DNA from: an uncultured Gammaproteobacteria bacterium
GTDB taxonomy: Bacteria; Patescibacteriota; Patescibacteriia; Magasanikbacterales; UBA922
NCBI GenBank assembly: GCA_964566225.1
Contig: CAZMHV010000001.1
Coordinates: 242,651 to 306,650, forward strand
Reading direction: 5' to 3'
Length of the DNA stretch: 64,000 bases
A program made the translations under genes and the position numbers. The notes below the pieces were generated by a model. That model was not told where the DNA came from and did no database searches. It saw nothing but the letters and a program-made list of their open reading frames with translations. Within the stretch, counting starts at the first letter, position 1. The number at the start of each line of letters is the position of its first letter. This document shows, one piece after another, positions 1-64,000 of this stretch.

Positions 1-1
1 C

Positions 2-1063
2 CCTATTGGTCTCAACATGCTTGAGGCACGCACCGAAGAGCAAAAAGATTTTGCGGTCCAAGAAATGATTGCTATTTTTTATAAACTCTTTCCACCAGAA
101 ATGATTGGACCAATGTTTGAACACAACATGCGCAATGTTATGCTTACTCTCATGGCAGACGTAGACGATACCGGAACCATTATTGATATTCCACGCATGT
201 TTACAGATGATTCATATGTAAAAAAGTATTTGCGCAAACTCAAAGACCCAGTAGTGCGATCATTTTGGGAAAAAGAAATGGCCAAAACAAGTGATTTTCA
301 TAAATCTGAAATGCTTGGGTACCTCATTTCCAAAGTCGGTCGTTTTGTAGAAAATGAAATGATGAGAAATATCATGGGGCAACAAAAATCTGGTTTTGAC
401 TTTCGTGAAATCATGGACAAGAAAAAAATTCTTTTGGTGAATTTATCCAAAGGAACCACTGGTGAAGTCAATGCCAAACTGATTGGTCTTATTGTCGTGG
501 CCAAACTCCAAATGGCTGCTATGGCCCGAGCAGAACTCGCCGAAGAAGATAGAAAAGACTTTTATCTCTATATTGACGAGTTTCAAAACTTTATTACAGA
601 CTCTATCTCTACTATTTTGTCAGAGGCACGTAAATATCGTTTGGACTTGATTATTGCCCACCAGTATCTTGGTCAACTTATGGATGACAAAGGTAAGACG
701 CAAGTACGTGACGCTGTACTTGGAAATGCTGGTACTATGGCATCATTTCGTATTGGACCAGACGATGCAGAAATTTTGGCCAAAGAATTTGCACCAACAT
801 TTGGTTCGTATGATTTGCTCAATGTGCCTCAATTTACCTGTTATATTAAATTGCTCATTGATAATACTGCCAGTAAACCATTCAACATGAATACCTACCC
901 ACCAGTTACTGGCAATGCTGACCTTGCTGATGCTATTAAACAGCTTTCTCGCCTCAAATATGGCCGTGATAAACGTATTGTAGAGGCTGAAATCATGGAA
1001 CGTACCAAGCTCGGTGCCTCCGAAGAGCAGGCCAAAACATCAATGGTTGAAGCATCTCTCTAA
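2..1063 (+). CDS. Type IV secretion coupling-protein-like ATPase (VirD4/TraG/TraD family C-terminal region), 5'-truncated by window edge
   Basis: The reading frame is open back to the window start. It has a Walker-B-like 'FYLYIDEFQNF' and 'RKYRLDLIIAHQYLGQL', typical of the TraG-D_C / VirD4 C-terminal region. Confidence 0.55.
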   Translation, partial: PIGLNMLEARTEEQKDFAVQEMIAIFYKLFPPEMIGPMFEHNMRNVMLTLMADVDDTGTIIDIPRMFTDDSYVKKYLRKLKDPVVRSFWEKEMAKTSDFHKSEMLGYLISKVGRFVENEMMRNIMGQQKSGFDFREIMDKKKILLVNLSKGTTGEVNAKLIGLIVVAKLQMAAMARAELAEEDRKDFYLYIDEFQNFITDSISTILSEARKYRLDLIIAHQYLGQLMDDKGKTQVRDAVLGNAGTMASFRIGPDDAEILAKEFAPTFGSYDLLNVPQFTCYIKLLIDNTASKPFNMNTYPPVTGNADLADAIKQLSRLKYGRDKRIVEAEIMERTKLGASEEQAKTSMVEASL

Positions 1064-1095
1064 CCCTTGACTTTTTTACCAAAGAAGCATACCTT

Positions 1096-1122
1096 AGGGG
1101 GATATCAATCCCCCTTTATCTT
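1096..1122 (+). terminator. Rho-independent terminator (AGGGGGA-loop-TCCCCCT followed by T-run)
   Basis: 7-bp GC-rich stem, 6-nt loop, then TTATCTT, right after the stop at 1063. Confidence 0.5.
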
Positions 1123-1130
1123 ATCGTCAT

Positions 1131-1742
1131 ATGGACCGAATTGGCGACATTCTGTACCCAAAAAATCTCAATTCTTCAGCCACACATGCAACTCCGGCCG
1201 AAGAAAAAAATACACACCACACAGCCCCTTTTCATGTTTCTGATTTGAAGGTAATCATTTTGAACATGAAAAAAGACCTGGACCACATGCTCCGCCTCAT
1301 TGATGGTGAACCAATCACTCCCCTCGCCACAGAACACACCCCCAACACTCCTCGTGAAAGTGGCGAAGAAAAAGTAATCGAAGGGGTTTTCAACGGAGTT
1401 AAAATGATTAGTGAAGATGGCAGTGTGTATGACGTACCACCAAACTACGCCAGTAAATCGAAACTGGTAGAAGGTGATATGATGAAACTCACTATTCCGA
1501 CACATGGTAAATTTGTATACAAACAAATTGGACCTATAGAACGAGATCGTGTGCGTGGAGTGCTTCACTACAATGAAACTGAAAATCAATGGAGTGTGGT
1601 GAGTTCTACCGGTAAATCCTACAAAATCTTGACCGCATCAGTTACGTTTTACAAAGGCAAAGCCAAAGACGAAGTTATTGCTCTTATTCCACAAAATGGG
1701 CACAGCGAATGGGCGGCCGTAGAACATATTATTTCACAGTAA
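1131..1742 (+). CDS. hypothetical protein
   Basis: 203-aa ORF with coding-like composition; no recognisable motif. Confidence 0.5.
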   Translation: MDRIGDILYPKNLNSSATHATPAEEKNTHHTAPFHVSDLKVIILNMKKDLDHMLRLIDGEPITPLATEHTPNTPRESGEEKVIEGVFNGVKMISEDGSVYDVPPNYASKSKLVEGDMMKLTIPTHGKFVYKQIGPIERDRVRGVLHYNETENQWSVVSSTGKSYKILTASVTFYKGKAKDEVIALIPQNGHSEWAAVEHIISQ

Positions 1743-1745
1743 AAA

Positions 1746-1780
1746 AAATCCTCGGTTGGTACCGAGGATTTTCTTTTTTA
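1746..1780. terminator. Bidirectional rho-independent terminator
   Basis: Perfect 9-bp stem ATCCTCGGT/ACCGAGGAT, A-run upstream and T-run downstream; lies between convergent genes. Confidence 0.7.
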
Positions 1781-1789
1781 TTTTGAAAA

Positions 1790-2053
1790 TTACGCTGCTG
1801 TCAAGTGTGGACTTACAAGCTTGGTCATTTCAAACATACTGACTTGTTTTTTTCCGTTGAAAATGACTTTGAGGTTTTCGTCCGCATTAATCATGCGTTT
1901 GTTTTTTTGATCTTGAAGATCATTCTTTTTAATATATTCCCAAAGTTTCTTTACAACCTGAGAACGTGGCATTGGACCTTTTCCAACAATGAGCTGGAGC
2001 TCTTCTGAGATCTTGTATGGTCTCATGAGCGCTGGGTTTACTTTTCGTGGCAT
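1790..2053 (-). CDS. SWIB/MDM2 domain protein
   Basis: 'LQLIVGKGPMPRSQVVKKLWEYIKKNDLQDQKNKRMINADENLKVIFNGKKQVSMFEMTKLVSPHL' matches the SWIB-domain consensus known from Chlamydiae/CPR. Confidence 0.75.
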   Translation of the reverse strand: MPRKVNPALMRPYKISEELQLIVGKGPMPRSQVVKKLWEYIKKNDLQDQKNKRMINADENLKVIFNGKKQVSMFEMTKLVSPHLTAA

Positions 2054-2225
2054 ACACGAGCGTGTTAAAAATAACTAAATTACGAATGCTTGTAAGACAA
2101 GACGATGATAGTATAGCAGATACCCTAGATAGGCACAAGTGGTTTTGTCAAGGGATGCTTTACCCCAGTTCAATTCTCTTGTATACTGGTGTAGTATAAC
2201 ACTGCTTTTAAGACTCCGCAAATCT

Positions 2226-3806
2226 ATGGCCCTCTATCACGTCTATCGCCCTCAAAAATTCTCTGAAATCGTTGGCCAAGGCCACATTGTCTCTACACTC
2301 TTAAATCAAATAAAAAAAGATTCCGTAGCCCATGCCTACCTCTTTTTTGGACCTCGAGGAACTGGTAAAACCACTACGGCTCGTATTTTGGCCAAGGCCA
2401 TAAATTGTAAAAATAAACCAGAAGGTTCATTTGAGCCCTGCAATACATGCAGTGCCTGTACAGATATTACGGCAGGTCGTGCCATTGATGTGATTGAAAT
2501 TGATGCTGCCAGTAACACTGGGGTTGATCACGTTCGTGAACACATTATTGAAAATGCACAATTTCATCCAACTTTTTTACCAACCAAAGTATTTATTATT
2601 GATGAAGTGCACATGCTTTCTACCAGTGCTTTCAATGCTCTTTTGAAAACACTCGAAGAACCTCCTGCACATGTTATTTTTATTTTGGCCACCACTGATG
2701 TAGAAAAAATTCCTGAGACTATTGTTTCACGTTGTCAGCGTTTTACCTTTCATCGCATGGAAGAAACCGGTGCACGTGAATATTTGAAAAAAATAGTGGC
2801 AGAAGAAAAACGAGAAATTGACGAGGAAGTACTGGATGTTATTTTGAAAAAAAGTGAAGGAGGTATGCGAGACGCACTGTCACTCCTTGACCAACTTCTG
2901 GCTATTGATACCAAACGCCTTACACTCGAAAACACTACCCTGCTTTTGCCCCAGGTAAAAAATGAAGATATCCAAAGATTTCTCTCTGCTCTTGAAAAAG
3001 AGTCTTTGACCGAGATGCTCAGTATTGTGGCAGAACTTCAAACCAAAAAAACACACTTTGTGCACTTTACCGATGAAGTTATTGCTGCCTTGCGTGAAAT
3101 TTTGATTGGCAAAATTTCCAAAGCAAATACATCTTCTCCACTTTCTCTCGCCCGTATTTTTTCGTTTCTCGATATTTTGCTCGAACGCCGTGCACAAATT
3201 CGTACCAGTCCTATTGCAGCACTTCCTCTTGAAATGGGTTGTATTGAATGGATACATCCCATCACCGAGACTCCCCATACCGGTACAGTGGTCTCAGCTT
3301 CTCCAAGCCCTGCACCAGCACCAACCAAACCAGCAACGCCTACGGTAGAGAAAACGGTTACTGAGCCACTCCCTACCATGGTAAAAACAGCAGCACCTGA
3401 AATACCAGTGCTTGATGCCGAAGATCTTTCCCTCTTGTCTGTTTTACCACCAGAGTCTGCCACTGAACCAACCGCACCAACAGAAATTGGTATAGACTTT
3501 GGTACTATTCAAAAAAAATGGCATGAAGTGATAGCCAAACTCGAAAAAGATTCTCCATCACTGGTTATTATTTTAAAAGCAGCCAGTTTAGTAAAACTCA
3601 CGGGAGATGTTTTGACTCTCTGCGTCCCCTTTCAATTTCACCAAAACAAATTATCAGACAAAACTACCCAAAGAAAATTGGAAGCCATGATGAGTGAAGT
3701 TTTTTTGGGATTCAAAATTCACCTTGACGTAATTATCAGTGAAGCCCAAGAGCAAAAGGCCGAAGCACAAGAACTGGCAGCACTCCTTGGTGGTGAAGTC
3801 GTGTAA
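2226..3806 (+). CDS. dnaX: DNA polymerase III subunit gamma/tau
   Basis: 'MALYHVYRPQKFSEIVGQ', Walker A 'GPRGTGKTT' and the Zn module 'CNTCSACTDI'. A Pro/Thr/Ala-rich low-complexity linker sits near the C-terminus. The ATG at 2226 is chosen over the upstream GTG. Confidence 0.9.
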   Translation: MALYHVYRPQKFSEIVGQGHIVSTLLNQIKKDSVAHAYLFFGPRGTGKTTTARILAKAINCKNKPEGSFEPCNTCSACTDITAGRAIDVIEIDAASNTGVDHVREHIIENAQFHPTFLPTKVFIIDEVHMLSTSAFNALLKTLEEPPAHVIFILATTDVEKIPETIVSRCQRFTFHRMEETGAREYLKKIVAEEKREIDEEVLDVILKKSEGGMRDALSLLDQLLAIDTKRLTLENTTLLLPQVKNEDIQRFLSALEKESLTEMLSIVAELQTKKTHFVHFTDEVIAALREILIGKISKANTSSPLSLARIFSFLDILLERRAQIRTSPIAALPLEMGCIEWIHPITETPHTGTVVSASPSPAPAPTKPATPTVEKTVTEPLPTMVKTAAPEIPVLDAEDLSLLSVLPPESATEPTAPTEIGIDFGTIQKKWHEVIAKLEKDSPSLVIILKAASLVKLTGDVLTLCVPFQFHQNKLSDKTTQRKLEAMMSEVFLGFKIHLDVIISEAQEQKAEAQELAALLGGEVV

Positions 3807-3809
3807 ATC

Positions 3810-3838
3810 TTGACTCTGTCGTTTGTTTTTGGTAGTAT
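3810..3838 (+). promoter_or_regulatory. sigma70-like promoter TTGACT-N17-TAGTAT upstream of tRNA-Gln
   Basis: Seen in sequence with exact 17-nt spacer. Confidence 0.5.
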
Positions 3839-3885
3839 ACTCAGCGTACAAAATCATGTTCACTGCTTTGCGTTCAAAGCACTAT

Positions 3886-3956
3886 TCGGGGATCGTCTAA
3901 TGGTAGGACGGCAGTTTCTGGAGCTGCCTATCTTGGTTCGAATCCAGGTCCCCGAG
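3886..3956 (+). tRNA. tRNA-Gln (anticodon CTG)
   Basis: Manual cloverleaf: acceptor TCGGGGA/TCCCCGA (U1:A72 as in E. coli tRNA-Gln), D-arm GTC-TAATGGTAG-GAC, anticodon stem GCAGT/GCTGC with loop TTCTGGA, T-arm CTTGG-TTCGAAT-CCAGG, discriminator G; no encoded CCA. Confidence 0.8.
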
Positions 3957-3961
3957 CACAC

Positions 3962-3992
3962 AAAAAATGCCTATAAAAAGGCATTTTTTTGA
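3962..3992 (+). terminator. Rho-independent terminator after tRNA-Gln
   Basis: AATGCC-loop-GGCATT followed by TTTTTTT. Confidence 0.65.
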
Positions 3993-4017
3993 TTGTTTCT
4001 CTATTTTTTGCTATAGT
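3989..4017 (+). promoter_or_regulatory. sigma70-like promoter TTGATT-N17-TATAGT
   Basis: Exact 17-nt spacer, 23 nt upstream of the 4040 ATG. Confidence 0.45.
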
Positions 4018-4039
4018 ACGTGTGAAATAATATACAGGT

Positions 4040-5719
4040 ATGCATGAAATTCACCCACGTATTGCAGAAATTTCAGACCAAGACCCTCTTGATCAAGTTG
4101 AATTTACTCCAATTACCATAGAGACAGTCACAAAAGATCTCGAACAAATATTACAAGACAAAAAAAATTCTATCGAAGTACTCTGGAAATTTCAAAAATA
4201 TGCAGTTTCTTCAATACCAGAAATTTTTTTTGGTGAACCAAAAATAAATGAATTACTGAAAAAAGCCATTATCCAATTTTTTTCAGAACATGATGAAATT
4301 CCAGCATTTATTATAGTCAAAAACACGGTACTCAATGTGTGTGAATTATTCAACGTTTCTGTAGGAGATATGATTGATAGTGAGGTACAAACAACCGCAG
4401 AAAAAGGATTTCATGACTCTGTACAAAAAATGGTAGATGAAAAAAATATATCTCACATCCGTCACTGGCTATTTTGGATACACAGCAATTCAGAATATTT
4501 TTCTCTTCAAATACCAGAACTTACACAGGCACAACAAGAAAAAATTGCTCCCAAACTTTTGCTCTTGGCCCAAAAAGGTGATGCTGCTACGCTTGAACAT
4601 TTTTTTGATCTTTTTCACCTTCATGATATTGATACTCCACATGATGGGAGTGTTGATCTATCAGAAACTCCAAGAGAAACATACGAAAAAATTCTTTTTT
4701 CGACTCGAGAAGCGATTGCTGAAGCTGCCCTGTGTCTTGATGTGGCAGCACAAAGTGGTTCACGACAAAGTTTTGACCAGACTCTTGTAGCAATGAAAAA
4801 AGGAAGACTCCTCAGACTCCCCTTTTTGGCAGCCGAAACGCTTGCTCGAATTGGTGAAAAGTATAGTGCAAAATGGCAAAAAACTGAAGAAATTTTTTCT
4901 CGCATTGAAAAACATTTTTATCCAACCAAAAAGCCTTCTCCTCTAGAACTCGGTCAAGCATATGTGCAGTCGGTAATTGAACAAAATCCTAGAGGAAGTG
5001 TGAGCATGTACCAAAAAGAGTCCTTTTTAACGCTCGAGTTTTCGTCAAAGCAAGATTATGATACATTTGTAGAAAAAAAATATGGTAAAATGCAGGCAGA
5101 GAAGCCAACTGCAGGACTCTACTGTGATTCATTGGCACTGCTCCTCGAAGATAGAACCGTTGGTTGTGCGTTTGTTCTTATTGATGCAAGAAAAAAAACT
5201 GCCGTGAAAGAAATATTTGACCATGAACGACACCATGCTATCAATGCCGTTGCAAACATGGACGAACTCGAACAGGCAAACGCCCAGAATAAGAGAGAAC
5301 ACATGGTCAGTGAAAAAAAATTAAAAAAATATGGCGTTCACCTCACTTTAGAAAAAGCCCTGGCAGAAATGGACGAGACATACCCAATCAAGCAAGAAAT
5401 GTATCTCAAAGTAAAAGATGAAATCACTGCTTTTTTGGTTGCTGGGACATACCTTTTTGAGGTGCCAAGGATTTTGCAGTCAACTACATACGAACATATT
5501 TTTACATTTTTCAAAAATAAAAAAATAGAAATAGAAGAAATACGGTTTTACATTCAACAAGTGTGTGAATTGCTCGAAGAAGTACTGAGCCATACCAGAA
5601 GGACATTTGAAGACAGAGCCAAACTTGCCTATCATATAAAAGATGTCAGTTTTGAACGTATTCCTGACTACTTAGAACGTCTCAAAAAAGCACGTGAAAT
5701 AAAAAGTCCACGGTGGTAA
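4040..5719 (+). CDS. hypothetical protein (559 aa, acidic, no recognisable domain)
   Basis: Long uninterrupted ORF with its own promoter. Confidence 0.6.
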   Translation: MHEIHPRIAEISDQDPLDQVEFTPITIETVTKDLEQILQDKKNSIEVLWKFQKYAVSSIPEIFFGEPKINELLKKAIIQFFSEHDEIPAFIIVKNTVLNVCELFNVSVGDMIDSEVQTTAEKGFHDSVQKMVDEKNISHIRHWLFWIHSNSEYFSLQIPELTQAQQEKIAPKLLLLAQKGDAATLEHFFDLFHLHDIDTPHDGSVDLSETPRETYEKILFSTREAIAEAALCLDVAAQSGSRQSFDQTLVAMKKGRLLRLPFLAAETLARIGEKYSAKWQKTEEIFSRIEKHFYPTKKPSPLELGQAYVQSVIEQNPRGSVSMYQKESFLTLEFSSKQDYDTFVEKKYGKMQAEKPTAGLYCDSLALLLEDRTVGCAFVLIDARKKTAVKEIFDHERHHAINAVANMDELEQANAQNKREHMVSEKKLKKYGVHLTLEKALAEMDETYPIKQEMYLKVKDEITAFLVAGTYLFEVPRILQSTTYEHIFTFFKNKKIEIEEIRFYIQQVCELLEEVLSHTRRTFEDRAKLAYHIKDVSFERIPDYLERLKKAREIKSPRW

Positions 5720-5733
5720 AATGAGGCACAGCA

Positions 5734-5762
5734 ATTGACAAAATTGCTAAAGTATGATGTAA
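5734..5762 (+). promoter_or_regulatory. sigma70-like promoter TTGACA-N17-TGTAAT
   Basis: Perfect -35 and 17-nt spacer upstream of the small ORF at 5788. Confidence 0.4.
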
Positions 5763-5787
5763 TGCCACATTCACATAATATTCACCT

Positions 5788-5979
5788 ATGAAATGGTACA
5801 AAAAACAACTGGACATGCTCAATATTTCTCTTGGAGATGGCTCAAAGTCAGGAACACCCCATATTGCACAAAAAACATCCGTGAACTCTCTGGGTGGCAA
5901 AAAAATTTCACCTCAAGTCAAAAATTTTCGTAATCCAGTGGCCGAAAGTAAACGAAGTCGATCAAAAACAGATAAATAG
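5788..5979 (+). CDS. small basic protein (63 aa), hypothetical
   Basis: ORF bracketed by a consensus promoter and a terminator hairpin (5986-6013); Lys/Ser-rich. Confidence 0.35.
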   Translation: MKWYKKQLDMLNISLGDGSKSGTPHIAQKTSVNSLGGKKISPQVKNFRNPVAESKRSRSKTDK

Positions 5980-5985
5980 ACATAC

Positions 5986-6013
5986 TCAAATGGCCCTCTG
6001 GCCATTTTTGTTT
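5986..6013 (+). terminator. Rho-independent terminator
   Basis: AAATGGCC-CTCT-GGCCATTT followed by TTGTTTTTTT. Confidence 0.6.
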
Positions 6014-6035
6014 TTTTGTGTTAGGATATGGCTCT

Positions 6036-7040
6036 ATGAATACCCTTATTTCTCTTGCGAGTAAAAATTTAAGTGACATTATCAATCAGGCTATTTGCCT
6101 CAAACCTACAGAAAAAGCCTTGGTTATTTTTGATACCGAAGCTCCCCTCACCCGTATTGTACTCGAGGGCTATCGAGCAGCATTGCCCGAGGCAAACTTT
6201 GTTGACTTCAACACCATTACCCCTGAACAAGTTCGTGAACTCATTGATGCGTGTACCCCAGGTGATTTGGTGGTACTTTTGCAATCAACCAACTTTCGTC
6301 TCAACGAATTTCGATTTCGCATTGAGCTGTTTGAACGCAAACTCAAGACCATTGAACATGTGCACCTCAAACGAATTTTGGAAGATCAATTTGAATGTTA
6401 TCTAAATGCACTTGCTTACGATGCAAACTACTACCGACCACTTGGCAAGGGTCTCAAAAATATTTTGGAACAAGCCAATGAAATTGTAGTTACCTGCCCT
6501 GGCACCACACTCACCTATATTGGTGGCATGGAAACTGCCAAGTTAAATGTTGGTGATTACAGCGAAATGAAAAATGTGGGTGGCACATACCCAATTGGTG
6601 AAGTCTTTACCGAAGCCAAAGTACTCGAACAAGTGAATGGTGAGGCCATGATCTTTGGTTATGCTGGTGAAGATCACTTGGTACGCCTCATGAAACCATT
6701 TAAAGTGACTATTGAAAAAGGAATTTTGACCACTGGCCCCGATGCTCCAGATGAATTCAACAAAATTCTTGATCTTATTCGTGAAGACGAAGCCGTGTAT
6801 GTACGCGAGTTTGGTATGGGACTCAACCCTGCCATGGGCAAGCACGGACTGGTTTCTGACATTACAGCATTTGAACGCCAAAAAGGCATGCATATTTCAC
6901 TTGGTGCCAAACACGCGATTTATGCCAAACAAGGCCTCAACCGCAAAAAAGGCCGCTACCACGTGGATGTGTTTATTGATATTGAGACCATCACTGCCGA
7001 TGGAAAAGCATTTTATCGTGATGGAAATTTTGTAGTGTAG
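6036..7040 (+). CDS. M29-family (AmpS/aminopeptidase T-like) aminopeptidase, probable
   Basis: C-terminal 'EFGMGLNP', 'HISLG' and 'YHVDVFIDIETITADGKAFYRDGNF' resemble the conserved tail of M29 peptidases. The first in-frame ATG (6036) is chosen; the ORF track starts at a GTG at 6018. Confidence 0.45.
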   Translation: MNTLISLASKNLSDIINQAICLKPTEKALVIFDTEAPLTRIVLEGYRAALPEANFVDFNTITPEQVRELIDACTPGDLVVLLQSTNFRLNEFRFRIELFERKLKTIEHVHLKRILEDQFECYLNALAYDANYYRPLGKGLKNILEQANEIVVTCPGTTLTYIGGMETAKLNVGDYSEMKNVGGTYPIGEVFTEAKVLEQVNGEAMIFGYAGEDHLVRLMKPFKVTIEKGILTTGPDAPDEFNKILDLIREDEAVYVREFGMGLNPAMGKHGLVSDITAFERQKGMHISLGAKHAIYAKQGLNRKKGRYHVDVFIDIETITADGKAFYRDGNFVV

Positions 7041-7197
7041 TTGACTTTTTTCTTTTAAAAGTATAAAGTATTTATACTTTGAGCCTCTTTTATTTTTGGC
7101 TCTTCTCTTCTTTCACAAGCTCCTGGCTGTGCCAAGGGAGCACTCTCTCCGGTATTGCCATTCAATACCATCCCTCTTTATTTATAGAGGTTTTTTT

Positions 7198-8988
7198 ATG
7201 TCTCTAGACCATCTCCTCACAGAGGCGCGACAACATATTGGACACGTGCAAGAATCACTCGGCAACACGCAAGTAACTCTTGAAACACAGTTTAAAAAAT
7301 TAATGAGTCAGTATCCCAAAGCAGAGGGAGCCGAAAAGATGACGCTGCACACGCTTTTGCAATACACCAAAAAACGACAGCACGAACTGACCGCGCTTCA
7401 CCCTTCACCATACTTTTCACGGTGTGATGTGATTCGAGAACACAAAGATGCAACCGTGTACATTGGAAAATTTTCTTTTCCCGAAGAATCTATTGTGTCT
7501 TGGGTCTCCCCTATTTCTACTCTTCGTTTTGAACATCCAGGACCAGCGACCTACACCACGCCTGATCGCACCAAAAAACCAGTGGTGCTCACGCGCAAAG
7601 ATGAATATATGATTACCGATGGGTCAGTTCTCTTTTTTGCCACCGAATCGATTGACACAGCAAGAACCTTGGTCTACCAAGAAAATTTTTCAAACCGCAA
7701 AACTGGATTTGTTTTGCCCGAAATTATTGCTCGCATGGAAGAAGCGCAAGATAAAGTTATTCGTTCTTCTTGGCGAGGACCCTTGGTTATTTCTGGTCCA
7801 GCAGGATCAGGAAAGACTACATTGGCCCTGCACCGCGTTGCCTACCTCATGCAAGTGCCAGAAATACAAGACCATTTTCCAGGTCACCGTATTCGCGTGT
7901 TTGTGCAAGACCCTGGAACCAAATCATATTTTGCAACACTCCTTCCAGATCTTGGAATTGATAATGTAGAAATAACCACATTTCGACAGTGGGCTCACGA
8001 TATTTTGGAACTTGTTCAAAACGATCAAGCAACCGAAGTGCAATCAGAATATTTGGAAGACATACTGACCAACGAAAAATTACAGATCCTGCGTGAATTC
8101 AAAACACCATTACAAGGTGAACCACTCCGTTGGCTCAAAAATTTGTATAGCATCAATCTTACTAACTCAAAAAATATTGTCCTTTCACGAATAGAAAAAA
8201 ATATCCTTGATGACATTGATCTCACCATTCTTTTGCAAGCATACAAAAAATCCAATGGCACACTGCGCGAATCTCGCGAATATTTTATGCAGCAAAAAAA
8301 TAAATATGAAATTCAAAGAAAAATAGGACGCTTTGATGTTTCGTATAACCTGTGTGTGGTCGATGAATTTCAAAATTATTTGCCCGAGCAACTTCAGCTT
8401 ATTCGCGGATGCATGAACGAAGAAACACAATCGATTGTATATGTGGGTGACATGCGACAACAAACACGATTTGGCACAGTGCAATCATGGAATCAAATTG
8501 GTGAAAATATTGACGACTCAAGACTCATTACCCTGGAAAAGGTCTACCGAAATACCAAAGAAATTTTGCAGTATATTGAATCACTTGGATACGTAGTTTC
8601 TATTCCCGAAGCACTGCCGCAAGGAACGCCGGTACAAGTACTCGCAGAGAGTGTGGAAACACCAGAACACATTAGCACACTTGCAGTCTCACACACGGAC
8701 CGATTGGTGGGTATACTTGCCAAAAACACCTCTGAACTGCTACCATACCTCCACCTTGCAACACACAAACATATCAAAGTCATGACCATACGGGAAGCAC
8801 AAGGTGTCGAATTTGATACGGTCTTTTTGGTGGGCAATACACAACAGACTTGGCAGGTTGATCCTGCGCTCTATACAGATGTCATGCGAAAAGAAAAAAC
8901 ACGCATCAACAAAGATTTACTCTATGTGGCATTGACTCGTGCCATGCGAGAATTGTATGTGGTTGGAACACTTCCACACGTATCTTAA
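7198..8988 (+). CDS. UvrD/Rep-family ATP-dependent DNA helicase (helicase IV/HelD-like)
   Basis: Walker A 'GPAGSGKTT', Walker B 'VVDEFQN', C-terminal 'REAQGVEFDTVFLVG'. ATG at 7198 with AGAGG 10 nt upstream. Confidence 0.75.
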   Translation: MSLDHLLTEARQHIGHVQESLGNTQVTLETQFKKLMSQYPKAEGAEKMTLHTLLQYTKKRQHELTALHPSPYFSRCDVIREHKDATVYIGKFSFPEESIVSWVSPISTLRFEHPGPATYTTPDRTKKPVVLTRKDEYMITDGSVLFFATESIDTARTLVYQENFSNRKTGFVLPEIIARMEEAQDKVIRSSWRGPLVISGPAGSGKTTLALHRVAYLMQVPEIQDHFPGHRIRVFVQDPGTKSYFATLLPDLGIDNVEITTFRQWAHDILELVQNDQATEVQSEYLEDILTNEKLQILREFKTPLQGEPLRWLKNLYSINLTNSKNIVLSRIEKNILDDIDLTILLQAYKKSNGTLRESREYFMQQKNKYEIQRKIGRFDVSYNLCVVDEFQNYLPEQLQLIRGCMNEETQSIVYVGDMRQQTRFGTVQSWNQIGENIDDSRLITLEKVYRNTKEILQYIESLGYVVSIPEALPQGTPVQVLAESVETPEHISTLAVSHTDRLVGILAKNTSELLPYLHLATHKHIKVMTIREAQGVEFDTVFLVGNTQQTWQVDPALYTDVMRKEKTRINKDLLYVALTRAMRELYVVGTLPHVS

Positions 8989-8996
8989 ACTTTTTT

Positions 8997-9629
8997 ATGA
9001 ACCCAATCCGCGCCATTCTCTTTGACATCGACGGCACCCTCCTTAATACCACCGAATTTATTTTGCAGGCTGCTGAACACGCTCTCAAAGTTCACAACCT
9101 CCCCATACCAGACAGAAAAGTTATACGTTTGGCAGTCGGGTTACCAGTAAACGAATACTTTCGCACATTTGCCGGCGACTTTGACCCAAAACTTCTTTTG
9201 GAAACGGTTTCTGAATTTCAACAGCAAAACATGCATTTATCGTTTCCCTATGAAAATGCTTTTACAACCCTTCAAAGACTCAAAAACAAAGGATTCAAAG
9301 TTGGTGCCGTGACTTCACGCAGGAGAGAAAGTATTTTACAAACTCTTGAACCCACAAAAATCACTGCGCTTCTTGATGTACTTGTAGCGGGAGAAGAAAC
9401 AGCCCTTGGTAAGCCCCATGCAGATCCCCTCTTAAAAGCAGTAGAACTACTCAATGAACATCCAGATACTGCTTTCATGGTTGGAGATTCTCATCTAGAC
9501 ATTGCCATGGGCAAAAGTGCCGGCACCAAAACTATTCGTGCCATGTACGGTTTTCATACTGAATTTTTGCATGAACCTGAACCAGATTTTTTTGTTGAGG
9601 ATATTAGTGATATATTAAAAATTGTGTAA
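8997..9629 (+). CDS. HAD-superfamily hydrolase (phosphoglycolate phosphatase/PpaX-like)
   Basis: 'ILFDIDGTLLNT' motif I, and 'GDSHLDIAMGKSAG' motif III. Confidence 0.8.
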   Translation: MNPIRAILFDIDGTLLNTTEFILQAAEHALKVHNLPIPDRKVIRLAVGLPVNEYFRTFAGDFDPKLLLETVSEFQQQNMHLSFPYENAFTTLQRLKNKGFKVGAVTSRRRESILQTLEPTKITALLDVLVAGEETALGKPHADPLLKAVELLNEHPDTAFMVGDSHLDIAMGKSAGTKTIRAMYGFHTEFLHEPEPDFFVEDISDILKIV

Positions 9630-9638
9630 TCATAAACT

Positions 9639-10385
9639 ATGGAAACTCAACTTCCCCCAGATATACGTCAGTCTGTTGAAGATGAAAGAAATAAATTTGA
9701 TCCAATTGAGTTAACTTCGCTTGAAGACATGACTGATTTTTGGCTTACCTTCAGAAAGAATAACGGTCTCACCATAAAAGATACAGAAAAAGAACTCCGT
9801 ATGGCACACCTCCAAGCTCTGGAGACACTGGAAAAAATAAAGGCAGGGAACGAAATTTTTTATGGAGTAAAAAAAGATGGAAAAATTATTGCAACAGGAT
9901 TGCTCCATTTAATACCAGAACGTACCAGTATTCGAAAGGAATCAAATCATTCTTGGTATGCGTACCTCGGACTTCTGACTGTGAATCCTGAATATCGAGG
10001 TAAATCTATTGCAAAAAAATTGACTGAAGTGAGAATGGAAAGAGCCAAACAAGAAGGTGCAGCAGGTGTCACAACTCACGTTTTTGCTTCAAACCCGCGA
10101 GCATTGGCTACTAAATTTGATGATGGATTTTATGTAGATCATTTAAATATTCAAGATGATGAGTTAATTGGGTTTAATTTAAAAAAAGATTTTAAAGAAT
10201 CATACTTTTCTCCAGATCCCAAAAAAGGACACCTTCGAGAACTCAAGGAAGTAAATTTAAGTAATCACCAAAGTATTCGTGAAGATGAAGAAAATGGTTG
10301 GAGAGGAATTGATATTAAAAATCTTGGTGATGCGAAAGATAACGATCCTACAAAATGGAATTTAATACTTGAAAAAGAGTTTTAA
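9639..10385 (+). CDS. GNAT-family N-acetyltransferase
   Basis: 'GLLTVNPEYRGKSIAKKL' resembles the acetyl-CoA binding motif A. Confidence 0.55.
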   Translation: METQLPPDIRQSVEDERNKFDPIELTSLEDMTDFWLTFRKNNGLTIKDTEKELRMAHLQALETLEKIKAGNEIFYGVKKDGKIIATGLLHLIPERTSIRKESNHSWYAYLGLLTVNPEYRGKSIAKKLTEVRMERAKQEGAAGVTTHVFASNPRALATKFDDGFYVDHLNIQDDELIGFNLKKDFKESYFSPDPKKGHLRELKEVNLSNHQSIREDEENGWRGIDIKNLGDAKDNDPTKWNLILEKEF

Positions 10386-10411
10386 AAAAGCAGCCTTGAA
10401 AAGCTGCTTTT

Positions 10412-10909
10412 CTATTCTATCATCAATAGAGTATACTCTACTTTTTTGCCCGCAATCTCCACTTTCACCGTCTCCCCCACTTTTCGTCCCAGCAGTGCTG
10501 CACCAATCGGAGAATTTTGTGAAATCACGCCTTGCGCTGGATTACTTTCGGAGGAACCCAAAATAGTATATTGTTTTTGTTTTCCGCCAGATTCAATAGT
10601 CACAGTATGTCCAATTTCAACACGAGTATTTTGCCGAGGTCTTTGAATAATGTCTGCCGCATTCAATTGTTTTTCTAAATCGAGTATTCCTTGGTTAATG
10701 CCACGCAATTTTCCTTTGGCAAGCTGATACTCCACATTTTCTGAAAAATCCCCCAGTTCTGCCAAACGACTCACTTCTTTGGCTGCAGCCGGCTGCACCG
10801 CACGAAGTCGCTCCAACTTTTTTTGCAATTCCAAAAACTTATCCTCGGTCATGGTCGGGTCTTTGGGAATAAGGGCGTATTTGCCTGGTTTGCGGTATGG
10901 GACTTGCAT
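10412..10909 (-). CDS. greA: Transcription elongation factor GreA
   Basis: Full-length match to the GreA family ('LAELGDFSENVEYQLAKG', C-terminal FKBP-like domain). Confidence 0.9.
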   Translation of the reverse strand: MQVPYRKPGKYALIPKDPTMTEDKFLELQKKLERLRAVQPAAAKEVSRLAELGDFSENVEYQLAKGKLRGINQGILDLEKQLNAADIIQRPRQNTRVEIGHTVTIESGGKQKQYTILGSSESNPAQGVISQNSPIGAALLGRKVGETVKVEIAGKKVEYTLLMIE

Positions 10910-11012
10910 AGAACAGACATACTATACCGTTTCCCGGGCCTTCTGTAAAGCCAAAGCCCCCTTGTGTTTTTCTCAAATTGCGCTATAATACAACATATTT
11001 TAACTTCTTCCC

Positions 11013-11852
11013 ATGCTTATTGACGGCCACGCTCTTGCAGACGAAATCCTCGCCAAAACCAAACGCAAGGCAACGCAACTCAAAAAGAAAAAAATTACTC
11101 CTCACCTTGGAGTTGTTTTTGTTGGCAGTGACAGCCGCTCAGGCGTGTATATTCGCAAAAAGGGTGAAGCCGCAGAAGCCGTTGGCATAAAATTTTCACT
11201 GTTTCAATTTAACGAAAAAATCAAAGAAAAAAAATTGATTGAAGAAATAGCACACATTCAAAAAACCCAAAAACTCACCGGGCTCATTGTGCAACTCCCC
11301 TTGCCTGAGCACCTGTACACTCCACACATTCTCAATGCGATTGATCCAAAAATTGACGTGGATTGTTTGACGCACGAAAACTTGGGCAAACTCATGATGA
11401 AATGGGGAGAACTGTTTCCACCCACACCTGATGCGTGTATGGAATGTATCAAATCACTTGGTGTAGAACTGCCTGGAAAAAATGTGGTGATTGTGGGTGC
11501 TGGGGCACTCGTGGGTAAACCACTCTCTATTATGCTCATGAACGAACGTGCCACAGTGACCACCTGCAACAGTGCTACCAAAAATTTTAAAAAATTGTGC
11601 AAAGAAGCAGATATTATTATTACTGGTGTTGGCAAAAAAGATATTATTCGTGGAAACATGGTCAAAAAAGGTGCGGTTATTATTGACGCAGGAATTTGTT
11701 TTGACCAAGGAAAAATTTATGGGGACGTAAATGTAAAGGAAGTAGAAAAAAAGGCCTTGGCCGTCACTCCGACTCCTGGTGGAGTTGGCCCCATTACGGT
11801 GGCAAAACTCCTCTGGAATACAGTTTTGTGCGCCGAACGCATGAAAAAATAA
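11013..11852 (+). CDS. folD: Bifunctional 5,10-methylene-THF dehydrogenase / cyclohydrolase
   Basis: 'LIDGHALADEIL', 'GVVFVGSDSRSGVYIRKK', 'VVIVGAGALVGKPL', 'TPTPGGVGPITVAKLL'. Confidence 0.9.
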   Translation: MLIDGHALADEILAKTKRKATQLKKKKITPHLGVVFVGSDSRSGVYIRKKGEAAEAVGIKFSLFQFNEKIKEKKLIEEIAHIQKTQKLTGLIVQLPLPEHLYTPHILNAIDPKIDVDCLTHENLGKLMMKWGELFPPTPDACMECIKSLGVELPGKNVVIVGAGALVGKPLSIMLMNERATVTTCNSATKNFKKLCKEADIIITGVGKKDIIRGNMVKKGAVIIDAGICFDQGKIYGDVNVKEVEKKALAVTPTPGGVGPITVAKLLWNTVLCAERMKK

Positions 11853-11867
11853 CCTTCACGAACTACA

Positions 11868-11900
11868 AAAAAACCTCTGTAACAGAGGTTTTTCTTTTTT
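11868..11900. terminator. Bidirectional rho-independent terminator between folD and the convergent gene
   Basis: ACCTCTG-TAA-CAGAGGT with A-run before and T-run after. Confidence 0.65.
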
Positions 11901-11905
11901 ACACG

Positions 11906-12283
11906 TTATTTACTTTTTGATTTTTTCGAAAATGCTTTTTTGGTAACAGTTTTGGTTTCACTCACTTTTTCTTCTACGGTTGCCTTTATATTTTCCCACT
12001 GAGATAAAACAATTTTTACCACCATTTCTTTGACAGACTCCAGAGCTGGATATTTTTCAAAGTATTTGTCTACTTTTTGTTGTACCAATTTGGTATACGC
12101 AGATTTGGATGATACATATTTTTTATCCATCTTTTTGAGCTCTTTTACGATATCTTCATAAATATCTGCAGCTGCCTCAAGCATTTTATCTCGAGTTTCC
12201 TTGCCCTTTTTGCTTGAAGTGAGCCAAATAAGCCCAGCTCCCAAAAGTCCTCCAAACAAAAGTGTTTTTTTGAGTTTTGACAT
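11906..12283 (-). CDS. small N-terminally membrane-anchored helical protein (YtxH-like), hypothetical
   Basis: N-terminal hydrophobic 'LLFGGLLGAGLIWL', then a charged helical region. Confidence 0.5.
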   Translation of the reverse strand: MSKLKKTLLFGGLLGAGLIWLTSSKKGKETRDKMLEAAADIYEDIVKELKKMDKKYVSSKSAYTKLVQQKVDKYFEKYPALESVKEMVVKIVLSQWENIKATVEEKVSETKTVTKKAFSKKSKSK

Positions 12284-12332
12284 AAAAAAGTTTTAAAGAA
12301 AAAATACTCTCTTCTTTCATTGTATACCTCTC

Positions 12333-13526
12333 TTAGTCTTTCTGCAAACTAGTATACAAGTCAACCGTGGCTGCAATAATCATAGGCCATGAAAAAAGTT
12401 GTTCTGCAGACTCACGTGCTTGCTGTTTCCAATGTTGCATACCTTCTCTATCTGTAAAATATTCTTGTATACTTTGAGCCAAGGCAACAGAATTTTTGAC
12501 TGGTACAGTAAAACCACCCTGTTCTGCTACAGTACGTACGCCAGGTAAGTCAGAAGCAAGGACAGGGACACCACTGGCCATAGCCTCAAGCAAAACTAAG
12601 CCAAACGCCTCATTACGCTCTGTAGAAGGAAATACAAATAAATCAGCCATATGGTAGTATCGTGGGAGTTCATCGTCTTCTACGCGTCCTACAAAGCGTA
12701 CTAGCTCACCAAGCCCCAAAGCCTTGGCCTGCATTTCATAATTACTCCGCAAATCTCCATTCCCCACCAACACTGCCTGAATTTCAACACCTTTATTTTT
12801 CAAAAGTGACAAAGCTTGCAAAAGTACTGGTACACCCTTAAAGTAATGTGCTGTATCCATACCACCTACAAACAGTACCGTAGGGAATGTTGAACGGAGT
12901 GAGTGACGTACAAACAAATCAAGTGGCTTGGGTGCTGGAAAAAATCTTTCGGTATCTACTCCAAAAGGAATCTCGTACCATTTTTCTTTTGTTTTTTGAT
13001 ATATAATCGAGGCATCACCATGTTCAACATAGTCAAATGTACTGGCAATAATAGCATCGGCCACACCCAAAATTTTTGGCATCCAGTATTTGGCATACCA
13101 TTTAAAGACAAGTCCTTTCCAACTCGGAGCACGAGTATCCATGTGATACGTAATTACGAGTGGTTTCTCAGGATTGCGTAATTTCCATTTGCGCACCAAA
13201 TTGGCAGTACCAAAAAATGGATAGTGCAAATGCACTACATCAAATTCATCAAGTTCGCCGCCTATATTTGGTAACCTCGCAGCATTGCCGTATTCGAGAC
13301 TCGGTGTTATGCGTTTGGCATAGTCAATGGTTTCTTGAATTTGAGGTGCATGAGTTTGTGCTGGAGCAGCTTCTTTACTACGTATTTCTTTATTTTCTGC
13401 ATAGAGCGGGGTCAGTACTTCCACTTCATGACCCTGTTGGACCAATTCCTCAGCCATTTGAAATACAACATTCCCCATGCCACCGAAGTATGGAGGGTAC
13501 GCGCAGACAATATGTGCTATTTTCAT
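12333..13526 (-). CDS. Glycosyltransferase family 4 (GT-B fold)
   Basis: 'MKIAHIVCAYPPYFGGMGNVV', C-terminal E-x7-E-like region 'FPSTERNEAFGLVLLEAMASGVPV'. Confidence 0.8.
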   Translation of the reverse strand: MKIAHIVCAYPPYFGGMGNVVFQMAEELVQQGHEVEVLTPLYAENKEIRSKEAAPAQTHAPQIQETIDYAKRITPSLEYGNAARLPNIGGELDEFDVVHLHYPFFGTANLVRKWKLRNPEKPLVITYHMDTRAPSWKGLVFKWYAKYWMPKILGVADAIIASTFDYVEHGDASIIYQKTKEKWYEIPFGVDTERFFPAPKPLDLFVRHSLRSTFPTVLFVGGMDTAHYFKGVPVLLQALSLLKNKGVEIQAVLVGNGDLRSNYEMQAKALGLGELVRFVGRVEDDELPRYYHMADLFVFPSTERNEAFGLVLLEAMASGVPVLASDLPGVRTVAEQGGFTVPVKNSVALAQSIQEYFTDREGMQHWKQQARESAEQLFSWPMIIAATVDLYTSLQKD

Positions 13527-13558
13527 ATAAGTGAACACTTATCGAGATACCATCAGAA

Positions 13559-13888
13559 TTACTTTTTTTTCAAGGCTTTTTCTCTTACCACTTTGGTGAC
13601 ATCTCGGTTCATATTTTCAATTTTGATATGGAGTCGAAACACCAAAAAGAAAAGTGTAATGACAGAAATATAGAGAACAAAATCACTTCCTCTGCCAATA
13701 CCAAAAGCGGATGCAATCATTTGGACACTATTTGGCCACATCACGACCAAAGAAACTCCGAGCCAAAATAAAATCCAAAAAAATGTTCCCTTCACTCCCA
13801 GGGTTCCCTTATTTTTAAGCTGAACAATATTGACAAGAGTAGCAAGTGCAAACAATACTACAAGCAATTGAAAAATGAGAATAGACAT
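13559..13888 (-). CDS. DUF2304-family small membrane protein
   Basis: Two hydrophobic helices, and a position next to GT2, typical of the DUF2304 family. Confidence 0.5.
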   Translation of the reverse strand: MSILIFQLLVVLFALATLVNIVQLKNKGTLGVKGTFFWILFWLGVSLVVMWPNSVQMIASAFGIGRGSDFVLYISVITLFFLVFRLHIKIENMNRDVTKVVREKALKKK

Positions 13889-13894
13889 AAAAAA

Positions 13895-14554
13895 TTATTT
13901 TAAAAATTTTCCAGTAATCAAATCTTTTACCACATGGAGTCCCCCAATACCACTTTGTCCATATTCATGATAGGTCACCGTAATTGGGAATTCTACATAT
14001 GATAAATTGTGAAATTTTACCAATGCTGGAATTTCGGTAGCATGAGCCATTCTCTCTTGAGTAATCACAATTTTTTCAAGAGCCTTAGCAGACAAAATAC
14101 GAAAACCATTGTGAACGTCACTCAGTGGCACACTCCCAAATACCATATCAATTATTTTTCCAAGTGGAAAGATAATATTTTTTTTCGTCCAAGGTATATT
14201 GGAATCTTTTCCCAAAAAACGTGAACCAAAGAGTATATCTGCCTTTTTGTCTTTCAATTCATTGAGCGCTGGAGCAATATCTGCAACATCAAATTGACCA
14301 TCAGCATCAAAGTGAATAATATATTCAGCGCCAATACTGCGTGCGTAGGCATGTCCAGTCTCCAGTGCTGCTCCTTGGCCACGGTTTATTTCGTGTTGTA
14401 ATACCACAGCACCGGCACCCTTTGCCAAAGCAACCGTCGCATCAAGAGAAGCATCATCAACAACCACAACAGAATCGACCTCGGTGAGGAGGTCGCTGAT
14501 TACCGAAGCAATTGATTTTTCTTCATTGTACGCAGGAACAATGGCAACAAACAT
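13895..14554 (-). CDS. Glycosyltransferase family 2 (Dpm1/GtrB-like)
   Basis: 'VAIVPAYNEEKSI', 'VVVVDDASLD', 'HFDADGQF'. Internal ATG start chosen so it abuts the upstream gene. Confidence 0.8.
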   Translation of the reverse strand: MFVAIVPAYNEEKSIASVISDLLTEVDSVVVVDDASLDATVALAKGAGAVVLQHEINRGQGAALETGHAYARSIGAEYIIHFDADGQFDVADIAPALNELKDKKADILFGSRFLGKDSNIPWTKKNIIFPLGKIIDMVFGSVPLSDVHNGFRILSAKALEKIVITQERMAHATEIPALVKFHNLSYVEFPITVTYHEYGQSGIGGLHVVKDLITGKFLK

Positions 14555-14555
14555 A

Positions 14556-15581
14556 TTATTTAAAAGTTGATCCAAGCATTTCTTTGTTGGCAATGGTATA
14601 GTCAATAGTTTTGCGCAGACCATCTTCCATGCGCACGAGTGGAAGCCATGCTAAATTTTCTTTGGCACGACGCAAATCTGGAATTCCTTTTTTGGACATA
14701 AAACTCAGTGCATTTTCAAAAATAACTTTGGACTCTGAACCAGTCATTTTAATAATTGCTTCAGCGATATCGATAATTCGATACATTTGATCTGAACCCA
14801 AGTTTACCAACGAAATTTCTGGAGGAGATTTCATGAGACGTACGAGTCCATCAACAATATCTGACACATAACACAGGGACTGCGCACTATTTGGATCCCC
14901 ATATACTACCAAGTCTCTCCCTTCAAGTGCATCAATGATAAAATCAGGAATAAGCAACCCATCACGCAACTGCATACGTGGACCATAGGTCGTAAACAGA
15001 CGCGCAATTTTGGTATCAATGCCATGAACCTGTTTATACGTACTCACACAGGTTTCAGCAAAACGCTTTCCTTCGTCATAACAACCTCGAGGAGACAAGT
15101 GATTTACTGCTCCTTCGTCTTGTTCCGCAAAAGAAACCCGGTCTGGACGAGCATCACCGTAGACCACAGAACTTGAAGCAAATACGTACTTAGAACGATA
15201 TTTTACGGCCAAATCAAGCGTAGAAAGCATGGCACTGGAATTTGCCCAAAGTGAGTGCATTTTGAGTGATTCAAAATTTTTGGCACTGGTAGGACATGCC
15301 AGATGATAGATTTCTTGAATTCCTTGAAATTTTACCTTAAATTTATCAAGTTCTTCAAAACTGTCAAGATCTATTGGATTATTGGTATCAAATTTAATAA
15401 ATTCAAAATCTGGGTATTGAAGCAGGTGATCAATATTGTGAATGCTTGAATGTGATAAATCATCTATACAAATTACCTTTGCCTCACGCAGAAGTCTTTC
15501 ACACAGGTGTGAACCAATAAAACCAGCACCACCGGTGACAATGACATTCTTTTTTTCAAATATTGGGATTTCATTCAGCAT
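14556..15581 (-). CDS. NAD-dependent epimerase/dehydratase (UDP-glucuronate decarboxylase / UXS-like SDR)
   Basis: 'VIVTGGAGFIGSHLCERL', catalytic YxxxK context. Confidence 0.8.
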   Translation of the reverse strand: MLNEIPIFEKKNVIVTGGAGFIGSHLCERLLREAKVICIDDLSHSSIHNIDHLLQYPDFEFIKFDTNNPIDLDSFEELDKFKVKFQGIQEIYHLACPTSAKNFESLKMHSLWANSSAMLSTLDLAVKYRSKYVFASSSVVYGDARPDRVSFAEQDEGAVNHLSPRGCYDEGKRFAETCVSTYKQVHGIDTKIARLFTTYGPRMQLRDGLLIPDFIIDALEGRDLVVYGDPNSAQSLCYVSDIVDGLVRLMKSPPEISLVNLGSDQMYRIIDIAEAIIKMTGSESKVIFENALSFMSKKGIPDLRRAKENLAWLPLVRMEDGLRKTIDYTIANKEMLGSTFK

Positions 15582-15598
15582 AGGTTTAAATTCAAATA

Positions 15599-17725
15599 TT
15601 ATTTTACAAATGGAACCACAAAAAAATTATTTGTAGAAGCATTTTTGAGTGGAAGTAAAAATTTTATATCTAACCCTTTACCAAATACCGCATACACACC
15701 ACGACCACCATTTTTTTCATTGGCCAAAATTTCATATTTTCCATCACTGTCAAAGTCATCAAAACTAATATTTGCTTTTTCTTCTTTATTCAAAAATTGA
15801 AAAATCGGTGTACGCACGATAAGTTTTCCATTGTTATCATAATACCTCACCCAGAGTGTATGTTCTGCAATAATAAAGGCTGCGTATTCACCAATGCCAT
15901 CACCATCGACATCTCCATAAAAAAGTCCACCAAGCTCTGTTTTGGGTGATAATTCTGTTCTACGAAGCAATTCTCCCCTGCCTTTATACTCATCCAAAAA
16001 CACCTGTGTCCCTTGTTTATACAAAACCGCAATAACTTCTTTATCAAGCACAGCATCATGCTTTCTTGTAATACTTACACCTGTATGCTTTTGAGTACTG
16101 GTCACTGAAAACAATTCATTTCCATTTTTGTCAGAAACAGAAAAAAGTAATGTATCTGCTACTTTTGGTGCGAGCACTACCTCTGGTTCGCGATCACCAA
16201 TAACATCAGCAAAAATCAAAGTAGACGGAAAATTGAGCATCTTTCGAAAACCACCTATTCGTTGAAAATTTTTGTCAAAAGTTCGAATTACTGAGTATCC
16301 ATCGGCTCGAAAATATAATACCCCATAGCGACTTTCAATACTTTTATTTTTATATCGTGCAAAACTTTCAAGTCCTTGGAAAAAAACTAAATTCTTCTGT
16401 TCTTTGGCAGTCCCGAGTCCACTCGAGAGATAATCATACATGTCGCCCACACCAGAGTTGCCTTCAAACAAAAACAAACCCAATGACTCAGGAACAGCTA
16501 TAGGCGGAAGTGGTTGCGGAGTCACGAGGGGAGGAACCGGAGACTGGGGTTGTTTAATATCTGGTGCAGGTGCAGGAACAACTTCGACGGCAACAGGTGG
16601 AGGCGCCAATACACGAGGACCTAGAGTTGGAACAACACCAGAAAGTGCCGCTACTACAGCTTTATCAATTTGGAGTAAACCTCTTCCAAATAAATGTGCA
16701 TAGACACCTTCGTCAACAGGAGGTGTTTTGTGGACAGTTCCAAGCAAGGTATTATAAATTTCTGTAGCTTTCCAACTTGGTTGCAATGCTTTTACCAAAG
16801 CAGCCGCACCACTCACAAACGGAGCAGAAAAAGAAGTCCCATTCCAATATCCACCATACAAATCTGGAAGCCCTACCGTGATATCGAACCTCATATCACT
16901 CAAAATATGGACTCCAGGGGCAGCCAAATCAATACAACGTGACCCATAATTAGAAAACGATGCCAAATGATGACTTTCACCTACCGCACTCACACCGAGA
17001 ACCAGTTGCTTATCAAGATACGCATCAACACAGGCAGGAAACCGTGGAGTCGCATCCAAAAATCGACTATCATTCCCCGCAGCAGCGACCACCACTACTC
17101 CTTTGTCTGAAGCATATTCAAAAGCACGCACAAGTTCAGGCTCACTTGAATCCCCTACCATGCTGATATTGATAACACTTGCACCATTATCAACAGCGTA
17201 ACGAATGGCACGACTCAGTAATACCAAATCACCAGAACCACTATTATCAATAACTTTTATATTCATGAGACGAACCTTCCAATTGATGCCTGCTCCAGCA
17301 ACACTATTGTCACCCACACCACCAATAATACCTGCGACAACAGTGCCATGATGAAAAATACCTTCTTGTTTTTGTACTTCAGTCAGATTGGCAACACTTG
17401 GAACTGGATCATTGTTGTTGCCTACAAAATTCCATCCCCATACATCATCGACATATCCATTGGTATCGTCATCAATACCATTGTTTTCAATTTCTTTTTG
17501 GTTCTTCCAGACATTATCTTTTAAGTCAGGGTGATTGGCATCAAAACCATTATCAATCACAGCAACAATCACATCTTTGGAGCCAGTGGTATAGTCCCAC
17601 GCACCATATGCTTTTACATCAGTATATCCCCACTGTTGTACATACGGATCACTTGAAAGTTTGGCAAACAACTCATGTGGGAACATCAATGCAATAAGAG
17701 TGACTATAACAAGCTTTGTGTTCAT
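15599..17725 (-). CDS. Secreted S8-family subtilisin-like serine peptidase with Pro-rich linker and FG-GAP/VCBS-like C-terminal repeats
   Basis: Signal peptide; Asp 'VAVIDNGFD', His 'HGTVVAGIIGG', Ser 'GTSFSAPFVSGAAALV'; 'YGDVDGDGIGEY' and 'FDDFDSDGKYEIL' repeats. Confidence 0.85.
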   Translation of the reverse strand: MNTKLVIVTLIALMFPHELFAKLSSDPYVQQWGYTDVKAYGAWDYTTGSKDVIVAVIDNGFDANHPDLKDNVWKNQKEIENNGIDDDTNGYVDDVWGWNFVGNNNDPVPSVANLTEVQKQEGIFHHGTVVAGIIGGVGDNSVAGAGINWKVRLMNIKVIDNSGSGDLVLLSRAIRYAVDNGASVINISMVGDSSEPELVRAFEYASDKGVVVVAAAGNDSRFLDATPRFPACVDAYLDKQLVLGVSAVGESHHLASFSNYGSRCIDLAAPGVHILSDMRFDITVGLPDLYGGYWNGTSFSAPFVSGAAALVKALQPSWKATEIYNTLLGTVHKTPPVDEGVYAHLFGRGLLQIDKAVVAALSGVVPTLGPRVLAPPPVAVEVVPAPAPDIKQPQSPVPPLVTPQPLPPIAVPESLGLFLFEGNSGVGDMYDYLSSGLGTAKEQKNLVFFQGLESFARYKNKSIESRYGVLYFRADGYSVIRTFDKNFQRIGGFRKMLNFPSTLIFADVIGDREPEVVLAPKVADTLLFSVSDKNGNELFSVTSTQKHTGVSITRKHDAVLDKEVIAVLYKQGTQVFLDEYKGRGELLRRTELSPKTELGGLFYGDVDGDGIGEYAAFIIAEHTLWVRYYDNNGKLIVRTPIFQFLNKEEKANISFDDFDSDGKYEILANEKNGGRGVYAVFGKGLDIKFLLPLKNASTNNFFVVPFVK

Positions 17726-17742
17726 ACAAGAAAGACAATATA

Positions 17743-19239
17743 CTATTGTGCTATAAAGTAACTTCCATCACCTGTCACAGGATGACGTAAAAAAGCTGGG
17801 TCAGTTTTGAGTGTTGCTTTGGCTTTGGTAATTGGTACCAAAATAGTTGGACGGATGATAAAATTATCTGCAAATGGAAGTACTATATCATCCTCTTTTG
17901 ATTTTTTAAGTTTATTATAATTGTAGTATTGTCCATCTGTATTACGGAAAAAATTTGTTTTAGTATCAGGATCATACACGACTGACCCAATTGGATACTC
18001 ATACGTATGTTCAGGAACCGTACGCAATTCTCTGTATCCTACAGGTGATTGATTATTTAAAATTTCCTTACCATCAACAATGGCATCGCCATCCGTATCA
18101 GCGAGTACAGGATCACTAAACCAATAGATAATCTCTTCGTAATCACTCAAACCATCAGCATCAGAGTCAACTTTATAATCACTTGATCCATACATTTCTT
18201 CTTGTTTTTTATCAAGACCATCTTGATCTCGATCTTCACGTTGCGTATATACGGTTTGAGATCTTACACGATAAAAAATTTCATAAAATGCATCCATGGT
18301 CATAATTCGTTTCTGCCAGTCTTTGCCAAAAAGCACATAGGCTTCGGCTTCGGAACGAAGTGGCCTGAGAAAACAACCAGGTTCTACTGCATACACTCGA
18401 GATGAGTTGGTAAAACGCAATAACCAAGTTCCTGAACGAAGACAAACAGGAGTTCCTACTTGGTACTCATGCAATTTAACTTGACTCACTACATTTACAT
18501 CCAAAAAATCTTTGAACCAAGAGTGAAACAGTGCATTGTGCAAAAATGCATGTAACCGTCCATCATATCCGTAGTAATACAGTGTATCAGATTGGCCTTT
18601 GAGCAAGGTTCCCTCTTTGAGATAACGACCAGGTTGAACATAACGAATTTTTTGAGATACTACTTTGGAGTTTCCAAAGGCATCACTATATTTGATAAAA
18701 ACTGTTTTATCACCAGTACCTGGAGTCAAAATCCAATTTACATTTTTTTGAACACGAATAGGTACTTCAAAAGAGTCAGCACTATTTCCTAAGGCAATCG
18801 TTTCTACCCCATCACTATACGTAAGGGCCACGTCAACATATCGAGAATTTGTTTCTGTTGCTTTGTTATTTATAGTAAAAGTAAGCGTAGTTTTGGCAGG
18901 GAGCTTCAACTCGATTGAGTCAGATACAATAGGACTATCATATCCACTTTTATCACGAAACTGCGCATACAGAGTTTTGGTACCAGGACCAGAGGTCAAT
19001 GTCCAATTTTTTTGAGAAAAAAATGACTCCCAGTTTGAACCAGACATATCAGCATTATTACTGATTCGAACATACTGAGGTGTCACAGAAGGGACAAACC
19101 ATAGAGTAACAAAACGAGTATTGGTACTGTTTTCACCTCTATTAATAGAGAGCGAAGGCTCTCCTGCTCGAACTGTCTGAGTACCAGCCAAAAAGAGGGC
19201 TAAAAGTACCAGGACACCCCAAAGTTGAAATTTTCTCAT
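17743..19239 (-). CDS. Secreted protein with thrombospondin-type-3-like Ca-binding repeats, hypothetical
   Basis: Signal peptide 'LVLLALFLAGTQTVRA'; 'DSDADGLSDYEE' and 'DTDGDAIVDGKE' D-x-D-x-D-G motifs. Confidence 0.6.
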   Translation of the reverse strand: MRKFQLWGVLVLLALFLAGTQTVRAGEPSLSINRGENSTNTRFVTLWFVPSVTPQYVRISNNADMSGSNWESFFSQKNWTLTSGPGTKTLYAQFRDKSGYDSPIVSDSIELKLPAKTTLTFTINNKATETNSRYVDVALTYSDGVETIALGNSADSFEVPIRVQKNVNWILTPGTGDKTVFIKYSDAFGNSKVVSQKIRYVQPGRYLKEGTLLKGQSDTLYYYGYDGRLHAFLHNALFHSWFKDFLDVNVVSQVKLHEYQVGTPVCLRSGTWLLRFTNSSRVYAVEPGCFLRPLRSEAEAYVLFGKDWQKRIMTMDAFYEIFYRVRSQTVYTQREDRDQDGLDKKQEEMYGSSDYKVDSDADGLSDYEEIIYWFSDPVLADTDGDAIVDGKEILNNQSPVGYRELRTVPEHTYEYPIGSVVYDPDTKTNFFRNTDGQYYNYNKLKKSKEDDIVLPFADNFIIRPTILVPITKAKATLKTDPAFLRHPVTGDGSYFIAQ

Positions 19240-19308
19240 AGATATGCTAACTTAATGTGGGAAAATAATTTATCTCTATTATAGCAAAAAATTGAAACTG
19301 GCACAATT

Positions 19309-20700
19309 ATGAGAATTCTTTACCGTTTAAAACAGAGTATTTTAATAACCGGAGACCTCGTTTGTTTTTTGGTGGCCTTTGTTTTGGGTGAAGCACTCCG
19401 TGAGTTACAAGCCCCAAGCCTTCATACTTTGGAAGAAAACCTCCTTACCATGGCCGGTTTATTTTTTTTGTGGATTGCTATTAACTACATGAGTGGACTG
19501 TATGATTTGGTCCACTTGAGTAGTGACAAAAAACTCTTACGTCGTGCAAGTGAAGCGGCAGGGGTGTCACTTGTTGTAGGTTTAGGATACTTTTACTTTT
19601 TTGCCCCAAATGGAATTCAACCAAAAACGATTTTGGCTCTAACCAGCTTTTTTGGATTTGGTCTGAGTGTTGTACTGCGTCTTTTTTCACACAAAGTCAC
19701 TGGAGTAAAACAGTTACAAACAAGATTACTTTTGGTTGGATATAGTGACCAAATGCAAGATCTTATTGATACGGTTAAACTCCAAGAAAAAAAAGGATAT
19801 ATTATTTCTGCAGTTGTAGACCCCAATAAATCTCTAAAAAAAGACAATCATCCAGGACTTGATATATATACGAATCTCCAAGCAATTCGTCCGCTTATTA
19901 CCAATAAAAAAATAAATTTAGTAGTAGTAGCACCAGAGTTACGAAATGATCCTTCAGCAATGCGGGAACTCTATGAACTCCTCTTTTGGCCAGTATCAAT
20001 TATTAACTTATTTTCATTTTACGAACACATTACTGGACGAATACATCCCGCAACATTTTCTGAAGGTTGGTTTTTGGAACACCTCAAAGCAAATAAGCAC
20101 TTGCTGTATGAACGAGTGAGAGTTATCTTTGACTATAGTATTGGCCTCTGTGTGGCTCTTGTTTTTATACTCTTATTTCCTTTTATTTTTTTGGCAATTA
20201 AAATAAACTCCCGTGGACCAGTCCTGCTCAAACAAGAACGTGTCGGACTGTTTGGCAAAAAATTTAATCTTTATAAGTTTCGTTCTATGTATGCGCTTTC
20301 GGCCGATGGAAGTGCAGAAACCAAAGGATATGAATTTGCCAAAAAAGACGACAAACGTGTTACACTGGTTGGTAAATTTTTACGCAAAACTCGTATGGAC
20401 GAGATCCCTCAAGCACTCAACCTCCTCAAAGGTGATGTGGCACTTATTGGACCACGACCTGAACGACCAGAAATTGTAGCAGACCTCACTGCCCAAATGC
20501 CCTATTATCCTTTGCGCCATGTCGTCAAACCAGGGCTCACTGGCTGGGCAGTCATCAATCAAAATTATACAGACACACTTGAAAAGTCTTTGCAAAAATT
20601 ACAGTACGATTTATACTACATCAAAAATCGATCATTTTTGCTCGATGTCTCTATCTTGCTCCGAACCGTAAACATGTTGGTGCGATTTATGGGGCAATAA
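19309..20700 (+). CDS. Polyprenyl-phosphate sugar phosphotransferase (bacterial sugar transferase, WbaP/EpsE-like)
   Basis: C-terminal 'GPVLLKQERVGLFGKKFNLYKFRSM', 'DEIPQALNLLKGDVALIGPRPERPE'. Confidence 0.85.
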   Translation: MRILYRLKQSILITGDLVCFLVAFVLGEALRELQAPSLHTLEENLLTMAGLFFLWIAINYMSGLYDLVHLSSDKKLLRRASEAAGVSLVVGLGYFYFFAPNGIQPKTILALTSFFGFGLSVVLRLFSHKVTGVKQLQTRLLLVGYSDQMQDLIDTVKLQEKKGYIISAVVDPNKSLKKDNHPGLDIYTNLQAIRPLITNKKINLVVVAPELRNDPSAMRELYELLFWPVSIINLFSFYEHITGRIHPATFSEGWFLEHLKANKHLLYERVRVIFDYSIGLCVALVFILLFPFIFLAIKINSRGPVLLKQERVGLFGKKFNLYKFRSMYALSADGSAETKGYEFAKKDDKRVTLVGKFLRKTRMDEIPQALNLLKGDVALIGPRPERPEIVADLTAQMPYYPLRHVVKPGLTGWAVINQNYTDTLEKSLQKLQYDLYYIKNRSFLLDVSILLRTVNMLVRFMGQ

Positions 20701-20718
20701 AATTTTGCATACAATAAA

Positions 20719-20759
20719 ATATCCCGGATGCTCTCATAGCACCGGGATATTTTTATTTT
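20719..20759 (+). terminator. Rho-independent terminator after the sugar transferase
   Basis: ATATCCCGG-loop-CCGGGATAT (9 bp) followed by TTTTTATTTT. Confidence 0.65.
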
Positions 20760-20811
20760 GACCGAAGGCGAAGGGCTCCATACTTCGCCTGGTCTTTCTT
20801 GGGGTGAGGGT

Positions 20812-20994
20812 TCAGGGAGCGCTGGGTGGCTGGCGCAGGTACTTCCACATTTGCACGGGAATACTGAGCACCGCCCAAACGTAACAAACGATGAGAAAAC
20901 CGATCGCCGGAATCCGGACGAACTGATCTCCCAACGTCTCAGGCTGAAGCCCCCGCTGCATGAACGTTCGCTTCTTCTCCTGCTCTTGCGTCAT
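20812..20994 (-). CDS. small single-TM peptide (60 aa) encoded in a GC-rich islet, hypothetical
   Basis: ATG with GGAGAG 8 nt upstream; hydrophobic 'IPAIGFLIVCYVWAVLSIPV'. The islet (20755-21070) is much GC-richer than its flanks. The ORF track's TTG start at 21009 is not used. Confidence 0.25.
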   Translation of the reverse strand: MTQEQEKKRTFMQRGLQPETLGDQFVRIPAIGFLIVCYVWAVLSIPVQMWKYLRQPPSAP

Positions 20995-21075
20995 CTCGTC
21001 TCTCCACAAAGAAAAACCAGGATGACTCTATCATGTTTTTTGAAGAAAATCAATGAGACATCAAACGAAAGAAGT

Positions 21076-21981
21076 TTAATTCTTTTGTTCTTGAACTTTG
21101 AGAACAGAAATGCTCTTTGCTTCAGTAATTTTTTGAGTTTCAAGTTCAAAAGAGTACTTTTGTTTATCAACGGAAAAATATACTACGGTCATAGTGGGAT
21201 TCACTCCAAGTACGTCTATGGTAGGATAGCCTACATCACAAATAGTATCAATTCCACTGTCTCCTCCACAAGGAACGGATCTTTTTTGTGACAAAGCAAA
21301 ATTTGGCACACCATTCACTAAAAATCCAACAAATTGAGCCGCTCCTTCTGTCTTACAGCTCACCACTCCATCTTTTACACTTTGACAAGTATCATTTTCC
21401 AAAGAAAATGAAATTTTACTTTCTTTTTTTGTGCTATCAATAACTGTCAAAGTCTGTGGAACCCCACAACCTTGATCTACCTTCACAGCAATTGCCGATT
21501 GTTTTTTTGTATCAATATAATAATTATGATTGACACCAAAACACATATCTCCATCGGTCAATTGCAAACGGAATATATTCACATTAGATGTTTTAGCAAA
21601 ACCAAAAGATCCATTTCCCATGCCAGTCCAAATATTTTCAAACAGCGTTACTGTTTTTTCTTTGCCTTCCAAAATCATGTCAGCTTTTTGGGGGTTATAC
21701 AAACTAAGATTTCCATTTGGAGTATCCACCGAAGGAAAATGAAACTGCTCAGATGCCTTCGTATTCAAAACCTCCCATTGTGATTGTGCTACCTTATTTT
21801 GAGAGTCTACCAGTTGTGTTTGTAAACTTTCTTTTTGTTGCAGTACGATCTTATATTGATTTTGAGTTTTCACTAAACGTTGATTTACACAAACCAACGA
21901 AACTACTAATGCAAGAAAAATTATACACAAACTTATGACAAAAATAGGCAAGCGTAAATTTTTATTTTGTTTTTTATTCAT
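21076..21981 (-). CDS. hypothetical N-terminally membrane-anchored protein (301 aa, several Cys)
   Basis: N-terminal TM 'LPIFVISLCIIFLALVVSLV', then a coiled-coil-like segment and a Cys-containing domain. Confidence 0.55.
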   Translation of the reverse strand: MNKKQNKNLRLPIFVISLCIIFLALVVSLVCVNQRLVKTQNQYKIVLQQKESLQTQLVDSQNKVAQSQWEVLNTKASEQFHFPSVDTPNGNLSLYNPQKADMILEGKEKTVTLFENIWTGMGNGSFGFAKTSNVNIFRLQLTDGDMCFGVNHNYYIDTKKQSAIAVKVDQGCGVPQTLTVIDSTKKESKISFSLENDTCQSVKDGVVSCKTEGAAQFVGFLVNGVPNFALSQKRSVPCGGDSGIDTICDVGYPTIDVLGVNPTMTVVYFSVDKQKYSFELETQKITEAKSISVLKVQEQKN

Positions 21982-22089
21982 ACAATATGCGAAATAAAAT
22001 TATTGAAATAGTATACCATATTTATTTTATAAGTGAGAATGAAATAGTAAAAAAAAACTCCCTGGATTCAGGAAGTTTTTTACATGTCC

Positions 22090-24678
22090 TTACTCATCCT
22101 TCAAATACCGTTTCAAATACTGCCCCGTAGCACTCTTGCCAGTGCGGGCCACCTGCTCTGGAGTGCCACAGGTAACGAGTTCACCACCTTTGTCTCCGCC
22201 CTCAGGGCCAAGGTCAATCAGCCAGTCGGCACATTTGATGAGGTCGAGGTTGTGTTCAATAATCATGACGGTGTTGCCCTGAGACACCAAACGTTGGAGC
22301 ACATCAATAAGTTTGCGGACGTCTTCGTAGTGCAAACCTGTTGTTGGTTCATCGAGCAAATACAGTGTCTTGGTCGTACCACGTTTGGCCAGTTCTTTAC
22401 TGAGCTTAATGCGCTGCGCTTCACCACCCGAGAGGGTGGTCGCAGACTGACCAAGGGTCAAGTAATCAAGACCTACTTCGTTTAAAATTTTGAGTTTGTC
22501 ATTGATAACAGGAATATCTTGAAAAAATTCTTCAGCGTCTTCAATAGTCATGTTCAAGACATCAGAAATATTTTTTCCTTTGTAGTGCACTTGCAAAGTT
22601 TCGGCAGTAAATCGTTTACCTTTACACACTTCACAAATAATTTCTACACTGGGCAAAAAGTGCATTTCAATTTCAAGTGTCCCCTTGCCTTCACAGTTTT
22701 CACAGCGTCCGCCTGGTCGATTGAAACTAAAACGACCAACTTTGTACCCACGCATTTTCGCTTCGGGAGTGGAAGCAAATACTTCACGAATGGCGTCAAA
22801 GGCTTTTGTATATGTTGCCGGATTACTACGAGGTGTGCGACCAATGGCACCCTGATCAATTTCAACAATTTTATCAATGTATTCGAGTCCTGTAATTTCT
22901 TTGTGTTTGCCTACAGTGTAACGAGTGTGATTGAGTTTATTGGAAATAGCGCGATACAACACATCGTTCATGAGGGTTGACTTGCCTGAGCCAGAAACAC
23001 CTGTTAAGCACACCAAACGGCGCAGTGGAATTTCTACGTTAATATTTTTTAAGTTATTTTCTGTCACGCCTTTAATTTTAATAAACGGTGTGGCGCTATC
23101 TACTTTACGACGCTTTTCTGGAACCTGTACTTTTTCTTCACCACGCAAAAACTTTCCCGTAAGAGATTTTTTGGAGTCTCCTTGCATCGGAATCAGAGCA
23201 CCTTTGGCTAACTTTTTACTTGGGTCGAGTAAAATTTCAAGTGGACCACTGTATACCACATCTCCCCCATGTTTGCCCGCACCAGGTCCAATATCTACTA
23301 CCCAATCACTTGTGAGAATAGTATCTTCGTCATGTTCTACCACAATAATGGTGTTGCCAATATCACACAAATTACGAAGTGTTTTGACGAGTTGATCATT
23401 GTCTTTTTGGTGCAATCCAATAGTTGGTTCATCAAGTACATACATGGCGCCAACCAATTTTTGACCTACCTGCGAAGCCAAACGAATACGCTGCGCTTCA
23501 CCACCCGAAAGTGTGCCGGCGCGACGATTCAAAGATAAATAGTGCAAGCCCACATTGAGCATGAATTGCAAACGGTTGAGAATTTCTCGCATGGCAGCGC
23601 CGACAATTTCTTGTTCACGAGCCGTGAGTTTTTCATCAATATGCAAAAAGAAATCTACGGCATCGGCAATAGAAAGAGTGGTCACTTCCCAAATATTTTT
23701 GTCGACAATTTTTACAGCCAGTGCATTTTCATTGAGACGTTTGCCCTGACAGACACTACAAAGTTCTTCACTAAATAACTCCTTGGTACCGAGCCCAGTA
23801 CAAGTCGCACAGTAGCCATAGGGACTATTGAAACTAAACATACGAGGTTCAATTTCTGGAAAACTATACCCATCATTGGGACAAGAATACTCTGTGCTGT
23901 ATACAACTTCAGTTTTCTCTGGAGTGATCACTCCACACAAACCATTACTCAGGTCAACAGCATTTTCAACGGCTTCGGTGAGACGCTGCAAATGTTCTTT
24001 GTGCGAAGTAAACTCAGCATTGGTCAATGGAATTTTGTCTACAATCACTTCAATGGTATGCTTTTTATTTTTATCGAGCACCACTTGATCACGCAAACTT
24101 TTTATTTTGCCATCCACTCGAATTTCCAAATATCCACTGTTATACAAATCATAGAGCATTTGGTAATACTCCCCTTTTCGTCCACGAACGACTGGAGAAA
24201 AAATAATAAGTTCTCCAGAAGATTTTTTGTCACTCTTGCTACTGCCACCCAAATGCAAAACATTTTCTACCATTTGGTCAATGGACATTTTTTCAATTTT
24301 GGTGCCACATACAGGACAATGTGGATGCCCAATGCGAGCGAACAAAATACGCAGGTAATCGTAAATTTCTGTGATAGTCGCCACAATAGAACGAGGGTTG
24401 GCACTGTGTGCACGCTGGTCAATAGAAATAGCAGGAGAAAGCCCTTCGATTTCGTCTACATCTGGCTTTTGCATGCCACCCAAAAACTGACGAGCATAGG
24501 CGGAGAGACTTTCAATATACCGACGTTGGCCTTCGGCAAAAATAGTGTCAAATGCCAAAGAAGACTTGCCACTACCTGAAAGTCCAGTAAACACAATCAT
24601 TTTGTTGCGGGGGAGTTCCAAAGAAATATTTTTGAGGTTGTGCTCGCGAGCACCTTTGATAATAATTTTTTCTTGCAT
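22090..24678 (-). CDS. uvrA: Excinuclease ABC subunit A
   Basis: Two ABC ATPase modules, '[15 protein letters not shown]', Zn-finger cysteines, 'LSGGEAQRI' signature twice; 862 aa, somewhat shorter than E. coli UvrA. Confidence 0.9.
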
Positions 24679-24825
24679 AAGGGAAAACTTATACTTTTAC
24701 GTATAAGAATAATAAGTATTCTCTTATTGTAAAACAGAACGCACGTTTTGTCAAAACCATAGAAAATGGCTTTGCTTTCCTCAGAGAAAAAGCTTATACT
24801 TTGAATATACTTTTTTTCTTATCCT

Positions 24826-25716
24826 ATGCGCTTCGGGCATACTACAATTTTCTTTTTTGTAACAACTCTATTTCTGGCAGGTTGCACGAATACTCCCCCA
24901 AATACCAAAACTCAGACATTGGTAGATTCTCAAAAAACAAATCATTTCCAATATGCCGCACCATGGGACAAGTCTTTTTTTGAATCTTTGTACCACAATC
25001 AATACCCACTCCCAAACTTACTCCCGCCTCTCAAAGGAGCCATTGTACCCCACCACCTCCTCGCAGGAGCCATTGATGCAACACTTTTTGAACACCTCCA
25101 AAAACAGCACCCTTCAACAATTGTCATTATTGGGCCAAACCACTTTTCCCGTGGACATGGCGATGTGATTACAACGGCTCGTGACTGGAAAACTCCCTTT
25201 GGAGATGTGCAAACAAACAAACATATTCTGACCCTCCTTCAAAGAAATCATCTTGTGTCTATCAATGAAGAAGTAATGAAAGAAGAACACAGCACCTATA
25301 CCATAATTCCGTTTATAAAAAAATCTCTTGATGGGGCTACGGTTGTACCACTCGTTATCCAACCATACGCTGCTACAACCACACTCAACGCGATTGCAGA
25401 ACTTCTTTTTCAAAACCTTCCACCAGATGCAGTGATTGTTGGTTCAGTAGATTTTTCACATTATAAAGATCTAGAGACAGCAAACAAAAATGATGCCGTC
25501 ACGAGAGAAACCATGAAAAATTTTGACTACAATGCTCTTGGCAGTCTCGACATTGATTCTCCCAAAAGCATTTACCTTATTTTACAGCTGATGCAAAAAT
25601 TTGAGTCCACTAACATTGTTCATGAAATTCAGTCAAATTCTGCGATTATTGCCAGAGACCCAAAGGCAAAAGAGACCACCAGTTATTATTCCCCCTACTA
25701 TGGTAAAAAAGAGTAA
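24826..25716 (+). CDS. MEMO1 / AmmeMemoRadiSam-system-protein-B family protein, predicted lipoprotein
   Basis: Lipobox 'LFLAGC'; 'AIVPHHLLAG', 'VIIGPNHF' and 'IVGSVDFSHY' align with the MEMO1 motifs IIAPHAGY / ILGPSHH / VSSDFCHWG. Confidence 0.5.
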   Translation: MRFGHTTIFFFVTTLFLAGCTNTPPNTKTQTLVDSQKTNHFQYAAPWDKSFFESLYHNQYPLPNLLPPLKGAIVPHHLLAGAIDATLFEHLQKQHPSTIVIIGPNHFSRGHGDVITTARDWKTPFGDVQTNKHILTLLQRNHLVSINEEVMKEEHSTYTIIPFIKKSLDGATVVPLVIQPYAATTTLNAIAELLFQNLPPDAVIVGSVDFSHYKDLETANKNDAVTRETMKNFDYNALGSLDIDSPKSIYLILQLMQKFESTNIVHEIQSNSAIIARDPKAKETTSYYSPYYGKKE

Positions 25717-25758
25717 TACAATGGTATACTAAACGAAATAAACATAATCAAACCTTTT

Positions 25759-27798
25759 ATGAATCCAAAACAAAAAAACGTCGTCCTCATCTTTGTAGGA
25801 GCCGGAATTGCCCTGTGTATTGGCGCAGTGATTTTTGTACTGGTCATGACCATACTCCAAATGGGCAGAGAAAATGAAGGCCTCGCACGAGCACTTGAGG
25901 AAGAAAGACAAAGAAATACTCCTCCAGTGGTTGAAGATCAACCCCCTGCACAAGACACCCCTACACCCGTTGTTGACGAAACAATTGTGGCAACAGACGA
26001 TTTTGGCAGTTACACCATGTTTGCACAAGGGAATAATATAAATGCACCCCTGCGAAACTATTCAAAAGAATTTGAAAATAATCCTATTGAAGTACAATGG
26101 AACAAAGGAGCCAAAAAAATAAGTAAATCAGACACACTGGCTCTCATTCAAAAAATTGATCCCACATTTCAGCACCGCGACTTTACAGGACCTTGTGATA
26201 CTGGATCTACCGAATGTTATGTACACGCATACGAACTTGGAAAAATTACTTCACCCCAAAAAATTAGTGGCAAAACTTTGTATCTTTTTGCACTCCCAAG
26301 TTCTGGAATGGGCATATACTATGAAACGTATCTCGCTTTTTTTGAAGAAAAAACAAACCAATATATTGTTATTCAAAAAGATCTTGTAGATTACAAACCA
26401 GGAGTCTACTATGCAACAGAAAAACGTTTTCTTACTGGAGGAATTATCTTTCAAAATATTGCTTCACTTGAAAAACCAAATACTTTGGCATTCCCAGGGA
26501 CAGACTCTATTTTACAATTTATAAAATCCGAAACTCCCAAAGACATATTTCAAAATTATTCTCCAGCTGAAAATCGTGGAGGAATTATCGATATTCAAAA
26601 AAATGAGATTGTCGATTACTCTCGTCGATACAACAAAAATAACCTTGCATTCAATGATCCAAAATATGGTCCGGTATATCTTTACAACCGTGGCTACCAC
26701 ATTATCCTTCCAGATGGATCGGTTCAAATATATGAACTTATTCCATCATTTTTGAAAGCACTCGTCCCACCAGGAGCTGATAAAAATTTATTTTCCAACC
26801 GATACGAAGCAAAAGTTACATGGACTGATGGACGAAAAAACGAAAATGAAACCTACATGATTGGTGGAGATATCAATGTGGGTGGTTGTGTTGCAGGAAT
26901 TAAAACCTGTACCAATATTGTCAATGCAAATCCTTGGTTCCAAGAAAAAAATCTTGTCGTGGTTGGAAAAACGCACAAGGGAGAAAGTATCTATGAACTG
27001 AGCGATGGACTCAACAAATATTATAAAGAACTCTTTGACTTTGGGTATGTAGCATCTCGTCTATATCCGAATTCAGATCCAACAAGACAAACAGATCGAC
27101 CCACTCTTACACAAGATCAACTTGATGCCATGAGTGATACCGAAAAATTCAAAGATTTTCTCCTCGATCACCCCCTCTTCTTCTGGAAAGATCATGCTGG
27201 CAACTGGCGCATTTACCAAAAAGCAAAGTATCAATCCATGGTTGAATGTGGAAAACCAGTTATCTATCTCTACCCAACCAAAGAAACCAATGTTCATGTT
27301 GAAGTGAAGCCTCAGGGTGGATTTACGATCACAGAACCAGCGTACGGCACAAAGGGATGGGACGTTCGAGCCACACCAAGTGGAAAACTCACCAACCTCG
27401 CTGACCAAAAAGCCTACCCATACTTATTTTGGGAAGGCATTGGATACAACTACAACAAACCAGCACAAGGATTTGTACTCAAACGTGAAAATGTACAAAG
27501 CGAAATGAAAAAAATTCTTGCGCGTTTGGGATTGAATGAAACTGAACAAAAAGATTTTCTCGAATTTTGGGCTCCAAAACTTGAGACGAAACCATTTGTG
27601 TTTGTCACCTTTATTGACCAAAAAGTATTTGACACAATTGCACCGCTTACGGTTTCACCAAAACCAGACAGTGTGATTCGTGTATTTATGGACTACACTC
27701 CACTTGAAAAAGAAATCAAAGTGGCTCCACTTTCTTTTCAAACTCCAGAACGAAAAGGATTTACGGTCGTAGAATGGGGTGGCGCTTTGCACCGTTAA
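25759..27798 (+). CDS. hypothetical membrane-anchored protein (679 aa)
   Basis: N-terminal TM 'VVLIFVGAGIALCIGAVIFVLVMTIL', then a large extracytoplasmic region; no recognisable domain. Confidence 0.55.
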   Translation: MNPKQKNVVLIFVGAGIALCIGAVIFVLVMTILQMGRENEGLARALEEERQRNTPPVVEDQPPAQDTPTPVVDETIVATDDFGSYTMFAQGNNINAPLRNYSKEFENNPIEVQWNKGAKKISKSDTLALIQKIDPTFQHRDFTGPCDTGSTECYVHAYELGKITSPQKISGKTLYLFALPSSGMGIYYETYLAFFEEKTNQYIVIQKDLVDYKPGVYYATEKRFLTGGIIFQNIASLEKPNTLAFPGTDSILQFIKSETPKDIFQNYSPAENRGGIIDIQKNEIVDYSRRYNKNNLAFNDPKYGPVYLYNRGYHIILPDGSVQIYELIPSFLKALVPPGADKNLFSNRYEAKVTWTDGRKNENETYMIGGDINVGGCVAGIKTCTNIVNANPWFQEKNLVVVGKTHKGESIYELSDGLNKYYKELFDFGYVASRLYPNSDPTRQTDRPTLTQDQLDAMSDTEKFKDFLLDHPLFFWKDHAGNWRIYQKAKYQSMVECGKPVIYLYPTKETNVHVEVKPQGGFTITEPAYGTKGWDVRATPSGKLTNLADQKAYPYLFWEGIGYNYNKPAQGFVLKRENVQSEMKKILARLGLNETEQKDFLEFWAPKLETKPFVFVTFIDQKVFDTIAPLTVSPKPDSVIRVFMDYTPLEKEIKVAPLSFQTPERKGFTVVEWGGALHR

Positions 27799-27880
27799 AG
27801 TGCATAACTCTGCTTGCAAAAGATATTGGCTTTGGGTACACTAAAGAAAACTACAATTTATTTTTATTTTTATCTGTCGT

Positions 27881-28315
27881 ATGAACAAATTTCTCTCTTC
27901 GGCCGCAGCTCTTTCTGTACTGTTACTTATGGGTGCAGGATGTAGTCAGTCTCCAACAGAAACAACCCCACCCATTGACCAACCTCAAGTGCAACTCCCA
28001 GCGACAGAACCAACTCCAACAGAACCAGCGCAAGGCAGTGGCCTAGTGCTTACAGGAGAGGCAATTGGAAATAACATGGTTAAATTTAGTTGGCAAATTC
28101 CACAAGGTATGGAAGAACCAGCATCCTTCCGTTTAGTCCGTGGACCAAGTGAAGATCCAGCACTCCCACGAAGTTACTACTTTCAAGTACTTGGCAGTAA
28201 ACGTGAAATTACCTGGACAGGACTTCTCCCAGGAAAACAATTCTTTCGCATTTGTACTTATGTAAACAATGAATGTAAAGAATACAGTAATAATGTAGAA
28301 ATTGAAGTAAAATAG
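27881..28315 (+). CDS. small lipoprotein with Ig/Fn3-like C-terminal domain, hypothetical
   Basis: Lipobox 'LLMGAGC', Pro/Thr/Glu-rich linker. Confidence 0.5.
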   Translation: MNKFLSSAAALSVLLLMGAGCSQSPTETTPPIDQPQVQLPATEPTPTEPAQGSGLVLTGEAIGNNMVKFSWQIPQGMEEPASFRLVRGPSEDPALPRSYYFQVLGSKREITWTGLLPGKQFFRICTYVNNECKEYSNNVEIEVK

Positions 28316-28325
28316 TATTGCAAAA

Positions 28326-28356
28326 AAACGCCGGAATATATCCGGCGTTTTTATTT
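28326..28356. terminator. Bidirectional rho-independent terminator
   Basis: CGCCGGA-ATATA-TCCGGCG with A-run upstream and T-run downstream, between convergent genes. Confidence 0.7.
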
Positions 28357-28360
28357 TATG

Positions 28361-28993
28361 TTAATAAACTACGACATTTCCAATGGTCTGACTCTGTCCG
28401 GCCGCGACCGCCTTTACTCGAGCGAGCCACTCACGAAGTCCCTGTGGCCATATTTTAGCTTCTAGACCATACTCTCTGAGCGTCGCTGAAACTCCTACCA
28501 CGTGTATACCCTGCCGAGAACAAAAATAAATAATTCTCGGCAGATGAAAATCTTGAGAAATAACAATCGTATTTGTCAAATGATAGACCTGAGCAGCACG
28601 TTCACAACTTTTGTAGGTGTTATACCCATGTGGATCAATCTGTATAGCACTCTCTGGTACTCCTGCATCGATCGCATATTTTTTCATAGCACTTACTTCG
28701 TCTGCATTATTGGCACCGTCGTCTCCAGTCATAAACAGGGTATGTACTTTCCCTGCGGTATACAGCTCAATACCACGTTTGACTCGGTCTTCTTGCATTT
28801 CACTCATAGTCACACCATCCTTTTTCATGCCACCACCAAACACCAGGGCCACCGTGCTGGTGGGAACTGATTCGATTGAAGTATATATTTTTCCTTTTCC
28901 AAAAGACAAAATATAAAGATTTGAAAACATAATAAATAAAAATCCACAAACAATCACAATCCATACATATTTTTTCAGTCGTTGAATACCCAT
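28361..28993 (-). CDS. SanA/YdcF (DUF218) family membrane-anchored protein
   Basis: N-terminal TM, 'VALVFGGG', 'LFMTGDDGANNADEVSAMKKYAIDAGV' typical of DUF218. Confidence 0.7.
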   Translation of the reverse strand: MGIQRLKKYVWIVIVCGFLFIMFSNLYILSFGKGKIYTSIESVPTSTVALVFGGGMKKDGVTMSEMQEDRVKRGIELYTAGKVHTLFMTGDDGANNADEVSAMKKYAIDAGVPESAIQIDPHGYNTYKSCERAAQVYHLTNTIVISQDFHLPRIIYFCSRQGIHVVGVSATLREYGLEAKIWPQGLREWLARVKAVAAGQSQTIGNVVVY

Positions 28994-29001
28994 AAAAATT
29001 T

Positions 29002-29646
29002 TTATTTAAAAATATGTTCTTTCTTTCCCAAAAACTTTGGTTTACTGTGAACTACTTCTACTTCAAGCCAGGCTTTACTCCGGGCCAAAAATTCACGCAA
29101 ACCCCAGGCATTGAGCAAATATACATGTTTATCGGCACGAACTCCGATACTCGTTATACCAAGACGCCGACAAATATACAGTGCGCGTGGTAAGTGAAAC
29201 CCTTGTGTTACCAAAACCACATCTTTTTGGAGGCCAAAAATTTCTTTCGCCCGATAACAAGTATCATAGGTATCAAATCCAGCGTAGTCAAGAGTAATAT
29301 CTTCACTTTTTACTCCATTTTTTATAGCAAACTCTTTCATAGCAGTCACTTCATCATACGTTTTGCTCCCATTATCTCCACTCATTAATAACTTTTGCAC
29401 TTTACCCAGTCTATACAGTTCAACCGCTGTTGTTACTCTATCACTCAAAACATCACTGAGTTTTCCATTTGGCCGAACCCCTGCTCCAAAAACCAATGCT
29501 ACCGAACTTGAAGGGATATCGCTCGGTGAGTTATACACATATTTTTTATACAAAGAAATATGCTGAAAAATAAAACAAGATACTGCAAGACCAAGTAAAA
29601 TAAAAAAACCAACAACAAAAAATTTATTTTTACTCTGCTCAGACAT
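29002..29646 (-). CDS. SanA/YdcF (DUF218) family membrane-anchored protein, tandem paralog
   Basis: 'VALVFGAGV', 'LLMSGDNGSKTYDEVTAMKEFAIKNGV'; clearly homologous to the neighbour at 28361-28993. Confidence 0.7.
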   Translation of the reverse strand: MSEQSKNKFFVVGFFILLGLAVSCFIFQHISLYKKYVYNSPSDIPSSSVALVFGAGVRPNGKLSDVLSDRVTTAVELYRLGKVQKLLMSGDNGSKTYDEVTAMKEFAIKNGVKSEDITLDYAGFDTYDTCYRAKEIFGLQKDVVLVTQGFHLPRALYICRRLGITSIGVRADKHVYLLNAWGLREFLARSKAWLEVEVVHSKPKFLGKKEHIFK

Positions 29647-29651
29647 ATTTG

Positions 29652-31727
29652 TTATTTCTTTTTCATTTTCTCTTTCAACTTCAACTCTCGCACCTCATCA
29701 CGAAGTATGGCAGCCAATTCAAACTCAAGTTTTTGTGCTGCCTCACGCATTTGTAATTCTTTGTCTTTGATGATTTCTTTGAGTGGTCGGTCGTCGCCGA
29801 GTAAATCAAGCGATGTAATGGATCCATGTCCACCACGTTTTTTGCGAGTCCCGGCTGCTTCTTGTTTTTTGACTGACACAATTCCAAACTCTTCCATCAT
29901 GTTTTTAATCGCCTTTTGAATGGTCTTCGGCGTAATGCCGTGTTCTTCATTGTATTTCATTTGCAAAGCGCGACGACGAGCAGTTTCTTTGACGGCTCGT
30001 TCAATCGAACCAGTCATGTTGTCGGCATACAACACCACTTGCCCATTCACATTACGCGCAGCACGACCAATGGTTTGGATCAAACTCGTTTCACTCCGCA
30101 AAAATCCTTCTTTGTCTGCGTCGAGAATAGCCACAAGCGAAACTTCTGGCATGTCGAGACCTTCACGAAGCAGGTTCACACCTACGAGCACATCATAACT
30201 GCCACGACGCAGTTCCGTAATAATTTCAATGCGCTCAATGGTATCGACATCACTGTGAATATACGCAACTTTGATTTTCTTTTCTTTTAAATATTCCGTC
30301 AAATCTTCAGCCATTTTTTTGGTCAGCGTCGTCACGAGTGTACGCTCACCCTTTTTGGTTCGCTCTTCAATGCGAAGAATGACATCTTCAATCTGTGATT
30401 TGTTTTTGCCGACTCGCTCCGTAACTGGCACAATGATCACTTCTGGATCAATAAGCCCAGTTGGACGCACGATTTGTTCTACGACTTGTTCACTTTGTTC
30501 AATTTCATAGGGCGAAGGAGTCGCAGACACAAACAAGACCTGAGCAACATTTTTGTTAAATTCATCAAATTTCAATGGACGATTGTCGCGCGCACTTGGG
30601 AGGCGAAAACCATGTTCCACCAGCACATCTTTGCGTGCTCGGTCACCATTGTACATGGCGCGAATTTGTGACGCAGTCACGTGCGACTCATCAATCACGG
30701 TCAAAAAGTTCTTGGCCGAATGTTTGAAATAATCAAGCAAAGTAAATGGTGGCTCACCCTCATTGCGCCCTTCAAAATGTGAAGAATAATTTTCAATACC
30801 ATTGCAGTAGCCAATATTTTGGATCATTTCAAGGTCATACGAAACACGACGCTTGAGGCGTTCATACTCGAGGAGTTTCCCCTCTTTTTGAAACAAAGCT
30901 AACTGCTTTTCAAGTTCGGCACGAATACTCACCACGGCTCGTTCACGCGCTGCTGGTGGCGCCACATAGTGACGCGCAGGGAAAAACCAAATATCTTCTT
31001 GCTCACGCAAAACCTTACGAGTAATGGGATCAATTTGTTCAATGCGATCAATCGTATCTGTGGTTTCAAATCGATAAATTTTTTCTTCATTTACCGGCAT
31101 GATTTCGAGCACCTGTCCGCGAAGCATAAAGGTTCCACGTTTCATTTCTGCATTTGTTCTTTCAAATTGCATTTCAATCAGTTGCTGCATCAGTGCAGTT
31201 CGGTCCATTTTTTGTCCTTTTTCAATATGCAAAACAATTTGTTCATATTCAGTTGGCGAACCCAAACCATAAATAGCAGAAACAGATGCAACAATAATCA
31301 CATCTTGTCTAGTGAGCAAAGCCTGGGTACAGGCATGACGAAGACGGTCAATTTCTTCATTGATCTGGGCTTCCTTTTCAATATACGTGTCGCTACTCGG
31401 CATGTACGCCTCTGGCTGGTAATAATCGTAGTAAGAAACAAAATACTCCACGGCGCTATCTGGGAAAAACTCACGGAATTCATTACAAAGCTGGGCCGCG
31501 AGGGTCTTATTGTGAGCAATCACGAGGGTAGGCATTTGTACCTGTTCAATGACATTGGCAATGGTAAAGGTCTTTCCAGAACCAGTCACACCGAGAAGCG
31601 TTTGGCGTTGAAAGCCTTTTTGGAGGCCAGAAACCAAAGACTCAATGGCTTTGGGCTGGTCTCCGGAGGGTTTGTAGTTGGATTTGATTTTGAATTTCAT
31701 ATCTTGAAAGTGTATCAAATTGCTCAC
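29652..31727 (-). CDS. uvrB: Excinuclease ABC subunit B
   Basis: 'YKPSGDQPKAI', 'GVTGSGKTFT', helicase motifs, C-terminal UVR domain. Confidence 0.9.
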   Translation of the reverse strand: MSNLIHFQDMKFKIKSNYKPSGDQPKAIESLVSGLQKGFQRQTLLGVTGSGKTFTIANVIEQVQMPTLVIAHNKTLAAQLCNEFREFFPDSAVEYFVSYYDYYQPEAYMPSSDTYIEKEAQINEEIDRLRHACTQALLTRQDVIIVASVSAIYGLGSPTEYEQIVLHIEKGQKMDRTALMQQLIEMQFERTNAEMKRGTFMLRGQVLEIMPVNEEKIYRFETTDTIDRIEQIDPITRKVLREQEDIWFFPARHYVAPPAARERAVVSIRAELEKQLALFQKEGKLLEYERLKRRVSYDLEMIQNIGYCNGIENYSSHFEGRNEGEPPFTLLDYFKHSAKNFLTVIDESHVTASQIRAMYNGDRARKDVLVEHGFRLPSARDNRPLKFDEFNKNVAQVLFVSATPSPYEIEQSEQVVEQIVRPTGLIDPEVIIVPVTERVGKNKSQIEDVILRIEERTKKGERTLVTTLTKKMAEDLTEYLKEKKIKVAYIHSDVDTIERIEIITELRRGSYDVLVGVNLLREGLDMPEVSLVAILDADKEGFLRSETSLIQTIGRAARNVNGQVVLYADNMTGSIERAVKETARRRALQMKYNEEHGITPKTIQKAIKNMMEEFGIVSVKKQEAAGTRKKRGGHGSITSLDLLGDDRPLKEIIKDKELQMREAAQKLEFELAAILRDEVRELKLKEKMKKK

Positions 31728-31778
31728 AGAAAAGCAAAAAATCCCGCTCTAAACGGAATTTCTTGTTTTTCTACTTTC

Positions 31779-33128
31779 TTATACCTCAACTGTTTCATGC
31801 GCCTCGGGCACAAACGCCTGCACGCCAAATTCATCTCGAATTTTGTGTGCAAATGTGGTAGCCGCCGAGGGTTCCCCGTGAACACAGTACACTTTTGAAG
31901 GACGATGTTTGGAATTACGAATCCACTGAAGGAGTTTCAACTGATCGGCATGTGCTGAGAGCGCACCAATGGCTTTGATTTTACAGTGCACAGGTACATG
32001 TTCACCTAAAATTTCTACATTTTCTGCTCCTTCATACAAATGTCTCCCCAGTGTCCCCTGCGCTTGATACCCCACAATAATCAAAGTAGATGCCGGGTCA
32101 GACACATAACGAAGTGCATGATGTACAATACGTCCACCATTCATCATACCAGAGCCTGCAATAACAATCTTGGGGCCTCGCACATTGTTGATAGTTTTGG
32201 ATTCTTCGCGAGTATAGGTTACGTGGAGCTGAGGAAAATCGAGAAAATCATCACCATTTTTATCATGTTTCTTAGCATCCTCATCATAATATTCTTTATA
32301 CTTTCTATATACTTCCGTCGCATCAATAGCAAGTGGACTGTCGAGATAAATAGGAATATTGGGGAGGGTATGATCATGCTCACTCATTTCGTGGAGTTTA
32401 TAAATTAACTCTTGAGTACGTTCGAGTGAAAAAGCCGGAATCATAATAGTGCCCCCACGAGCTGCACCTTCTTGAATAAGTGAAAGCAAAATTTGGTCGC
32501 GCTGTGCTGCTGACTCGTGAATTCTGTCTCCATACGTAGATTCACACAGAAGCACATCAATGCCAGGCAAATCTTCGGTATCTTGAATAATCGGTGCATC
32601 AACATTGCCCACATCCCCCGAAAACACCACTCTTTTCCCTTCGGCAAGAAGTTCAATAAATGCAGAACCAAAAATATGTCCTGCATCATGAAACCGAATC
32701 ACTATATCGCCCACACGAATTTCTTCACGATAATCAACACCTTCACAGAGCATAGAGGCCTCAGCAATATCTTGCGGAGTAAAAAGAAGTGGTGACTGAT
32801 ATTTTTTATTGTTGTATTCCATTATTTGGTAGGCATCGTCCCAAATAAGGCGAGCAAGTTCTACCGTGGCCTTGGTCATATAAATTTTTCCGCCAAAACC
32901 ATCTTTGACCAGTTTAGGAATTCTCCCTACGTGGTCAAGGTGGGCATGACTCACAATCACTGCTGAGATTTTTTTGGGATCAAATGGAAAGTTATCATGA
33001 TTTTTTCCTTCGTTAAAGTCACTCCCCTGAAACATTCCACAGTCAAGCAGAATTTTGGTTTTGGCAGTTTCAATAAGGTGACAAGAACCAGTAACTTCGT
33101 GTGCCGCTCCGTGAAAAGTTATTTTCAT
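31779..33128 (-). CDS. MBL-fold beta-CASP family ribonuclease (RNase J/CPSF-like RNA-metabolising metallo-beta-lactamase)
   Basis: 'HxHxDH' motif in 'IVSHAHLDHVGRIP', beta-CASP region with the conserved H near the C-terminus. Confidence 0.75.
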   Translation of the reverse strand: MKITFHGAAHEVTGSCHLIETAKTKILLDCGMFQGSDFNEGKNHDNFPFDPKKISAVIVSHAHLDHVGRIPKLVKDGFGGKIYMTKATVELARLIWDDAYQIMEYNNKKYQSPLLFTPQDIAEASMLCEGVDYREEIRVGDIVIRFHDAGHIFGSAFIELLAEGKRVVFSGDVGNVDAPIIQDTEDLPGIDVLLCESTYGDRIHESAAQRDQILLSLIQEGAARGGTIMIPAFSLERTQELIYKLHEMSEHDHTLPNIPIYLDSPLAIDATEVYRKYKEYYDEDAKKHDKNGDDFLDFPQLHVTYTREESKTINNVRGPKIVIAGSGMMNGGRIVHHALRYVSDPASTLIIVGYQAQGTLGRHLYEGAENVEILGEHVPVHCKIKAIGALSAHADQLKLLQWIRNSKHRPSKVYCVHGEPSAATTFAHKIRDEFGVQAFVPEAHETVEV

Positions 33129-33234
33129 AAAACCAAAAAAAAAGTTTTAGTATAAAATTATCATACCATATCTGTTCAAAATCCACTATACTTATCATCC
33201 ACTTTCTGATATACTATTTTTATCGTTAAAAACT

Positions 33235-33900
33235 ATGCTAAAACCAAAAGAAGACGTTGTTATTCAAGATCCGGCTATTGAAGAATTTGGAAAAAAACAT
33301 TCGTGTATAAAAAGAACCTGCCTTTCTGGATGTGGGTGTTTTCTTTTATTTGTAATACTTTTTGTTGTTGTAATCAACGTAGCCTCTCACCCAAGAAGCC
33401 GTTCACTCAAGGCAATTCCACCCCCTCTCAAAGTTCAGGTTCCACTGTACGATACTCAAAATGTCCAAAAAATTACAGTAATTAAAAATACAGACAATAA
33501 TCTGCTTGGTGGAGTTTTATCATTGGTCCCCAAAATGATCCTTTCACCACTCGTCGTGGTAAAACCAGAACTTTTTCTTACTCGACCGCAGCATGGTGAA
33601 GATGCTGCTCTTGAAAATTTAAAAATATTTTTCAAAAAACCTCTGAGTGAACCAAAAGAAACCTATACCCTACAGTGGAAAAATTTATCAGCAGAACTCT
33701 CTTTTATAAAAGATTATTACCAATCTGAACTGACAAAAAAACAATTTACTGTCAAAACTACTCAAACATCGACGAGTACACTCAACATTTCTTTCCAAAA
33801 ACATGGAATCAGTGGTGTCATATTGGGCGAAGATCATTCTGACAAAAAAGATGGCACTGACTTTGTTTCTGTACAGGTAAGCATACCTAAGGCCCAGTAA
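33235..33900 (+). CDS. hypothetical membrane-anchored protein
   Basis: N-terminal TM 'FLLFVILFVVVINV'; directly upstream of murJ. Confidence 0.5.
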   Translation: MLKPKEDVVIQDPAIEEFGKKHSCIKRTCLSGCGCFLLFVILFVVVINVASHPRSRSLKAIPPPLKVQVPLYDTQNVQKITVIKNTDNNLLGGVLSLVPKMILSPLVVVKPELFLTRPQHGEDAALENLKIFFKKPLSEPKETYTLQWKNLSAELSFIKDYYQSELTKKQFTVKTTQTSTSTLNISFQKHGISGVILGEDHSDKKDGTDFVSVQVSIPKAQ

Positions 33901-33903
33901 CAC

Positions 33904-35538
33904 ATGCTCAAAAAACTTTTTTCTTCGGAGTCACAATCCATTACCGGAGCCGCTCTTTTACTTGGAGCTGCTTCTTTTTTGAGTCGTATTATTGGTGTAT
34001 TTCGTGACCGTATTTTGGCCTCTCAATTTGGTGCAAGCACTGAACTTGATATTTATACCGCAGCATTCCGTATTCCCGATTTTTTATATAATATTGTCAT
34101 AGTAGGAGCCTTGTCTGCAGGATTTATTCCTATTTTTTTGAGTATCTATCAAAAAGAAAAAAATAAAGCATGGGAATTCACCAACCGAGTCCTTACTTTT
34201 ACTTTTTTTTCTCTTTCTTTGGTTTCAATCATTGCTTTTTTTGTACTTCCATCAACAATCCAATTTTTAGTTCCAGGATTTTCGCCAGAAGCTCAAAAAC
34301 AAACACTCATGATGACGCGGATTATGCTGCTCTCACCTCTGTTTTTGGGACTCAGTGCCGTGGTTTCGAGTGTGCTTCAATCACTTCGTTCCTTTTTCGT
34401 CTATTCTCTCACGCCAATTTTTTATAACGCAGGTATTATTTTTGGAGCTCTCTTTTTGGTCCCCTCCTATGGACTAAACGGTTTAGCCTATGGAGTAGTC
34501 ATTGGAGCTTTTCTTCATTTTTGCATCCAACTTCCCGCATTATTTCATTCGGGTTTCCACTTTGCTCCCCTCTGGCACGGTCAAAAAAAAGGATCACATT
34601 TTTTTGATACACACATGAAACAACTGCTCAAACTCATGATCCCTCGTACATTAACTTTGGGTACGGTACAACTCAGTACCCTCATTACAACTTTTTTTGC
34701 TTCCACACTCGCAAGTGGGAGTATTGCAGTATTTACCTTTGCCACCAATATTGCTTCACTTCCAATTGGAATTATAGGTATTTCATTTGCTTTGGCAGCA
34801 TTTCCAACACTTTCTGAACTGGCAACCAAAAATAAAAAAGAAGAATTTGCAAATCATCTCTCAACTACTACCAAACAAATACTTTTTTTTACTTTGCCTC
34901 TCACTGTTATTTTTATTTTACTTCGTGCTCATATTGTACGTGTACTTTTGGGCACTGGCGAATTTAATTGGGATAATACACGAGACACGGCAAATACCGT
35001 AGGGATGTTTTGTATAGCACTCTTTGCACAGTGTCTTATACCACTCTACACCAGAGCATTTTATGCATTTCATGATACCAAGACGCCTTTTTTGAGAGCG
35101 AGTGTTTCTTTGGTGCTCACCGCAATCTTTAGTTTTGTACTCAAACAGTATCTTGGCGTAGCAGGATTGGCTCTCGGTATTTCACTCGCTGCTTTGATAG
35201 AACTTATGTTACTTGTTGTCAGTCTTAAAAAATTTGTATTTAAAATTGATGAAAATATCATACGATCTGCCTTTAAAATGATTTTAGCCACAATCATGAT
35301 GGGTATAACCTTGCAAATGCTCAAAGTCCCTTTGGCAAACCTTTTGGAAACAAATACCTTTATGGGTATATTTTTACAAGGACTCATTTCTGGACTCATT
35401 GGAATTTTTGTGTATATTGTTTTTTGTCTGCTTCTTAAACTTGAAGAAGCAACCCTCCTTTACCAAAGTCTTCAAAAAAAATGGTTGAGACTAAAAAACA
35501 TACCATCTCAAGCTGGGCAAATTGATGAAATTAAATAA
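33904..35538 (+). CDS. murJ: Lipid II flippase MurJ (MviN)
   Basis: 'GASTELDIYTAAFRIPDFLYNIVIVGALSAGFIPIF' and about 14 predicted TM segments. Confidence 0.85.
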   Translation: MLKKLFSSESQSITGAALLLGAASFLSRIIGVFRDRILASQFGASTELDIYTAAFRIPDFLYNIVIVGALSAGFIPIFLSIYQKEKNKAWEFTNRVLTFTFFSLSLVSIIAFFVLPSTIQFLVPGFSPEAQKQTLMMTRIMLLSPLFLGLSAVVSSVLQSLRSFFVYSLTPIFYNAGIIFGALFLVPSYGLNGLAYGVVIGAFLHFCIQLPALFHSGFHFAPLWHGQKKGSHFFDTHMKQLLKLMIPRTLTLGTVQLSTLITTFFASTLASGSIAVFTFATNIASLPIGIIGISFALAAFPTLSELATKNKKEEFANHLSTTTKQILFFTLPLTVIFILLRAHIVRVLLGTGEFNWDNTRDTANTVGMFCIALFAQCLIPLYTRAFYAFHDTKTPFLRASVSLVLTAIFSFVLKQYLGVAGLALGISLAALIELMLLVVSLKKFVFKIDENIIRSAFKMILATIMMGITLQMLKVPLANLLETNTFMGIFLQGLISGLIGIFVYIVFCLLLKLEEATLLYQSLQKKWLRLKNIPSQAGQIDEIK

Positions 35539-35737
35539 GCTATTATCGTGGCTTCAAATTCTTCTTTTTTGATATTTTTATGCCTCGCCAACTCCAAGCC
35601 TCTTCTGCGCACGCTGTCTGTGCCCCGTGTCTTTCTGATGAGACTCCAACGCTCATTGACGTTAAAATGGCGGATTGGGTAGGCTCAAACAAAATAAAAA
35701 TATCAAAAAAGAAGAATTTGAAGCCACTCAAGGCAGC

Positions 35738-35766
35738 TTGCCAAATACCATAAACAATGCTAAAAT
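35738..35766 (+). promoter_or_regulatory. sigma70-like promoter TTGCCA-N17-TAAAAT upstream of lepA
   Basis: Exact 17-nt spacer; 35 nt upstream of the lepA ATG. Confidence 0.4.
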
Positions 35767-35800
35767 AGCCCTAAGTTTCAGGACTATTTTTTTGTTTTTT

Positions 35801-37603
35801 ATGCAGAATATACGGAATTTTTGTATTATCGCCCACATTGATCATGGCAAATCGACCCTCGCCGACCGTTTTGTTGAAATTACGGGTACGGTCGACAAGC
35901 GCAAAATGAAGGATCAACTCCTTGATCAAATGGAACTGGAGCAAGAACGCGGCATCACCATTAAGCTGCAGCCCGTGCGCATGAAGTATACCTATAAAGA
36001 TGGTACTGAATACCTCATGAACCTCATTGATACTCCAGGTCATGTGGATTTTACCTATGAAGTTTCTCGATCACTCGCAGCGGTAGAAGGTGCGATTCTT
36101 TTGGTTGATGTGAGTCAGGGTGTGCAGGCACAAACCATTGGTAATTTGTATTTAGCGATTGAACAAAATCTCAAAATTATTCCGGTTCTCAATAAAGTAG
36201 ATTTACCAAATGCAGATATTGAAAAAGCCAAAGCCGAACTGATTCACCTCCTTGGTTGTGATGAAAGTGAAATTCTCATGTGCAGTGGAAAATCTGGCAT
36301 GGGTGTGCCAGAGCTGCTCGAAGCCGTCATTGAACGTGTTCCTGCCCCAACCGAGTTTTTACCAGGTGAAACTCGAGCATTGATTTTTGATTCATTCTAC
36401 GACGAATACAAAGGTGTGGTAGCCGCAGTGCGCATCACCGATGGCAGCATGCACAAAAGTGAAAAAATTCATTTTATGAAAAGTGGTGCGGAAGCAGAAA
36501 TTTTGGAAATTGGACACTATGCACCAAAACCTGTGAGTGACCTGGCGCTTGAAACTGGACAAATTGGATATATTGCCACGGGTATTAAAGAACTCCGTGA
36601 TGTACGCGTGGGTGACACCATTACTTTGTCTGCCACTCCTGCTACAGAAGAACTCCCTGGCTACCGCGAAGTTCGTCCTATGGTGTTTGCCGGAATCTTT
36701 CCCAAAGAAGGAGACGACTATAACGCACTGCGTGACGGAATTGATAAACTGAAACTCAGTGACTCAGCCCTGTACTATGAACAAGAACATTCACAAGCGC
36801 TTGGATTTGGTTTTCGTTGTGGGTTCCTCGGCATGCTGCACCTTGATATTTTTCAAGAACGTCTGCGCCGTGAATTTGACCTCGACATTGTGGCCACAGT
36901 GCCAAGTGTTGCGTACCATGTAACCAAAACCAATGGTGACTCACTCACTGTAAAAAGTCCACAAAGTTTACCAGACCCAACCTACATTGAACATGTAGAA
37001 GAACCTTGGATGACCGTGGACATTATTACACCAGATAACTACATTGGAAATGTGATGAGTTTGGTGATTGAAAAAAAGGGACGCTACCTCAACACCGAAT
37101 ACCTCAGTATGGGTAGTGGCAAACGCGCCATGCTCCACTACGAAATGCCACTCACTTCTCTTATTACTGACTTCTATGACAAACTGAAGAGTGCAACCAG
37201 TGGCTATGCATCACTCAATTATGAACTGAAACGCTACGAAGAAACCGATGTGGTGCGTCTTGATATTCTCGTTGCAGACGAACTGGTAGAAGCACTCGCC
37301 ACACTGGTATGGCGTGATGATGCACACAAAGTTGGAAAAAAGATGGTAGAGACCCTCAAAGAAACTTTGCCCCGCCAACAATTTGTGTTAAAAATTCAAG
37401 CTGCGATTGGTGGAAAAGTGGTTGCTTCCGAAAAAATTTCTGCCATGCGCAAAGATGTAACTGCCAAACTCTATGGTGGAGACGTGACCCGCAAAAACAA
37501 ACTCCTTGAAAAACAAAAGAAAGGAAAAAAGAAAATGATGGAAATGGGTAAAGGAACCGTAGATATTCCAACCGAGGCGTATTTAGCAGTACTCAAACGA
37601 TAA
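35801..37603 (+). CDS. lepA: Elongation factor 4 (LepA)
   Basis: 'IRNFCIIAHIDHGKSTLADR', 'DTPGHVDF', LepA-specific C-terminal domain. ATG at 35801 preferred over the upstream alternative start in the ORF track. Confidence 0.9.
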   Translation: MQNIRNFCIIAHIDHGKSTLADRFVEITGTVDKRKMKDQLLDQMELEQERGITIKLQPVRMKYTYKDGTEYLMNLIDTPGHVDFTYEVSRSLAAVEGAILLVDVSQGVQAQTIGNLYLAIEQNLKIIPVLNKVDLPNADIEKAKAELIHLLGCDESEILMCSGKSGMGVPELLEAVIERVPAPTEFLPGETRALIFDSFYDEYKGVVAAVRITDGSMHKSEKIHFMKSGAEAEILEIGHYAPKPVSDLALETGQIGYIATGIKELRDVRVGDTITLSATPATEELPGYREVRPMVFAGIFPKEGDDYNALRDGIDKLKLSDSALYYEQEHSQALGFGFRCGFLGMLHLDIFQERLRREFDLDIVATVPSVAYHVTKTNGDSLTVKSPQSLPDPTYIEHVEEPWMTVDIITPDNYIGNVMSLVIEKKGRYLNTEYLSMGSGKRAMLHYEMPLTSLITDFYDKLKSATSGYASLNYELKRYEETDVVRLDILVADELVEALATLVWRDDAHKVGKKMVETLKETLPRQQFVLKIQAAIGGKVVASEKISAMRKDVTAKLYGGDVTRKNKLLEKQKKGKKKMMEMGKGTVDIPTEAYLAVLKR

Positions 37604-37607
37604 CCTT

Positions 37608-39377
37608 ATGCAAAAAATTTGGAAACTCCTTGACGCTCCTCCCCAGTCTTTTTACGATGAATTCGCAGAGTTGCCACCACTCGTGGCCAACTTACTGTAC
37701 CACCGCAACATTCGTACCCAAAAAGCTATTGATGAATTTCTCTACACAGATTATGGTGAACATATCCATGATCCTTTTTTGTTTCGTGACATAAAAAAAG
37801 CTGTGGAACGACTGTTTGCCGCCATTGAAAAAAACGAAAAAATTACCATTCATGGAGATTATGATGCTGATGGTGTTTCTGCTTCCACTATTTTGTATAC
37901 CACTCTCAAAAATCTTGGAGCAACGCAACTTGATGTCTTTCTCCCCCACCGTGAACTTGATGGCTATGGCATGAACCTTAAAACCGTTGCCATGCTCAAA
38001 GAAACCGGGACCACTGTGATTATCACCTGCGACTGCGGTATTAGCAACACCGAAGAAATTACCAAAGCCGAAGAACTTGGCATGAATGTGATTATCACTG
38101 ACCACCACGCAATTCCAGCCGTGCTGCCACCCGCCACAGCCATCATCCACCCAAAGGTTGACGGTGAAACCTACCCAGACAAAGGCCTTGCCGGAGGTGG
38201 TGTGGCCTTTAAATTGGCCCAGGCGCTGCTTTTGACCCACAAAGAACATGGAAAGACACTCTTGAATGGTGACAGCCATGAAGCGGCCGAAAAATGGCTC
38301 CTCGACATGGCTGCTATTGCCAGTGTGGCAGATATGGTCCCACTTGTGGGAGAATCTCGCACGCTTACCAAATATGGTCTCATTGTGATGAACAAAACAC
38401 GTCGCATTGGCCTCCAAAAACTCTTGCTCGAAGCACGCATCATGGAACAAGACGGAAGCATGAAAAAAGAATTGACTGCTGACACCATTGGTTTTCAAAT
38501 TGCCCCACGCATCAATGCTGCAGGCAGACTCGAACATGCCAATGTTGCGTTTAAACTCATGACGACAGAAGATCCAATTGAAGCCACAGACTTAGCGTAT
38601 CAATTGGACCAAAACAACAAAGAACGACAACAGCTCACAGATGCTTTTTGCAAACAAGCCATTGAACAAGTGGAACGTGATCAAAAAAACAATCCTATTC
38701 TTTTTGTATTTGGCAGTGAGTGGACTACGGGGATTGTAGGACTCATTGCGAGCAAACTCAAAGAAAAATACCAAAAACCAAGTATTGCCATGGCACTCAA
38801 TGGTGAACTTCTTACCGGATCAGGCCGAAGTATAACTGGCTTCAACATGATTGAATCGATTCAAGAAATACCCGAACACTTTTTGAAATTTGGCGGCCAC
38901 CCCATGGCTTGTGGATTTAGTTTGAAAGACAAAGAAAAAAGAAAAGAATTTGAAGCAGCCCTGATTGCCAAATACCATGAAAAAACAAAAAACGTAGACA
39001 TGACTCCCCTCCTGTACATTGATACAGAAGTCAAACTCCAAGAAATTAACTGGGAACTTTACGACACACTTGATAAATTTAAACCCTTTGGACAAGCCAA
39101 TGAACGACCAAAATACTTAGTACGTGATGTTTCTGTCACTGGCATTGAGCAAATGGGCCAAATGAAACAACACCTCAAACTCATGATTCGCCAAAATGGT
39201 GGCAACATCAAAAAAACTGTTGGTTGGAGAATGTGTGAAGAAAATGGTGAACGCACCAACTGGGCCAAAGCACTCAAAATTGGAGACAAAATTGATATGG
39301 TGTTTGAACTCGATGTCAATGAATGGAATGGAAATCGAGAATTACAACTTACGATTGTTGATATTAAAAAAATTTAA
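37608..39377 (+). CDS. recJ: Single-stranded-DNA-specific exonuclease RecJ
   Basis: DHH motifs 'IHGDYDADGVSA', 'ITDHH', DHHA1 'GGHPMACG'. Confidence 0.85.
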   Translation: MQKIWKLLDAPPQSFYDEFAELPPLVANLLYHRNIRTQKAIDEFLYTDYGEHIHDPFLFRDIKKAVERLFAAIEKNEKITIHGDYDADGVSASTILYTTLKNLGATQLDVFLPHRELDGYGMNLKTVAMLKETGTTVIITCDCGISNTEEITKAEELGMNVIITDHHAIPAVLPPATAIIHPKVDGETYPDKGLAGGGVAFKLAQALLLTHKEHGKTLLNGDSHEAAEKWLLDMAAIASVADMVPLVGESRTLTKYGLIVMNKTRRIGLQKLLLEARIMEQDGSMKKELTADTIGFQIAPRINAAGRLEHANVAFKLMTTEDPIEATDLAYQLDQNNKERQQLTDAFCKQAIEQVERDQKNNPILFVFGSEWTTGIVGLIASKLKEKYQKPSIAMALNGELLTGSGRSITGFNMIESIQEIPEHFLKFGGHPMACGFSLKDKEKRKEFEAALIAKYHEKTKNVDMTPLLYIDTEVKLQEINWELYDTLDKFKPFGQANERPKYLVRDVSVTGIEQMGQMKQHLKLMIRQNGGNIKKTVGWRMCEENGERTNWAKALKIGDKIDMVFELDVNEWNGNRELQLTIVDIKKI

Positions 39378-39405
39378 AATTCTTATTTCCCCGAAACAAA
39401 CTTCT

Positions 39406-39807
39406 ATGATCCTCACCATCTTCACCGACGGCGGCTCCCGTGGCAATCCAGGCCCAGCTGCCACAGGAATTGTCATCAAAAATGAATCTGGCCAAGTGGT
39501 AGCAGCCTATGGCGAATACCTCGGCACCCAAACCAACAACTATGCAGAATACTCAGCCATAATATCTGCCCTCAAAAAAGCCAAAGAACTCGGTGCTACC
39601 GAAGTAAACTGCCTGGCCGATAGTAAACTCGTTATTGAACAGCTCAGTGGCCACTGGAAGGTGAAAGAACCCACCATTCAAAAACTGTTTCTTGAAGCTT
39701 GGAACGGACTCCACCAATTCAAAAAATATACACTCAAACATGTAATGCGTGAAAAAAATACAGAGGCAGACGCAGAAGTAAACAAAATTTTGGATGCAGC
39801 ACACTAA
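39406..39807 (+). CDS. rnhA: Ribonuclease HI
   Basis: 'IFTDGGSRGNPGPAATG', 'TNNYAEYSAIISAL', C-terminal Asp. Confidence 0.85.
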   Translation: MILTIFTDGGSRGNPGPAATGIVIKNESGQVVAAYGEYLGTQTNNYAEYSAIISALKKAKELGATEVNCLADSKLVIEQLSGHWKVKEPTIQKLFLEAWNGLHQFKKYTLKHVMREKNTEADAEVNKILDAAH

Positions 39808-39811
39808 AACA

Positions 39812-39840
39812 AAAACCCGGTCAAAAGACCGGGTTTTTTG
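39812..39840. terminator. Bidirectional rho-independent terminator
   Basis: AACCCGGTC-AAAA-GACCGGGTT with A-run upstream and T-run downstream. Confidence 0.7.
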
Positions 39841-39860
39841 ATACCTATTGACTGTCATCA

Positions 39861-40838
39861 TTATGATGCACAGTTTGAAGTATTTGCACTTACGGTGTTG
39901 GTACCGGTACATGCACCTGCTACTCCATTTGATGGGATTTGAATCATCCACAATGTTGAACTGGTACTACTTGCAGATTCAGTAGCAACTGACATACAAA
40001 CGTTCAAGTTTGCAGCAGCGCCACTCAAAGCTGTTTTTGATCCATATGCAACACCAGTAGTAGTTGCATATTTTTGATTTGAGTTAGGGATAGTTCCAAC
40101 GGTACAAGTAAGATCAGTACCACTTACTTGAGGGTTGGTACGTACATTACCTGTGTTGCGGATGATAAGATTTACATCAGCAGCAGAGGTTGCACCAAGA
40201 GCGAGTGAGCCATAGGCAATACTTGCTCCACTTCCATTTTCACCAAGACCGATCGCGAGCAAACTGTTCATTTCTACGCCACCGGTTGTTGTTGCAAATG
40301 CACTTGCATATTTATCAGTTGCAGTTGCCGTTGCAAGCCAAGTTTGAGATGAGTACGTTCCTGAATCAGTTGGGTTTGTATAGTACTGTACAGAAGAAGT
40401 ACACAAGAATGAACCTGTTGTATCTGATCCACCTGAAGTACAGTTAAAGAAACTACAACTAATTGTTTGATAACAATTAGAGTTATTCGCACTACAGTTA
40501 GTACCACCAGAGATACCACTGCGATACAGTGTTGTAGTGATACCACCACCAACACCACTTACTTCGTCACAACCGTTGTTATCACTAAATGTACCTTTTA
40601 CAAATACATCGGTTGTTGTATTTTCGGTTAATGTAATACTGTCCTGATATGTTGCTTGACTCGATGTGGTGATATAAATACTATCAACACTTGGAGCAGC
40701 ATTGGTTACGGTTGCAGATGTATCGGATGTGTCCCCTTGACTTTTTATCGTTACAAAGATAAGTATAATCAAGAGACCAGCAATACCGAGAAGGACTGCA
40801 AATATCAGGTGTTGTCTACTGTCATTGGTTTCTGTCAT
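39861..40838 (-). CDS. Membrane-anchored Ser/Thr/Gly/Asn-rich, cysteine-containing surface protein (paralog 1)
   Basis: N-terminal TM 'LIFAVLLGIAGLLIILIFV'; shares a conserved Cys-containing core and C-terminal 'LWMIQIPSNGVAGAC' block with the 41205-42122 paralog. Confidence 0.6.
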   Translation of the reverse strand: MTETNDSRQHLIFAVLLGIAGLLIILIFVTIKSQGDTSDTSATVTNAAPSVDSIYITTSSQATYQDSITLTENTTTDVFVKGTFSDNNGCDEVSGVGGGITTTLYRSGISGGTNCSANNSNCYQTISCSFFNCTSGGSDTTGSFLCTSSVQYYTNPTDSGTYSSQTWLATATATDKYASAFATTTGGVEMNSLLAIGLGENGSGASIAYGSLALGATSAADVNLIIRNTGNVRTNPQVSGTDLTCTVGTIPNSNQKYATTTGVAYGSKTALSGAAANLNVCMSVATESASSTSSTLWMIQIPSNGVAGACTGTNTVSANTSNCAS

Positions 40839-40904
40839 ACCTGCATGAGATTAAATGTATTAAATGATCTTAAAAAATAAGATTATATCATTGGCCAATG
40901 ATAT

Positions 40905-41159
40905 TTATTTTTTGATTTGAACACTGGTTTCTGCAGCGTTTTGTGGATTTGAGGCAGTTCCCTCAATTTGAACTGAAGTTTTTGCTACGTTTGACGTTAC
41001 ATTTCTTGGACCAGATTCATCTAACTGGTCTTTGAAAGGACGTCTATAATGTGCTGGTTGCATTTCTTGATTTGAGTTAGGCATTACCAAAATGATAACA
41101 CCAACAACAAAACACAAAAAGACCCAGACCACACCTGCCGACAAAAGATATTTACTCAT
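40905..41159 (-). CDS. small membrane protein with repeated 'TSVQI' motif, hypothetical
   Basis: ATG with AGGGGG RBS; N-terminal TM; the track's GTG start at 41177 is not used. Confidence 0.45.
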   Translation of the reverse strand: MSKYLLSAGVVWVFLCFVVGVIILVMPNSNQEMQPAHYRRPFKDQLDESGPRNVTSNVAKTSVQIEGTASNPQNAAETSVQIKK

Positions 41160-41204
41160 GTTATCACCCCCTTTCACTAAAAATTATTTGAAACTTGATT
41201 TTAT

Positions 41205-42122
41205 TTATTGACTGACCGCAGAAATATTATTGGCCCCACGACACACGCCAGCGGCACCACTTGAAGGCATGGCGAGTTGAAAATACAAAGTGGTGGTACT
41301 TTCACGATCCTGAAACTTTGTTAGATTCAAATCCACTAATGTTGATGAGGTAGTTACTGATACCATCGAAAAATAATCTGTTCCTGTGACGGTTGAATAC
41401 CGCTGATTTTCAACTGGGATACTGCCACTTGAACACAACATATTTCCCCCATCGATAGTTATATCGATGCTTGTATTCCCTGTATTTTTTATATAGAGCA
41501 TTTGTTGTGTTGATGTTGCCAAAAATGAAAGTGTCCCATATTGGATTGTTCCTTCTAATCGAAGTGCCGTCATTGAATTTATTTCTGTAAAACTTGTATT
41601 TGAACCAGAAGTCATATCCGCATCGGTTATTTCGGTATAAGCAATCCAATTATCTGCCATATACTCACCGACATCAGTAGCATCGGTATAGTACTCGAGA
41701 GGGATAAGACACTGATAGGGAACCGTTGTTTCTGTGCCAGCAGAACAGTCTTGAATTGTGCAATCATGAGCTAAAACAGCTTTATAACAATAATGATTTT
41801 CAGCAACACAGGATGATGTGGTACTCACACTACTTCGGTACAAAGTAATCGCAATATTTCCGCCATCTCTTACATTGGCACAACCATCCTCATCAGTAAA
41901 AGTGCCATGTACATATACATTTTTTACTCCATTGTCTGTCAAGTTAATGGATGGAGTAGCAGACCCAAAACTTTCTTCTGAAATTACTACTGAGTTTACA
42001 ACTGGATTTGCAATAGCATGAATAATTGTTTTCCTAAAAATAATTCCAATCATTCCACAAATAATTATAATGCCGATACCAACGCGAATACTTTTTTTGC
42101 GAAATGATAGTTTTCTTTCCAT
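41205..42122 (-). CDS. Membrane-anchored Ser/Thr-rich, cysteine-containing surface protein (paralog 2)
   Basis: N-terminal TM; 'YVHGTFTDEDGCANVRDGGNIAITLYRSS...SSC' parallels 'FVKGTFSDNNGCDEVSGVGGGITTTLYRSG...TNC' in paralog 1. Confidence 0.6.
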   Translation of the reverse strand: MERKLSFRKKSIRVGIGIIIICGMIGIIFRKTIIHAIANPVVNSVVISEESFGSATPSINLTDNGVKNVYVHGTFTDEDGCANVRDGGNIAITLYRSSVSTTSSCVAENHYCYKAVLAHDCTIQDCSAGTETTVPYQCLIPLEYYTDATDVGEYMADNWIAYTEITDADMTSGSNTSFTEINSMTALRLEGTIQYGTLSFLATSTQQMLYIKNTGNTSIDITIDGGNMLCSSGSIPVENQRYSTVTGTDYFSMVSVTTSSTLVDLNLTKFQDRESTTTLYFQLAMPSSGAAGVCRGANNISAVSQ

Positions 42123-42152
42123 AACTGTAATACACTAAATTTTTACCTATCA

Positions 42153-43547
42153 TTATTTTTGTACGGTATTTTGTGTATTGGGTGAGGTAACAACAGGAGT
42201 AACCGGTACAGCAGGAGTGACAGCAGGGGTTGGAGTAGGTTGTCCAGATACAGTTTGAGTATTTTGTGTTGAAATTATAGGTTGAGTTGGTGCGACAGGA
42301 GGAGCCGGAGGAACCACAGGAGGTTGATCATCTTTTTTCTTTCGACGAGACATCAAAATAATAAAAATGATAAGAAGTATGAGAAGTATTGATATCATTA
42401 TGATATATTTCCAAGTAAAATCTGAACCAACAGTAAAGCTTTGTTCCAAAACATCTGATTTTCGTGCTCCATATTCAAAGTATGCTTTGGCAACATAATC
42501 TCCCTTCTCTTCTGGTGTATAGGTGAGAGGGAAAGCTTGACCTTCTCCCTTCAAAACAAGAGATTTATCACCTCGTTTTAAGTCAAGAACTTGTTCATCT
42601 TTTGAAATTTCAACCACAAATACAGGCTCAATTGCTACCTCACCAGTATTCTTTACATTTCCAGTAAAACGAACTGGTTCAGACACAGCATACTTTTGCT
42701 TATTGAGTTGAAGACTTATAAATTCTAATTTTTGAGCCAGAGATCCCTTTGGTAAAATCTTCACCATAAAATTTTTGGTAAAGATAACACTCTGATCTGA
42801 AATAAATTTTATCTCCAAGTTATACTTTCCTTCTGGAACTTTGGCAGAAGATTTTGCAACAACTTTTTCAGTAGCCAAAGGTGCGACCATGTTTAAAGTT
42901 GGTCCATCAATAGAATCCAGAATAAAGTGAGTGGGGTCAGAAACATCGGTAAAGACAAGATCAATTTTGTCTGGGCGAGCACTTACATTGCCACTGTTTT
43001 TAAGTAAAAAATAAAATACAAAAGGTTGATCAACTTCTGTTTCTTCATCATATACTTCAACAATGTCAAACTTTTTAATTTGCTTGTCAGTAATAACAAA
43101 TTGAATTTGAGCAGTTACCCCTGTCAAAAAGGCAACATTATTTTGACCACTTTCAATTTTATGATCAGGAACCGTACCAGTAATTACCAAAAAAGCTCTG
43201 TAGGTACCATTTGGGGCAGCGACTGGTTTAATATGAACGGTGAAAGGAACCTGTTTTTCACCTTTGGGAAGTGCAATCGTTGTTTTATCTACTGAGACAT
43301 AAGGAGCTCCATCACCTTCAATGGTGATTTTATAGTATTCTTCTTTGCTTGGGTTTGCCCGACTCATGTAGAGTGTTTTGTCTAAAACAATATTGTTTGC
43401 CAAACCATCAAGTTCTACGATACTTGGAGAAACACCAATTGCTAAAACGTTTTGAACAGAAAAAAATGAAAGAAAAAAGAAAATTAATAGTTTAAACGAA
43501 ATACTTTTCATTTTTGAAAACATAAAAAAATTTAATATTTGACTCAT
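42153..43547 (-). CDS. Secreted beta-rich surface protein with C-terminal TM anchor and Pro/Thr-rich tail
   Basis: Signal peptide ending 'VQNVLA', C-terminal 'YIIMISILLILLIIFIILMSRRKKKDD' then a PPVVPPAPP... tail. The architecture recalls the DUF916/DUF3324 WxL-locus proteins, as an inference only. Confidence 0.55.
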   Translation of the reverse strand: MSQILNFFMFSKMKSISFKLLIFFFLSFFSVQNVLAIGVSPSIVELDGLANNIVLDKTLYMSRANPSKEEYYKITIEGDGAPYVSVDKTTIALPKGEKQVPFTVHIKPVAAPNGTYRAFLVITGTVPDHKIESGQNNVAFLTGVTAQIQFVITDKQIKKFDIVEVYDEETEVDQPFVFYFLLKNSGNVSARPDKIDLVFTDVSDPTHFILDSIDGPTLNMVAPLATEKVVAKSSAKVPEGKYNLEIKFISDQSVIFTKNFMVKILPKGSLAQKLEFISLQLNKQKYAVSEPVRFTGNVKNTGEVAIEPVFVVEISKDEQVLDLKRGDKSLVLKGEGQAFPLTYTPEEKGDYVAKAYFEYGARKSDVLEQSFTVGSDFTWKYIIMISILLILLIIFIILMSRRKKKDDQPPVVPPAPPVAPTQPIISTQNTQTVSGQPTPTPAVTPAVPVTPVVTSPNTQNTVQK

Positions 43548-43622
43548 TGGCTGCTTTATTATACTATATTTTCAATAAAAGATAAAAAAGCTTACTCTTA
43601 ATCTGTGGATAATTACCTTCAT

Positions 43623-44609
43623 ATGAAAAAATTTCAACTCAAAATTGGTATCATTTTACTTATAATAGTGATTTCACTCAGCTCACTTGGGATCATTTTC
43701 TTCAAAAAATTAAAAGTCAGTATGATACCGCTGAGTGAACAACGCTGGTCTCGACCTCCTGGACTCGTCACCGCATTTTATAAAAACCAAACACCTGGAT
43801 TGTCTGTTTTTAGGTTGGTTGATGGAAAAGAAGAAAAGTTAGATGGCAGTTGGACTATTCATTATTTTCAAGAAAATGAAATGAGTATTTATGGTTCGTT
43901 CAATGCAGAAAGTACAACATCAACAGAAAGCCAAGCAAGACGACTCTTTTTACTCACTGACCGTGGAGGCGAAGTAAAAGATATTTCAAAACTTTCTGGT
44001 GAAATCATATCTTTGGAACAAAATCCATCGGGAACCTACTTTCTTATTTATGGGTTAAAAGAAAATCCTAAAACGAAAGTTATAGAACCCTATGCATGTG
44101 TTGCAGAAAAACTCCGGACAACCATGTCACCATGTGATGAAGTACTTGGAAAAATTCTTACCAAAGATCTTCTCGACAACACGGTTCAACATCGTATATT
44201 TTGGAATAAACTCGTTGAACGACAACTCGTAATTGCTGAAGTTGGTGGTAAAAATCGTGTATTTCTATATGATCCTTGGGAAGATAAACCAACCGTACTT
44301 ACTGATGAAGCCGAAAAAACAAAAATTCTCAAACAATTTGAAGAAACAGAACCAAGTGTTATCCCCAACTATACAGTGAAACAAATTGGAGGGCTTACTT
44401 TGTTTCAAGATGCACAAAAAGTACCAGTAGCCTTAGCCAAAATTCCTCAAAACAGTGCAACCATGTGGGTTACACCAGAAATATACCTTTATACCAAGGG
44501 AACAGATATGTATATTGTAAATGTAACACGAAAAACAGAAAGTAAGTTTACCTTTATCCCAAGTGGAACGTATCTCATTAATACATACCATAATTCAAAA
44601 AACTTATAA
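43623..44609 (+). CDS. hypothetical membrane-anchored protein
   Basis: ATG at 43623 (the track start at 43605 is a GTG); N-terminal TM 'IGIILLIIVISLSSLGIIFF'. Confidence 0.5.
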   Translation: MKKFQLKIGIILLIIVISLSSLGIIFFKKLKVSMIPLSEQRWSRPPGLVTAFYKNQTPGLSVFRLVDGKEEKLDGSWTIHYFQENEMSIYGSFNAESTTSTESQARRLFLLTDRGGEVKDISKLSGEIISLEQNPSGTYFLIYGLKENPKTKVIEPYACVAEKLRTTMSPCDEVLGKILTKDLLDNTVQHRIFWNKLVERQLVIAEVGGKNRVFLYDPWEDKPTVLTDEAEKTKILKQFEETEPSVIPNYTVKQIGGLTLFQDAQKVPVALAKIPQNSATMWVTPEIYLYTKGTDMYIVNVTRKTESKFTFIPSGTYLINTYHNSKNL

Positions 44610-44640
44610 AAAAAAGCCCCTCAATTGGGGCTTTTTTTAT
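44610..44640. terminator. Bidirectional rho-independent terminator
   Basis: AGCCCC-TCAATT-GGGGCT flanked by A- and T-runs. Confidence 0.7.
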
Positions 44641-45167
44641 TTGAAAATTTTTCCAACAATTTGCGAACGAAGAATTGGCCCATAATACCTTGAATCCACA
44701 CTTACTCTTCTGTTATCTCCCAGAACAAAATATTGATTGGGGCCAAGTTCAAATGTTCTTTTTTGGTACGACTCTGGTATATCGGTATAAACGTCAGCCG
44801 CTAAATACTTTGTTTCATCCAGTTCAAATTCAGGACCTCCGGGAGCTTCGATATACACCTTACCTCGTTTGATAGTCAAAATATCATTGGGCACTCCAAC
44901 AACCCTTTTGATAATCAATTTTTTTTCTTTTGGGTCGATTACTTGGACAATATCACCTCTGCGAGGAGGGCGCATCAATAAAATAAATCGATTTATATAA
45001 AAAATATTTTCATCCTTAAAGTTTGGCTCCATAGATGGACCATTCACGACTCCAACACTAAAAATAAAAAAACGAAATACCAAAACTGTGGTGATAAAAA
45101 TAAAAAATGATCGAAAAATATACCACAAGTATCGCTCAAAAGCAGTAATTTGAATTTTTTCAATCAT
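44637..45167 (-). CDS. lepB: Signal peptidase I (S26)
   Basis: 'VVNGPSMEPNF' Ser box, 'RGDIVQV', 'VLGDNRRVSVDSRYYG' Lys/box E region. Confidence 0.85.
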   Translation of the reverse strand: MIEKIQITAFERYLWYIFRSFFIFITTVLVFRFFIFSVGVVNGPSMEPNFKDENIFYINRFILLMRPPRRGDIVQVIDPKEKKLIIKRVVGVPNDILTIKRGKVYIEAPGGPEFELDETKYLAADVYTDIPESYQKRTFELGPNQYFVLGDNRRVSVDSRYYGPILRSQIVGKIFK

Positions 45168-45256
45168 AGAGAATGAAATTTCTTTTCAAAATTTTAAATT
45201 TGTTGTATACTATTCTCTAGTATACTCCCTTTTTGTCTTTTTTGCACGCGGTTGCT

Positions 45257-45604
45257 ATGTCAAACAACTTTTTTTTTGGAATATTAGCAATTACAAAAGA
45301 CATCAAACTTTTTTTTATGTCACTCTTACACAATAAAGTTATCCTAGGGTTTATCTTTGGAATTTTACTGACGGTACTTATCATTGGTTTTCTTATTACC
45401 AAAAATCCAAGTCACATTCCAGTTATTCTCAAATACTCTGCTACCGATGGTTTTCAAAAAATTTCTGAACGTGATACTACCGGTACCTACAATATGTCTT
45501 ATACCGCATATACCAAAATGCATACGCAGATCCGAAGTCTCTTTCTTTTGGCAATGATTACCTTTTTTGTCATGGTGACCACCATTGTCATCCGCGCGCA
45601 ATAA
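45257..45604 (+). CDS. small membrane protein, hypothetical
   Basis: Two hydrophobic segments; ATG at 45257 (track start is a TTG); followed by a terminator. Confidence 0.4.
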   Translation: MSNNFFFGILAITKDIKLFFMSLLHNKVILGFIFGILLTVLIIGFLITKNPSHIPVILKYSATDGFQKISERDTTGTYNMSYTAYTKMHTQIRSLFLLAMITFFVMVTTIVIRAQ

Positions 45605-45611
45605 AATTCTA

Positions 45612-45650
45612 TAAAAAATCCTCACTTCTGGTGAGGATTTTTTTGTTTTT
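45612..45650. terminator. Bidirectional rho-independent terminator
   Basis: AATCCTCAC-TTCTG-GTGAGGATT flanked by A- and T-runs. Confidence 0.7.
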
Positions 45651-46770
45651 AGTTCAATTCTTGTTGCAGTTCTTCCAAAAGTTTTTTGGCACTGCGACTC
45701 AGGTGCTTGGGTACGTCTACAATCACTTCTACATAGTGATCTCCCCTGCCACTACTGCGCAAATGTGGCACGCCCTCGTGTTTGAAACGAATTTTTTCTT
45801 TGGACTGTGTGCCATCTGGGATTTTTATTTTCTTTTTGCCATCGAGTGTTTCAATTTCTTTTTCTGTGCCGAGTGCGGCTTCGGGAAATGAAATGTGAAT
45901 GGTGGAGTGAATGTCGTCGCCTTCACGAGTGAATGTTTTGTCTGCTTTAATATGAACGACGACGTAGAGACTACCAGGTACTGAACCGACTCCCCCACTT
46001 TCACCTTTGCCATCGAGTCGAATGGTCGCACCATCATGAATACCTTCGGGAATTTTCACATTGTACTTGGATTCACTCTTGGTCACGCCTTTGCCACCAC
46101 AGTGCTTACAAGATTTTTCGGGAATTTGACCAGTGCCATGACACAGATAACACTGCACCACGGTTTGCATGGCACCAAAAATGGTTCGCTGCACCTGCTG
46201 CACCTGGCCCTTGCCCTTACATTCGCCACACTGCATCATTTTGCTGCCTGGTTCTTGACCACTGCCAGTACACACATCACAGTGATTATTTTTCATGAGG
46301 CGAATTTCTTTTTCTACACCAAACACGGCTTCTTTGAATTCAAGCTCAATATCTACCTGCACATCGCGGCCACGCTGGGTTCGGCCTTGACCTCCACCAC
46401 CACCGCCGAAGAAGTCTCCAAAAATATCTCCAAGGTCAACGCCACCAAAGTTGAAGTTAAAGCCACCAGCCTGACCACCAAAGCCACCTTGGCCTCCCTG
46501 GCCACGCGTAGCGCGCATAAAGTCGTCCCAGTTCATGCCACCACCAAATCCGCCCTGAGATTCAAAATCTGAGCCATATTGGTCATATTGCTTGCGCTTC
46601 TGCTCATCGCCAAGAATTTGGTATGCCTCGTTAATTTCCTTGAATTTGGCCTCGTCACCACCCTTTTTGTCTGGATGGTATTCATGAGCCTTTTTGCGAA
46701 AGGCTTTTTTGATTTCGTCGGCTGAGGCGCCTTTTTCAAGGCCGAGGGATTTGTAGTAGTCTTTGGACAT
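45649..46770 (-). CDS. dnaJ: Molecular chaperone DnaJ
   Basis: J-domain 'DYYKSLGL...HPDKK', G/F-rich region, four CxxCxGxG zinc-finger repeats. ATG at 46770. Confidence 0.9.
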   Translation of the reverse strand: MSKDYYKSLGLEKGASADEIKKAFRKKAHEYHPDKKGGDEAKFKEINEAYQILGDEQKRKQYDQYGSDFESQGGFGGGMNWDDFMRATRGQGGQGGFGGQAGGFNFNFGGVDLGDIFGDFFGGGGGGQGRTQRGRDVQVDIELEFKEAVFGVEKEIRLMKNNHCDVCTGSGQEPGSKMMQCGECKGKGQVQQVQRTIFGAMQTVVQCYLCHGTGQIPEKSCKHCGGKGVTKSESKYNVKIPEGIHDGATIRLDGKGESGGVGSVPGSLYVVVHIKADKTFTREGDDIHSTIHISFPEAALGTEKEIETLDGKKKIKIPDGTQSKEKIRFKHEGVPHLRSSGRGDHYVEVIVDVPKHLSRSAKKLLEELQQELN

Positions 46771-46796
46771 AATTATTTCCTGAAGAAAAGTTATAA

Positions 46797-47090
46797 TTAT
46801 TTCACCGGCCAAACAAATTGTTGTTTTGTTTCACCAGAGTCTTCAATCTTTCCAAATTGAGATTCGTATTTGTATAAACTGTCCTGCATTGCTTTGATCA
46901 TTCGTTTAAAATGCGCAGGACTCACAATCACACGAGAAGCTAAAACTCCTTGTGGAGGAAATACACTCATGAAATCAAGAATGAATTCTTCTTTGGTGTG
47001 TGCAAGGTTGGCAATATTTGCATATTTACCTTCCAGTACATCATCTTTTGCTTTAATTTCAATGTTTTGATTTGGATTATTTGATTCCAT
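46797..47090 (-). CDS. DUF3467-family protein
   Basis: 'GKYANIANLAHTKEEFILDF...RVIVSPAHFKRMIKAMQDSLYKYESQFGKI' matches the DUF3467 consensus. Confidence 0.6.
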   Translation of the reverse strand: MESNNPNQNIEIKAKDDVLEGKYANIANLAHTKEEFILDFMSVFPPQGVLASRVIVSPAHFKRMIKAMQDSLYKYESQFGKIEDSGETKQQFVWPVK

Positions 47091-47118
47091 AAAAAAATGA
47101 TAAGAATATATTTTCAAA

Positions 47119-47409
47119 GGGGGGCGGAATGGGTTAGATCATTCCGTGTTGAGAGCGGGAGAGTCGGTGACTTTGGCTACGAGCCACAGCGAGCCAAAAA
47201 TCCCCAGGGTTTGAAAGATCGATGCCAGTTCGAGGTGTTCCCCCGAAAAATGCTGTACCCAGTCAGAGTAGAACTCAAACAGGTACAACGGATTGAAGGT
47301 TTTCGGTGCCAGAAACACCAGAAAGAGATACATACAGAGAGAAACCTTGAAAGCCAATAGACACTCTTGCCGAGAAAACTTCATATCCATCTCACTTTCC
47401 CCGCCCCCC
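47119..47409. mobile_element. MITE-like element (291 bp) with perfect 9-bp GC-rich terminal inverted repeats and a 5-bp TSD
   Basis: Left end GGGGGGCGG (47119-47127), right end CCGCCCCCC (47401-47409). Direct repeat TCAAA immediately flanks both ends (47114-47118 and 47410-47414). The interior is GC-richer than the flanking DNA. Confidence 0.4.
47139..47390 (-). CDS. small hydrophobic protein (83 aa) encoded inside the MITE-like element, hypothetical
   Basis: ATG ORF co-oriented with the dnaK-dnaJ operon; two hydrophobic segments; weak RBS. Confidence 0.2.
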   Translation of the reverse strand: MDMKFSRQECLLAFKVSLCMYLFLVFLAPKTFNPLYLFEFYSDWVQHFSGEHLELASIFQTLGIFGSLWLVAKVTDSPALNTE

Positions 47410-47476
47410 TCAAAAAATACATTCTAATCAGAGAAATCCCGGTTACTACTGAGCAACCGGGACTCTCATTCTATCA

Positions 47477-49417
47477 TTATTTTTTATCATCCACCACTTC
47501 GCCTTCAATTGGACCTTCGTCTTTTTGATCTGGAGTTGCAGCATCGCCTGCTGGTTGTTCACCTTGAGGGGCACCTTGTTGTGATGCTTGTTGTTCTTGT
47601 TGGTACAACTTTGTTCCAACGGCTTGTGCAGCGTTTGTGAGTTCGTCTGCAGCCTTTTTCAAAGCTTCGGCATCGTCTTTATCTTTGAGTTCTTTGACGC
47701 GAGCAAGTGCATCAGTAACTTTTTGTTTTTCTTCATCACTCACTGCTACTTTCTTTTCTTCTACATCTTTCATCATTTTTTCGGTGGTGTAAATCATGGT
47801 GTCTGCAGTGTTGCGCACGTCTGCCATTTCACGTTTCTTTTTGTCAGCGTCCGCATTCATTTCTGCTTCTTTTTTCATGCGTTCAATGTCTTCTTTTGAA
47901 AGTCCTGAACTTGCTTCAATGCGGATGGATTGTTCTTTGCCAGTGCCTTTGTCTTTGGCAGATACGTGCAAAATTCCGTTTGCATCAATGTCGAATTTTA
48001 CTTCAACTTGTGGTACACCGCGTGGTGCAGGTGGAATTCCATCGAGAATGAAACGACCAAGATTTTTATTGTCTGCAGCCATTTCACGTTCACCTTGAAG
48101 TACATTAATTTCTACACTTGGCTGGTTGTCGGCAGCAGTTGAGAATACTTGTGATTTACTGGTTGGAATAGTTGTGTTTTTTTCAATGAGTTTGGTCATT
48201 ACGCCACCGAGTGTTTCAAGACCGAGTGAAAGTGGAGTCACATCGAGGAGCAAAATTTCTTTGCCGAGATCTCCTTGCAATTGTCCAGCTTGGATACCAG
48301 CACCAATGGCAACTACTTCATCTGGATTCACAGTCATGTTGGCTTTTTTGCCAAAGTAATCTTCTACTTTTTTGACTACCAAAGGCATGCGGGTCATTCC
48401 GCCGACCATCACAATTTCGTTGATACCATTTTTATCTACACCAGCATCTTTGAGAGCTTGTTCTACTGGACCCATGGTTTTGTTCACAAGGTCCATGACA
48501 ATATCTTCGAGTTTTGCGCGAGAAAGTTTGAGGTTCAAGTGTTTTGGACCTTCACTAGTTGAAGTAATAAATGGTTCGTTGATCTCTACTTCTGGAGTAC
48601 TACTGAGCTCGATCTTTGCTTTTTCTGCAGCGTCTTTAACACGTTGCAATGACAATGGATCTTTACTGAGGTCAACTCCTTCAGTATTTTTGAATTCACT
48701 AATAATCCATTCAATAATTTTTTTATCAAAGTCGTCTCCACCAAGGTGTGTGTCACCATTGGTTGCGAGCACTTCTACGGTTGATTGATCGCCGTCGTGT
48801 GAAATGTCGAGTACAGATACATCGAATGTTCCACCACCGAGATCGTACACGAGGATTTTTTGATCTTGTTTTTTATCAAAACCGTATGCAAATGCAGCGG
48901 CCGTTGGTTCGTTGATAATACGAAGCACTTTGAGACCAGCAATTTCACCTGCATCTTTGGTTGCTTGGCGTTGTGAATCATCAAAGTACGCAGGGACGGT
49001 AATAACGGCTTCGGTAATGGTTTCACCAAGTTTTTCTTCAGCATCTGCTTTGAGCTTTTGGAGCACCATGGCAGAAATTTCTGGTGGAGTGTATGCCTTG
49101 TCACCAAGTTTTACTTTTACTTTGTCGCCTTCAGTAACAACTTCATAAGGTGCATGTTCTTTAACAAGAGACACTTCTTTGTCTCCAGGTCGGCGTCCAA
49201 TGAGACGCTTAATAGAATACAAAGTATTTTTTGGATTGGTCACAGCTTGGCGCTTGGCAAGTTGACCTACGAGACGTTCTCCTGTTTTTGACAGTGCAAT
49301 AACAGAAGGGGTCGTACGATGACCTTCTTTATTTTCAAGTACTTTTGGTTGACCACCTTCGATGATTGACACGCAGGAGTTGGTCGTTCCGAGATCGATT
49401 CCGAGAATCTTTGACAT
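47477..49417 (-). CDS. dnaK: Molecular chaperone DnaK (Hsp70)
   Basis: '[13 protein letters not shown]', 'DLGGGTFD', full Hsp70 signature set. Confidence 0.95.
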
Positions 49418-49447
49418 ATATAAATAATTTATAAATTGATTAAGTGA

Positions 49448-49942
49448 TTATTTTTTTAATTCTTTGAGCATTTCAATAGCTCTTTCTTTGTAACCATGAG
49501 ACAGATAAAATCCGTATGCGTTCGTGTTTGGTTTCAAAACTTCAAGGACAATATCATCATAATTATTCTCACGGAAATAATTCTCTATTTTCTCCATGAG
49601 CATTTTTCCAATTCCCTGCTTGCGGTATTCATCGTCGACATAGAGCTCCGTTACTCTTCCGCATTTTCGTTCGCCTTGTTCAACATTCAGCTGTGGGGAA
49701 TTTTCTTCGTGCACACCAATCACTCCACCGATAATTTTTTCGTCATCACACGCGACATAAAATTTTCCACCTTTTTCTTCAATTTCTTGTAATGTGAGCG
49801 TGAGATATTTTTCTGCAAATCCTTCTTCTCTTCGTAAGCGTTTCATGTCATCGATGGAGATAAGATAATCTTCAAATCGATCAGCGAGTGGAAGAATTGC
49901 TTCAAAGTCCGTTGACTCGTATTCTCTTATTATTATCTTCAT
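49448..49942 (-). CDS. GNAT-family N-acetyltransferase
   Basis: 'RKQGIGKMLMEKIENYFRE' motif A; 4-bp overlap with the upstream NUDIX gene. Confidence 0.7.
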   Translation of the reverse strand: MKIIIREYESTDFEAILPLADRFEDYLISIDDMKRLRREEGFAEKYLTLTLQEIEEKGGKFYVACDDEKIIGGVIGVHEENSPQLNVEQGERKCGRVTELYVDDEYRKQGIGKMLMEKIENYFRENNYDDIVLEVLKPNTNAYGFYLSHGYKERAIEMLKELKK

Positions 49943-50373
49943 ACATCTTTTAAAAAATACTTTTTCAAAACATACAATCCTTCTGGATGAAACTGACTTT
50001 CATCTTTTATCATTTCTCTCAATTGCTCCACAGAAAAAGCTTCAACCCGTTCCACTTCTTTTTTATCTGGAATAAATTCTCCATCGTACTGTCCTGTATA
50101 AATATACATCCACTCTTTATCTTCTTCACTAAACACGAATAATTCTTTGGCGATAAATTGTACATCAGCAGAGACACCAATTTCTTCTTGCAGTTCACGG
50201 TGCGCTGCTTGGTCGGGTGTTTCTCCTGCTTCAACTCCTCCTCCGGCAGTAGCATCCCAACAACCTCCGTAACTGTCGTCATCTTTGGCGCGCAGTTGCA
50301 GAAAAATTTTATTTTCTTTGTTACGAAGCATGATGAGCGAAGCCTCAGCAATAGTATGATCTTTATGTAACAT
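49939..50373 (-). CDS. NUDIX hydrolase
   Basis: Nudix box 'GGGVEAGETPDQAAHRELQEEIG'. Confidence 0.85.
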   Translation of the reverse strand: MLHKDHTIAEASLIMLRNKENKIFLQLRAKDDDSYGGCWDATAGGGVEAGETPDQAAHRELQEEIGVSADVQFIAKELFVFSEEDKEWMYIYTGQYDGEFIPDKKEVERVEAFSVEQLREMIKDESQFHPEGLYVLKKYFLKDV

Positions 50374-50465
50374 GTAATTTTATTAATTTTCTTTTATCCC
50401 TCAGAAACTCATTGATTCACGGTTGTATAGACTATAAATCAATGAGCGTTCTTAAGAATAAAATC

Positions 50466-50897
50466 TTATTTTACTTGAATGTCCACTTTTTTCGCTTTGG
50501 CAGGCGAAGCCTTGGGACAGGTAATTTTCAAAATACCTTCTTCAAAGACTGCGGCCACATTGCCTTCGTCCACTGCCACAGGGAGTGGCACTTGACGATA
50601 AAATGAACCACTACGAGTTTCTTTGCGATAGTAATTTTTTTCTTCTACTTCGTGTTCTTTACTACTGGTGCCACTAATGGTGAGCACACCTTTTTCTACA
50701 TTGACTTCAACATTTTTGGGATCAACGCCAGCGAGTGGAGTTTCTACTACCACAGCATCTTTGGTTTCGTACATGTCGAGAGCCGGCACAAAACCTTTTT
50801 GCATTGACTGATTACTGTTCATGGGTAACATGGATTTCATCATTTCATCCATGTCTTGAAATGGGTCCCATTGGGGTGACCATCGAATGATTGACAT
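50466..50897 (-). CDS. Hsp20/alpha-crystallin family small heat shock protein
   Basis: Alpha-crystallin domain 'DMYETKDAVVVETPLAGVDPKNVEVNVEKGVLTISG', 'GILKI'. Confidence 0.85.
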   Translation of the reverse strand: MSIIRWSPQWDPFQDMDEMMKSMLPMNSNQSMQKGFVPALDMYETKDAVVVETPLAGVDPKNVEVNVEKGVLTISGTSSKEHEVEEKNYYRKETRSGSFYRQVPLPVAVDEGNVAAVFEEGILKITCPKASPAKAKKVDIQVK

Positions 50898-50923
50898 AGA
50901 ATTACGGGTTAAAAATAAATATT

Positions 50924-51454
50924 TTATTTTGCAACAATAACTTTGGCAACCTTCAAAACTTTTTCTCCTGCTTTGTATCCACCATCCATTTCTTTGACAA
51001 TTTGGTGTGAAGGAACATTTTCAACTTCTTCTTCGCCAACAATTTCATGAAAACGTGGATCAAACATTTCTCCCACAGTTTTGATTTCTTCAATACTATT
51101 TTGCTTGAGCACGTCACCAAACTGTTTCATGATATATTCAATTCCCTTTTTCCAATTTTCAAATTGTTTAGCGTCTCCATCACCACTTGAAAAAGAAAAC
51201 GCTTTTTTGAAATTGTCGTAAACGGGAATGAATGACTCGAGGATATCTCCTTTGATCATTTGCATCCATTCAGATTTTTGTTTGGCGGTTTCTTTTTGCA
51301 AATTGACATAATCTGCTTGAGCACGTTGCCAACCTTGTTTGTATTCATCCATTTGTTTACGTGAGGCTTCACAGTTTACACAATCTGGAGCAGATTCCAC
51401 GACCACATCATTTTCTTCTGCCTCATCGTTTACATTTTGATTTTCGTCTGACAT
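50924..51454 (-). CDS. grpE: Nucleotide exchange factor GrpE
   Basis: GrpE family C-terminal region; positioned between hrcA and dnaK. Confidence 0.8.
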   Translation of the reverse strand: MSDENQNVNDEAEENDVVVESAPDCVNCEASRKQMDEYKQGWQRAQADYVNLQKETAKQKSEWMQMIKGDILESFIPVYDNFKKAFSFSSGDGDAKQFENWKKGIEYIMKQFGDVLKQNSIEEIKTVGEMFDPRFHEIVGEEEVENVPSHQIVKEMDGGYKAGEKVLKVAKVIVAK

Positions 51455-51458
51455 AAGT

Positions 51459-52142
51459 TTAAGCTAAAATTTGTTTGATATAATTTATAATTCCAATATT
51501 TTTGGTATAGTCCATACGGATTGGTCCAAGCAACGCCACCAGGACATCGTCATTAATTTTCACAAGTACCGTACTACAAAAGGCACCGAGTGGATTTTCA
51601 CTTCCAATCAAAATACGACTTTCAGCATCGGATACTTTTTCAAACAGTCCTGGTACATGTTCTTCACAGTGATCAAAAATTGATGAGACACGAATGGTTT
51701 GATTTACATTTTGAAATTCTGGTTGTGCAAACAAATAGGAAATCCCGGTATAGTAAATTTTATCTTTGCCAAAAGCAATGATAATTGCGTTTTGGGAATA
51801 TGCTGCGGAGAGTTTGGCTAATTCTTTGAGCGTTAATTCTTGTTCAAAGTCTCCTGCAATAATTTTTTGGGCATTTTCCTCGTACACAGAAGCTACTTCC
51901 GGGTCCCCTGCCAGATGTTCGACATAGTATTTATAACCAAGTTCTGTAGGGATACGACCAGCAGACGTGTGTGGGTGGGTCAAAAAGCCCTGTGTTTCGA
52001 GTTCACTCAGTTCATTGCGGATAGTGGCGCCACTGACGTCAAGTTCACCTAAATCTGCCAAAAATTTGGATCCAACAGGTTCTGCGGTCTTGATGTAGCT
52101 CTCAATAACGAGCTTGAGGAGTTGTTGTTGGCGTGGTTCCAT
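51459..52142 (-). CDS. hrcA: Heat-inducible transcription repressor HrcA (short, 227 aa)
   Basis: N-terminal wHTH 'EPVGSKFLADLGELDVSGATIRNELSELETQGFLTHPHTSAGRIPT'; CIRCE immediately upstream. Confidence 0.8.
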   Translation of the reverse strand: MEPRQQQLLKLVIESYIKTAEPVGSKFLADLGELDVSGATIRNELSELETQGFLTHPHTSAGRIPTELGYKYYVEHLAGDPEVASVYEENAQKIIAGDFEQELTLKELAKLSAAYSQNAIIIAFGKDKIYYTGISYLFAQPEFQNVNQTIRVSSIFDHCEEHVPGLFEKVSDAESRILIGSENPLGAFCSTVLVKINDDVLVALLGPIRMDYTKNIGIINYIKQILA

Positions 52143-52146
52143 AAAT

Positions 52147-52173
52147 TTAGCACTCTAACCTTCTGAGTGATAA
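52147..52173 (-). promoter_or_regulatory. CIRCE operator (HrcA binding site)
   Basis: TTAGCACTC-N9-GAGTGATAA, one mismatch to the consensus TTAGCACTC-N9-GAGTGCTAA; 4 nt upstream of the hrcA start. Confidence 0.8.
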
Positions 52174-52176
52174 TTT

Positions 52177-52207
52177 ACCATAACAAAAACCCCCTGTAAA
52201 GGGGGTT
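52177..52207 (-). terminator. Rho-independent terminator for the SPFH gene
   Basis: AACCCCC-TTTACA-GGGGGTT followed by a T-run on the minus strand. Confidence 0.65.
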
Positions 52208-52225
52208 ATCCACATTGATTTGTAA

Positions 52226-52813
52226 TTATTCTGCAGCCTTAGCGTAATCTTGAATATTTCCTATTTCAGAGAGCAAAACATTTTCTACAAAGATCCCACG
52301 GGCATAAAAAATGCGTTCCAGCTCGTTTTTGAGCTCGGTTTCCACATCGTCACGCTTTGGACCCACAATATCTGCCTGAGAATAGCGACTCGCTACCATA
52401 CGAATACGACTGCGAACCGTTGGGCGGATGATTTTTTCTACGAAATCTTCACCAATATTTTGCCAGATCACTGGAATTTGGTGAATATCGAGACGAAGTA
52501 AAACCGTACCTTCTACCCCAATACGTTTACCATCAGCCGTAACAGCAGCAATAGGAATATCTCCGAGAGCTTTTTCAAAAGAAGCATTGAAGTTACGACT
52601 AATACTGTATTCTAATGTTTGGGTATTAAATAACTTGGCTTTTTGCCAAAAAGGAATCTTGAAATGAAGTCCTGGAGTCAAAACCTTTTTGAGAACTCCA
52701 CGGCCAAGATCGTAAACACAAGCGACATATCCTGGTGGGACATGAATAAAAAGCCCTTTGAGCACATCCTCCATGACAAAGGAGTACATCATTTTGTCAA
52801 TCGATTCTGCCAT
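52226..52813 (-). CDS. SPFH/Band-7 (stomatin/prohibitin/HflK-C-like) domain protein
   Basis: Band-7 core similarity in 'YVACVYDLGRGVLKKVLTPGLHFKIPFWQKAKLFNTQTLEY'. Confidence 0.65.
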   Translation of the reverse strand: MAESIDKMMYSFVMEDVLKGLFIHVPPGYVACVYDLGRGVLKKVLTPGLHFKIPFWQKAKLFNTQTLEYSISRNFNASFEKALGDIPIAAVTADGKRIGVEGTVLLRLDIHQIPVIWQNIGEDFVEKIIRPTVRSRIRMVASRYSQADIVGPKRDDVETELKNELERIFYARGIFVENVLLSEIGNIQDYAKAAE

Positions 52814-52840
52814 ATTTTTGCTGTGTTAAGAGAAAATTGT

Positions 52841-53572
52841 CTAGTGACCAGATTTTTTGTCTTTGGGAGCAAAAATCGTTTTACTAAACTGGTGAATTAT
52901 ATCAGAAAAAAGCGAAGATGTCAATATAAAGAGGGACTTTACCATAGGAAGCATCCAGAGCGCCAAGAACGAAAAAACTGGAAAAACCAAGAGATATGCC
53001 AGATTGGCTTGACTAATTTTTTTGTCTTTTTGGTGACGATATTCCAAGTAAATTTCAAAAAAGAGCACCAGTCCGACCACCAATGGCCAAAACAAAGTAT
53101 GTGTCTCACCAAGCTCAAATCCGTAAAAATTGGTGTTGATAGTCCCTGGAATTTCTACTGATGGATAGAGGTATTCAAGCAGATTACGTCCACTGATACC
53201 ACGAATAAATACTTGGTAGAGAAGAATCAATACCAGAAGTTGTACCCCAATAACAATGATTCTCGCAAATGGGCGTACTTTTCTTTTTTTCAAAATTTTA
53301 CGCACATGCATTTTTTGCTGAACCGGATCTTGTTTGAATTCTTTCATCACTTTTTCTACTTCATGTTCAAGTTCTACATTTTGCGCTTGAGTCTTTTCGG
53401 TAAGTAAAGTAAATGGAAGTAATGCCAAACGGAGCAAAATAGTCAGATACACCACAGCCCAACCCAAATTTTGGTCAGTCCAGTTGTTGTAAATCCAAAT
53501 CAAAAGGTTAAAAACTGGTTTATACAAATATTCGTTCCACAAATCAAACATAAAAAAGAGACAAAAGTACAA
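52841..53572 (-). CDS. yidC: Membrane protein insertase YidC/Oxa1 family (short form)
   Basis: 'NLGWAVVYLTILLRLALLPFTLLTEKTQ' is the conserved first-TM region of YidC; a polytopic membrane protein. Confidence 0.75.
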   Translation of the reverse strand: MYFCLFFMFDLWNEYLYKPVFNLLIWIYNNWTDQNLGWAVVYLTILLRLALLPFTLLTEKTQAQNVELEHEVEKVMKEFKQDPVQQKMHVRKILKKRKVRPFARIIVIGVQLLVLILLYQVFIRGISGRNLLEYLYPSVEIPGTINTNFYGFELGETHTLFWPLVVGLVLFFEIYLEYRHQKDKKISQANLAYLLVFPVFSFLALWMLPMVKSLFILTSSLFSDIIHQFSKTIFAPKDKKSGH

Positions 53573-53612
53573 TGAATAGTATACCAGAAAAAGAGATAAA
53601 AAGCAATGAAAC

Positions 53613-53641
53613 TTGACAAAAATTCAAAAATAATGTATTAT
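53613..53641 (+). promoter_or_regulatory. sigma70-like promoter TTGACA-N17-TATTAT upstream of the tRNA pair
   Basis: Consensus -35, exact 17-nt spacer, -10 TATTAT; the tRNA begins 17 nt downstream. Confidence 0.55.
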
Positions 53642-53658
53642 TTCGAGTCAAATAATTT

Positions 53659-53733
53659 GGGGTCATAGCTCAATGGTAGAGCGAAGCGACCTTGGAAGTC
53701 GCACGGTTCGGGGTTCGAGTCCCCGTGATTCCA
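53659..53733 (+). tRNA. tRNA, probably tRNA-Pro (anticodon TGG), with non-canonical linker lengths
   Basis: Canonical D-arm GCTC-AATGGTA-GAGC, T-arm CGGGG-TTCGAGT-CCCCG, 7-bp acceptor (two G-U). The anticodon stem GCGAC/GTCGC with loop CTTGGAA is preceded by 3 nt (GAA) and followed by a 6-nt variable loop. Confidence 0.55.
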
Positions 53734-53744
53734 TGATTTTGACT

Positions 53745-53758
53745 GGCACTTCGGTGCC
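53745..53758 (+). other. C(UUCG)G tetraloop hairpin in the inter-tRNA spacer
   Basis: GGCAC-TTCG-GTGCC, followed by TCTTT. Confidence 0.4.
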
Positions 53759-53763
53759 TCTTT

Positions 53764-53835
53764 GGGGTTGTAGCTCAGCGGTAGAGCAGTGGGTTTAGGT
53801 CCCATGGGTCAGGGGTTCAAATCCCCTCTTCTCTA
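53764..53835 (+). tRNA. tRNA-like element with a tRNA-Leu(UAG)-type anticodon loop but class-I architecture and a non-pairing acceptor stem (possible pseudo-tRNA)
   Basis: D-arm GCTC-AGCGGTA-GAGC, anticodon stem GTGGG/CCCAT with loop TTTAGGT (identical to the E. coli tRNA-Leu-UAG loop), 5-nt variable loop, perfect T-arm AGGGG-TTCAAAT-CCCCT. The following 7 nt CTTCTCT do not pair with the 5' GGGGTTG; a CAACCC complement lies 10 nt further on. Confidence 0.35.
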
Positions 53836-53841
53836 TCCAAC

Positions 53842-53880
53842 CCGGGGTGTAGGCTTGTCCATGTGACACCTACACCCCGG
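53842..53880 (+). other. Perfect 12-bp hairpin (CCGGGGTGTAGG / CCTACACCCCGG, 15-nt loop) downstream of the tRNA-like element
   Basis: Seen in sequence; no T-run follows immediately. Confidence 0.4.
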
Positions 53881-53898
53881 GAACCAATTCACCAAAAC

Positions 53899-53932
53899 AA
53901 AAAGACATCCAGTATTTAGGATGTCTTTTTTA
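53899..53932. terminator. Bidirectional rho-independent terminator (tRNA operon / Mur ligase gene)
   Basis: AGACATCC-loop-GGATGTCT followed by TTTTTT; overlaps the stop codon of the minus-strand gene. Confidence 0.6.
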
Positions 53933-55262
53933 ATACTTCTCGAACAATTTTTCTGTCGTCCCAAGGAATAATTTTTCCTTTCACCACCATGCCCTGTTCA
54001 CTGCCCTTGCCTGTAATAAGTACCAAATCTTGTGGTCCTGCCATTTCAAGGGCCTTTTCAATGGCCTCTTTGCGATCCAAAATTTTAAATATATTTGTGC
54101 CTTCTTGTTTGCCTGTTTTCAGTACAGCAGAAGCCACATCATCAATAATGGTTTGAGGATTATCGTCGTATGGGTCTTCGTCGGTAATAATACACATGTC
54201 AGCATGATTCCCCACAAACTCACCCACGGTAAAACGACGCTGCACATCTCGGCCACCACCAGTAGAACCAAATACATGAATCACACGTTTGGGTACCAAA
54301 AGTTTTACTACTTCGTACAATTTTTGAATTGCCACAGGCTCAAATGCATAATCCACAATAACCTGAAATCCTTTTGCTTCGGCTTCTTTGATAAATTCCA
54401 AACGTCCTTCTGGTCCCTGCAAATTATTCACAGCTTGTTTTAACAGTGCCTCGGAAATTTGTAACCGATGCGCCACAGTGAGTGCTGCCAAAATATTTGA
54501 CACATTGTGTTCACCATAGAGTGGTGCATGAAAACTGTTTCCATTCCATACAAAGTGCAAACCATTTTTATCTGTGACAATATTTGCATTTGAACTTTGA
54601 AATTGTAATTTTTCATCAAAAGAATACTGCAAAAATTCATTGGCATATTCATTGTCGCCGTTGACCACAGCAATTTTTGGAATAGTATTTGAAAAAATCT
54701 TTTGCACTTTTGGTGTGAGCGCACGTGGTCCAGTCCATCGTCTTTGTGTGCCATGCACATTTTTGCGTCGAAGATTTGCAATGTGTTTGAAAAAAGAAAG
54801 TTTGGCGCCTTTGTAATTTTTGAAACTGCCATGTGACTCGATGTGTTCTGGATACAAATTGGTGAGCATGGCAATGTCGTAATTGATAAACCGGTGACGA
54901 TGCTGCACTACACCTTCGGATGTGGTTTCCACAATGGCAATGTCACATTGTTTGTTTACCATTTCACGCAAATACTTTTGAATTTGCATTTTGCCAAGCA
55001 TGGTCATTTTTTGGTCGTTGAGTTTCATTTCACCATTGATGTAAAAATCAATGGTAGAAAGTGAGCCGACTTTGAAACCAGCAGACTCCAAAATTTGTCG
55101 TAGAAAAAAAGTGGTGCTTGATTTGCCACTGGTTCCCGTAATACCAATCACCAGCAAACAATCTGCAGGGTGATGGTATTCGAGCGCGCCATACCAAGCA
55201 TAGTACAAATGCTTGAGGTTACGAATAGGTTTGGGGAGGAGTTTTTTGATGAGGGTTTTCAT
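53916..55262 (-). CDS. Mur ligase family protein, probably UDP-N-acetylmuramoyl-tripeptide synthetase (MurE-like, lacking the N-terminal domain)
   Basis: 'VIGITGTSGKSSTTF', 'NLYPEHIESHG', 'GRLEFI', 'DYAFEP' match MurE/Mur-ligase motifs. Confidence 0.6.
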   Translation of the reverse strand: MKTLIKKLLPKPIRNLKHLYYAWYGALEYHHPADCLLVIGITGTSGKSSTTFFLRQILESAGFKVGSLSTIDFYINGEMKLNDQKMTMLGKMQIQKYLREMVNKQCDIAIVETTSEGVVQHRHRFINYDIAMLTNLYPEHIESHGSFKNYKGAKLSFFKHIANLRRKNVHGTQRRWTGPRALTPKVQKIFSNTIPKIAVVNGDNEYANEFLQYSFDEKLQFQSSNANIVTDKNGLHFVWNGNSFHAPLYGEHNVSNILAALTVAHRLQISEALLKQAVNNLQGPEGRLEFIKEAEAKGFQVIVDYAFEPVAIQKLYEVVKLLVPKRVIHVFGSTGGGRDVQRRFTVGEFVGNHADMCIITDEDPYDDNPQTIIDDVASAVLKTGKQEGTNIFKILDRKEAIEKALEMAGPQDLVLITGKGSEQGMVVKGKIIPWDDRKIVREVLKKTS

Positions 55263-55441
55263 AGGATTGATTTATTTTAGCGGAATTAAAGAGAAAATAC
55301 AACCCATTTAAAAAAATTTGACAAAAAAATAAAGTTCGTATAAAGTTGAATTATATGAATAAACAAATCTCATCAATCCAAACTACCACCACAACCTGCC
55401 CTCTTGGCTAAGGCTGTGGTTTGATATCTCTATCTTCCAAA

Positions 55442-55468
55442 CTGCCCTAGCCGGGGCAGTTTTTGTTT
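55442..55468 (+). terminator. Terminator-like hairpin followed by a T-run, upstream of the GC-rich small ORF
   Basis: CTGCCC-loop-GGGCAG then TTTTTGTTT. Confidence 0.35.
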
Positions 55469-55539
55469 ATCGCGATATGCATCGATGCGGAATGGTCCGT
55501 GTCGATGCAGGGTCGCGAGAAACAGAAGAAGGAGGAAAT

Positions 55540-55887
55540 GTGAGACCTGATCTCTACCATCCGTGGTCGCCAGACGTGGGGCAGATGCTTCACGTCGGAA
55601 GCTGGCAGGTGGGATGTGTGCCACCGAGGGAGATGAAAGTGGAGGTCACGGTGCCTCCCGTGCAAAAGAAAGGACGGACGGCGTTCGCAGAGTGGCTCAA
55701 GGGGGTGAGCCAGTCGGAAAGCCGGATGCGAGTGCCAGGCGAGATCATCACCATGGGCGAGAACGTCTGCTCATGCTACATTTGCACGTGTGGATGCTAT
55801 AACCAATCGCGAGGAGGGATGCAGTACTTCATCGAAAAGCGTGAAGGCGTGTTCGTTCACGACTTCTGCGGAGAATCGGTGGAGTGA
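55540..55887 (+). CDS. GC-rich small cysteine-cluster protein (about 115 aa), hypothetical
   Basis: GTG start 4 nt after a perfect AAGGAGG; about 58% GC against an AT-rich background; motif 'CSCYICTCGCY' plus 'DFCGE'; followed by a strong GC hairpin terminator. Confidence 0.35.
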   Translation: MRPDLYHPWSPDVGQMLHVGSWQVGCVPPREMKVEVTVPPVQKKGRTAFAEWLKGVSQSESRMRVPGEIITMGENVCSCYICTCGCYNQSRGGMQYFIEKREGVFVHDFCGESVE

Positions 55888-55935
55888 AAAAAAAGGCGGC
55901 CGAGGATGTTCCCGGCCGCCGCTTCGATTTTGTTT
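55887..55935. terminator. Bidirectional rho-independent terminator with an 8-bp all-GC stem
   Basis: A8-GGCGGCCG-loop-CGGCCGCC-GCTTCGATTTTGTTTT between convergent genes. Confidence 0.7.
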
Positions 55936-56282
55936 TAGAGGGCATTTACAAATCCCTGAAGAAAAGCAATATCTTCACCTGTACCAATTTTATTTTTTTT
56001 GAGAATTTCAATTACCTTTTGTTTGTAATCTTTATCTTTTTGAGATTCTTTTTCAAGGCGTTTAAAAATGTCTGTGGTATAATCTGATAGTTTTCGATCA
56101 ATATATGTCTTCAGATTATGTTCTAACTTCACGTTTTCTGATTTCATCTCTGTTCGTAAACCATCGATTTTTCCATCCATCATATCTGACATGGCCGGAA
56201 TCAAAAAATCATTAGCAAACTCTACCAATAAATCTTTCATTTCTTCTTTTGTTGCAGGAGAATTATTTTTCATATACATCAA
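55935..56282 (-). CDS. hypothetical helical protein (115 aa), co-transcribed downstream of the translin homologue
   Basis: AT-rich native-type composition; no recognisable motif. Confidence 0.45.
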   Translation of the reverse strand: MMYMKNNSPATKEEMKDLLVEFANDFLIPAMSDMMDGKIDGLRTEMKSENVKLEHNLKTYIDRKLSDYTTDIFKRLEKESQKDKDYKQKVIEILKKNKIGTGEDIAFLQGFVNAL

Positions 56283-56316
56283 TTATAATCATCCTTTTCT
56301 TTTTCTGTCAAGTCTG

Positions 56317-56901
56317 CTACTTTCCACCACGCAGTGTCGTCTCATACACCACCACCTCAAGTTTATGCGCCGCCTGTTTGGCCTGGTCAAATTTGTTGCG
56401 TAAATATTTGGTGAGATTAAATTCCATGAGTTCACCAATAATTTCTTCGGCAGCAAGGGAACATTTTTTTACTGTGTTCATGTCGTGATTGGTTGCGGCA
56501 CGAATGGCGTAGCGAAAGAGTTCGCCTGGAACATCACAGAGACCTGCCAAATAAATTTCACCTGGCACATCAAGTCCTTTGACTTCTCCCATTTCTCCGG
56601 TTTTCAAAAATTGGTAAAATAAACTGGCTTCCACATATTCTTCGAGTGCTGCGGCAAAAACACCTTCGTCTTGAATTTCTGGATTCTTTTTATTGCGTTT
56701 GACCAAATCTTTCATGATGGATTCCACGAGTTTCAACTTTTGTTCGGCCTCTTTGACTTCACCTCGGTGAAGATCAAAAATAACTCGCTTGGCATGGTGC
56801 AAAGCATCGTCAGAACTTTTAATAACGTCCCGGCGGATGAGGGCGTATTCATGAAGATTTTTCTTGAGTTTTTCTACGTAATTCTTTTTGAGCATAGGCA
56901 A
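56317..56901 (-). CDS. Translin-family protein
   Basis: 'EEYVEASLFYQFL', 'YLAGLCDVPGELFRYAIRAATNHD' and 'LRNKFDQAKQAAHKLEVVVYETTLRG' align with the human translin C-terminal region ('YLVGVLQLASELSRLSVNSVTAGD', 'LRKRYDGLKYDVKKVEEVVYDLSIRG'). Confidence 0.6.
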   Translation of the reverse strand: MPMLKKNYVEKLKKNLHEYALIRRDVIKSSDDALHHAKRVIFDLHRGEVKEAEQKLKLVESIMKDLVKRNKKNPEIQDEGVFAAALEEYVEASLFYQFLKTGEMGEVKGLDVPGEIYLAGLCDVPGELFRYAIRAATNHDMNTVKKCSLAAEEIIGELMEFNLTKYLRNKFDQAKQAAHKLEVVVYETTLRGGK

Positions 56902-56958
56902 AAATAAGGGTCAATAAGTGCCTGTATTATATACTCCCCACCCCTTTTGGTCAAAAAC

Positions 56959-56987
56959 TTGACTTTTTTTTGAAAAAGTTTTATTAT
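56959..56987 (+). promoter_or_regulatory. sigma70-like promoter TTGACT-N17-TATTAT upstream of tRNA-Lys
   Basis: Exact 17-nt spacer; the tRNA begins 21 nt downstream. Confidence 0.5.
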
Positions 56988-57008
56988 AAAGCGGTTCAAA
57001 AAAACCAT

Positions 57009-57081
57009 GGGATGGTAGCTCAGTCGGTAGAGCAGTAGCCTTTTAAGCTAATGGTCCTGGGTTCGATCCCCAGCCGTCCCA
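57009..57081 (+). tRNA. tRNA-Lys (anticodon TTT)
   Basis: Acceptor GGGATGG/CCGTCCC, D-arm GCTC-AGTCGGTA-GAGC, anticodon loop CTTTTAA, T-arm CTGGG-TTCGATC-CCCAG, discriminator A; no encoded CCA. Confidence 0.8.
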
Positions 57082-57084
57082 CAC

Positions 57085-57120
57085 AAAAAAATACCTCGAG
57101 AAATTCGAGGTATTTTTTAT
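57085..57120 (+). terminator. Rho-independent terminator after tRNA-Lys
   Basis: ATACCTCGA-GAAAT-TCGAGGTAT followed by TTTTTT. Confidence 0.7.
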
Positions 57121-57239
57121 TATATTTTTCAATCCCGCACTCCTAGAATATGTCGAACAGTCAACAGATTCTGCTGCTGCGGGATCGACGAAATTTCACC
57201 TTCTCCCCCGCAACAACACCGGCATTGCACCGGGGGGGG

Positions 57240-58145
57240 TCAGTAGTCGATCTGGTTCGCCGGGAGCGGATCGATGAGCCTGATCTGGCGGAGGCGACGG
57301 AACTTGTAGGCGCCGGCCGTCACCAGAGGCTGAGTGACCTCCGGGTGGATGAAGATCGGCATGGAGAACCGATCCCGGCAGGCCGCGCGCGGGTTGACCA
57401 CGCGGTGCGTCACCGAGGGGATCTCGCCGAACGTGTGCATCTGCAGCATGTCACCAGGGTTGACGATGATCGACCCCATGGGGTTGTTGGCGTCCAGCCA
57501 CACGCCGTCGCGCGTCTTCACCTGCAGGCCCGGCTCGTCCGACGGCACCAACAGAGTGACCAGGTTGATGTCCTCGTGATCACCCGAACGGGGCACTTCG
57601 GGGTCCGAGCCGTCCAGCGCCGGGTAGTGGATGACGCGGAGCAGGTTCTCGCCCTTGGCGATCCAGTTGAGGAAGAAGTTCGGATCGCGACCGAGGTGCA
57701 TGGCGAGCGCCTTCAGGATCGTTCCACCAGCACAGGCCTTGAGCGCCGCGTGAAGTTCCAGAGCCGTGGGCCCGAAGTCCGGCACCTCGACCGGGAACTC
57801 GTTCCGAACGATCGACGCCGGATCGTTGACGTGCCAGAAGGCCATGCGGTTGGCCCGGGTCTGCCCCACCGAGACTTCGGTGTCCGCGGGCGTGAAGCCC
57901 ATCTGGTGACCCTCGGCCACGAACTCGTACCGCAGCCGCTGCTCCAGGGTCATGCGGGTGAGGAAGACCTCACGCGCGAGCTCGAAAGCCCGGGCGAGAA
58001 GATTCTCCTGCACGCCGTGTCCGACGATGGAGACGAAGCCGTGCTCACGGAAGATACGCCCGAGCGCGTCCGCGATTTCCATGTCTCCCGCTTCGTCTTC
58101 TCCGAAGCGGTGCATGTCAAGAATGGGAATACCACTCAATTTCAT
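57240..58145 (-). CDS. 2OG-Fe(II) oxygenase, isopenicillin-N-synthase-like family (GC-rich, foreign composition)
   Basis: N-terminal DIOX_N-like 'IPILDMHRF', HxD 'HEDINLVTLL', distal His in 'THRVVNP'; about 62% GC. Confidence 0.7.
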   Translation of the reverse strand: MKLSGIPILDMHRFGEDEAGDMEIADALGRIFREHGFVSIVGHGVQENLLARAFELAREVFLTRMTLEQRLRYEFVAEGHQMGFTPADTEVSVGQTRANRMAFWHVNDPASIVRNEFPVEVPDFGPTALELHAALKACAGGTILKALAMHLGRDPNFFLNWIAKGENLLRVIHYPALDGSDPEVPRSGDHEDINLVTLLVPSDEPGLQVKTRDGVWLDANNPMGSIIVNPGDMLQMHTFGEIPSVTHRVVNPRAACRDRFSMPIFIHPEVTQPLVTAGAYKFRRLRQIRLIDPLPANQIDY

Positions 58146-58214
58146 TACCCTTTCAATTTGAGTTCAATTATCCCAGGCAACCACGCCCGAGAACCACCCG
58201 CAAGAATACAAAAA

Positions 58215-58240
58215 ATACTTTTGATTGTCAACAAAAGTAT
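58215..58240 (+). promoter_or_regulatory. Perfect 9-bp inverted repeat ATACTTTTG-N8-CAAAAGTAT (operator candidate) overlapping the -35
   Basis: Seen in the divergent intergenic region between the oxygenase and the nucleoside phosphorylase. Confidence 0.4.
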
Positions 58241-58268
58241 TGACAAACAGAAGAATTTTCTTTATTCT
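58240..58268 (+). promoter_or_regulatory. sigma70 promoter TTGACA-N17-TATTCT for the nucleoside phosphorylase gene
   Basis: Consensus -35, 17-nt spacer; AGGGGA RBS before the ATG at 58300. Confidence 0.5.
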
Positions 58269-58299
58269 GCACCTACACCAACAACCAGGGGAAACCCAA

Positions 58300-59109
58300 A
58301 TGAGTGAGAAAGCTGTCTCGGCAGCCCGTCCGATCATCGGTGGACTGACCATGCACCTCAAGACCGCGCCGGGCTCGCTGGCGCCGCACTGCCTCATGGT
58401 GGGCGCGGCGGGGCGTGCACGGACGATCGCGCAGGAGTACCTGACCGGCGCAGTCAAGGTGGGCGGTGACGACAACCGCTACTACGACTGCTACACGGGC
58501 GAGTACAGGGGGTTGCCGATCTCCGTGGTCACCCACGGGATCGGCATGCCTTCGATGCTCATCGCGATCGAAGAGTCCCGCATGTCAGGTGCCCAACGGT
58601 ACCTGCGAATCGGGTCGTGCTCCACGCTCCGGCGAGACATCAACATCGGTGACGTAGCCATCGTGGCCGGCGCGCTCCCGCCGGGCGCGACAGACATCGA
58701 CGGGTTGGTGAATGCTGACCCAAGGATGTACCACGCGCTTCTCGAAGCTGCAGACAAGATCGTCAAGGTGCCCTATGCCTACGGCATCTGCGTGACCACC
58801 AACGACTTCACTGGTGGGCAGGGCAGGCCGGACGCAGAAGGCTTCCTGGACGAGGAGGACAAGCTCGATCACGAAGCGAGGATCAACGGCGGCGAGATCG
58901 ACTTCTACGACATGGAGAACTACGCGCTGTTCAACCGGGCCAGGACTCGTCGCACCGCGAGACGCGCCGGCTTCATGGCCGGCAGCGTGATGGCGGTATA
59001 CGGCAACCGCATCACTGACCAGCTCGTCGAGCACGCCGGTGACAAGGAGACCATCGAGACGGCCCTGCAGGCCATGGTGCTGCTCGCGCACGACCACCCC
59101 CTCCCCTGA
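58300..59109 (+). CDS. PNP/UDP-family (family-1) nucleoside phosphorylase/nucleosidase (GC-rich, foreign composition)
   Basis: 'HCLMVGAAGRARTIAQEYL' resembles the DeoD 'VVLMPGDPLRAKYIAETFL' region; 'ISVVTHGIGMPSMLIAIEE' and 'GSCSTLRRDINIGDVAIV' resemble the family core. Confidence 0.65.
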   Translation: MSEKAVSAARPIIGGLTMHLKTAPGSLAPHCLMVGAAGRARTIAQEYLTGAVKVGGDDNRYYDCYTGEYRGLPISVVTHGIGMPSMLIAIEESRMSGAQRYLRIGSCSTLRRDINIGDVAIVAGALPPGATDIDGLVNADPRMYHALLEAADKIVKVPYAYGICVTTNDFTGGQGRPDAEGFLDEEDKLDHEARINGGEIDFYDMENYALFNRARTRRTARRAGFMAGSVMAVYGNRITDQLVEHAGDKETIETALQAMVLLAHDHPLP

Positions 59110-59217
59110 CCTTGCCTCGGCAAGGGGACACGCGGGTGGCATCAAGGACGACGTCACCCGGACTGTGCATTTCATTTTTGAAAAATACAGTTTGGAGATG
59201 TGATGTCGTCTCAACAT

Positions 59218-59256
59218 AAAAATAATCCCGTTTTCTGCGGGATTATTTTTTTATCT
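59218..59256. terminator. Bidirectional rho-independent terminator
   Basis: AATAATCCCG-loop-CGGGATTATT followed by TTTTTTT. Confidence 0.65.
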
Positions 59257-59264
59257 TTCAAATT

Positions 59265-59678
59265 TTAATTTGCCTTCTTAAACTTCACCTGAAACACTGG
59301 CTCATAATTTTGTTCGTATTCATCAGTTACAGAAACAGTCTCCCCTTTCATTACTTGAGTCATAGCAATGTCACTGAGCATTTCGTTGTCACTTTCAATG
59401 TCAATTTTCAAATCTTCAATTTGTTGAAATTCGTTGTGAAAATCTTGGCGAATGGTATTTTCAATTGATTTTTTCTTTTCACGAAGGGTCTTGAGTTTTT
59501 CCATGGCCTCAACATATTCTTGCACGGTTTTGAGCGCATCACTGTATGATGTTTTTAAATCTTTCATTTTCTTTTTATTTTTTTGAATGCGCACGAAAAT
59601 TTCTTGGATGTTTTGCATAGAGTCATGAAGAAGTAAAAATGATTGCTCTATTATAGATGAAAAAATGATTCTGGTCAA
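59265..59678 (-). CDS. hypothetical coiled-coil protein (AT-rich, native composition)
   Basis: Lys/Glu-rich helical ORF between two GC-rich genes. Confidence 0.45.
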   Translation of the reverse strand: MTRIIFSSIIEQSFLLLHDSMQNIQEIFVRIQKNKKKMKDLKTSYSDALKTVQEYVEAMEKLKTLREKKKSIENTIRQDFHNEFQQIEDLKIDIESDNEMLSDIAMTQVMKGETVSVTDEYEQNYEPVFQVKFKKAN

Positions 59679-59813
59679 AGAACAAAAAAACTGACTCTAT
59701 ATGAATCAGTTTTTTTGTAATTTGTGAAAACAAAATTTTCTTTGCACAAATCTCCCCCGGCCGCCTTGCACGAAATTGTGAACAGGGCGGGCCGGTGAAT
59801 ACGTTGTTGTGGG

Positions 59814-60896
59814 TTACTGAACTGCCGAGACAGCCTGAGCATCAGCAGGTGCACAGATACTCGTCATCACCTCGTGAGTCCTGGCCATCTCCGGAAATGA
59901 CGGAAACTGAAACCCTGAGAGTGTCTGAACATGCGAGGACTTGTCGAGCTTGAGCAGCTTGGTGATATCCTCCATCTGCTCGGCACAGAAAATATCGTCG
60001 AGCACAGCCTGACGAACCGGTGTTTCCTCATACGCCGCTTGATAGGCCATAGCTTCGGCCACCACAAACTGCATATACTGCTCGCGGATGTCTCCAATGC
60101 AGAGTGAGATCTGATTGGGATTTTTCACCCCGTTCAGATGAAAATCTGCGAGCAAATTGAGCGCCACAACGGAACGAATCACGAACTGTCCATTGGCATC
60201 CCTCGGCAACGCCTCCCGCAGATTCCAGTGCAACTGTGCACACTGGGCTTCGCGGTGACGTGTACGAAAGCACTCCAACTTCTTGGCCGCCGCTCGACTG
60301 GTCTTGGCTGCACTCGTCAGCACACCTTCGCACTGAGCTCGAGTGCTCTCGGTCAGACTGACCTTCTCCGTGATCAGTTTGGACGAAGGTGCAAAGCCCC
60401 GCCACTCCCAGTCTTCACTGTAAACCTTACATGGGAGATTCCTACAGACGGTGAGCAGATCAGCGTCCGAGACCACCGCCTGAACCGAGGACGAGACCGC
60501 CACGGTTGGTAGCGCAGGTGGAAGAGGTGGAGTTGGCGCTGTCGTATCAGGTTCCAGAGACGGAGGCGAAACCGGCGATGATAGCATCACCGGAAGGGAC
60601 TTCGCCGGGACAGGAAGAACCAGCGTCGGCTCCGAAGAGATTGCGCCCAGCAACCACGCGATGTCATCCAAATCCCCTGCAGCATGGAAGTCTTCGACCA
60701 CCACCTCCTTTTCGTCTTGCGAACTGCCCCCCGAGGCTCCCAGGAAGTATCCACCTCCAAACGACACAGCCCAGAGAAACAGAACGCTGCGGACGACGTT
60801 CCGAAGAGCCTTTCCACTCAACTCGATTTTGTTGCTCACGACAGACTCCCCTCGCGCCTCGCGCGAATTGAAAAAGTGAAGCATCAGTCGACCCAT
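59814..60896 (-). CDS. hypothetical membrane-anchored protein with Pro-rich linker (GC-rich, foreign composition)
   Basis: About 55% GC; N-terminal TM 'VVRSVLFLWAVSFGGGYFLGA', linker 'PTPPLPPALP', Cys-containing C-terminal domain. Confidence 0.45.
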   Translation of the reverse strand: MGRLMLHFFNSREARGESVVSNKIELSGKALRNVVRSVLFLWAVSFGGGYFLGASGGSSQDEKEVVVEDFHAAGDLDDIAWLLGAISSEPTLVLPVPAKSLPVMLSSPVSPPSLEPDTTAPTPPLPPALPTVAVSSSVQAVVSDADLLTVCRNLPCKVYSEDWEWRGFAPSSKLITEKVSLTESTRAQCEGVLTSAAKTSRAAAKKLECFRTRHREAQCAQLHWNLREALPRDANGQFVIRSVVALNLLADFHLNGVKNPNQISLCIGDIREQYMQFVVAEAMAYQAAYEETPVRQAVLDDIFCAEQMEDITKLLKLDKSSHVQTLSGFQFPSFPEMARTHEVMTSICAPADAQAVSAVQ

Positions 60897-61045
60897 TCGA
60901 CCGAAAATACAACAGAAAAAATTTTCTCCTGTACATTCGGCCGAATCTATAACAACGTATTTTTTCTCCTCATAAAAAGAACAACTTAGAAAATTCTAAG
61001 TTGCTGAGTATAGCAAAAAAAACTTATAAAGTCAAGAAGCAACGC

Positions 61046-62230
61046 TTAAAACCGATACAACTGCATAAGACGCTCCAAATACTTCTCCCTCGACAACATC
61101 TCAATCCCTGCTCGGCCAGTCATACCCATTGTACAAACCTCGCCTGGGTGCTCCACACACCACTGCAATTTTTCACGCAAAGAATTTTCATTTCCTGCCA
61201 CAAAAGTAAAACCATTCTCACCCTCTTTAATCAGCTCGGCAATCCCTTCAATATTACTTGCCAGCACCGGCGTTTTGTACGAAAAACTTTCAAAAATAAC
61301 TGTGGGAGAATTTTCGTAGCACAGAGATGGCACGACCGTGATATCGACAGTTTCAAATACGGCAGATAATTCCGAGTGTTCAAGTCGTCCATGAATTTTT
61401 ATATTTTTTTCTGCATCAACAAGTGTATGCAGCTCTTGCAATTTTGAACCCGTACCAACAATGTGCAATTCACATGGCACAGAACTTTTTTTGACAAAAT
61501 CACAAAATGTTTTGGCCAAAAATAAAACCCCTTTGTGTGTTTCAATTTGCCCTAGATACAAAAAGCGAAACACATCATTTTCTTTTTTAACAATATCTGC
61601 CACATCCAGCATCACGGGATTGCGCAGCACCACACGCTCAGAATCAGCAAAAAATCCCCACTTCTCATAGAACTGCAACAAAAATTGCGAAGGAGAAATC
61701 ACTACATTTGGTGAACCCAAAAGTCGTCGCATAATTGCAGCATAAACGCGAGTAACAAATCCACGATAACGCCATGAATTTTCTTTTTGTTTCAAAATAA
61801 TGCCACTTGGTTCTACCAATTGCACATCATGCACCGTGTGCACATGCAAAATTTTGAGTGAACGAATAACACGTGAAATAAGAAATCCAATTCCCATAAA
61901 ATTGTGTGTGTGCACCACATCTGGTTTTTCTTGTACCAAAATCTTTTTTATTGATCGAGCAGAGTCAAAATTCCAAATATCAACAACATGCCACCACAAC
62001 CGAGAGAGCGCTGAATGTTTGTGAGCGTCCAAATACGAAAAAATATTTTGTGGACAAAGACGATAAATAGTCACATTCCCCTTTTTTTCTACTTCAAAAT
62101 TTGGTCCAAGCGTAATAACCACCACTGAGTGCCCAGCCTCAACCAAACCCTGGACAGTCTTAAAAACCACCTGTTCGGCTCCGCCGCGGGCATAAGGTGG
62201 GTATAAATTGTGGACGATAGCGACTTTCAT
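61046..62230 (-). CDS. Glycosyltransferase family 4
   Basis: 'MKVAIVHNLYPPYARGGAEQVV', C-terminal 'VVPSLCYENSPTVIFESFSYKTPVLASNIEG'. Confidence 0.8.
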   Translation of the reverse strand: MKVAIVHNLYPPYARGGAEQVVFKTVQGLVEAGHSVVVITLGPNFEVEKKGNVTIYRLCPQNIFSYLDAHKHSALSRLWWHVVDIWNFDSARSIKKILVQEKPDVVHTHNFMGIGFLISRVIRSLKILHVHTVHDVQLVEPSGIILKQKENSWRYRGFVTRVYAAIMRRLLGSPNVVISPSQFLLQFYEKWGFFADSERVVLRNPVMLDVADIVKKENDVFRFLYLGQIETHKGVLFLAKTFCDFVKKSSVPCELHIVGTGSKLQELHTLVDAEKNIKIHGRLEHSELSAVFETVDITVVPSLCYENSPTVIFESFSYKTPVLASNIEGIAELIKEGENGFTFVAGNENSLREKLQWCVEHPGEVCTMGMTGRAGIEMLSREKYLERLMQLYRF

Positions 62231-62320
62231 ATAGAGCAGTATACGCAATCAAGCGAAATTTCGCAATGGGGCAAAATCCTTGAAAAGAAGGCTGTTTTAC
62301 GGTAAGATACTATTTACCCT

Positions 62321-63745
62321 ATGCCAAATGAAATAGAACGAATTCCACCTCAAAATATTGAAGCCGAAATGTCACTGCTCGGTTCTATTTTGCTTGATAA
62401 AGAAGCTATTCTCAAAGTAGCTGATCTTATTGACCAAGATGATTTTTACAAAAATGCACACCGAGATATTTATGGCACCATCATGGAACTCTATGGTCGC
62501 AATGAACCCGTAGATTTGCTTACTCTCAGTAACCGCTTGGAAGAAAAAAAGATGCTCGAACGAATTGGTGGACGTACCTACTTGGTAGAAATTTCCAACG
62601 CAGTTCCAACATCATCACATATTGTAAACTACGGACAAATTATTCGTCGCAAATCTTTGCTGCGCCGACTTATTCAAGCAGCATCATCGATCAACGGACT
62701 CGGTTACCAAGAAGAAACAGAAGATGTCGACAAAATTTTGGATGAAGCGCAACAACAACTCTACGGAATTTCCTCAAAACACATTAAACAAAGTTTTACC
62801 CCCATTCAAAACATTTTGAGTGAGGCATTTGACCGCATTGACGAACTGCACCGTGAAAAAGGCAAACTGCGTGGGGTGCCAAGTGGATTCAAAGACCTCG
62901 ATAACTTACTCGGTGGTTTTCAAAAATCTGACCTTATTATTCTCGCAGCTCGTCCATCTGTGGGTAAAACCGCGCTGACACTGGACTTTGCACGTGCCGC
63001 TGCAGTGAAATACAAAGTACCTGTTGGCCTCTTTTCACTCGAAATGAGTAAAGAACAGCTCGTTGACCGTTTGCTCAGTTCTGAAGCAGGTGTGGACTTG
63101 TGGAAACTGCGTACCGGAAACCTCTCTGACCGACCAGACAGTGATGACTTTCCTCGTATTGGTCAGGCCATGGGTGTACTTTCGGAAGCACCTATCTATA
63201 TTGACGACAGTGCAGGCAACAACATTATGCAAATTCGTACCAAAGCCAGACGGTTGCAAGCTGAGCACGGACTTGGTATTATTATCATCGACTATTTGCA
63301 GCTCATGGAATCACACAACAGTAAAGGCAGTGACAACCGTGTACAAGAAGTCTCTGAAATGAGTCGTGGACTCAAAAGTTTGGCCCGTGAACTCAATGTG
63401 CCAGTAATTGCACTGTCACAGCTTTCTCGTGCGGTAGAACAAACCAAACCAGCGATTCCAAAACTGTCTCACCTTCGTGAATCTGGGAGTATTGAACAAG
63501 ATGCCGATGTGGTTATGTTTATTTATCGTAAAGCGGCTGACCGTAACTACCGACTGGAGGACATTCCACCAGATGAACGTCACATTGGTGAAATTCATGT
63601 AGCCAAACACCGTAATGGTCCAACTGGCATGGTCAAAGTATTCTTTGATGAAACGCGTGCGAGTTACCGCAACCTCGACATGCACTTTACGCCTCCGACT
63701 TCAAGTGCATCGCCTCCAGCAAAACCCGCTATCCCACAATTTTAA
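62321..63745 (+). CDS. dnaB: Replicative DNA helicase DnaB
   Basis: Walker A 'ARPSVGKTALTL', 'IIIDYLQLM', 'ALSQLSRAVE', 'LRESGSIEQDADVV'. Confidence 0.9.
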   Translation: MPNEIERIPPQNIEAEMSLLGSILLDKEAILKVADLIDQDDFYKNAHRDIYGTIMELYGRNEPVDLLTLSNRLEEKKMLERIGGRTYLVEISNAVPTSSHIVNYGQIIRRKSLLRRLIQAASSINGLGYQEETEDVDKILDEAQQQLYGISSKHIKQSFTPIQNILSEAFDRIDELHREKGKLRGVPSGFKDLDNLLGGFQKSDLIILAARPSVGKTALTLDFARAAAVKYKVPVGLFSLEMSKEQLVDRLLSSEAGVDLWKLRTGNLSDRPDSDDFPRIGQAMGVLSEAPIYIDDSAGNNIMQIRTKARRLQAEHGLGIIIIDYLQLMESHNSKGSDNRVQEVSEMSRGLKSLARELNVPVIALSQLSRAVEQTKPAIPKLSHLRESGSIEQDADVVMFIYRKAADRNYRLEDIPPDERHIGEIHVAKHRNGPTGMVKVFFDETRASYRNLDMHFTPPTSSASPPAKPAIPQF

Positions 63746-63768
63746 TATATTATTTTTAATACAGAACT

Positions 63769-64000
63769 ATGTTTCAAAAACTCAAACAGTTCAAAGACCT
63801 TCGTGACCAAGCCAAACACTTGCAAGACGAACTTGAAAAAGAAGTCATCAGTGTGAATGCTGCGAGTAACCAAATTGTCCTTACCATGAACGGTAACCTC
63901 AAAATCACTGGACTTGCTATCGATGACGCACTGCTCTCTCCATCTATGAAAACCAAACTTATTGATGGCCTCAAAGATGCTCACGAAGATGCCCTCAAGA
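63769..64000 (+). CDS. YbaB/EbfC-family nucleoid-associated protein, 3'-truncated by window edge
   Basis: 'MFQKLKQFKDLRDQAKHLQDELEKEVISVNAASNQIVLTMNGNLKITGLAIDDALLSP...DGLKDAHEDALK' matches the YbaB family; the ORF runs off the window and is not in the ORF track. Confidence 0.6.
   Translation, partial: MFQKLKQFKDLRDQAKHLQDELEKEVISVNAASNQIVLTMNGNLKITGLAIDDALLSPSMKTKLIDGLKDAHEDALK

Follow-up and report, generated by a model that had tools for sequence, protein, structure and literature searches.

The DNA stretch analysed here (the window, 64,000 nucleotides) carries, between dnaK and the genes leading to dnaJ, a 291-bp block with the outward marks of a small mobile element. The question raised by this locus is whether the block is indeed an inserted element or whether its symmetrical ends serve another purpose. 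A sequence-only reading had described a MITE-like insertion with perfect terminal inverted repeats (TIRs) and a target-site duplication (TSD) inside a heat-shock operon, and had offered a structured RNA as the alternative. The explanation that appears somewhat more probable than its rivals combined is that a small membrane-protein gene, specific to one clade and part of a CIRCE/HrcA heat-shock gene string, occupies the block and is enclosed by a predicted, conserved long-range RNA helix.

The locus and its terminal repeats

All genes at the locus are encoded on the minus strand, referred to below as the operon strand, and are arranged in the order hrcA-grpE-hsp20-NUDIX-GNAT-dnaK-block-DUF3467-dnaJ. 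The product of dnaK (47477-49417, minus strand) is a 646-aa protein (Pfam HSP70, E=2e-245), and the gene ends in a TAA stop codon at 47477-47479. Directly downstream of the block is a cistron for a 97-aa DUF3467 protein (46797-47090, minus strand; Pfam PF11950, E=1.5e-21), which has an exact match among the gene calls of Logan SRR16481186. This gene is followed by dnaJ (45649-46770, minus strand), whose product is 373 aa in the public assembly's call and possesses the Pfam domains DnaJ, DnaJ_C and DnaJ_CXXCXGXG. A CIRCE operator of the form TTAGCACTC-N9-GAGTGATAA, with one mismatch, is located upstream of hrcA at 52147-52173 and was the single match in a search for which 0.02 were expected by chance. 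By this operator the gene string from hrcA to dnaJ is identified as an HrcA-controlled heat-shock unit.

The features that suggested a mobile element are present. The 9-bp sequence GGGGGGCGG occurs at 47119-47127 and its exact reverse complement CCGCCCCCC at 47401-47409, and these are flanked by the direct repeat TCAAA at 47114-47118 and 47410-47414. The description of the block as GC-richer holds in comparison with intergenic DNA but not with the adjoining dnaK and dnaJ coding sequence (GC content of the block is 47-49%). A segment of GC-rich, probably acquired DNA is present elsewhere in the window, at 57-61 kb.

The combination of TIR and TSD is not significant alone because a 9-bp pair together with a flanking 5-bp direct repeat is seen in about 20% of block-shuffled windows; the window itself contains 331 perfect 9-bp inverted-repeat pairs with a spacer of 50-600 nt. 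Complementarity at the block continues outward past the 9 bp, producing arms of 30 nt (47098-47127 and 47401-47430) that run through and beyond the putative TSD, with 25 of the 30 positions forming Watson-Crick pairs. Among local inverted repeats in the window, these arms rank second. In the outward extension 16 of 21 positions are paired, a value never reached in 100 shuffles (maximum 14). Of the five arm mismatches, three allow G·U pairing, and this only on the operon strand, suggesting RNA pairing rather than transposase binding.

Searches for further copies of the block gave no support for transposition. Within the 64-kb window, exact and mismatch searches with the G-run and the outer-arm motif recovered the two ends only, and window-wide repeat finding returned nothing related to the block, whose ends are described by the DNA patterns ATGTATTTTTTGAGGGGG and CATTCCGCCCCC. 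Blastn with the block against more than 160 related loci returned the same contig and homologues at the same site, with no second copy, and blastn against plasmid and phage DNA gave no match. Degenerate patterns back-translated from the 83-aa reading frame likewise had no match in metagenome and viral contigs. In viral contigs, a scan with 15-mers returned 66 matches, which is estimated to be about chance level; the only two with a nearby C-run (L166 and L207) lie in an unrelated GC-rich context. The partner transposase for which the sequence-only reading proposed a search was not encountered, as neither the called genes within ±10 kb nor the GC-rich segment at 57-61 kb encode transposase or integrase domains.

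Homologous blocks occur at the same dnaK-DUF3467 junction in three other Patescibacteria (L163, L231/L232 and L239), and the block was found in one Patescibacteria clade only. The comparison set consisted of three complete homologues and one partial homologue. Between the window and L163 only the ends of the block align as DNA (75 nt at 83% and 70 nt at 89% identity), with 25 nt in the inner part of the 5' arm and 27 nt in that of the 3' arm identical. Across the homologues the ends are near-identical, while the interior has diverged yet keeps one open frame on the operon strand. Third codon positions of the DUF3467 gene are 65% identical between the window and L163, and the arm identity is well above this value, so the ends are being held by selection at this site. 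In this Magasanikbacteria-like Patescibacterium the block is most simply explained by vertical inheritance. All four lineages with a CCCGG-type hairpin after dnaK carry the block. The sequence-only reading had expected empty sites holding a single TCAAA; the sole empty orthologous slot found (L237) lacks TTTGA/TCAAA. L237 is a member of a sister clade whose dnaK hairpin differs, so that its slot does not represent a clean empty site for the block. In sister lineages whose DnaK is about equally distant (about 84-86%), the slot is either empty or occupied by a different gene, indicating that gain, loss or transfer has occurred at the site.

A predicted closing helix on the operon-strand RNA

Read on the operon strand, the 5' arm (47401-47430, minus strand) has the sequence UGAUUAGAAUGUAUUUUUUGA-GGGGGGCGG and includes the right TIR and the right TSD. 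The 3' arm (47098-47127, minus strand) reads CCGCCCCCC-UUUGAAAAUAUAUUCUUAUCA, includes the left TIR and TSD, and ends 7 nt short of the DUF3467 start codon (7-13 nt across species). The arms are predicted to form a helix of 23-25 pairs in which an 8-9 bp G-C clamp, the former TIR, is followed by about 16 bp rich in A-U and G·U pairs that include the former TSD and contain one conserved U·U mismatch. With -10 to -15 kcal/mol, this outer part of the helix is weak. In the minimum free energy structure predicted for the locus in the window the pairs run from U47-A379 to G73-C353 with a mean pair probability of 0.98, and long-range pair probabilities were 0.90-0.98 in all three species folded. Folding z-scores were -6.8 and -5.0 with the arms, and -1.0 and -0.6 for the interior (about 250 nt) alone. 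The duplex is more stable on the operon strand than in antisense orientation, at -41.7 versus -33.1 kcal/mol in the window and -36.9 versus -25.4 kcal/mol in L163.

Substitutions among the homologues preserve this pairing. In a three-species alignment of 23 pairs, all 69 cells form standard pairs, among them G·U pairs, which only the operon-strand RNA can form; slid registers used as a control were only 46-71% paired. Four of the 23 pairs change on one side and two on both, and a covariation shuffle control, with n=3, was not significant (119/500). These counts are based on an equal-length anchored alignment of the arms in which one G and one C were dropped from the runs of the window and L163, as the G-run and C-run are each shorter by one base in L231. 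A MAFFT alignment of the arms was discarded because L231 was mis-registered. The helix is maintained by pairing-preserving substitutions and is better on the operon strand, and it presumably acts at the RNA level.

The claimed target-site duplication is accounted for by the same helix. TCAAA is repeated in the window and L163, but on the operon strand L231 and L239 have TTTGA and TCTAA, which is not a direct repeat. The five positions lie within the conserved helix, where four of them pair, and the changes in L231 and L239 convert G·U to G-C and U·G to U-A so that pairing is kept or improved. Since UUUGA is self-complementary when G·U pairs are allowed, the TCAAA duplication is a stretch of stem.

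Two local hairpins border the helix. A terminator-like hairpin directly after the dnaK stop codon (47431-47467, minus strand) has the core stem TCCCGGTT/AACCGGGA followed by UUUCUC, with a predicted energy of -24.1 kcal/mol. It is kept in L163 (-18.7 kcal/mol) and L231 (-28.3 kcal/mol) with a differing loop and inner stem, and relatives with a compact junction have an analogous hairpin after dnaK. The second hairpin, CGGAAUG-loop-CAUUCCG (47125-47146, minus strand), overlaps the stop codon of the small reading frame described below and abuts the C-run, with CCG common to both. All four species retain its stem, the loops measuring 8, 9, 7 and 3 nt and the energies on the operon strand ranging from -7.8 to -8.9 kcal/mol; both substitutions yield G·U pairs, and the antisense version is weakened to -5.9 and -4.3 kcal/mol. 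The last 8-16 nt upstream of the DUF3467 AUG are predicted to be unpaired in three species. A search with Rfam 15 gave noise only at 46500-48000 (14-18 bits, E≥1.3), and a window-wide scan at gathering scores identified four tRNAs and nothing else.

The small membrane-protein gene

The hydrophobic reading frame noted earlier on the operon strand (47139-47390, minus strand) encodes 83 aa from an ATG at 47390 to a TGA stop codon at 47139-47141. Translation probably begins at the second ATG (47384, giving 81 aa), a codon that lines up with the starts of the homologous frames and follows a Shine-Dalgarno (SD)-like GUGAG/GAGAG at a distance of 5-6 nt; the start context is conserved across the homologues. 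The homologous frame encodes 73-81 aa with two hydrophobic segments, and two hydrophobic peaks are seen in both the window and L163 proteins. An NPL motif located between the two segments, a G..F motif and a P are invariant. The AF2 model is all-helical (residues 5-25, 33-43 and 48-73) with a pLDDT of 71.

Several comparisons indicate that the frame encodes a conserved protein. BLASTP of the window frame against that of L163 gave 30% identity (E=3e-5), and the permutation score of the pair was z of about 7.6, or 4.5 after removal of the shared C-terminus. Among 18 frame pairs this frame alone is stop-free in both species and has the top similarity (z 5.3). Openness alone is weak evidence in L163 because three frames are open in its GC-richer block. 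Identity by codon position followed the order 2>1>3 in five of six species pairs (0.61/0.75/0.44 at positions one to three for L163-L239), the sixth being a poor 44-codon alignment, and dN/dS is about 0.4. The interior of the block is therefore coding, and the frame is a fast-evolving membrane-protein gene of about 80 residues. Its GC3 of 0.60 (0.70 in L163) compares with 0.24-0.45 in neighbouring genes, which is atypical and unusual for a long-resident gene and could reflect either foreign origin or an additional constraint at the RNA level.

Public gene calls do not report the gene. An antisense 87-aa frame is called in this genome and wrong frames are called in L163 and L231, which explains why protein searches with the small frame find nothing: there was no match in sets of 5.8 billion and 1.84 billion proteins. 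The antisense frame, whose protein matched only itself, is not conserved, as antisense frame pairs scoring above background carry stops in both species. Comparison of the small protein with Pfam, NCBIfam, PHROGs, PADLOC and PDB sequences gave no significant profile match (the best, E=0.016, is noise).

A scan for sigma-70-type promoters gave no convincing site for the small frame, and a TAGAAT box in the arm of the window is not conserved in L163. Predicted folds show the SD-like motif as mostly paired. In all four species the 3' end of the frame contains a CU-rich, anti-SD-like motif (CUCUC, CCUCC or CCUCU), and in the fold predicted for L163 these two motifs pair with each other. The partners of the SD-like motif differ between species, so its sequestration is not conserved.

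Possible roles of the enclosed cistron

According to the favoured explanation, sequences flanking the small frame would pair over 23-25 bp on the operon-strand RNA, and the resulting helix would stack on the conserved 3' hairpin. This would confine the small cistron to a closed loop of about 270 nt, bordered by the dnaK terminator hairpin on one side and the start codon of DUF3467 on the other. Such a helix may set the abundant dnaK message apart from that of DUF3467-dnaJ and may limit expression of the enclosed membrane protein. It is probably a processing or insulating element, most likely one of the kind represented by RNase III substrates, in which processing or stability depends on the double strand. 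The predicted 23-25 pairs, with one U·U mismatch, match the double-stranded length of RNase III substrates (about two helical turns), while the RNase III signature motif is absent from the 64-kb window. In the RNase III stems of 16S and 23S rRNA precursors and of phage T7 early mRNAs, flanks pair over at least about two helical turns and cleavage frees the unit from a polycistron. The block resembles these in the predicted pairing of flanks around a functional unit, but here the enclosed unit codes for a small protein and belongs to a chaperone operon, and its status as a substrate is predicted. An RNA element at a comparable position is the stem-loop at the dnaK-dnaJ boundary of other bacteria, or the tpke11 RNA of enterobacteria, where the unequal output of DnaK and DnaJ is thought to be set. 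The block shares no sequence or Rfam similarity with these, and adds a whole cistron and a 25-bp helix after the dnaK hairpin.

The proposal of a MITE with 9-bp TIRs and a 5-bp TCAAA TSD, or in weaker form of an ancient insertion whose ends were repurposed, draws on the terminal and direct repeats, on the variability of the junction, on the atypical GC3 of the small gene and on the probably acquired GC-rich DNA elsewhere in the window. In addition, deletion of 47098-47430 leaves a canonical hairpin and U-tract right before the DUF3467 ATG. Correia elements of Neisseria (CREE/NEMIS) are the natural comparison, as these are short inverted-repeat-bounded blocks in or next to operons whose repeats, once transcribed, fold into an mRNA hairpin; RNase III binds it and either cleaves or protects it, altering the expression of neighbours (PMC2649163). 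They are non-coding, about 70-157 bp long, inserted at TA, present in 100-250 copies per genome and differ in presence between strains (PMC2649163), whereas the block is single-copy in the sets searched, occupies one fixed site in four diverged species, carries a conserved coding frame and has a TSD that is part of a helix. Chance production of the repeat signature, the lack of a nearby transposase, and ends conserved above the DUF3467 third positions with changes that keep pairing, including RNA-only G·U, also argue against the proposal, which is highly improbable. The sequence-only reading had named beforehand the outcome that would speak against a mobile element, and that outcome, no further copies in the sets searched together with same-site conservation and compensatory changes in the arms, is what was found; an active or recent MITE is thereby refuted. 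Insertion into the U-tract that follows the dnaK hairpin is a possible origin of the block, given that the junction holds different genes in sister lineages; nothing found suggests present mobility. The structured-RNA alternative, in which the dnaK-cotranscribed transcript of about 290 nt is non-coding and the ORF incidental, stands as far as the ends are concerned, since these close a predicted structure on the dnaK strand. Conservation of the closing helix and 3' hairpin with compatible changes, high GC in an AT-rich genome in all species and the several open frames of L163 are in its favour. It does not extend to the interior, which folds like shuffled sequence, is not alignable as DNA and contains one frame with significant similarity between species at the protein level, a codon-position bias of the coding type, and start and stop codons that are conserved. 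With no Rfam family match either, a purely non-coding block is very unlikely.

Two further possibilities concern translation. Type I toxins usually have a single helix. The small frame could belong to a type I toxin-like module in which the closing helix keeps the mRNA of a membrane-harming protein translationally inert up to its processing, and in which an antisense RNA may serve as antidote. Long-distance 5'-3' interactions, SD/anti-SD elements and 3' stem-loops are key determinants of type I toxin mRNAs (PMC8594479). In the hok/Sok and aapA1/IsoA1 mRNAs, a message for a small hydrophobic protein is closed through pairing between its two ends (PMC8594479; see also PMC5416894 and PMC9841398). 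The block would resemble these in its predicted end-to-end helix, 3' stem-loop, mostly paired SD-like motif and CU-rich counterpart, and the rapid divergence of the sequence is consistent with such a module. Those toxins are usually 20-60 aa (PMC8594479) and have their own promoter and an antisense RNA, whereas the present protein has 73-81 aa and two hydrophobic helices, and its gene immediately follows a terminator hairpin within a heat-shock operon and lacks a recognisable promoter. The gene is single-copy in the sets searched, no antisense partner, conserved antisense ORF or conserved SD sequestration is evident at the block, and neither PADLOC nor other family collections gave a match; a toxin module is thus unlikely. 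Alternatively, the outer 16 bp, held by the clamp, could act as a temperature zipper that melts on heat shock and tunes ribosome access to the DUF3467-dnaJ start or to the small frame. The heat-shock setting, the weakness of the outer helix with its conserved G·U pairs and U·U mismatch, and the proximity of the 3' arm to the DUF3467 AUG fit this idea, but the final nucleotides before that AUG are predicted to be open in three species, the DUF3467 gene has no SD to mask, and Rfam gave no match. Known RNA thermometers are short local hairpins rather than helices with 270-nt loops. The zipper is quite unlikely.

If a helix-enclosed cistron is the correct description, a textbook TIR and TSD signature can come from an RNA helix, which is relevant to the annotation of MITEs in AT-rich genomes. 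The locus also reveals a family of small membrane proteins that public gene calls miss. A helix-closed cistron between the dnaK terminator and DUF3467-dnaJ would be a concrete case of operon punctuation in candidate-phyla-radiation bacteria, in which, to our knowledge, little work has been done on post-transcriptional control.

The junction itself is variable and contains unrelated small genes, seven or more across relatives, or repeat elements. Enclosing helices were not found around the genes in the same junction of five relatives (L085, L098, L004, L092 and L233), and no remaining DUF3467 relative bears the C-terminal signature of the clade. A more speculative view, to which a low probability is assigned, is that the junction is a dedicated slot for lineage-specific small genes and that the gene of this clade encodes a conditionally expressed, membrane-active toxin-like protein or stress effector whose translation is gated by the 5'-3' fold-back of its own cistron. 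This would amount to a type I-toxin-style RNA lock that has neither a separate promoter nor an antisense partner; read-through on heat shock, or processing, would open it. The variable slot, with at least seven unrelated small genes, merits a study of its own; in two relatives (L010 and L009) the junction has inverted-repeat content that is unrelated to the arms of the block.

Terminal repeats of the block between dnaK and DUF3467

All genes of the dnaK/DUF3467/dnaJ locus are carried on the minus strand, with dnaK at 47477-49417, the DUF3467 gene at 46797-47090 and dnaJ at 45649-46770. The 291-bp block that separates dnaK from DUF3467 (47119-47409) lies within an HrcA-type heat-shock gene string, since hrcA, grpE, hsp20, a NUDIX gene and a GNAT gene are found upstream of dnaK and a CIRCE operator (TTAGCACTCTAACCTTCTGAGTGATAA, 52147-52173; one mismatch) is located upstream of hrcA. 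The known role of CIRCE suggests that HrcA controls this string. The nearest relatives place the organism in the Patescibacteria, as a Magasanikbacteria-like member.

The sequence-only reading took the block for a MITE-like insertion bounded by 9-bp terminal inverted repeats and a TCAAA target-site duplication. Its coordinates are exact, with GGGGGGCGG at 47119-47127, CCGCCCCCC at 47401-47409, and TCAAA at 47114-47118 and 47410-47414. This signature is statistically weak. In the window, 331 pairs of perfect 9-bp inverted repeats are separated by spacers of 50-600 nt, and 20% of block-shuffled windows contain such a pair flanked by a 5-bp direct repeat. The repeat is raised above chance by the outward extension of its complementarity: the full arms, or paired ends of the block (47098-47127 and 47401-47430), are 30 nt long with 25 Watson-Crick matches, and beyond the G-C run they are complementary at 16 of 21 positions, whereas none of 100 shuffles exceeded 14. 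The supposed target-site duplication falls inside this longer inverted repeat.

The mobile-element reading of the block is not supported. No second copy was found in the window itself, among 80 genome and 80 metagenome loci around DUF3467 homologues, or in plasmid and phage DNA, and none turned up when metagenome and viral contigs were scanned with degenerate patterns that back-translate the open reading frame inside the block. No transposase is present within ±10 kb. Homologous blocks do occur at the same site in related Patescibacteria. In L163, the locus with the closest DUF3467 relative (82% identical), the block lies between a like dnaK hairpin and the DUF3467 start, and the more distant L231/L232 and L239 also carry it, the L239 contig covering the 3' half only. 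DNA alignment between the window and L163 is confined to the block ends (83% and 89% identity), and the arms match without a difference over their inner 25 and 27 nt. Third codon positions of DUF3467 are 65% identical between the two, and because end identity is well above this value, selection is maintaining the ends at this site. Such conserved ends are unlike a decaying transposition scar.

Pairing was counted on an anchored alignment of three species, in which all 69 cells (23 pairs in each species) are standard pairs. Four pairs vary in one arm and two in both arms, and pairing falls to 46-71% when the register is shifted. L231 has one base fewer in both the G-run and the C-run, and one U·U mismatch is kept in all three species. 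The 3' copy of the supposed duplication reads TCTAA rather than TTTGA in L231 and L239, which converts G·U to G-C and U·G to U-A. It is thus the pairing that is conserved and not the direct repeat. UUUGA pairs antiparallel with UUUGA once wobble is allowed, and it thereby mimicked a duplication. The G·U pairs of the helix form only in RNA of the operon (minus) strand, and duplex energies favor that strand over the antisense in both the window (-41.7 versus -33.1 kcal/mol) and L163 (-36.9 versus -25.4). When the full region is folded, the helix is part of the minimum-energy structure in each of the three species, and its pairs have probabilities of 0.90-0.98. A hairpin at 47125-47146 that overlaps the stop codon of the enclosed frame is kept in four species through G·U-type changes, and the dnaK hairpin (47431-47467) is likewise conserved. 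With the arms included, folding gives z-scores of -6.8 and -5.0, but the interior by itself reaches only -1.0 and -0.6, indicating that the enclosed part is not a specially structured RNA. No Rfam family matched the block. The alternative of a structured RNA holds for the ends, which close a helix on the operon strand, but not for the content, which is protein-coding.

A putative small membrane-protein gene

The interior of the block (minus strand, 47139-47390) is, on comparative evidence, an orphan protein-coding gene for a putative small membrane protein. The frame is open on the operon strand in all homologues, with start and stop codons aligned, and of 18 frame pairs it is the only one open in both the window and L163, with the highest similarity z (5.3). 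The two proteins are 30% identical (BLASTP E=3e-5), and their local score is far above permutations, also without the shared C-terminus. Codon-position identity follows the order second, first, third in five of six species pairs (for L163-L239, 0.75, 0.61 and 0.44); the sixth, L231-L239, breaks this order on a poor 44-codon alignment. The dN/dS ratio is ~0.4, with synonymous sites near saturation. Invariant residues include N-P-L, G..F and a C-terminal P. Both proteins have two hydrophobic peaks, and AlphaFold, run on a single sequence, predicts an all-helical protein (5-25, 33-43 and 48-73; pLDDT 71). A GUGAG/GAGAG motif precedes the aligned AUG by 5-6 nt; in the window this start corresponds to the second ATG (47384).

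Curated protein families, PDB sequences and defence-system models gave no match to the protein. The sense frame had no match in sets of 5.8 billion and 1.84 billion proteins, and the publicly annotated antisense frame matched only itself in the former. The block is misannotated in public gene calls, which place an antisense 87-aa frame in this genome (47097-47360, plus strand) and out-of-frame ORFs that extend through the dnaK hairpin in L163 (2-343) and L231 (2644-2865). Gene callers have thus missed the family, which explains its absence from protein databases and the empty searches. A remaining oddity is the GC3 of the small gene, 0.60-0.70 versus 0.24-0.45 in neighboring genes.

The last 21 nt of the gene (47142-47162, minus-strand CCCGCUCUCAACACGGAAUGA) are identical between the window and L163, synonymous sites included. 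A CU-rich anti-SD-like motif (CUCUC, CCUCC or CCUCU) lies there in all four species (window, L163, L231 and L239), and the L163 fold prediction pairs it with the frame's own SD-like motif. This conserved end may represent a second RNA-level constraint.

A variable slot and a possible role for the helix

In relatives, between 10 and 2247 nt separate dnaK from DUF3467. Compact relatives have only a hairpin and ~20 nt, and the slot is empty in L237, L016, L025 and L042. Elsewhere in Patescibacteria it holds unrelated same-strand genes of 63 to 322 aa: 138 aa in L084/L085/L098, 96 aa in L004, 156 aa in L092, 125 aa in L233, 141 aa in L236, a 322-aa DM13 protein in L235 and a 63-aa hydrophobic frame in L052. 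L083 also shows the variable slot. No enclosing helix was found around the sister-lineage slot genes tested. DnaK proteins of L098 (86%) and L085 (85%), with the 138-aa gene, L231 (84%), with the block, and L237 (83%), with an empty slot, are about equally distant from that of the window. Block carriers have a CCCGG-type hairpin in common; a different type is shared by the lineages with the 138-aa gene or an empty slot. The simplest reading of these sequences is that the block has been inherited vertically within one clade; on a longer timescale, slot content clearly turns over. Gaps in L005/L090, L017, L010 and L018 contain short palindromic repeat-type sequences (e.g., GTCATTGCGAGG...GACGAAGCAATC), as well as ACGAATTACGAA arrays and G-rich/C-rich inverted repeats, suggesting that the site tolerates repeat invasion elsewhere.

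The features of the block are real, and amount to an orphan small membrane-protein gene in an unusual, conserved RNA enclosure: a cistron closed by an operon-strand helix of 23-25 bp with a stacked 3' hairpin, preceded by a terminator-like hairpin and followed by the start of DUF3467. The helix would act post-transcriptionally. It could lock the small frame by folding back, as in type I toxin mRNAs (PMC8594479), but its product exceeds the length typical of such toxins, and sequestration of the SD is not conserved across species. A thermometer-like zipper beside the DUF3467 start is another alternative, against which the start region is predicted to be open in all three species. We prefer, tentatively, a site that governs RNA processing or stability through a double-strand-specific activity, in the manner of RNase III substrates, although this reading too is rather unlikely. 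Inverted repeats of transcribed Correia elements work as such sites (PMC2649163). No RNase III was found in the 64-kb window. Such a processing site would uncouple dnaK from DUF3467-dnaJ and would restrain the enclosed membrane protein.

Other features of the window

No local inverted repeat in the window is stronger than the one at 35548-35727, which has perfect 34-bp AT-rich arms (35548-35581 and 35694-35727) around a GC-richer 112-nt core and sits between a gene ending at 35538 and a 642-aa frame that opens inside it at 35675. It matches no Rfam family, does not resemble the dnaK block in sequence, and could be either a true MITE-like element or a second helix-closed module. Directly downstream of tRNA-Lys (57009-57082) is a GC-rich segment (57100-59100 and 59800-60900; 58-65% GC versus 41% for the window) in which no integrase or transposase was found. 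The segment, which encodes a 2OG-Fe(II) oxygenase (57240-58145, minus strand) and a PNP_UDP_1 phosphorylase (58300-59109, plus strand), was probably acquired horizontally.

Follow-up and report, generated by a model that had tools for sequence, protein, structure and literature searches.

A tandem of optional class-I tRNA genes with alanine-type acceptor ends and proline and leucine anticodons in Patescibacteria

Introduction

AlaRS, SerRS and LeuRS are synthetases that ignore the anticodon of their substrates (PMC11415595), and for AlaRS a G3·U70 pair is close to sufficient (PMC11415595). Anticodon variants of tRNA-Ala are known as natural human tRNAs, as the tRNA-Ala(CAG) of the yeast CUG-Ala clade and as sets engineered in yeast (PMC12084884, PMC11415595, PMC10543346), where engineered tRNA-Ala(UGG) and tRNA-Ala(UAG) caused strong mistranslation (PMC10543346). 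The mitochondria of Ashbya gossypii have a class-I tRNA(UAG) that is a substrate of AlaRS via its G3·U70 pair, and an 8-nt-loop variant of this tRNA keeps 42% of the activity (PMC3874161). A relative of the Ashbya tRNA, the yeast mitochondrial tRNA-Thr(UAG) with its 8-nt anticodon loop, reads CUN as threonine (PMC3113583, PMC7609411). Among bacteria, Streptomyces and Kitasatospora possess dedicated mistranslating tRNAs, designated tRNAProX (tRNAProA/N/T; PMC10404621). Bacterial encoded mistranslation by tRNAs with mismatched identity and anticodon is known only for this family, the members of which have proline identity. For alanine identity, the known mismatched tRNAs come from yeasts, from mitochondria or from human variation, and none has been described in bacteria.

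Here we report on two adjacent tRNA genes, tRNA1 and tRNA2, in a bacterial chromosome. The second of these had been flagged in an original prediction as an odd tRNA-like element. We found that tRNA2 is a genuine, structurally constrained and optional tRNA gene, which lies far beyond chance and is kept in a related genome (L021). Since annotation pipelines derive the labels tRNA-Pro and tRNA-Leu from the anticodon alone, these labels may be wrong for this pair.

Results

The window, by which we mean the whole stretch of 64,000 nucleotides that was analysed, belongs to a Patescibacteria chromosome, the closest named relatives being Candidatus Magasanikbacteria. The two tRNA genes form a cassette of ∼320 bp between murE and yidC, on the strand opposite to both. 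The cassette is flanked at one end by yidC-SPFH-hrcA-grpE-…-dnaK and at the other by a gene for a MurE-type ligase, all of which are on the minus strand, and murE is convergent with the cassette. Along the plus strand the cassette comprises a strong promoter, tRNA1(UGG), a UUCG hairpin, tRNA2(UAG), a 13-bp trailer hairpin and a bidirectional terminator. The promoter (53613–53641, plus strand) is of the sigma-70 type, with TTGACA and TATTAT separated by 17 nt and 11 of 12 consensus positions matched; its -35 box and spacing are retained in L021 and in a further relative, L045. Both class-I tRNAs were called by ARAGORN on the plus strand, tRNA1 with anticodon UGG at 53659–53733 and tRNA2 with anticodon UAG at 53764–53835. 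Their RF00005 scores, 54.1 and 60.6 bits, respectively, are above the gathering score of 29. The gap between them holds the C(UUCG)G hairpin that had been noticed before, which folding confirmed as GGCAC-UUCG-GUGCC (53745–53758, plus strand). Its 21-nt block UUUGACUGGCACUUCGGUGCC is the same in L021 and is missing from L045, where tRNA2 has decayed.

Downstream of tRNA2, at 53841–53881 on the plus strand, folding (z = -9.1) revealed a 3′-trailer hairpin with a GC-rich stem. A perfect 12-bp hairpin had been proposed here; the hairpin itself was upheld, but its stem is 13 bp long and carries a 4-bp apical extension. The loop core UGUCCAUGUGAC is conserved in L021, and reading of the L021 sequence gave the same stem with 2 double compensatory changes. 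The stem in L045 is likewise 13 bp long, with a different apex. No U-tract follows the hairpin, and its single copy in the window excludes a dispersed repeat. The cassette ends in an intrinsic terminator (53899–53933, acting on both strands), which consists of a 12-bp stem between two A/U tracts and is common to the cassette on the plus strand and murE on the minus strand. This terminator is present in L021, has a different sequence in L045 and is missing at sites that lack the cassette. A promoter and a terminator of its own are as expected of a working tRNA operon. The other two of the four tRNAs called by ARAGORN in the window, tRNA-Gln and tRNA-Lys, are canonical throughout; each has G3-C70 and runs directly into a plain U-tract terminator. 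Since they are canonical and have no such hairpin, the odd features and the extra hairpin are specific to the cassette.

We found no integrase, repeat or target duplication at the cassette. Of the original proposal of a regulatory or mobile remnant, the notion of an optional unit of insertion or deletion was retained, while these negative results and the presence of a dedicated promoter and terminator disagree with the remainder. A Pfam scan of the proteins of 47 of the 51 window ORFs revealed no aminoacyl-tRNA synthetase, editing factor, Fem/MurM, MprF, cyclodipeptide synthase or toxin genes. Furthermore, the ORFs adjoining the cassette had no PHROG matches and pattern scans of IMG/VR for cassette-specific patterns returned nothing related, by which we rejected a phage or viral origin.

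Inspection of tRNA2 reproduced the canonical D-arm (a standard 4-bp stem and a 7-nt loop), the Leu(UAG)-type anticodon loop, the perfect T-arm and the 5-nt variable region that had been recorded for 53764–53835. The anticodon loop, UUUAGGU, closes a 5-bp stem, and no CCA is encoded. The original prediction had also held that the CUUCUCU following the T-stem is unable to pair with the 5′ end. The Infernal alignment, however, pairs five of the seven positions (G1·U72, G2-C71, G3·U70, G4-C69 and G7-C66), with mismatches at U5xU68 and U6xU67 and an A73. When the whole window was searched with Infernal, tRNA2 was the second of four tRNAs (E = 1.2e-10 at the score given above). With this score and the ARAGORN call, the manual acceptor fold was shown to be wrong. 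The acceptor stem is nonetheless weak, and the cloverleaf is not the minimum-free-energy fold of tRNA2. For tRNA1 the cloverleaf is the minimum-free-energy fold. The acceptor of tRNA1 contains G1-C72, G2-C71, G3·U70, G4·U69 and A73, again with no encoded CCA, and its anticodon loop is CUUGGAA, with A37. The 6-nt variable loop ascribed to tRNA1 was found as described, but the connector between the D- and anticodon arms measures 3 nt, which makes the extra nucleotides two and not three. Direct reading showed that U8, A14, G18-G19, A21, U54-U55-C56 and A58 are complete in both tRNAs.

All known tRNA-Leu of bacteria are class II and have a distinctive D-arm. The class-II tRNA-Leu(UAG) genes in our sample are 83–85 nt long, and their anticodon loop is identical to that of tRNA2. 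The variable region of tRNA2, however, is limited to 5 nt (6 nt in L021), which is not the long variable arm, of more than 10 nt, that marks a class-II tRNA.

The hexamer CAACCC that had been located 10 nt past the T-stem is present, and as a perfect complement of G2–G7 it had suggested a tRNA with a 3′ insertion. That the hexamer, beyond a 10-nt insertion, is the genuine 3′ strand of the acceptor, or else the scar of a mobile element integrated at the tRNA 3′ end, is in our view hardly credible. In L021 the hexamer reads CCACCC, which introduces a mismatch and breaks a pair, and although the L021 sequence CCACCCC could pair at six of seven positions, no covariation upholds the pairing, while the in-register strand CUUCUCY is conserved. 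In addition, the pairing is absent from all predicted folds; the CCC of the hexamer sits in the conserved 13-bp hairpin that dominates every one of them. Splicing that would remove such a 10-nt insert is not known in bacteria. As for an att scar, there is only a 6-nt complement that is not conserved in L021, with no longer direct repeat and no integrase, and the sites lacking the cassette are clean. In our view, the CAACCC match simply results from the proximity of a tRNA with a G-rich 5′ end to the C-rich base of a hairpin.

The acceptor ends were compared with a survey of 185 tRNAs from all loci fetched. G3·U70 was present in 7 of 7 tRNA-Ala and in only three other tRNAs outside the cassettes. 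All four tRNAs of the window and L021 cassettes carry G3·U70 together with A73, and the L045 tRNA has C3-G70. The ends of tRNA1 and tRNA2 read GGGG…[C/U]UC[C/U]-A, and the full GGGG…CUCC-A end was recorded for three of the four window and L021 tRNAs. tRNA2 and both L021 tRNAs combine A73, G2-C71 and G4-C69, while tRNA1 has G4·U69, a pair that also occurs in one genuine tRNA-Ala of the sample. The anticodon loop of tRNA1 equals the tRNA-Ala(UGC) loop CUUGCAA with a C36→G change, and every surveyed tRNA-Ala(UGC) has the loop [U/C]UUGCAA. The genuine tRNA-Pro(UGG) of the survey have the loop UUUGGGA, with G37 in eight of nine, and mostly C1. tRNA1 shares G35-G36 and A73 with tRNA-Pro(UGG), but it has A37 and G1-C72. 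The anticodons UGG and UAG are not alanine anticodons (NGC), and whole-body similarity to 160 reference tRNAs did not single out tRNA-Ala as the ancestor. A73 is also the discriminator for LeuRS. Among the three anticodon-ignoring synthetases, AlaRS appears to be the only one that finds its determinant on tRNA2. Judged by these features, tRNA1 and tRNA2 have alanine-type acceptor ends and are equipped with proline and leucine anticodons, which is a mismatch of identity and anticodon.

Eight relatives with murE-yidC synteny were retrieved. The cassette is present in three of them, namely the window (identical in L017 and L049), L021 and L045, where the murE-yidC gap is ∼350 bp. The remaining five (L018, L019, L020, L046 and L047) have an empty site with a gap of 40–92 bp, and in these empty sites we found no scars that would decide between gain and loss. 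A MurE search of genome contigs yielded relatives of 61% identity or less that have neither the synteny nor such tRNAs. The tRNAs returned by one scan of JGI metagenomes were all unrelated and either intron-bearing or partial, and a class-I UAG tRNA like tRNA2 was not found in JGI metagenomes, including those with Magasanikbacteria relatives. In neighbor-joining trees the cassette occurs in two sub-clades and is interleaved with empty-site genomes: the MurE tree groups the window with the cassette-less L018 and L019, and the YidC and SPFH+HrcA+GrpE trees group it with the cassette-bearing L021. This pattern fits an old optional locus that has gone through repeated loss, exchange by homologous recombination, or both. 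The cassette is dispensable in the clade as a whole.

The L021 cassette has the same architecture as that of the window, and comparison of the copies (W, window; L, L021; X1, the L045 tRNA; 1 and 2, tRNA1 and tRNA2) revealed the following numbers of double compensatory changes and breaks: 4 and 1 for W1-L1, 9 and 0 for W1-X1, 4 and 1 for L1-X1, and 3 and 0 for W2-L2. Taken over its three comparisons, tRNA1 has a single broken pair. W2 and L2 have both U·U mismatches, G3·U70 and U33-UAG-G37 in common, and neither shows a new break. In both window-L021 pairs U33 and the anticodon are unchanged, and all other loop positions have changed except G37 of tRNA2. Both L021 tRNAs have an 8-nt anticodon loop with the additional base on the 5′ side. 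The cassette orthologues are 71–82% identical, compared with 96% for the syntenic tRNA-Lys (window-L045 pair), the anticodon loop of which is invariant across all relatives. The tRNA1 homologue of L045 has the anticodon AAG, C3-G70 and G32, and it is perfectly folded. The tRNA2 position of L045 holds a decayed remnant that no model detected even at E ≤ 10, and this is the only copy with the features of a tRNA pseudogene. The compensatory changes without new breaks and the conserved anticodon show that window tRNA2 is a maintained gene and not the decaying pseudo-tRNA that had been considered; decay is confined to L045, where it demonstrates that loss does occur in this clade.

To see which residues the codons in question specify, we relied on alignments. 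CCA stands at 16 of 16 strongly conserved proline columns of DnaK, CUU and CUC stand at leucine columns, and CUA and CUG stand where orthologues have leucine or other hydrophobic residues. Reassignment of a sense codon was rejected on these grounds, CCA, CUA, CUG, CUU and CUC being aligned to proline or leucine in DnaK, MurE and all syntenic orthologues. The genetic code is therefore standard, with CCA read as proline and CUA/CUG as leucine. CCA is the commonest proline codon (21 per thousand), and CUA, at 1.7 per thousand, is very rare. Relatives without the cassette use CUA just as seldom, which excludes a purging of CUA by the cassette. The canonical tRNA-Pro, tRNA-Leu and tRNA-Ala of the same genome were sought on the extended contig, and no new tRNA was found.

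Discussion

Our best reading, which we hold tentatively, is that the identity-mismatched tRNAs of the cassette are charged by AlaRS and cause low-level Pro→Ala and Leu→Ala mistranslation. A dicistronic precursor would be cut by RNase P and a 3′ endonuclease, after which CCA would be added. AlaRS, being blind to anticodons, would then alanylate tRNA1 and tRNA2. At CCN and CUA/CUG codons, the alanylated tRNAs would rival the genuine tRNA-Pro and tRNA-Leu, so that some alanine would be inserted. The outcome would be low-level encoded mistranslation with no change of the code. As the code is standard, alanylated and active cassette tRNAs would imply mistranslation and not reassignment. That the cassette tRNAs are expressed, charged by AlaRS and used on the ribosome, and that they bring any benefit, is what we infer from the sequences of three genomes.

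There are several arguments against the mis-insertion of alanine. The perfectly folded L045 homologue has C3-G70 and an AAG anticodon, which means that the lineage is upheld without a strict need for G3·U70. That four related sequences keep G3·U70 is not in itself a statistically strong argument, because other G·U and G-C pairs flip freely. The acceptor of tRNA2 is weak, and an alanine ancestry is not supported by whole-body similarity. Moreover, CUA is no rarer in the presence of the cassette, no dedicated synthetase or editing factor is located nearby, and there are three carriers only. Because CCA is the commonest proline codon, an efficient substitution of proline by alanine would be costly. 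Lastly, ProRS may also charge tRNA1 on account of G35-G36 and A73.

This possible action of ProRS is part of an alternative that we consider unlikely, in which the cassette encodes ordinary extra isoacceptors. ProRS would charge tRNA1, and LeuRS would charge the AAG tRNA of L045 as well as tRNA2, its class-I shape notwithstanding. The cassette would then simply help to read CCA and the rare CUA codon, with an incidental or masked G3·U70. It agrees with anticodons that are conserved under selection, with the reading of CUA and CCA as leucine and proline, with an L045 tRNA that bears a leucine anticodon and no G3·U70, with the class-II tRNA-Leu(UAG) loop of tRNA2 and with the LeuRS discriminator A73 in all copies. 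The bodies of the tRNAs do not conform to it: with its standard 4-bp D-stem and a variable loop of 5 nt, tRNA2 departs from class-II tRNA-Leu, and tRNA1 has A37 and G1-C72 where genuine tRNA-Pro(UGG) has G37 and C1-G72. Most relatives, moreover, decode the same codons without a cassette, and the JGI metagenomes, Magasanikbacteria relatives included, contained no similar class-I UAG tRNA. Also, G3·U70 is nearly sufficient for AlaRS (PMC11415595). The same peculiarities might have accumulated by neutral drift in redundant, duplicated tRNA genes that are under relaxed selection and heading to loss, with no function specific to the cassette. Drift would then account for the mismatched U·U and wobble G·U pairs, the 8-nt loops, the additional bases of the connector and the shifted anticodons; every copy has a different non-canonical feature, and the anticodons UGC→UGG→UAG→AAG are connected by single-base steps. 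The absence of the cassette from five of eight relatives, the decay of the L045 tRNA2 to an unrecognisable remnant and an evolution several-fold faster than that of tRNA-Lys point in this direction as well. Nevertheless, we judge drift improbable in view of the 3–9 double compensatory changes per orthologue pair with almost no broken pairs, the invariance of U33 and the anticodon amid changes at other loop bases, and the retention of the promoter, spacer hairpin, trailer hairpin (with its two compensatory changes) and terminator.

To a role of the tRNAs outside the ribosome we assign a rather low probability. A tRNA-dependent transferase might use them as alanyl donors, as in peptidoglycan cross-bridge formation or lipid aminoacylation, or they could be decoys or back-ups against anticodon-targeting nucleases, or else the carrier of a functional 3′-trailer RNA. 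The trailer hairpin is indeed conserved and specific to the cassette, and there is a resemblance to non-proteinogenic tRNAs and to nuclease-evading phage tRNAs (PMC10264068) in the weakened pairs of the acceptor and T-stem and in the altered anticodon loops. The cassette also adjoins murE, but this position is common to the cassette-less relatives, which have the same murE neighbourhood. Among the 47 of 51 window ORFs scanned there was no gene for Fem/MurM, MprF, a cyclodipeptide synthase or a toxin, and conservation of the anticodon would be unexpected for a pure aminoacyl donor.

If mistranslation by alanylated tRNAs does take place, a wider proposition would follow, of which we are more doubtful. 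For bacteria, the cassette could be the first natural example of tRNAs that place alanine at codons of other amino acids. It would be a tandem Pro→Ala/Leu→Ala mistranslation module of Patescibacteria, evolving fast (UGG, UAG and AAG anticodons; 7- and 8-nt loops) and perhaps representing an early, reversible stage of the capture of CUA, in parallel to the mitochondrial CUN reassignments. Alanylation and use of these tRNAs would extend encoded mistranslation to the ultra-small Patescibacteria. Studies on AlaRS recognition and decoding would gain two naturally occurring tRNAs that mis-insert alanine, in versions with 7- and 8-nt loops, and there would be a living snapshot of the onset of capture for sense codons such as the rare CUA. 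Should the tRNAs instead be charged with leucine and proline, a bacterial tRNA-Leu of class I would be without precedent in its own right.

Amongst known RNAs, the tRNA-like domain embedded in GOLLD RNA (RF02032) is also labelled as a class-I 'tRNA-Leu(UAG)' by ARAGORN and Rfam. That domain, however, lies inside a structured RNA of ∼450–500 nt on phage contigs, and its acceptor sequences are unrelated to that of tRNA2. A GOLLD-embedded tRNA was rejected, as RF02032 had no match in the window at the gathering threshold or in 53600–53950 at E ≤ 1. The anticodon variants of tRNA-Ala resemble the cassette in their tRNA-Ala-type acceptor with a non-alanine anticodon, and the tRNA1 loop is one base away from that of tRNA-Ala(UGC). 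These variants have clear tRNA-Ala bodies, whereas in the cassette tRNAs nothing but the acceptor end and the tRNA1 loop still shows an alanine ancestry, and tRNA2 also differs from the variants by two acceptor mismatches. As a precedent for tRNA2, the Ashbya tRNA-Ala(UAG) comes closest; it is likewise class I with UAG and G3·U70, and the 8-nt anticodon loop of the yeast tRNA-Thr(UAG) lineage recurs in the L021 orthologue of tRNA2. In mitochondria, tRNA-Leu(UAG) was lost and CUN fully reassigned, whereas in the present case CUA and CUG still specify leucine, the tRNA is optional in the clade, the host is a bacterium and charging is only predicted. The closest bacterial analogue is tRNAProX. 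There, proline identity is combined with alanine, asparagine or threonine anticodons next to a dedicated ProRS isoform, whereas the cassette combines a putative alanine-type identity with proline and leucine anticodons in two tandem tRNAs, with no synthetase gene nearby among the 47 proteins scanned. Both are chromosomal bacterial tRNAs of patchy distribution, in which acceptor identity and anticodon appear to disagree while the genetic code remains standard.

Lineage relationships on either side of the cassette

The window segment 52841–55262 was compared with two syntenic relatives in which the murE–yidC site lacks the two-tRNA cassette (L018 and L019) and with one that bears it (L021). MurE of the window was closest to its L018 and L019 counterparts, with 82–85% identity versus 76% for L021, whereas YidC (78%) and SPFH, HrcA and GrpE taken together (88%) were closest to L021. 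The window's nearest relative switches at the cassette, a pattern suggesting that related lineages exchanged DNA by homologous recombination.

Variable regions elsewhere in the window

The content of the grpE–dnaK interval differs between close relatives. It holds Hsp20, NUDIX and GNAT genes in the window (49939–50897), Hsp20 and two GNAT genes in L021 (5200–5712) and a methyltransferase-like gene in the cassette-bearing relative L045 (5165–5884), while nothing is present there in L047, a relative without the cassette. Window positions 56000–60900 have a GC content of 0.50–0.51, versus ∼0.40 elsewhere, and adjoin tRNA-Lys (57009–57082). No Pfam or PHROG matches were obtained for the ORFs at 57150–58307, 58585–59217, 59265–59618 and 59814–60896, and the interval between the GT4 glycosyltransferase and translin genes is not alike in gene content among relatives (L020 and L047). 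This stretch may represent a small variable island at tRNA-Lys. At the left end, ∼45 kb away from tRNA2 of the cassette, a TraG/TraD-like C-terminal domain protein (17–1063) and a UvrD/'viral helicase 1'-type helicase (7198–8988) are possible relics of a conjugative or mobile element.

Codon usage

Codons were counted in all 51 long ORFs of the window and in loci L018–L048. CUA was the rarest Leu codon clade-wide, at 0.5–4.7 per thousand, and accounted for 31 of the 18,351 codons counted in the window. In DnaK, CUA and UUA are both absent and CUG occurs just once.

Comparison with phage tRNA-like elements

A conserved phage tRNA-like gene from IMG/VR (L037, 3343–3440; L038, 2396–2490; high GC) carries a ∼20-nt insert within its anticodon loop and was reported by ARAGORN as 95 nt with 'anticodon tagg'. 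It is preceded by a small membrane-protein ORF and followed by a conserved, structured-looking stretch. In IMG/VR phage tRNA arrays, the class-I 'tRNA-Leu(UAG)' calls made by ARAGORN and Rfam lie within GOLLD RNAs (RF02032, 159–191 bits), located at L023 12531–13023, L024 1962–2428, L027 3313–3771, L029 302–776 and L035 3186–3683. Several of these phages additionally encode an ordinary class-II tRNA-Leu(UAG). Such GOLLD-embedded calls are a caveat when phage tRNAs are annotated by anticodon.

Follow-up and report, generated by a model that had tools for sequence, protein, structure and literature searches.

A probable recombination hotspot with long-standing GC-rich accessory genes around tRNA-Lys in a Magasanikbacterium

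Accessory and mobile genes are commonly AT-richer than their hosts. GC-enriched, recombination-active loci are also found in AT-rich genomes, as in the Borrelia vls antigenic-variation locus and the Plasmodium var genes. In many bacterial species recombination hotspots have been linked to accessory or mobile regions, and the review that covers this link also belongs, with Lassalle et al. 2015 as cited there, to a wider debate over how recombination relates to bacterial GC content (PMC11879095).

The locus described here lies in a 64 kb window (the whole stretch of DNA that was analysed) from a Magasanikbacterium (Patescibacteria/CPR). Like tRNA-linked genomic islands such as pathogenicity islands, it carries cargo of atypical composition that starts 3' to a tRNA gene, and its content varies among relatives. 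Unlike such islands, it has no integrase and no att repeats, native genes stand between the cargo, and two of the three cargo slots are not tRNA-adjacent. The cargo also resembles integron cassette arrays in being small, mostly single-ORF, atypical in composition, often of unknown function and swapped between strains. In contrast to these arrays, the locus contains neither IntI nor recognisable attC sites, and its units have their own promoters, mixed orientations and native genes between them.

Composition and gene content of the region

The window has a background GC content of 0.41, and all 1-kb bins outside 55-61 kb are at or below 0.46. Four coding regions within 55540-60896 show GC3 values of 0.62-0.85, versus 0.22-0.51 for the remaining ORFs called in the window (0.22-0.44 for the long genes), with the exception of one further GC-rich ORF of 65 aa at 20812-21009 (GC3 0.71). 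GC1 and GC2 are likewise raised in the GC-rich genes, their codon usage is that of typical high-GC genes, and they fall into two composition classes with GC3 of 0.85 and about 0.65. Between them lie AT-rich native genes, promoters and terminators. The eight intergenic spacers of the region have a GC content of 0.31-0.55. The GC-rich stretches do not end at the stop codons but continue for 60-100 nt of 3' UTR.

The alternation of GC-rich and AT-rich blocks in 55-61 kb is real. A preliminary description of this DNA had counted at least five composition switches, and a 200-nt profile bears this out: it shows six major ones and, in addition, a dip where the spacer separates the oxygenase and phosphorylase genes. 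The per-gene check of GC3 and codon usage that it had proposed gave values that are not uniform, as listed above. It had also taken the GC-rich blocks for separate transcription units, in agreement with the promoters and terminators that each of them possesses (Table 1). The promoters, Shine-Dalgarno sequences and terminators of the cassettes are of native type and stay AT-rich as far as the start codons. Two ORFs of 385 and 210 aa that had been noted opposite the oxygenase and phosphorylase genes are spurious antisense frames, the longer one without a Pfam match.

Table 1. Features of the region, in window coordinates
Feature	Position	Strand	Remarks
Sigma-70-like promoter, TTGACA-17-TAAAGT	55318..55346	+	palindromic -35 region common to divergent Mur-ligase promoter; TTGTCAA/TTGACAA motif also upstream of Mur in relatives
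Small RNA or leader, native, AT-rich	55350..55465	+	slot B left border; hairpin and intrinsic terminator (55439-55462); fold z = -4.8; ~90% conserved in L097, recognisable in L029; no Rfam family matched
Cys-rich 115-aa ORF, GC-rich, slot B cassette	55540..55887	+	GC 0.58, GC3 0.71
Bidirectional terminator hairpin, GC-rich	55895..55920	.	end of Cys-ORF unit; kept in L097
115-aa ORF, native, AT-rich	55935..56282	-	GC3 0.25; no match in Pfam, NCBIfam or PHROG
Translin-family gene, native backbone anchor	56317..56901	-	PF01997 E = 3e-19; GC3 0.42; ATG at 56895 is the probable start
tRNA-Lys(UUU), backbone element	57009..57082	+	phylum-wide conservation; 3' flank = slot A
tRNA terminator hairpin, native, AT-rich	57086..57118	+	left border of slot A
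3' untranslated flank of oxygenase gene, GC-rich	57135..57239	-	81% identity in L094
2OG-Fe(II) oxygenase, slot A cassette gene 1	57240..58145	-	PF03171 + PF14226; GC 0.64, GC3 0.85
AT-rich spacer	58146..58299	.	two divergent sigma-70-like TTGACA-17-TATTCT promoters (58231, -; 58240, +), palindrome ~58205-58240, 5' UTRs
Uridine-phosphorylase-like nucleoside phosphorylase, slot A cassette gene 2	58300..59109	+	PF01048; GC 0.65, GC3 0.84
GC-rich 3' UTR with hairpin, then AT-rich bidirectional terminator	59110..59250	+	terminator 59218-59250, common with cc137
cc137, native AT-rich coiled-coil gene	59265..59678	-	anchor between slots A and C; GC3 0.35
Sigma-70-like promoter	59678	-	
Bidirectional terminator hairpin, AT-rich	59676..59724	.	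cc137/360-aa gene
360-aa protein gene, GC-rich, slot C cassette	59814..60896	-	GC 0.56, GC3 0.62
Terminator-like hairpin	60980..61005		
Sigma-70-like promoter, TTGACT-17-TATACT	61007..61035	-	promoter of 360-aa gene
GT4 glycosyltransferase, native right-side backbone anchor	61046..62248	-	GC3 0.37

The slot A oxygenase is of the isopenicillin-N-synthase-like type with invariant H190-x-D192, H247 and R259-x-S261. Compared with the diverged strain L094, dN/dS is 0.12 for the oxygenase and 0.16 for the phosphorylase; both enzymes evolve under purifying selection. The phosphorylase scores 100 bits against TIGR01718, under the cut-off of 280, and its best PDB match is uridine phosphorylase (3qpb); a homologue search limited by its word index returned two matches only. 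This divergently transcribed pair probably serves in the salvage of nucleosides or bases. A likeness to fungal pyrimidine salvage by thymine-7-hydroxylase (PDB 5c3p) concerns cargo function only: the oxygenase shares its DIOX_N + 2OG-FeII_Oxy family with that enzyme (thymine dioxygenase E = 1e-21), and there is genetic coupling of the oxygenase to a uridine-phosphorylase-like enzyme or, in L093, to a phosphorylase of the PunA type. However, thymine dioxygenase is not its nearest structural-database relative, since proteins of unknown function score higher, and in contrast to the fungal pathway no iso-orotate decarboxylase is seen near the window oxygenase, whose salvage role is predicted.

The slot B protein carries the motif CxCxxCxCGC...R.G...H..C, with Cys/His residues that are invariant among its 7 homologue clusters in 1.84 billion representatives. 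Its GTG start, which follows an AAGGAGG Shine-Dalgarno sequence, is confirmed by homologue P0130 on L097. The 360-aa protein of slot C is a fast-evolving, membrane-anchored, disulfide-rich protein: it consists of an N-terminal membrane anchor, a stalk that is hypervariable and rich in Pro, and a helical domain with 8 conserved cysteines. Only 5 homologues were found, 46-56% identical; the L094 version is 53% identical (dN/dS 0.41), while DnaB there is 100% identical. A low-confidence structure model is all-helical and gave no informative fold match. The 360-aa product is probably a surface protein.

Conserved backbone and exchanged cassettes

Translin-anchored loci from 80 relatives, with translin 51-81% identical in these Magasanikbacteria loci, share the backbone DnaB-GT4-(slot)-cc137-(slot)-tRNA-Lys-translin-(slot)-Mur; the small RNA listed in Table 1 also counts as part of this native AT-rich backbone, between translin and Mur. 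Slot A is the 3' side of tRNA-Lys, slot B lies between translin and Mur, and slot C lies between GT4 and cc137. The preliminary description had suggested an integration hotspot and proposed to compare the locus in related genomes. Since in related Magasanikbacteria the same three slots are empty or filled with different GC-rich ORFs that are often not homologous, while the backbone is conserved, the hotspot reading holds. For example, the closest labelled relative (L009; translin 81%, DnaB 80%) has GT4-cc137-tRNA-Lys-translin without islands, and in L010 slot A is occupied by a PyrF cassette and slot B by an unrelated ORF. The composition data show an excess in the right tail: of 1524 ORFs, 80 deviate by at least +0.12 in GC, versus 4 at -0.12 or below. 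Phosphorylases (7) and OMP decarboxylases (2) are over-represented in a set of 42 island proteins of relatives.

The AT-rich flanks are much better conserved than the GC-rich coding regions that they enclose. Relative to L094, dS is 0.13 for cc137, 0.22 for DnaB and 0.42 for GT4, versus 0.58 for the oxygenase, 0.69 for the phosphorylase and 0.84 for the 360-aa gene; cassette dS is 1.4-6 times that of the native neighbours. GT4 is 93.5% identical in L094, and cc137, which is found in many relatives, is 99% identical in L094 and 92% in L095. One close relative has different-lineage versions of both enzymes around a promoter spacer that is nearly unchanged: in L096 the spacer keeps about 90% identity, as it also does in L094, and DnaB of L095/96 is 97% identical, but the phosphorylase there matches at 42% and the oxygenase at 35%. 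The L096 oxygenase is nearer to other members of its subfamily (45-48%) than to the window oxygenase.

The GC-rich composition is long-standing

Orthologous cassettes hold the same syntenic position in genomes with native genes that are 56-80% identical, and they are GC-rich in both. In the syntenic pair L004/L093 the oxygenases are 82% identical, versus a native median of 79.5%, with GC3 of 0.81 and 0.85. The four-fold S/W state of native genes is 91% randomised, and a gene with 100% GC at the split would be expected to reach 0.57 by the native process, versus the observed 0.85. In each of the nine reciprocal-best island pairs, compared at divergences that leave native four-fold sites about 91% randomised, both members are GC-rich, and five of the nine are as conserved as native genes. 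Since orthologous cassettes are GC-rich in both genomes at the same position, this composition is a long-standing property, neither a sign of recent import nor an un-ameliorated scar, an argument that presupposes vertical inheritance of the syntenic orthologues. Repeated re-import of co-diverging alleles from an unsampled GC-rich reservoir would mimic persistence.

At four-fold sites, 59 S<->W differences were observed versus 118 expected from the rescaled native process; a model in which the genes follow their own equilibrium predicts about 65 by hand calculation from the same counts. In three pairs, G<->C differences counted per S site exceed the native value by a factor of 2.4-3.1, on small counts (native G<->C differences n = 11). 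Parsimony polarisation of the oxygenase gives S>W over W>S at about 3:1, by a method that leans towards S>W if the outgroups are GC-rich. This excess could represent slow amelioration in progress.

Origin of the locus and comparison with known systems

The explanation that we favour, with a probability of roughly 0.6 for the reading as a whole, is that the region forms a zone of chromosomal plasticity conserved in Candidatus Magasanikbacteria, namely a flank-homology recombination hotspot whose pool of GC-rich accessory genes is specific to the lineage and stable in composition. The conserved flanks around divergent cargo suggest that cassettes may be gained, lost and replaced via homologous recombination in these flanks. 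Natural transformation would most plausibly precede this step, and no integrase would take part. The GC-rich units would be at their own compositional equilibrium, kept by a GC-favouring fixation bias (either selection acting on the DNA or its transcript, or a bias in repair or conversion), which would work against the AT-biased background process. Biased gene conversion does not account for cc137 and the promoter spacer remaining AT-rich within the same hotspot.

Sharp composition switches in a metagenome-assembled genome could come from an assembly or binning chimera, with GC-rich reads of other organisms fused to an AT-rich CPR contig. This artefact, which had been offered as an alternative to a hotspot, is rejected. 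The 32-kb Logan contig L001 agrees with the window at 100% identity over 20 kb, and contig L002, obtained from a second run, reads across the junction between the phosphorylase gene and cc137, which gives junctions at 100% identity in contigs from two runs. The same junctions and gene order recur with diverged sequence in four further runs (L094, L095/L096 and L097) and in many MAGs that different groups produced with different assemblers. The switches also match complete genes with correctly spaced Shine-Dalgarno sequences, promoters and terminators, and the chance of a chimera is negligible. A remnant of one or more integrase-mediated islands at the tRNA-Lys 3' end, with integrase and att sites since lost, would explain why the cargo begins about 60 nt or less from the tRNA-Lys terminator, why GC-rich islands directly follow tRNA-Lys on its 3' side in at least 12 relatives, and why the L004 oxygenase adjoins tRNA-Glu and a tRNA-Arg lies inside the L095/96 locus. 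We consider this very unlikely. As the preliminary description had stated, there is no integrase or att repeat: a Pfam scan found no integrase, recombinase or transposase domain in the window ORFs or in the 42 island proteins of relatives, and a search for a direct repeat of the tRNA-Lys 3' end found none. Moreover, neither slot B nor slot C adjoins a tRNA, the cargo is interleaved with native cc137 and translin, and replacement proceeds gene by gene with conserved promoters retained.

Recent independent transfers from distant GC-rich bacteria such as Proteobacteria, Myxococcota or Actinobacteria, not yet ameliorated, would fit the high GC at all three codon positions, the high-GC codon usage, the GC-rich 3' flanks and hairpins that accompany the genes, and the two composition classes, which might reflect different donors or ages. 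Oxygenase relatives at 35-42% identity are indeed labelled Myxococcota, Pseudomonadota or Cyanobacteria. However, among 5.8 billion proteins those above 50% identity sit solely on low-GC contigs, Magasanikbacteria-like where neighbours are recognisable, and the rest reach at most 42%. The nearest relatives (54-90% identity) all come from low-GC CPR contigs, in several cases from the same syntenic site. For the 360-aa and Cys-rich proteins, only 5-7 relatives exist in the data searched. Orthologues in genomes diverged to synonymous saturation are both GC-rich, and the regulatory signals are native and AT-rich up to the start codons. The fresh foreign insertions that the preliminary description implied are thus unlikely. 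An unsampled GC-rich reservoir (an epibiont host, a CPR lineage, a plasmid or a phage), in which the cassettes would pass the greater part of their evolution, with re-import too frequent for amelioration to be seen, is a minor possibility. It would account for cassettes that are far more diverged than a nearly identical DnaB, for their raised dS and for an excess of G<->C differences that suits deeper allele coalescence, and most transfers into Patescibacteria do originate in other Patescibacteria (PMC12455944). On the other hand, no GC-rich-context or viral copy was found in the 5.8 billion proteins, the 1.84 billion representatives or IMG/VR. The oxygenase matches its surroundings in GC only on L005, L006 and L008 (about 50-56% GC), where its GC3 of 0.57-0.64 is too low for a source. 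The enzyme orthologues follow backbone divergence in five of nine pairs, and imported alleles would need the AT-rich flanks of the recipient.

The favoured hotspot reading places the locus beside bacterial accessory-region hotspots (PMC11879095), with which it shares conserved core flanks, cargo that varies by strain or species, a lack of self-mobility genes, flanks that are better conserved than the cargo and a tRNA nearby. It differs from them in that its slots are single-gene sized between native promoters and terminators, that swaps can be exact to the coding region with the promoter unchanged, that it is conserved across a candidate phylum instead of a single species, and that the cargo is consistently far GC-richer than the host. 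Like the vls and var loci, it combines a GC content that is locally and stably raised against an AT-rich background with high allelic divergence and presumed recombination. Unlike these loci, it includes ordinary cytoplasmic enzymes among the GC-rich genes, in addition to a putative surface protein, has no silent donor cassettes, and retains an AT-rich anchor gene and promoter spacer next to the cargo. The contrast seen here (GC3 0.85 vs 0.34) is far above the effects of a few percent that have been reported in bacterial core genes. Accessory genes of this locus thus appear to be swapped between strains and yet stay GC-rich over long evolutionary times, not blending into the host genome.

Compositional switches around tRNA-Lys

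The window has a mean GC content of 41%, and all of its 1-kb bins beyond 55-61 kb stay at or below 46%. The four blocks that the preliminary description had flagged as GC-rich are strongly so in correctly called frames: their GC3 of 0.62-0.85, against 0.22-0.44 for long native genes, shows that codon composition is not uniform once computed per gene. The AT-rich genes interleaved with these islands match the rest of the genome (see the table), and the remaining ORFs of the window lie between 0.22 and 0.51 with a 65-aa ORF as the sole exception. GC1 and GC2 are also elevated in the island genes, and the encoded proteins have an excess of Pro, Arg, Gly, Ala, and Cys and a deficit of Lys, Ile, Asn, and Tyr. 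The intergenic spacers all have 31-55% GC, including 40% for the 154-bp spacer that separates the two most GC-rich genes. The GC-rich tracts continue for 60-100 nt past the stop codons and end at GC-rich hairpins. Each unit is bracketed by promoter-like and terminator-like sites. Pfam searches confirmed the oxygenase, phosphorylase, translin, GT4, and Mur ligase; a long antisense ORF over the oxygenase has no Pfam match and is spurious.

Coordinates, composition, and divergence of the features discussed. L0xx designates loci or contigs from other genomes or Logan assemblies; identities refer to proteins.
Feature	Locus	Coordinates	Strand	GC3	Identity, window vs L094	dS, window vs L094
DnaB (native)	window				100%	0.22
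GT4 (native)	window			0.37	93.5%	0.42
cc137, coiled-coil protein (native)	window	59265-59678	-	0.35	99%	0.13
AT-rich 115-aa ORF (native)	window			0.25
Translin (native)	window			0.42
tRNA-Lys(UUU)	window	57009-57082
Cys-rich ORF (cargo)	window	55540-55887	+	0.71
2OG-Fe(II) oxygenase (cargo)	window	57240-58145	-	0.85	90%	0.58
PNP_UDP_1 phosphorylase (cargo)	window	58300-59109	+	0.84	83%	0.69
360-aa ORF (cargo)	window	59814-60896	-	0.62	53%	0.84
Small RNA or leader	window	55318-55465	+
Small RNA or leader	L097	160-300
Small RNA or leader	L029	about 8230-8340
Palindrome in oxygenase/phosphorylase spacer	window	58205-58240
65-aa ORF	window	20812-21009	-	0.71
Region of 65-aa ORF	window	20760-21010
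Terminator before 65-aa ORF	window	20725-20755
Zn-ribbon-like small protein	L028	4769-5131
Zn-ribbon-like small protein	L032	4382-4747
Zn-ribbon-like small protein	L037	6386-7180
Gene directly after tRNA-Lys terminator	L036	6111-6944		0.88
Oxygenase/phosphorylase pair	L093	9005-9892, 10001-10903
AT-rich insertion	L094	64-1659
Flipped tRNA-Lys	L009	9816-9891
Flipped tRNA-Lys	L023	4346-4421
tRNA-Arg(GCG)	L095	4105-4179
tRNA-Arg(GCG)	L096	3430-3504

The alternative that these switches are an assembly artefact, also raised in the preliminary description, can be dismissed since the junctions recur in Logan contigs from two runs, in diverged strains, and in many MAGs. Window positions 43916-64000 match a 32-kb Logan contig of SRR16481186 at 100% identity, and a 1.3-kb contig from SRR16481187 covers the spacer, the phosphorylase, terminators, and part of cc137. 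The same gene order and composition switches occur in the diverged strains L094 (SRR25018341), L095 (SRR22388202), L096 (SRR22388221), and L097 (SRR13076510), as well as in many MAGs from different groups. The switches fall at complete genes with properly spaced Shine-Dalgarno sequences, sigma-70-like promoters, and terminators.

In relatives, GC-rich stretches of 400-500 nt separate translin from Mur, which had raised the idea that the block of the Cys-rich ORF could be a structured RNA. This idea was rejected because the protein homologues of the block keep invariant Cys and His residues. Non-coding RNA was likewise rejected for all four blocks, as each has protein homologues with conserved residues; Rfam searches of the region and of the whole window returned tRNAs only.

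The GC-rich (57%) 65-aa ORF, which probably encodes a small membrane protein, is a second, isolated occurrence just after a terminator and indicates that GC-rich genes are not limited to the tRNA-Lys locus. The gene that directly follows the tRNA-Lys terminator in L036 reaches 69% GC in a Magasanikbacterium background of 58%. Among 43 island genes (L003-L096 and the window), the encoded proteins contain 2.7-fold more cysteine than native proteins; Zn-ribbon-like small proteins are found among the islands of L028, L032, and L037.

Slots in a conserved backbone and probable exchange of their cargo

Anchored on translin and covering one genome for each species, a scan yielded 80 loci, most of which bear the title Candidatus Magasanikbacteria or Magasanikiibacteriota; their nearest translins are 77-81% identical. 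DnaB, GT4, cc137, tRNA-Lys, translin, and Mur ligase form a syntenic backbone that remains constant across relatives, and three positions in it are either empty or differently filled: slot A on the 3' side of tRNA-Lys, slot B between translin and Mur, and slot C between GT4 and cc137. L009, the closest labelled relative, contains GT4-cc137-tRNA-Lys-translin with slots A and C empty, and in L010 a gene for OMP decarboxylase occupies slot A and a small, unrelated ORF occupies slot B. Non-homologous slot ORFs were found in L010, L011, L016, L029, L034, L037, L044, L052, L080, L084, L086, and others. The earlier reading of the locus as an insertion hotspot is thus supported and extends to three slots phylum-wide; the implied reading of foreign, recently inserted DNA does not stand, as discussed below.

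Slot B contains GC-rich inserts of 400-1300 bp in at least 11 loci, each positioned between the AT-rich terminator of translin and the TTGTCAA -35 box of the Mur promoter. Comparison of these inserts with the Cys-rich block of the window by blastn and tblastx revealed no similarity, which marks them as non-homologous. GC-rich islands abut the 3' side of tRNA-Lys in at least 12 loci. The deviation is strongly one-sided: 80 of 1524 ORFs exceed the GC median of their locus by 0.12 or more, and only four fall below it by as much. By Pfam, seven of 42 island proteins from relatives are PNP_UDP_1 phosphorylases, two are OMP decarboxylases, and two are 2OG oxygenases. Other families (kinase, SDR-type, ClpP, response regulator, and others) have one member each, and the majority of the 42 proteins have no Pfam domain.

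Several further features of these loci were recorded. An AT-rich insertion of 1.6 kb in L094 has the tRNA-Lys terminator as one exact border and the 3' flank of the oxygenase as the other, showing that slot A accepts AT-rich cargo too; its two ORFs (441 and 80 aa) have no match in Pfam, NCBIfam, or PHROG. The tRNA-Lys gene is flipped relative to translin in L009 and L023, indicating local inversion at the hotspot. L095 and L096 carry a tRNA-Arg(GCG) between the homologue of the 360-aa protein and cc137, a position where the window has none; this tRNA reads GC-rich Arg codons, a suggestive fit with the codon usage of the cargo. Species-representative MAGs titled "uncultured Gammaproteobacteria bacterium" (L009, L011-L013, L017, L019, L022, and other CAY*/CAZ* records) show the Magasanikbacteria translin-Mur-tRNA-Lys synteny at 30-47% GC, and these titles look wrong.

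Between close strains, the flanks are far more alike than the cargo, as seen in the comparisons with L094 (see the table), L096, and L097 and between L010 and L011. The dN/dS ratios between the window and L094 are 0.12 for the oxygenase and 0.16 for the phosphorylase, indicating that both enzymes are functional and under purifying selection. The ratio is 0.41 for the 360-aa protein, with divergence focused in a Pro-rich stalk. L095 and L096 are 97% identical to the window in DnaB and 92% in cc137 and only 42% in the phosphorylase and 35% in the oxygenase, and the promoter spacer between the two enzyme genes is about 90% identical up to the start codon of the phosphorylase. The oxygenase of L096 is closer to other members of the subfamily (45-48%) than to the clade of the window. 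This proximity speaks against hyper-divergence in situ, and together with the conserved spacer it indicates that the coding region was swapped for one of a different lineage behind the same promoter. In slot B of L010 and L011, translin is 99.5% identical, the flanks are 92-93% identical, and the interior is unalignable. Similarly, the promoter and small RNA upstream of the Cys-rich ORF are about 90% identical between the window and L097, and the protein, which contains an internal duplication, is 57% identical. We infer from these alignments that the conserved flanks may allow cassettes to be gained, lost, and replaced by homologous recombination.

The DNA between the promoter of Mur and the cassette of slot B encodes a small RNA or leader. 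It comprises a sigma-70-like promoter, a hairpin formed by CCACAACC...GGCTGTGG, and an intrinsic terminator (fold z = -4.8), and it matches no Rfam family. This element is about 90% conserved in L097 and still recognisable in the distant L029, each time with another GC-rich ORF downstream on the same strand. It could be an sRNA or an attenuator of whatever occupies the slot.

Predicted cargo functions and persistence of the GC-rich state

The oxygenase belongs to the 2OG-Fe(II) oxygenase superfamily and is isopenicillin-N-synthase-like (PF14226 at 58.8 bits, gathering cut-off 23; PF03171 at 52.1 bits, gathering cut-off 27.3). The HxD...H iron triad (H190, D192, H247) and the RxS motif for 2OG binding (R259, S261) are invariant in a six-member alignment. 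The relatives with solved structures are thymine dioxygenase (E = 1e-21), an ethylene-forming-type enzyme, and proteins without known function. Neither the PHROG match (phrog_30382, unknown function) nor a PADLOC scan supports a role in phage biology or defence; in that scan the oxygenase, the only member tabulated individually, had no match. The scan matched 34 families by a single member each, and the kinase-type matches among those shown (PD-T4-6, Stk2, mad6, MkoA) fit one Ser/Thr kinase from another locus.

The phosphorylase can be assigned to its superfamily only (PF01048, 57.5 bits against a cut-off of 25.1). In the PDB it is closest to uridine phosphorylase 3qpb (E = 5e-19), and it scores 100.1 bits against the 280.3 required for the uridine phosphorylase equivalog TIGR01718. 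The oxygenase is divergently paired with this uridine-phosphorylase-like type in the window, L094, L003, and L095/L096, and an oxygenase of the same clade is paired with a PunA-type phosphorylase in L093. Pairing with two phosphorylase subfamilies points to functional coupling, and by this gene arrangement the two enzymes may act together in nucleoside or base salvage. A palindrome in the shared spacer, ATACTTTTGATTGTCAACAAAAGTAT, overlaps both divergent -35 boxes, and even distant relatives retain the spacer core TTGTCAA-N7-8-ATTGACAA (L094, L096, L003, and L093 compared). The palindrome is likely an operator that co-regulates the pair.

The 360-aa protein combines a membrane anchor and the variable, Pro-rich stalk with a helical domain in which eight cysteines are conserved, and is therefore probably a surface protein; a fold search with a low-quality model was uninformative. 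The invariant CxCxxCxCGC...H..C motif of the Cys-rich ORF suggests metal binding, and a fold search with this protein gave no match.

Among 5.8 billion proteins, 7350 relatives of the oxygenase were detected. Only five exceed 50% identity, and the remainder are at or below 42%. These five, together with three later finds, are mostly lone GC-rich genes on low-GC CPR-type contigs. In L003, the same divergent pair lies beside tRNA-Lys in a backbone that is the same as in the window, with GC3 values of 0.84 and 0.82. The largest libraries contain five relatives of the 360-aa protein and seven of the Cys-rich ORF. Three IMG/VR scans, one each for the 360-aa protein, the Cys-rich ORF, and the oxygenase (as an alignment), returned no matches and thus reveal no phage reservoir. 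Exact look-ups of the oxygenase and the long translin ORF gave no identical entry, probably reflecting differences in called starts or frames.

The mutually syntenic loci L004 and L093 allow a closer look at the age of this composition. Native proteins of the two loci are 79.5% identical at the median, and the S/W state (G/C or A/T) of native four-fold sites is 91% randomised. The oxygenases, located at the same site, are 82% identical with GC3 values of 0.81 and 0.85. A gene of 100% GC at the split of these loci would by now have decayed to 0.57 under the native process; the observed value is 0.85, and the four-fold state is nearly randomised around it. Nine pairs of island orthologues were reciprocal best matches between loci; in every pair both members are GC-rich, and five of the nine are as conserved as the native median, for example the PunA-type phosphorylase next to tRNA-Lys in L020 and L050 (68% versus 57%). 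Given the low-GC contigs of the nearest oxygenase relatives and a GC-rich state common to diverged orthologues, we reject recent foreign origin.

A tentative explanation, to which we assign a probability of about 0.4, is that Magasanikbacteria, and perhaps other CPR bacteria, possess a class of accessory genes at a GC-rich equilibrium of its own (GC3 about 0.7-0.9 in genomes of 30-45% GC), maintained by a gene-specific GC-favouring fixation bias that has lasted to synonymous saturation. At four-fold sites of three independent pairs (window/L094, L004/L093, and L028/L032), G<->C differences per S site in islands are 2.4-3.1 times the native value. Alleles that coalesce further back, a raised rate of mutation at the locus, or two-step S>W>S changes driven by a force that restores GC could account for this. 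The window and L094 differ by 59 S<->W changes, a small count. The native process would predict 44 over the same time and 118 if run 2.7 times longer; a hand calculation from the counts with an own-equilibrium model gives about 65, with a GC-favouring bias (4Nes) of roughly 1.9 and about 2.5-fold deeper divergence. Parsimony polarises S>W over W>S changes by 3:1, a direction toward which this method leans with GC-rich outgroups.

The fixation bias would correspond either to selection on the transcript or DNA or to biased conversion tied to cassette exchange. The former is a candidate that fits boundaries at the level of transcription units with 3' UTRs included. GC-biased conversion fits the raised divergence but leaves the AT-rich cc137 and promoter spacer inside the same hotspot unexplained. 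Repeated import from an unsampled GC-rich reservoir is another candidate. Translational selection on codons alone was set aside in view of the GC-rich 3' UTRs, the raised GC1 and GC2, and the low GC3 of native genes with high expression, DnaK among them, and DGR-like adenine-specific mutagenesis of whole transcripts because the sense-strand AT skew is inconsistent between genes. Published effects of recombination and selection on bacterial GC content amount to a few percent (PMC11879095). Literature on this topic and on horizontal transfer in Patescibacteria, covered in general by PMC12455944, contained nothing describing this pattern.

Implications and comparison with known classes of locus

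Accessory and mobile genes are usually more AT-rich than their hosts. A fixation bias that holds the cassettes GC-rich would reverse this rule and imply an isochore-like, two-compartment bacterial genome with an accessory compartment GC-richer than the core. With two equilibria separated by a few hundred bases of the same small genome and sharply delimited by transcription units, the locus would provide a test case for the control of GC content by mutation, selection, or biased gene conversion. Composition-based detection of horizontal transfer takes GC-atypical genes as recent imports. At this locus the genes of atypical GC are old, persist by vertical descent, and are specific to the lineage, so that both these methods and amelioration clocks would be misleading for CPR genomes. 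Single-gene landing pads with native promoters and terminators suggest how minimal symbionts may try new functions without mobile-element machinery. The recurrent cargo (nucleoside phosphorylases, OMP decarboxylase, and the phosphorylase-coupled oxygenase) suggests that nucleotide salvage, on which CPR bacteria centrally depend, varies between strains, and the hypervariable surface protein may matter for interactions with hosts or phages. Three aspects appear to be new: cargo that stably remains GC-rich in a CPR genome rich in AT, an architecture of single-gene slots, and replacement exact to the coding region behind conserved promoters.

The kind of feature, a core-flanked tRNA-proximal plasticity zone, is already known: the same core genes surround differing accessory content. 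In place of foreign, recently inserted DNA, we describe its contents as GC-rich accessory cassettes that are specific to the lineage, stable in composition, and probably exchanged by way of conserved AT-rich flanks. The locus shares with genomic islands an atypical, variably present cargo beside a tRNA 3' end. An integrase-mediated, tRNA-linked island is unlikely for want of a recombinase and attL/attR: ORFs between 53.9 and 62.2 kb of the window encode no tyrosine or serine recombinase domain, the 42 island proteins of relatives include no integrase or transposase, and a search of 55200-61100 for direct repeats of the tRNA 3' end found only AT-rich low-complexity chance matches. The preliminary description had drawn the same conclusion about integrases and att repeats. 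An integron cassette array does not fit either. Integrons contain an IntI integrase, attI, and an attC after each cassette, whereas the window has no integrase and the hairpins after its ORFs are ordinary intrinsic terminators. In contrast to the promoterless, co-oriented cassettes of integrons, those of the window have their own sigma-70-like promoters and lie in mixed orientation.
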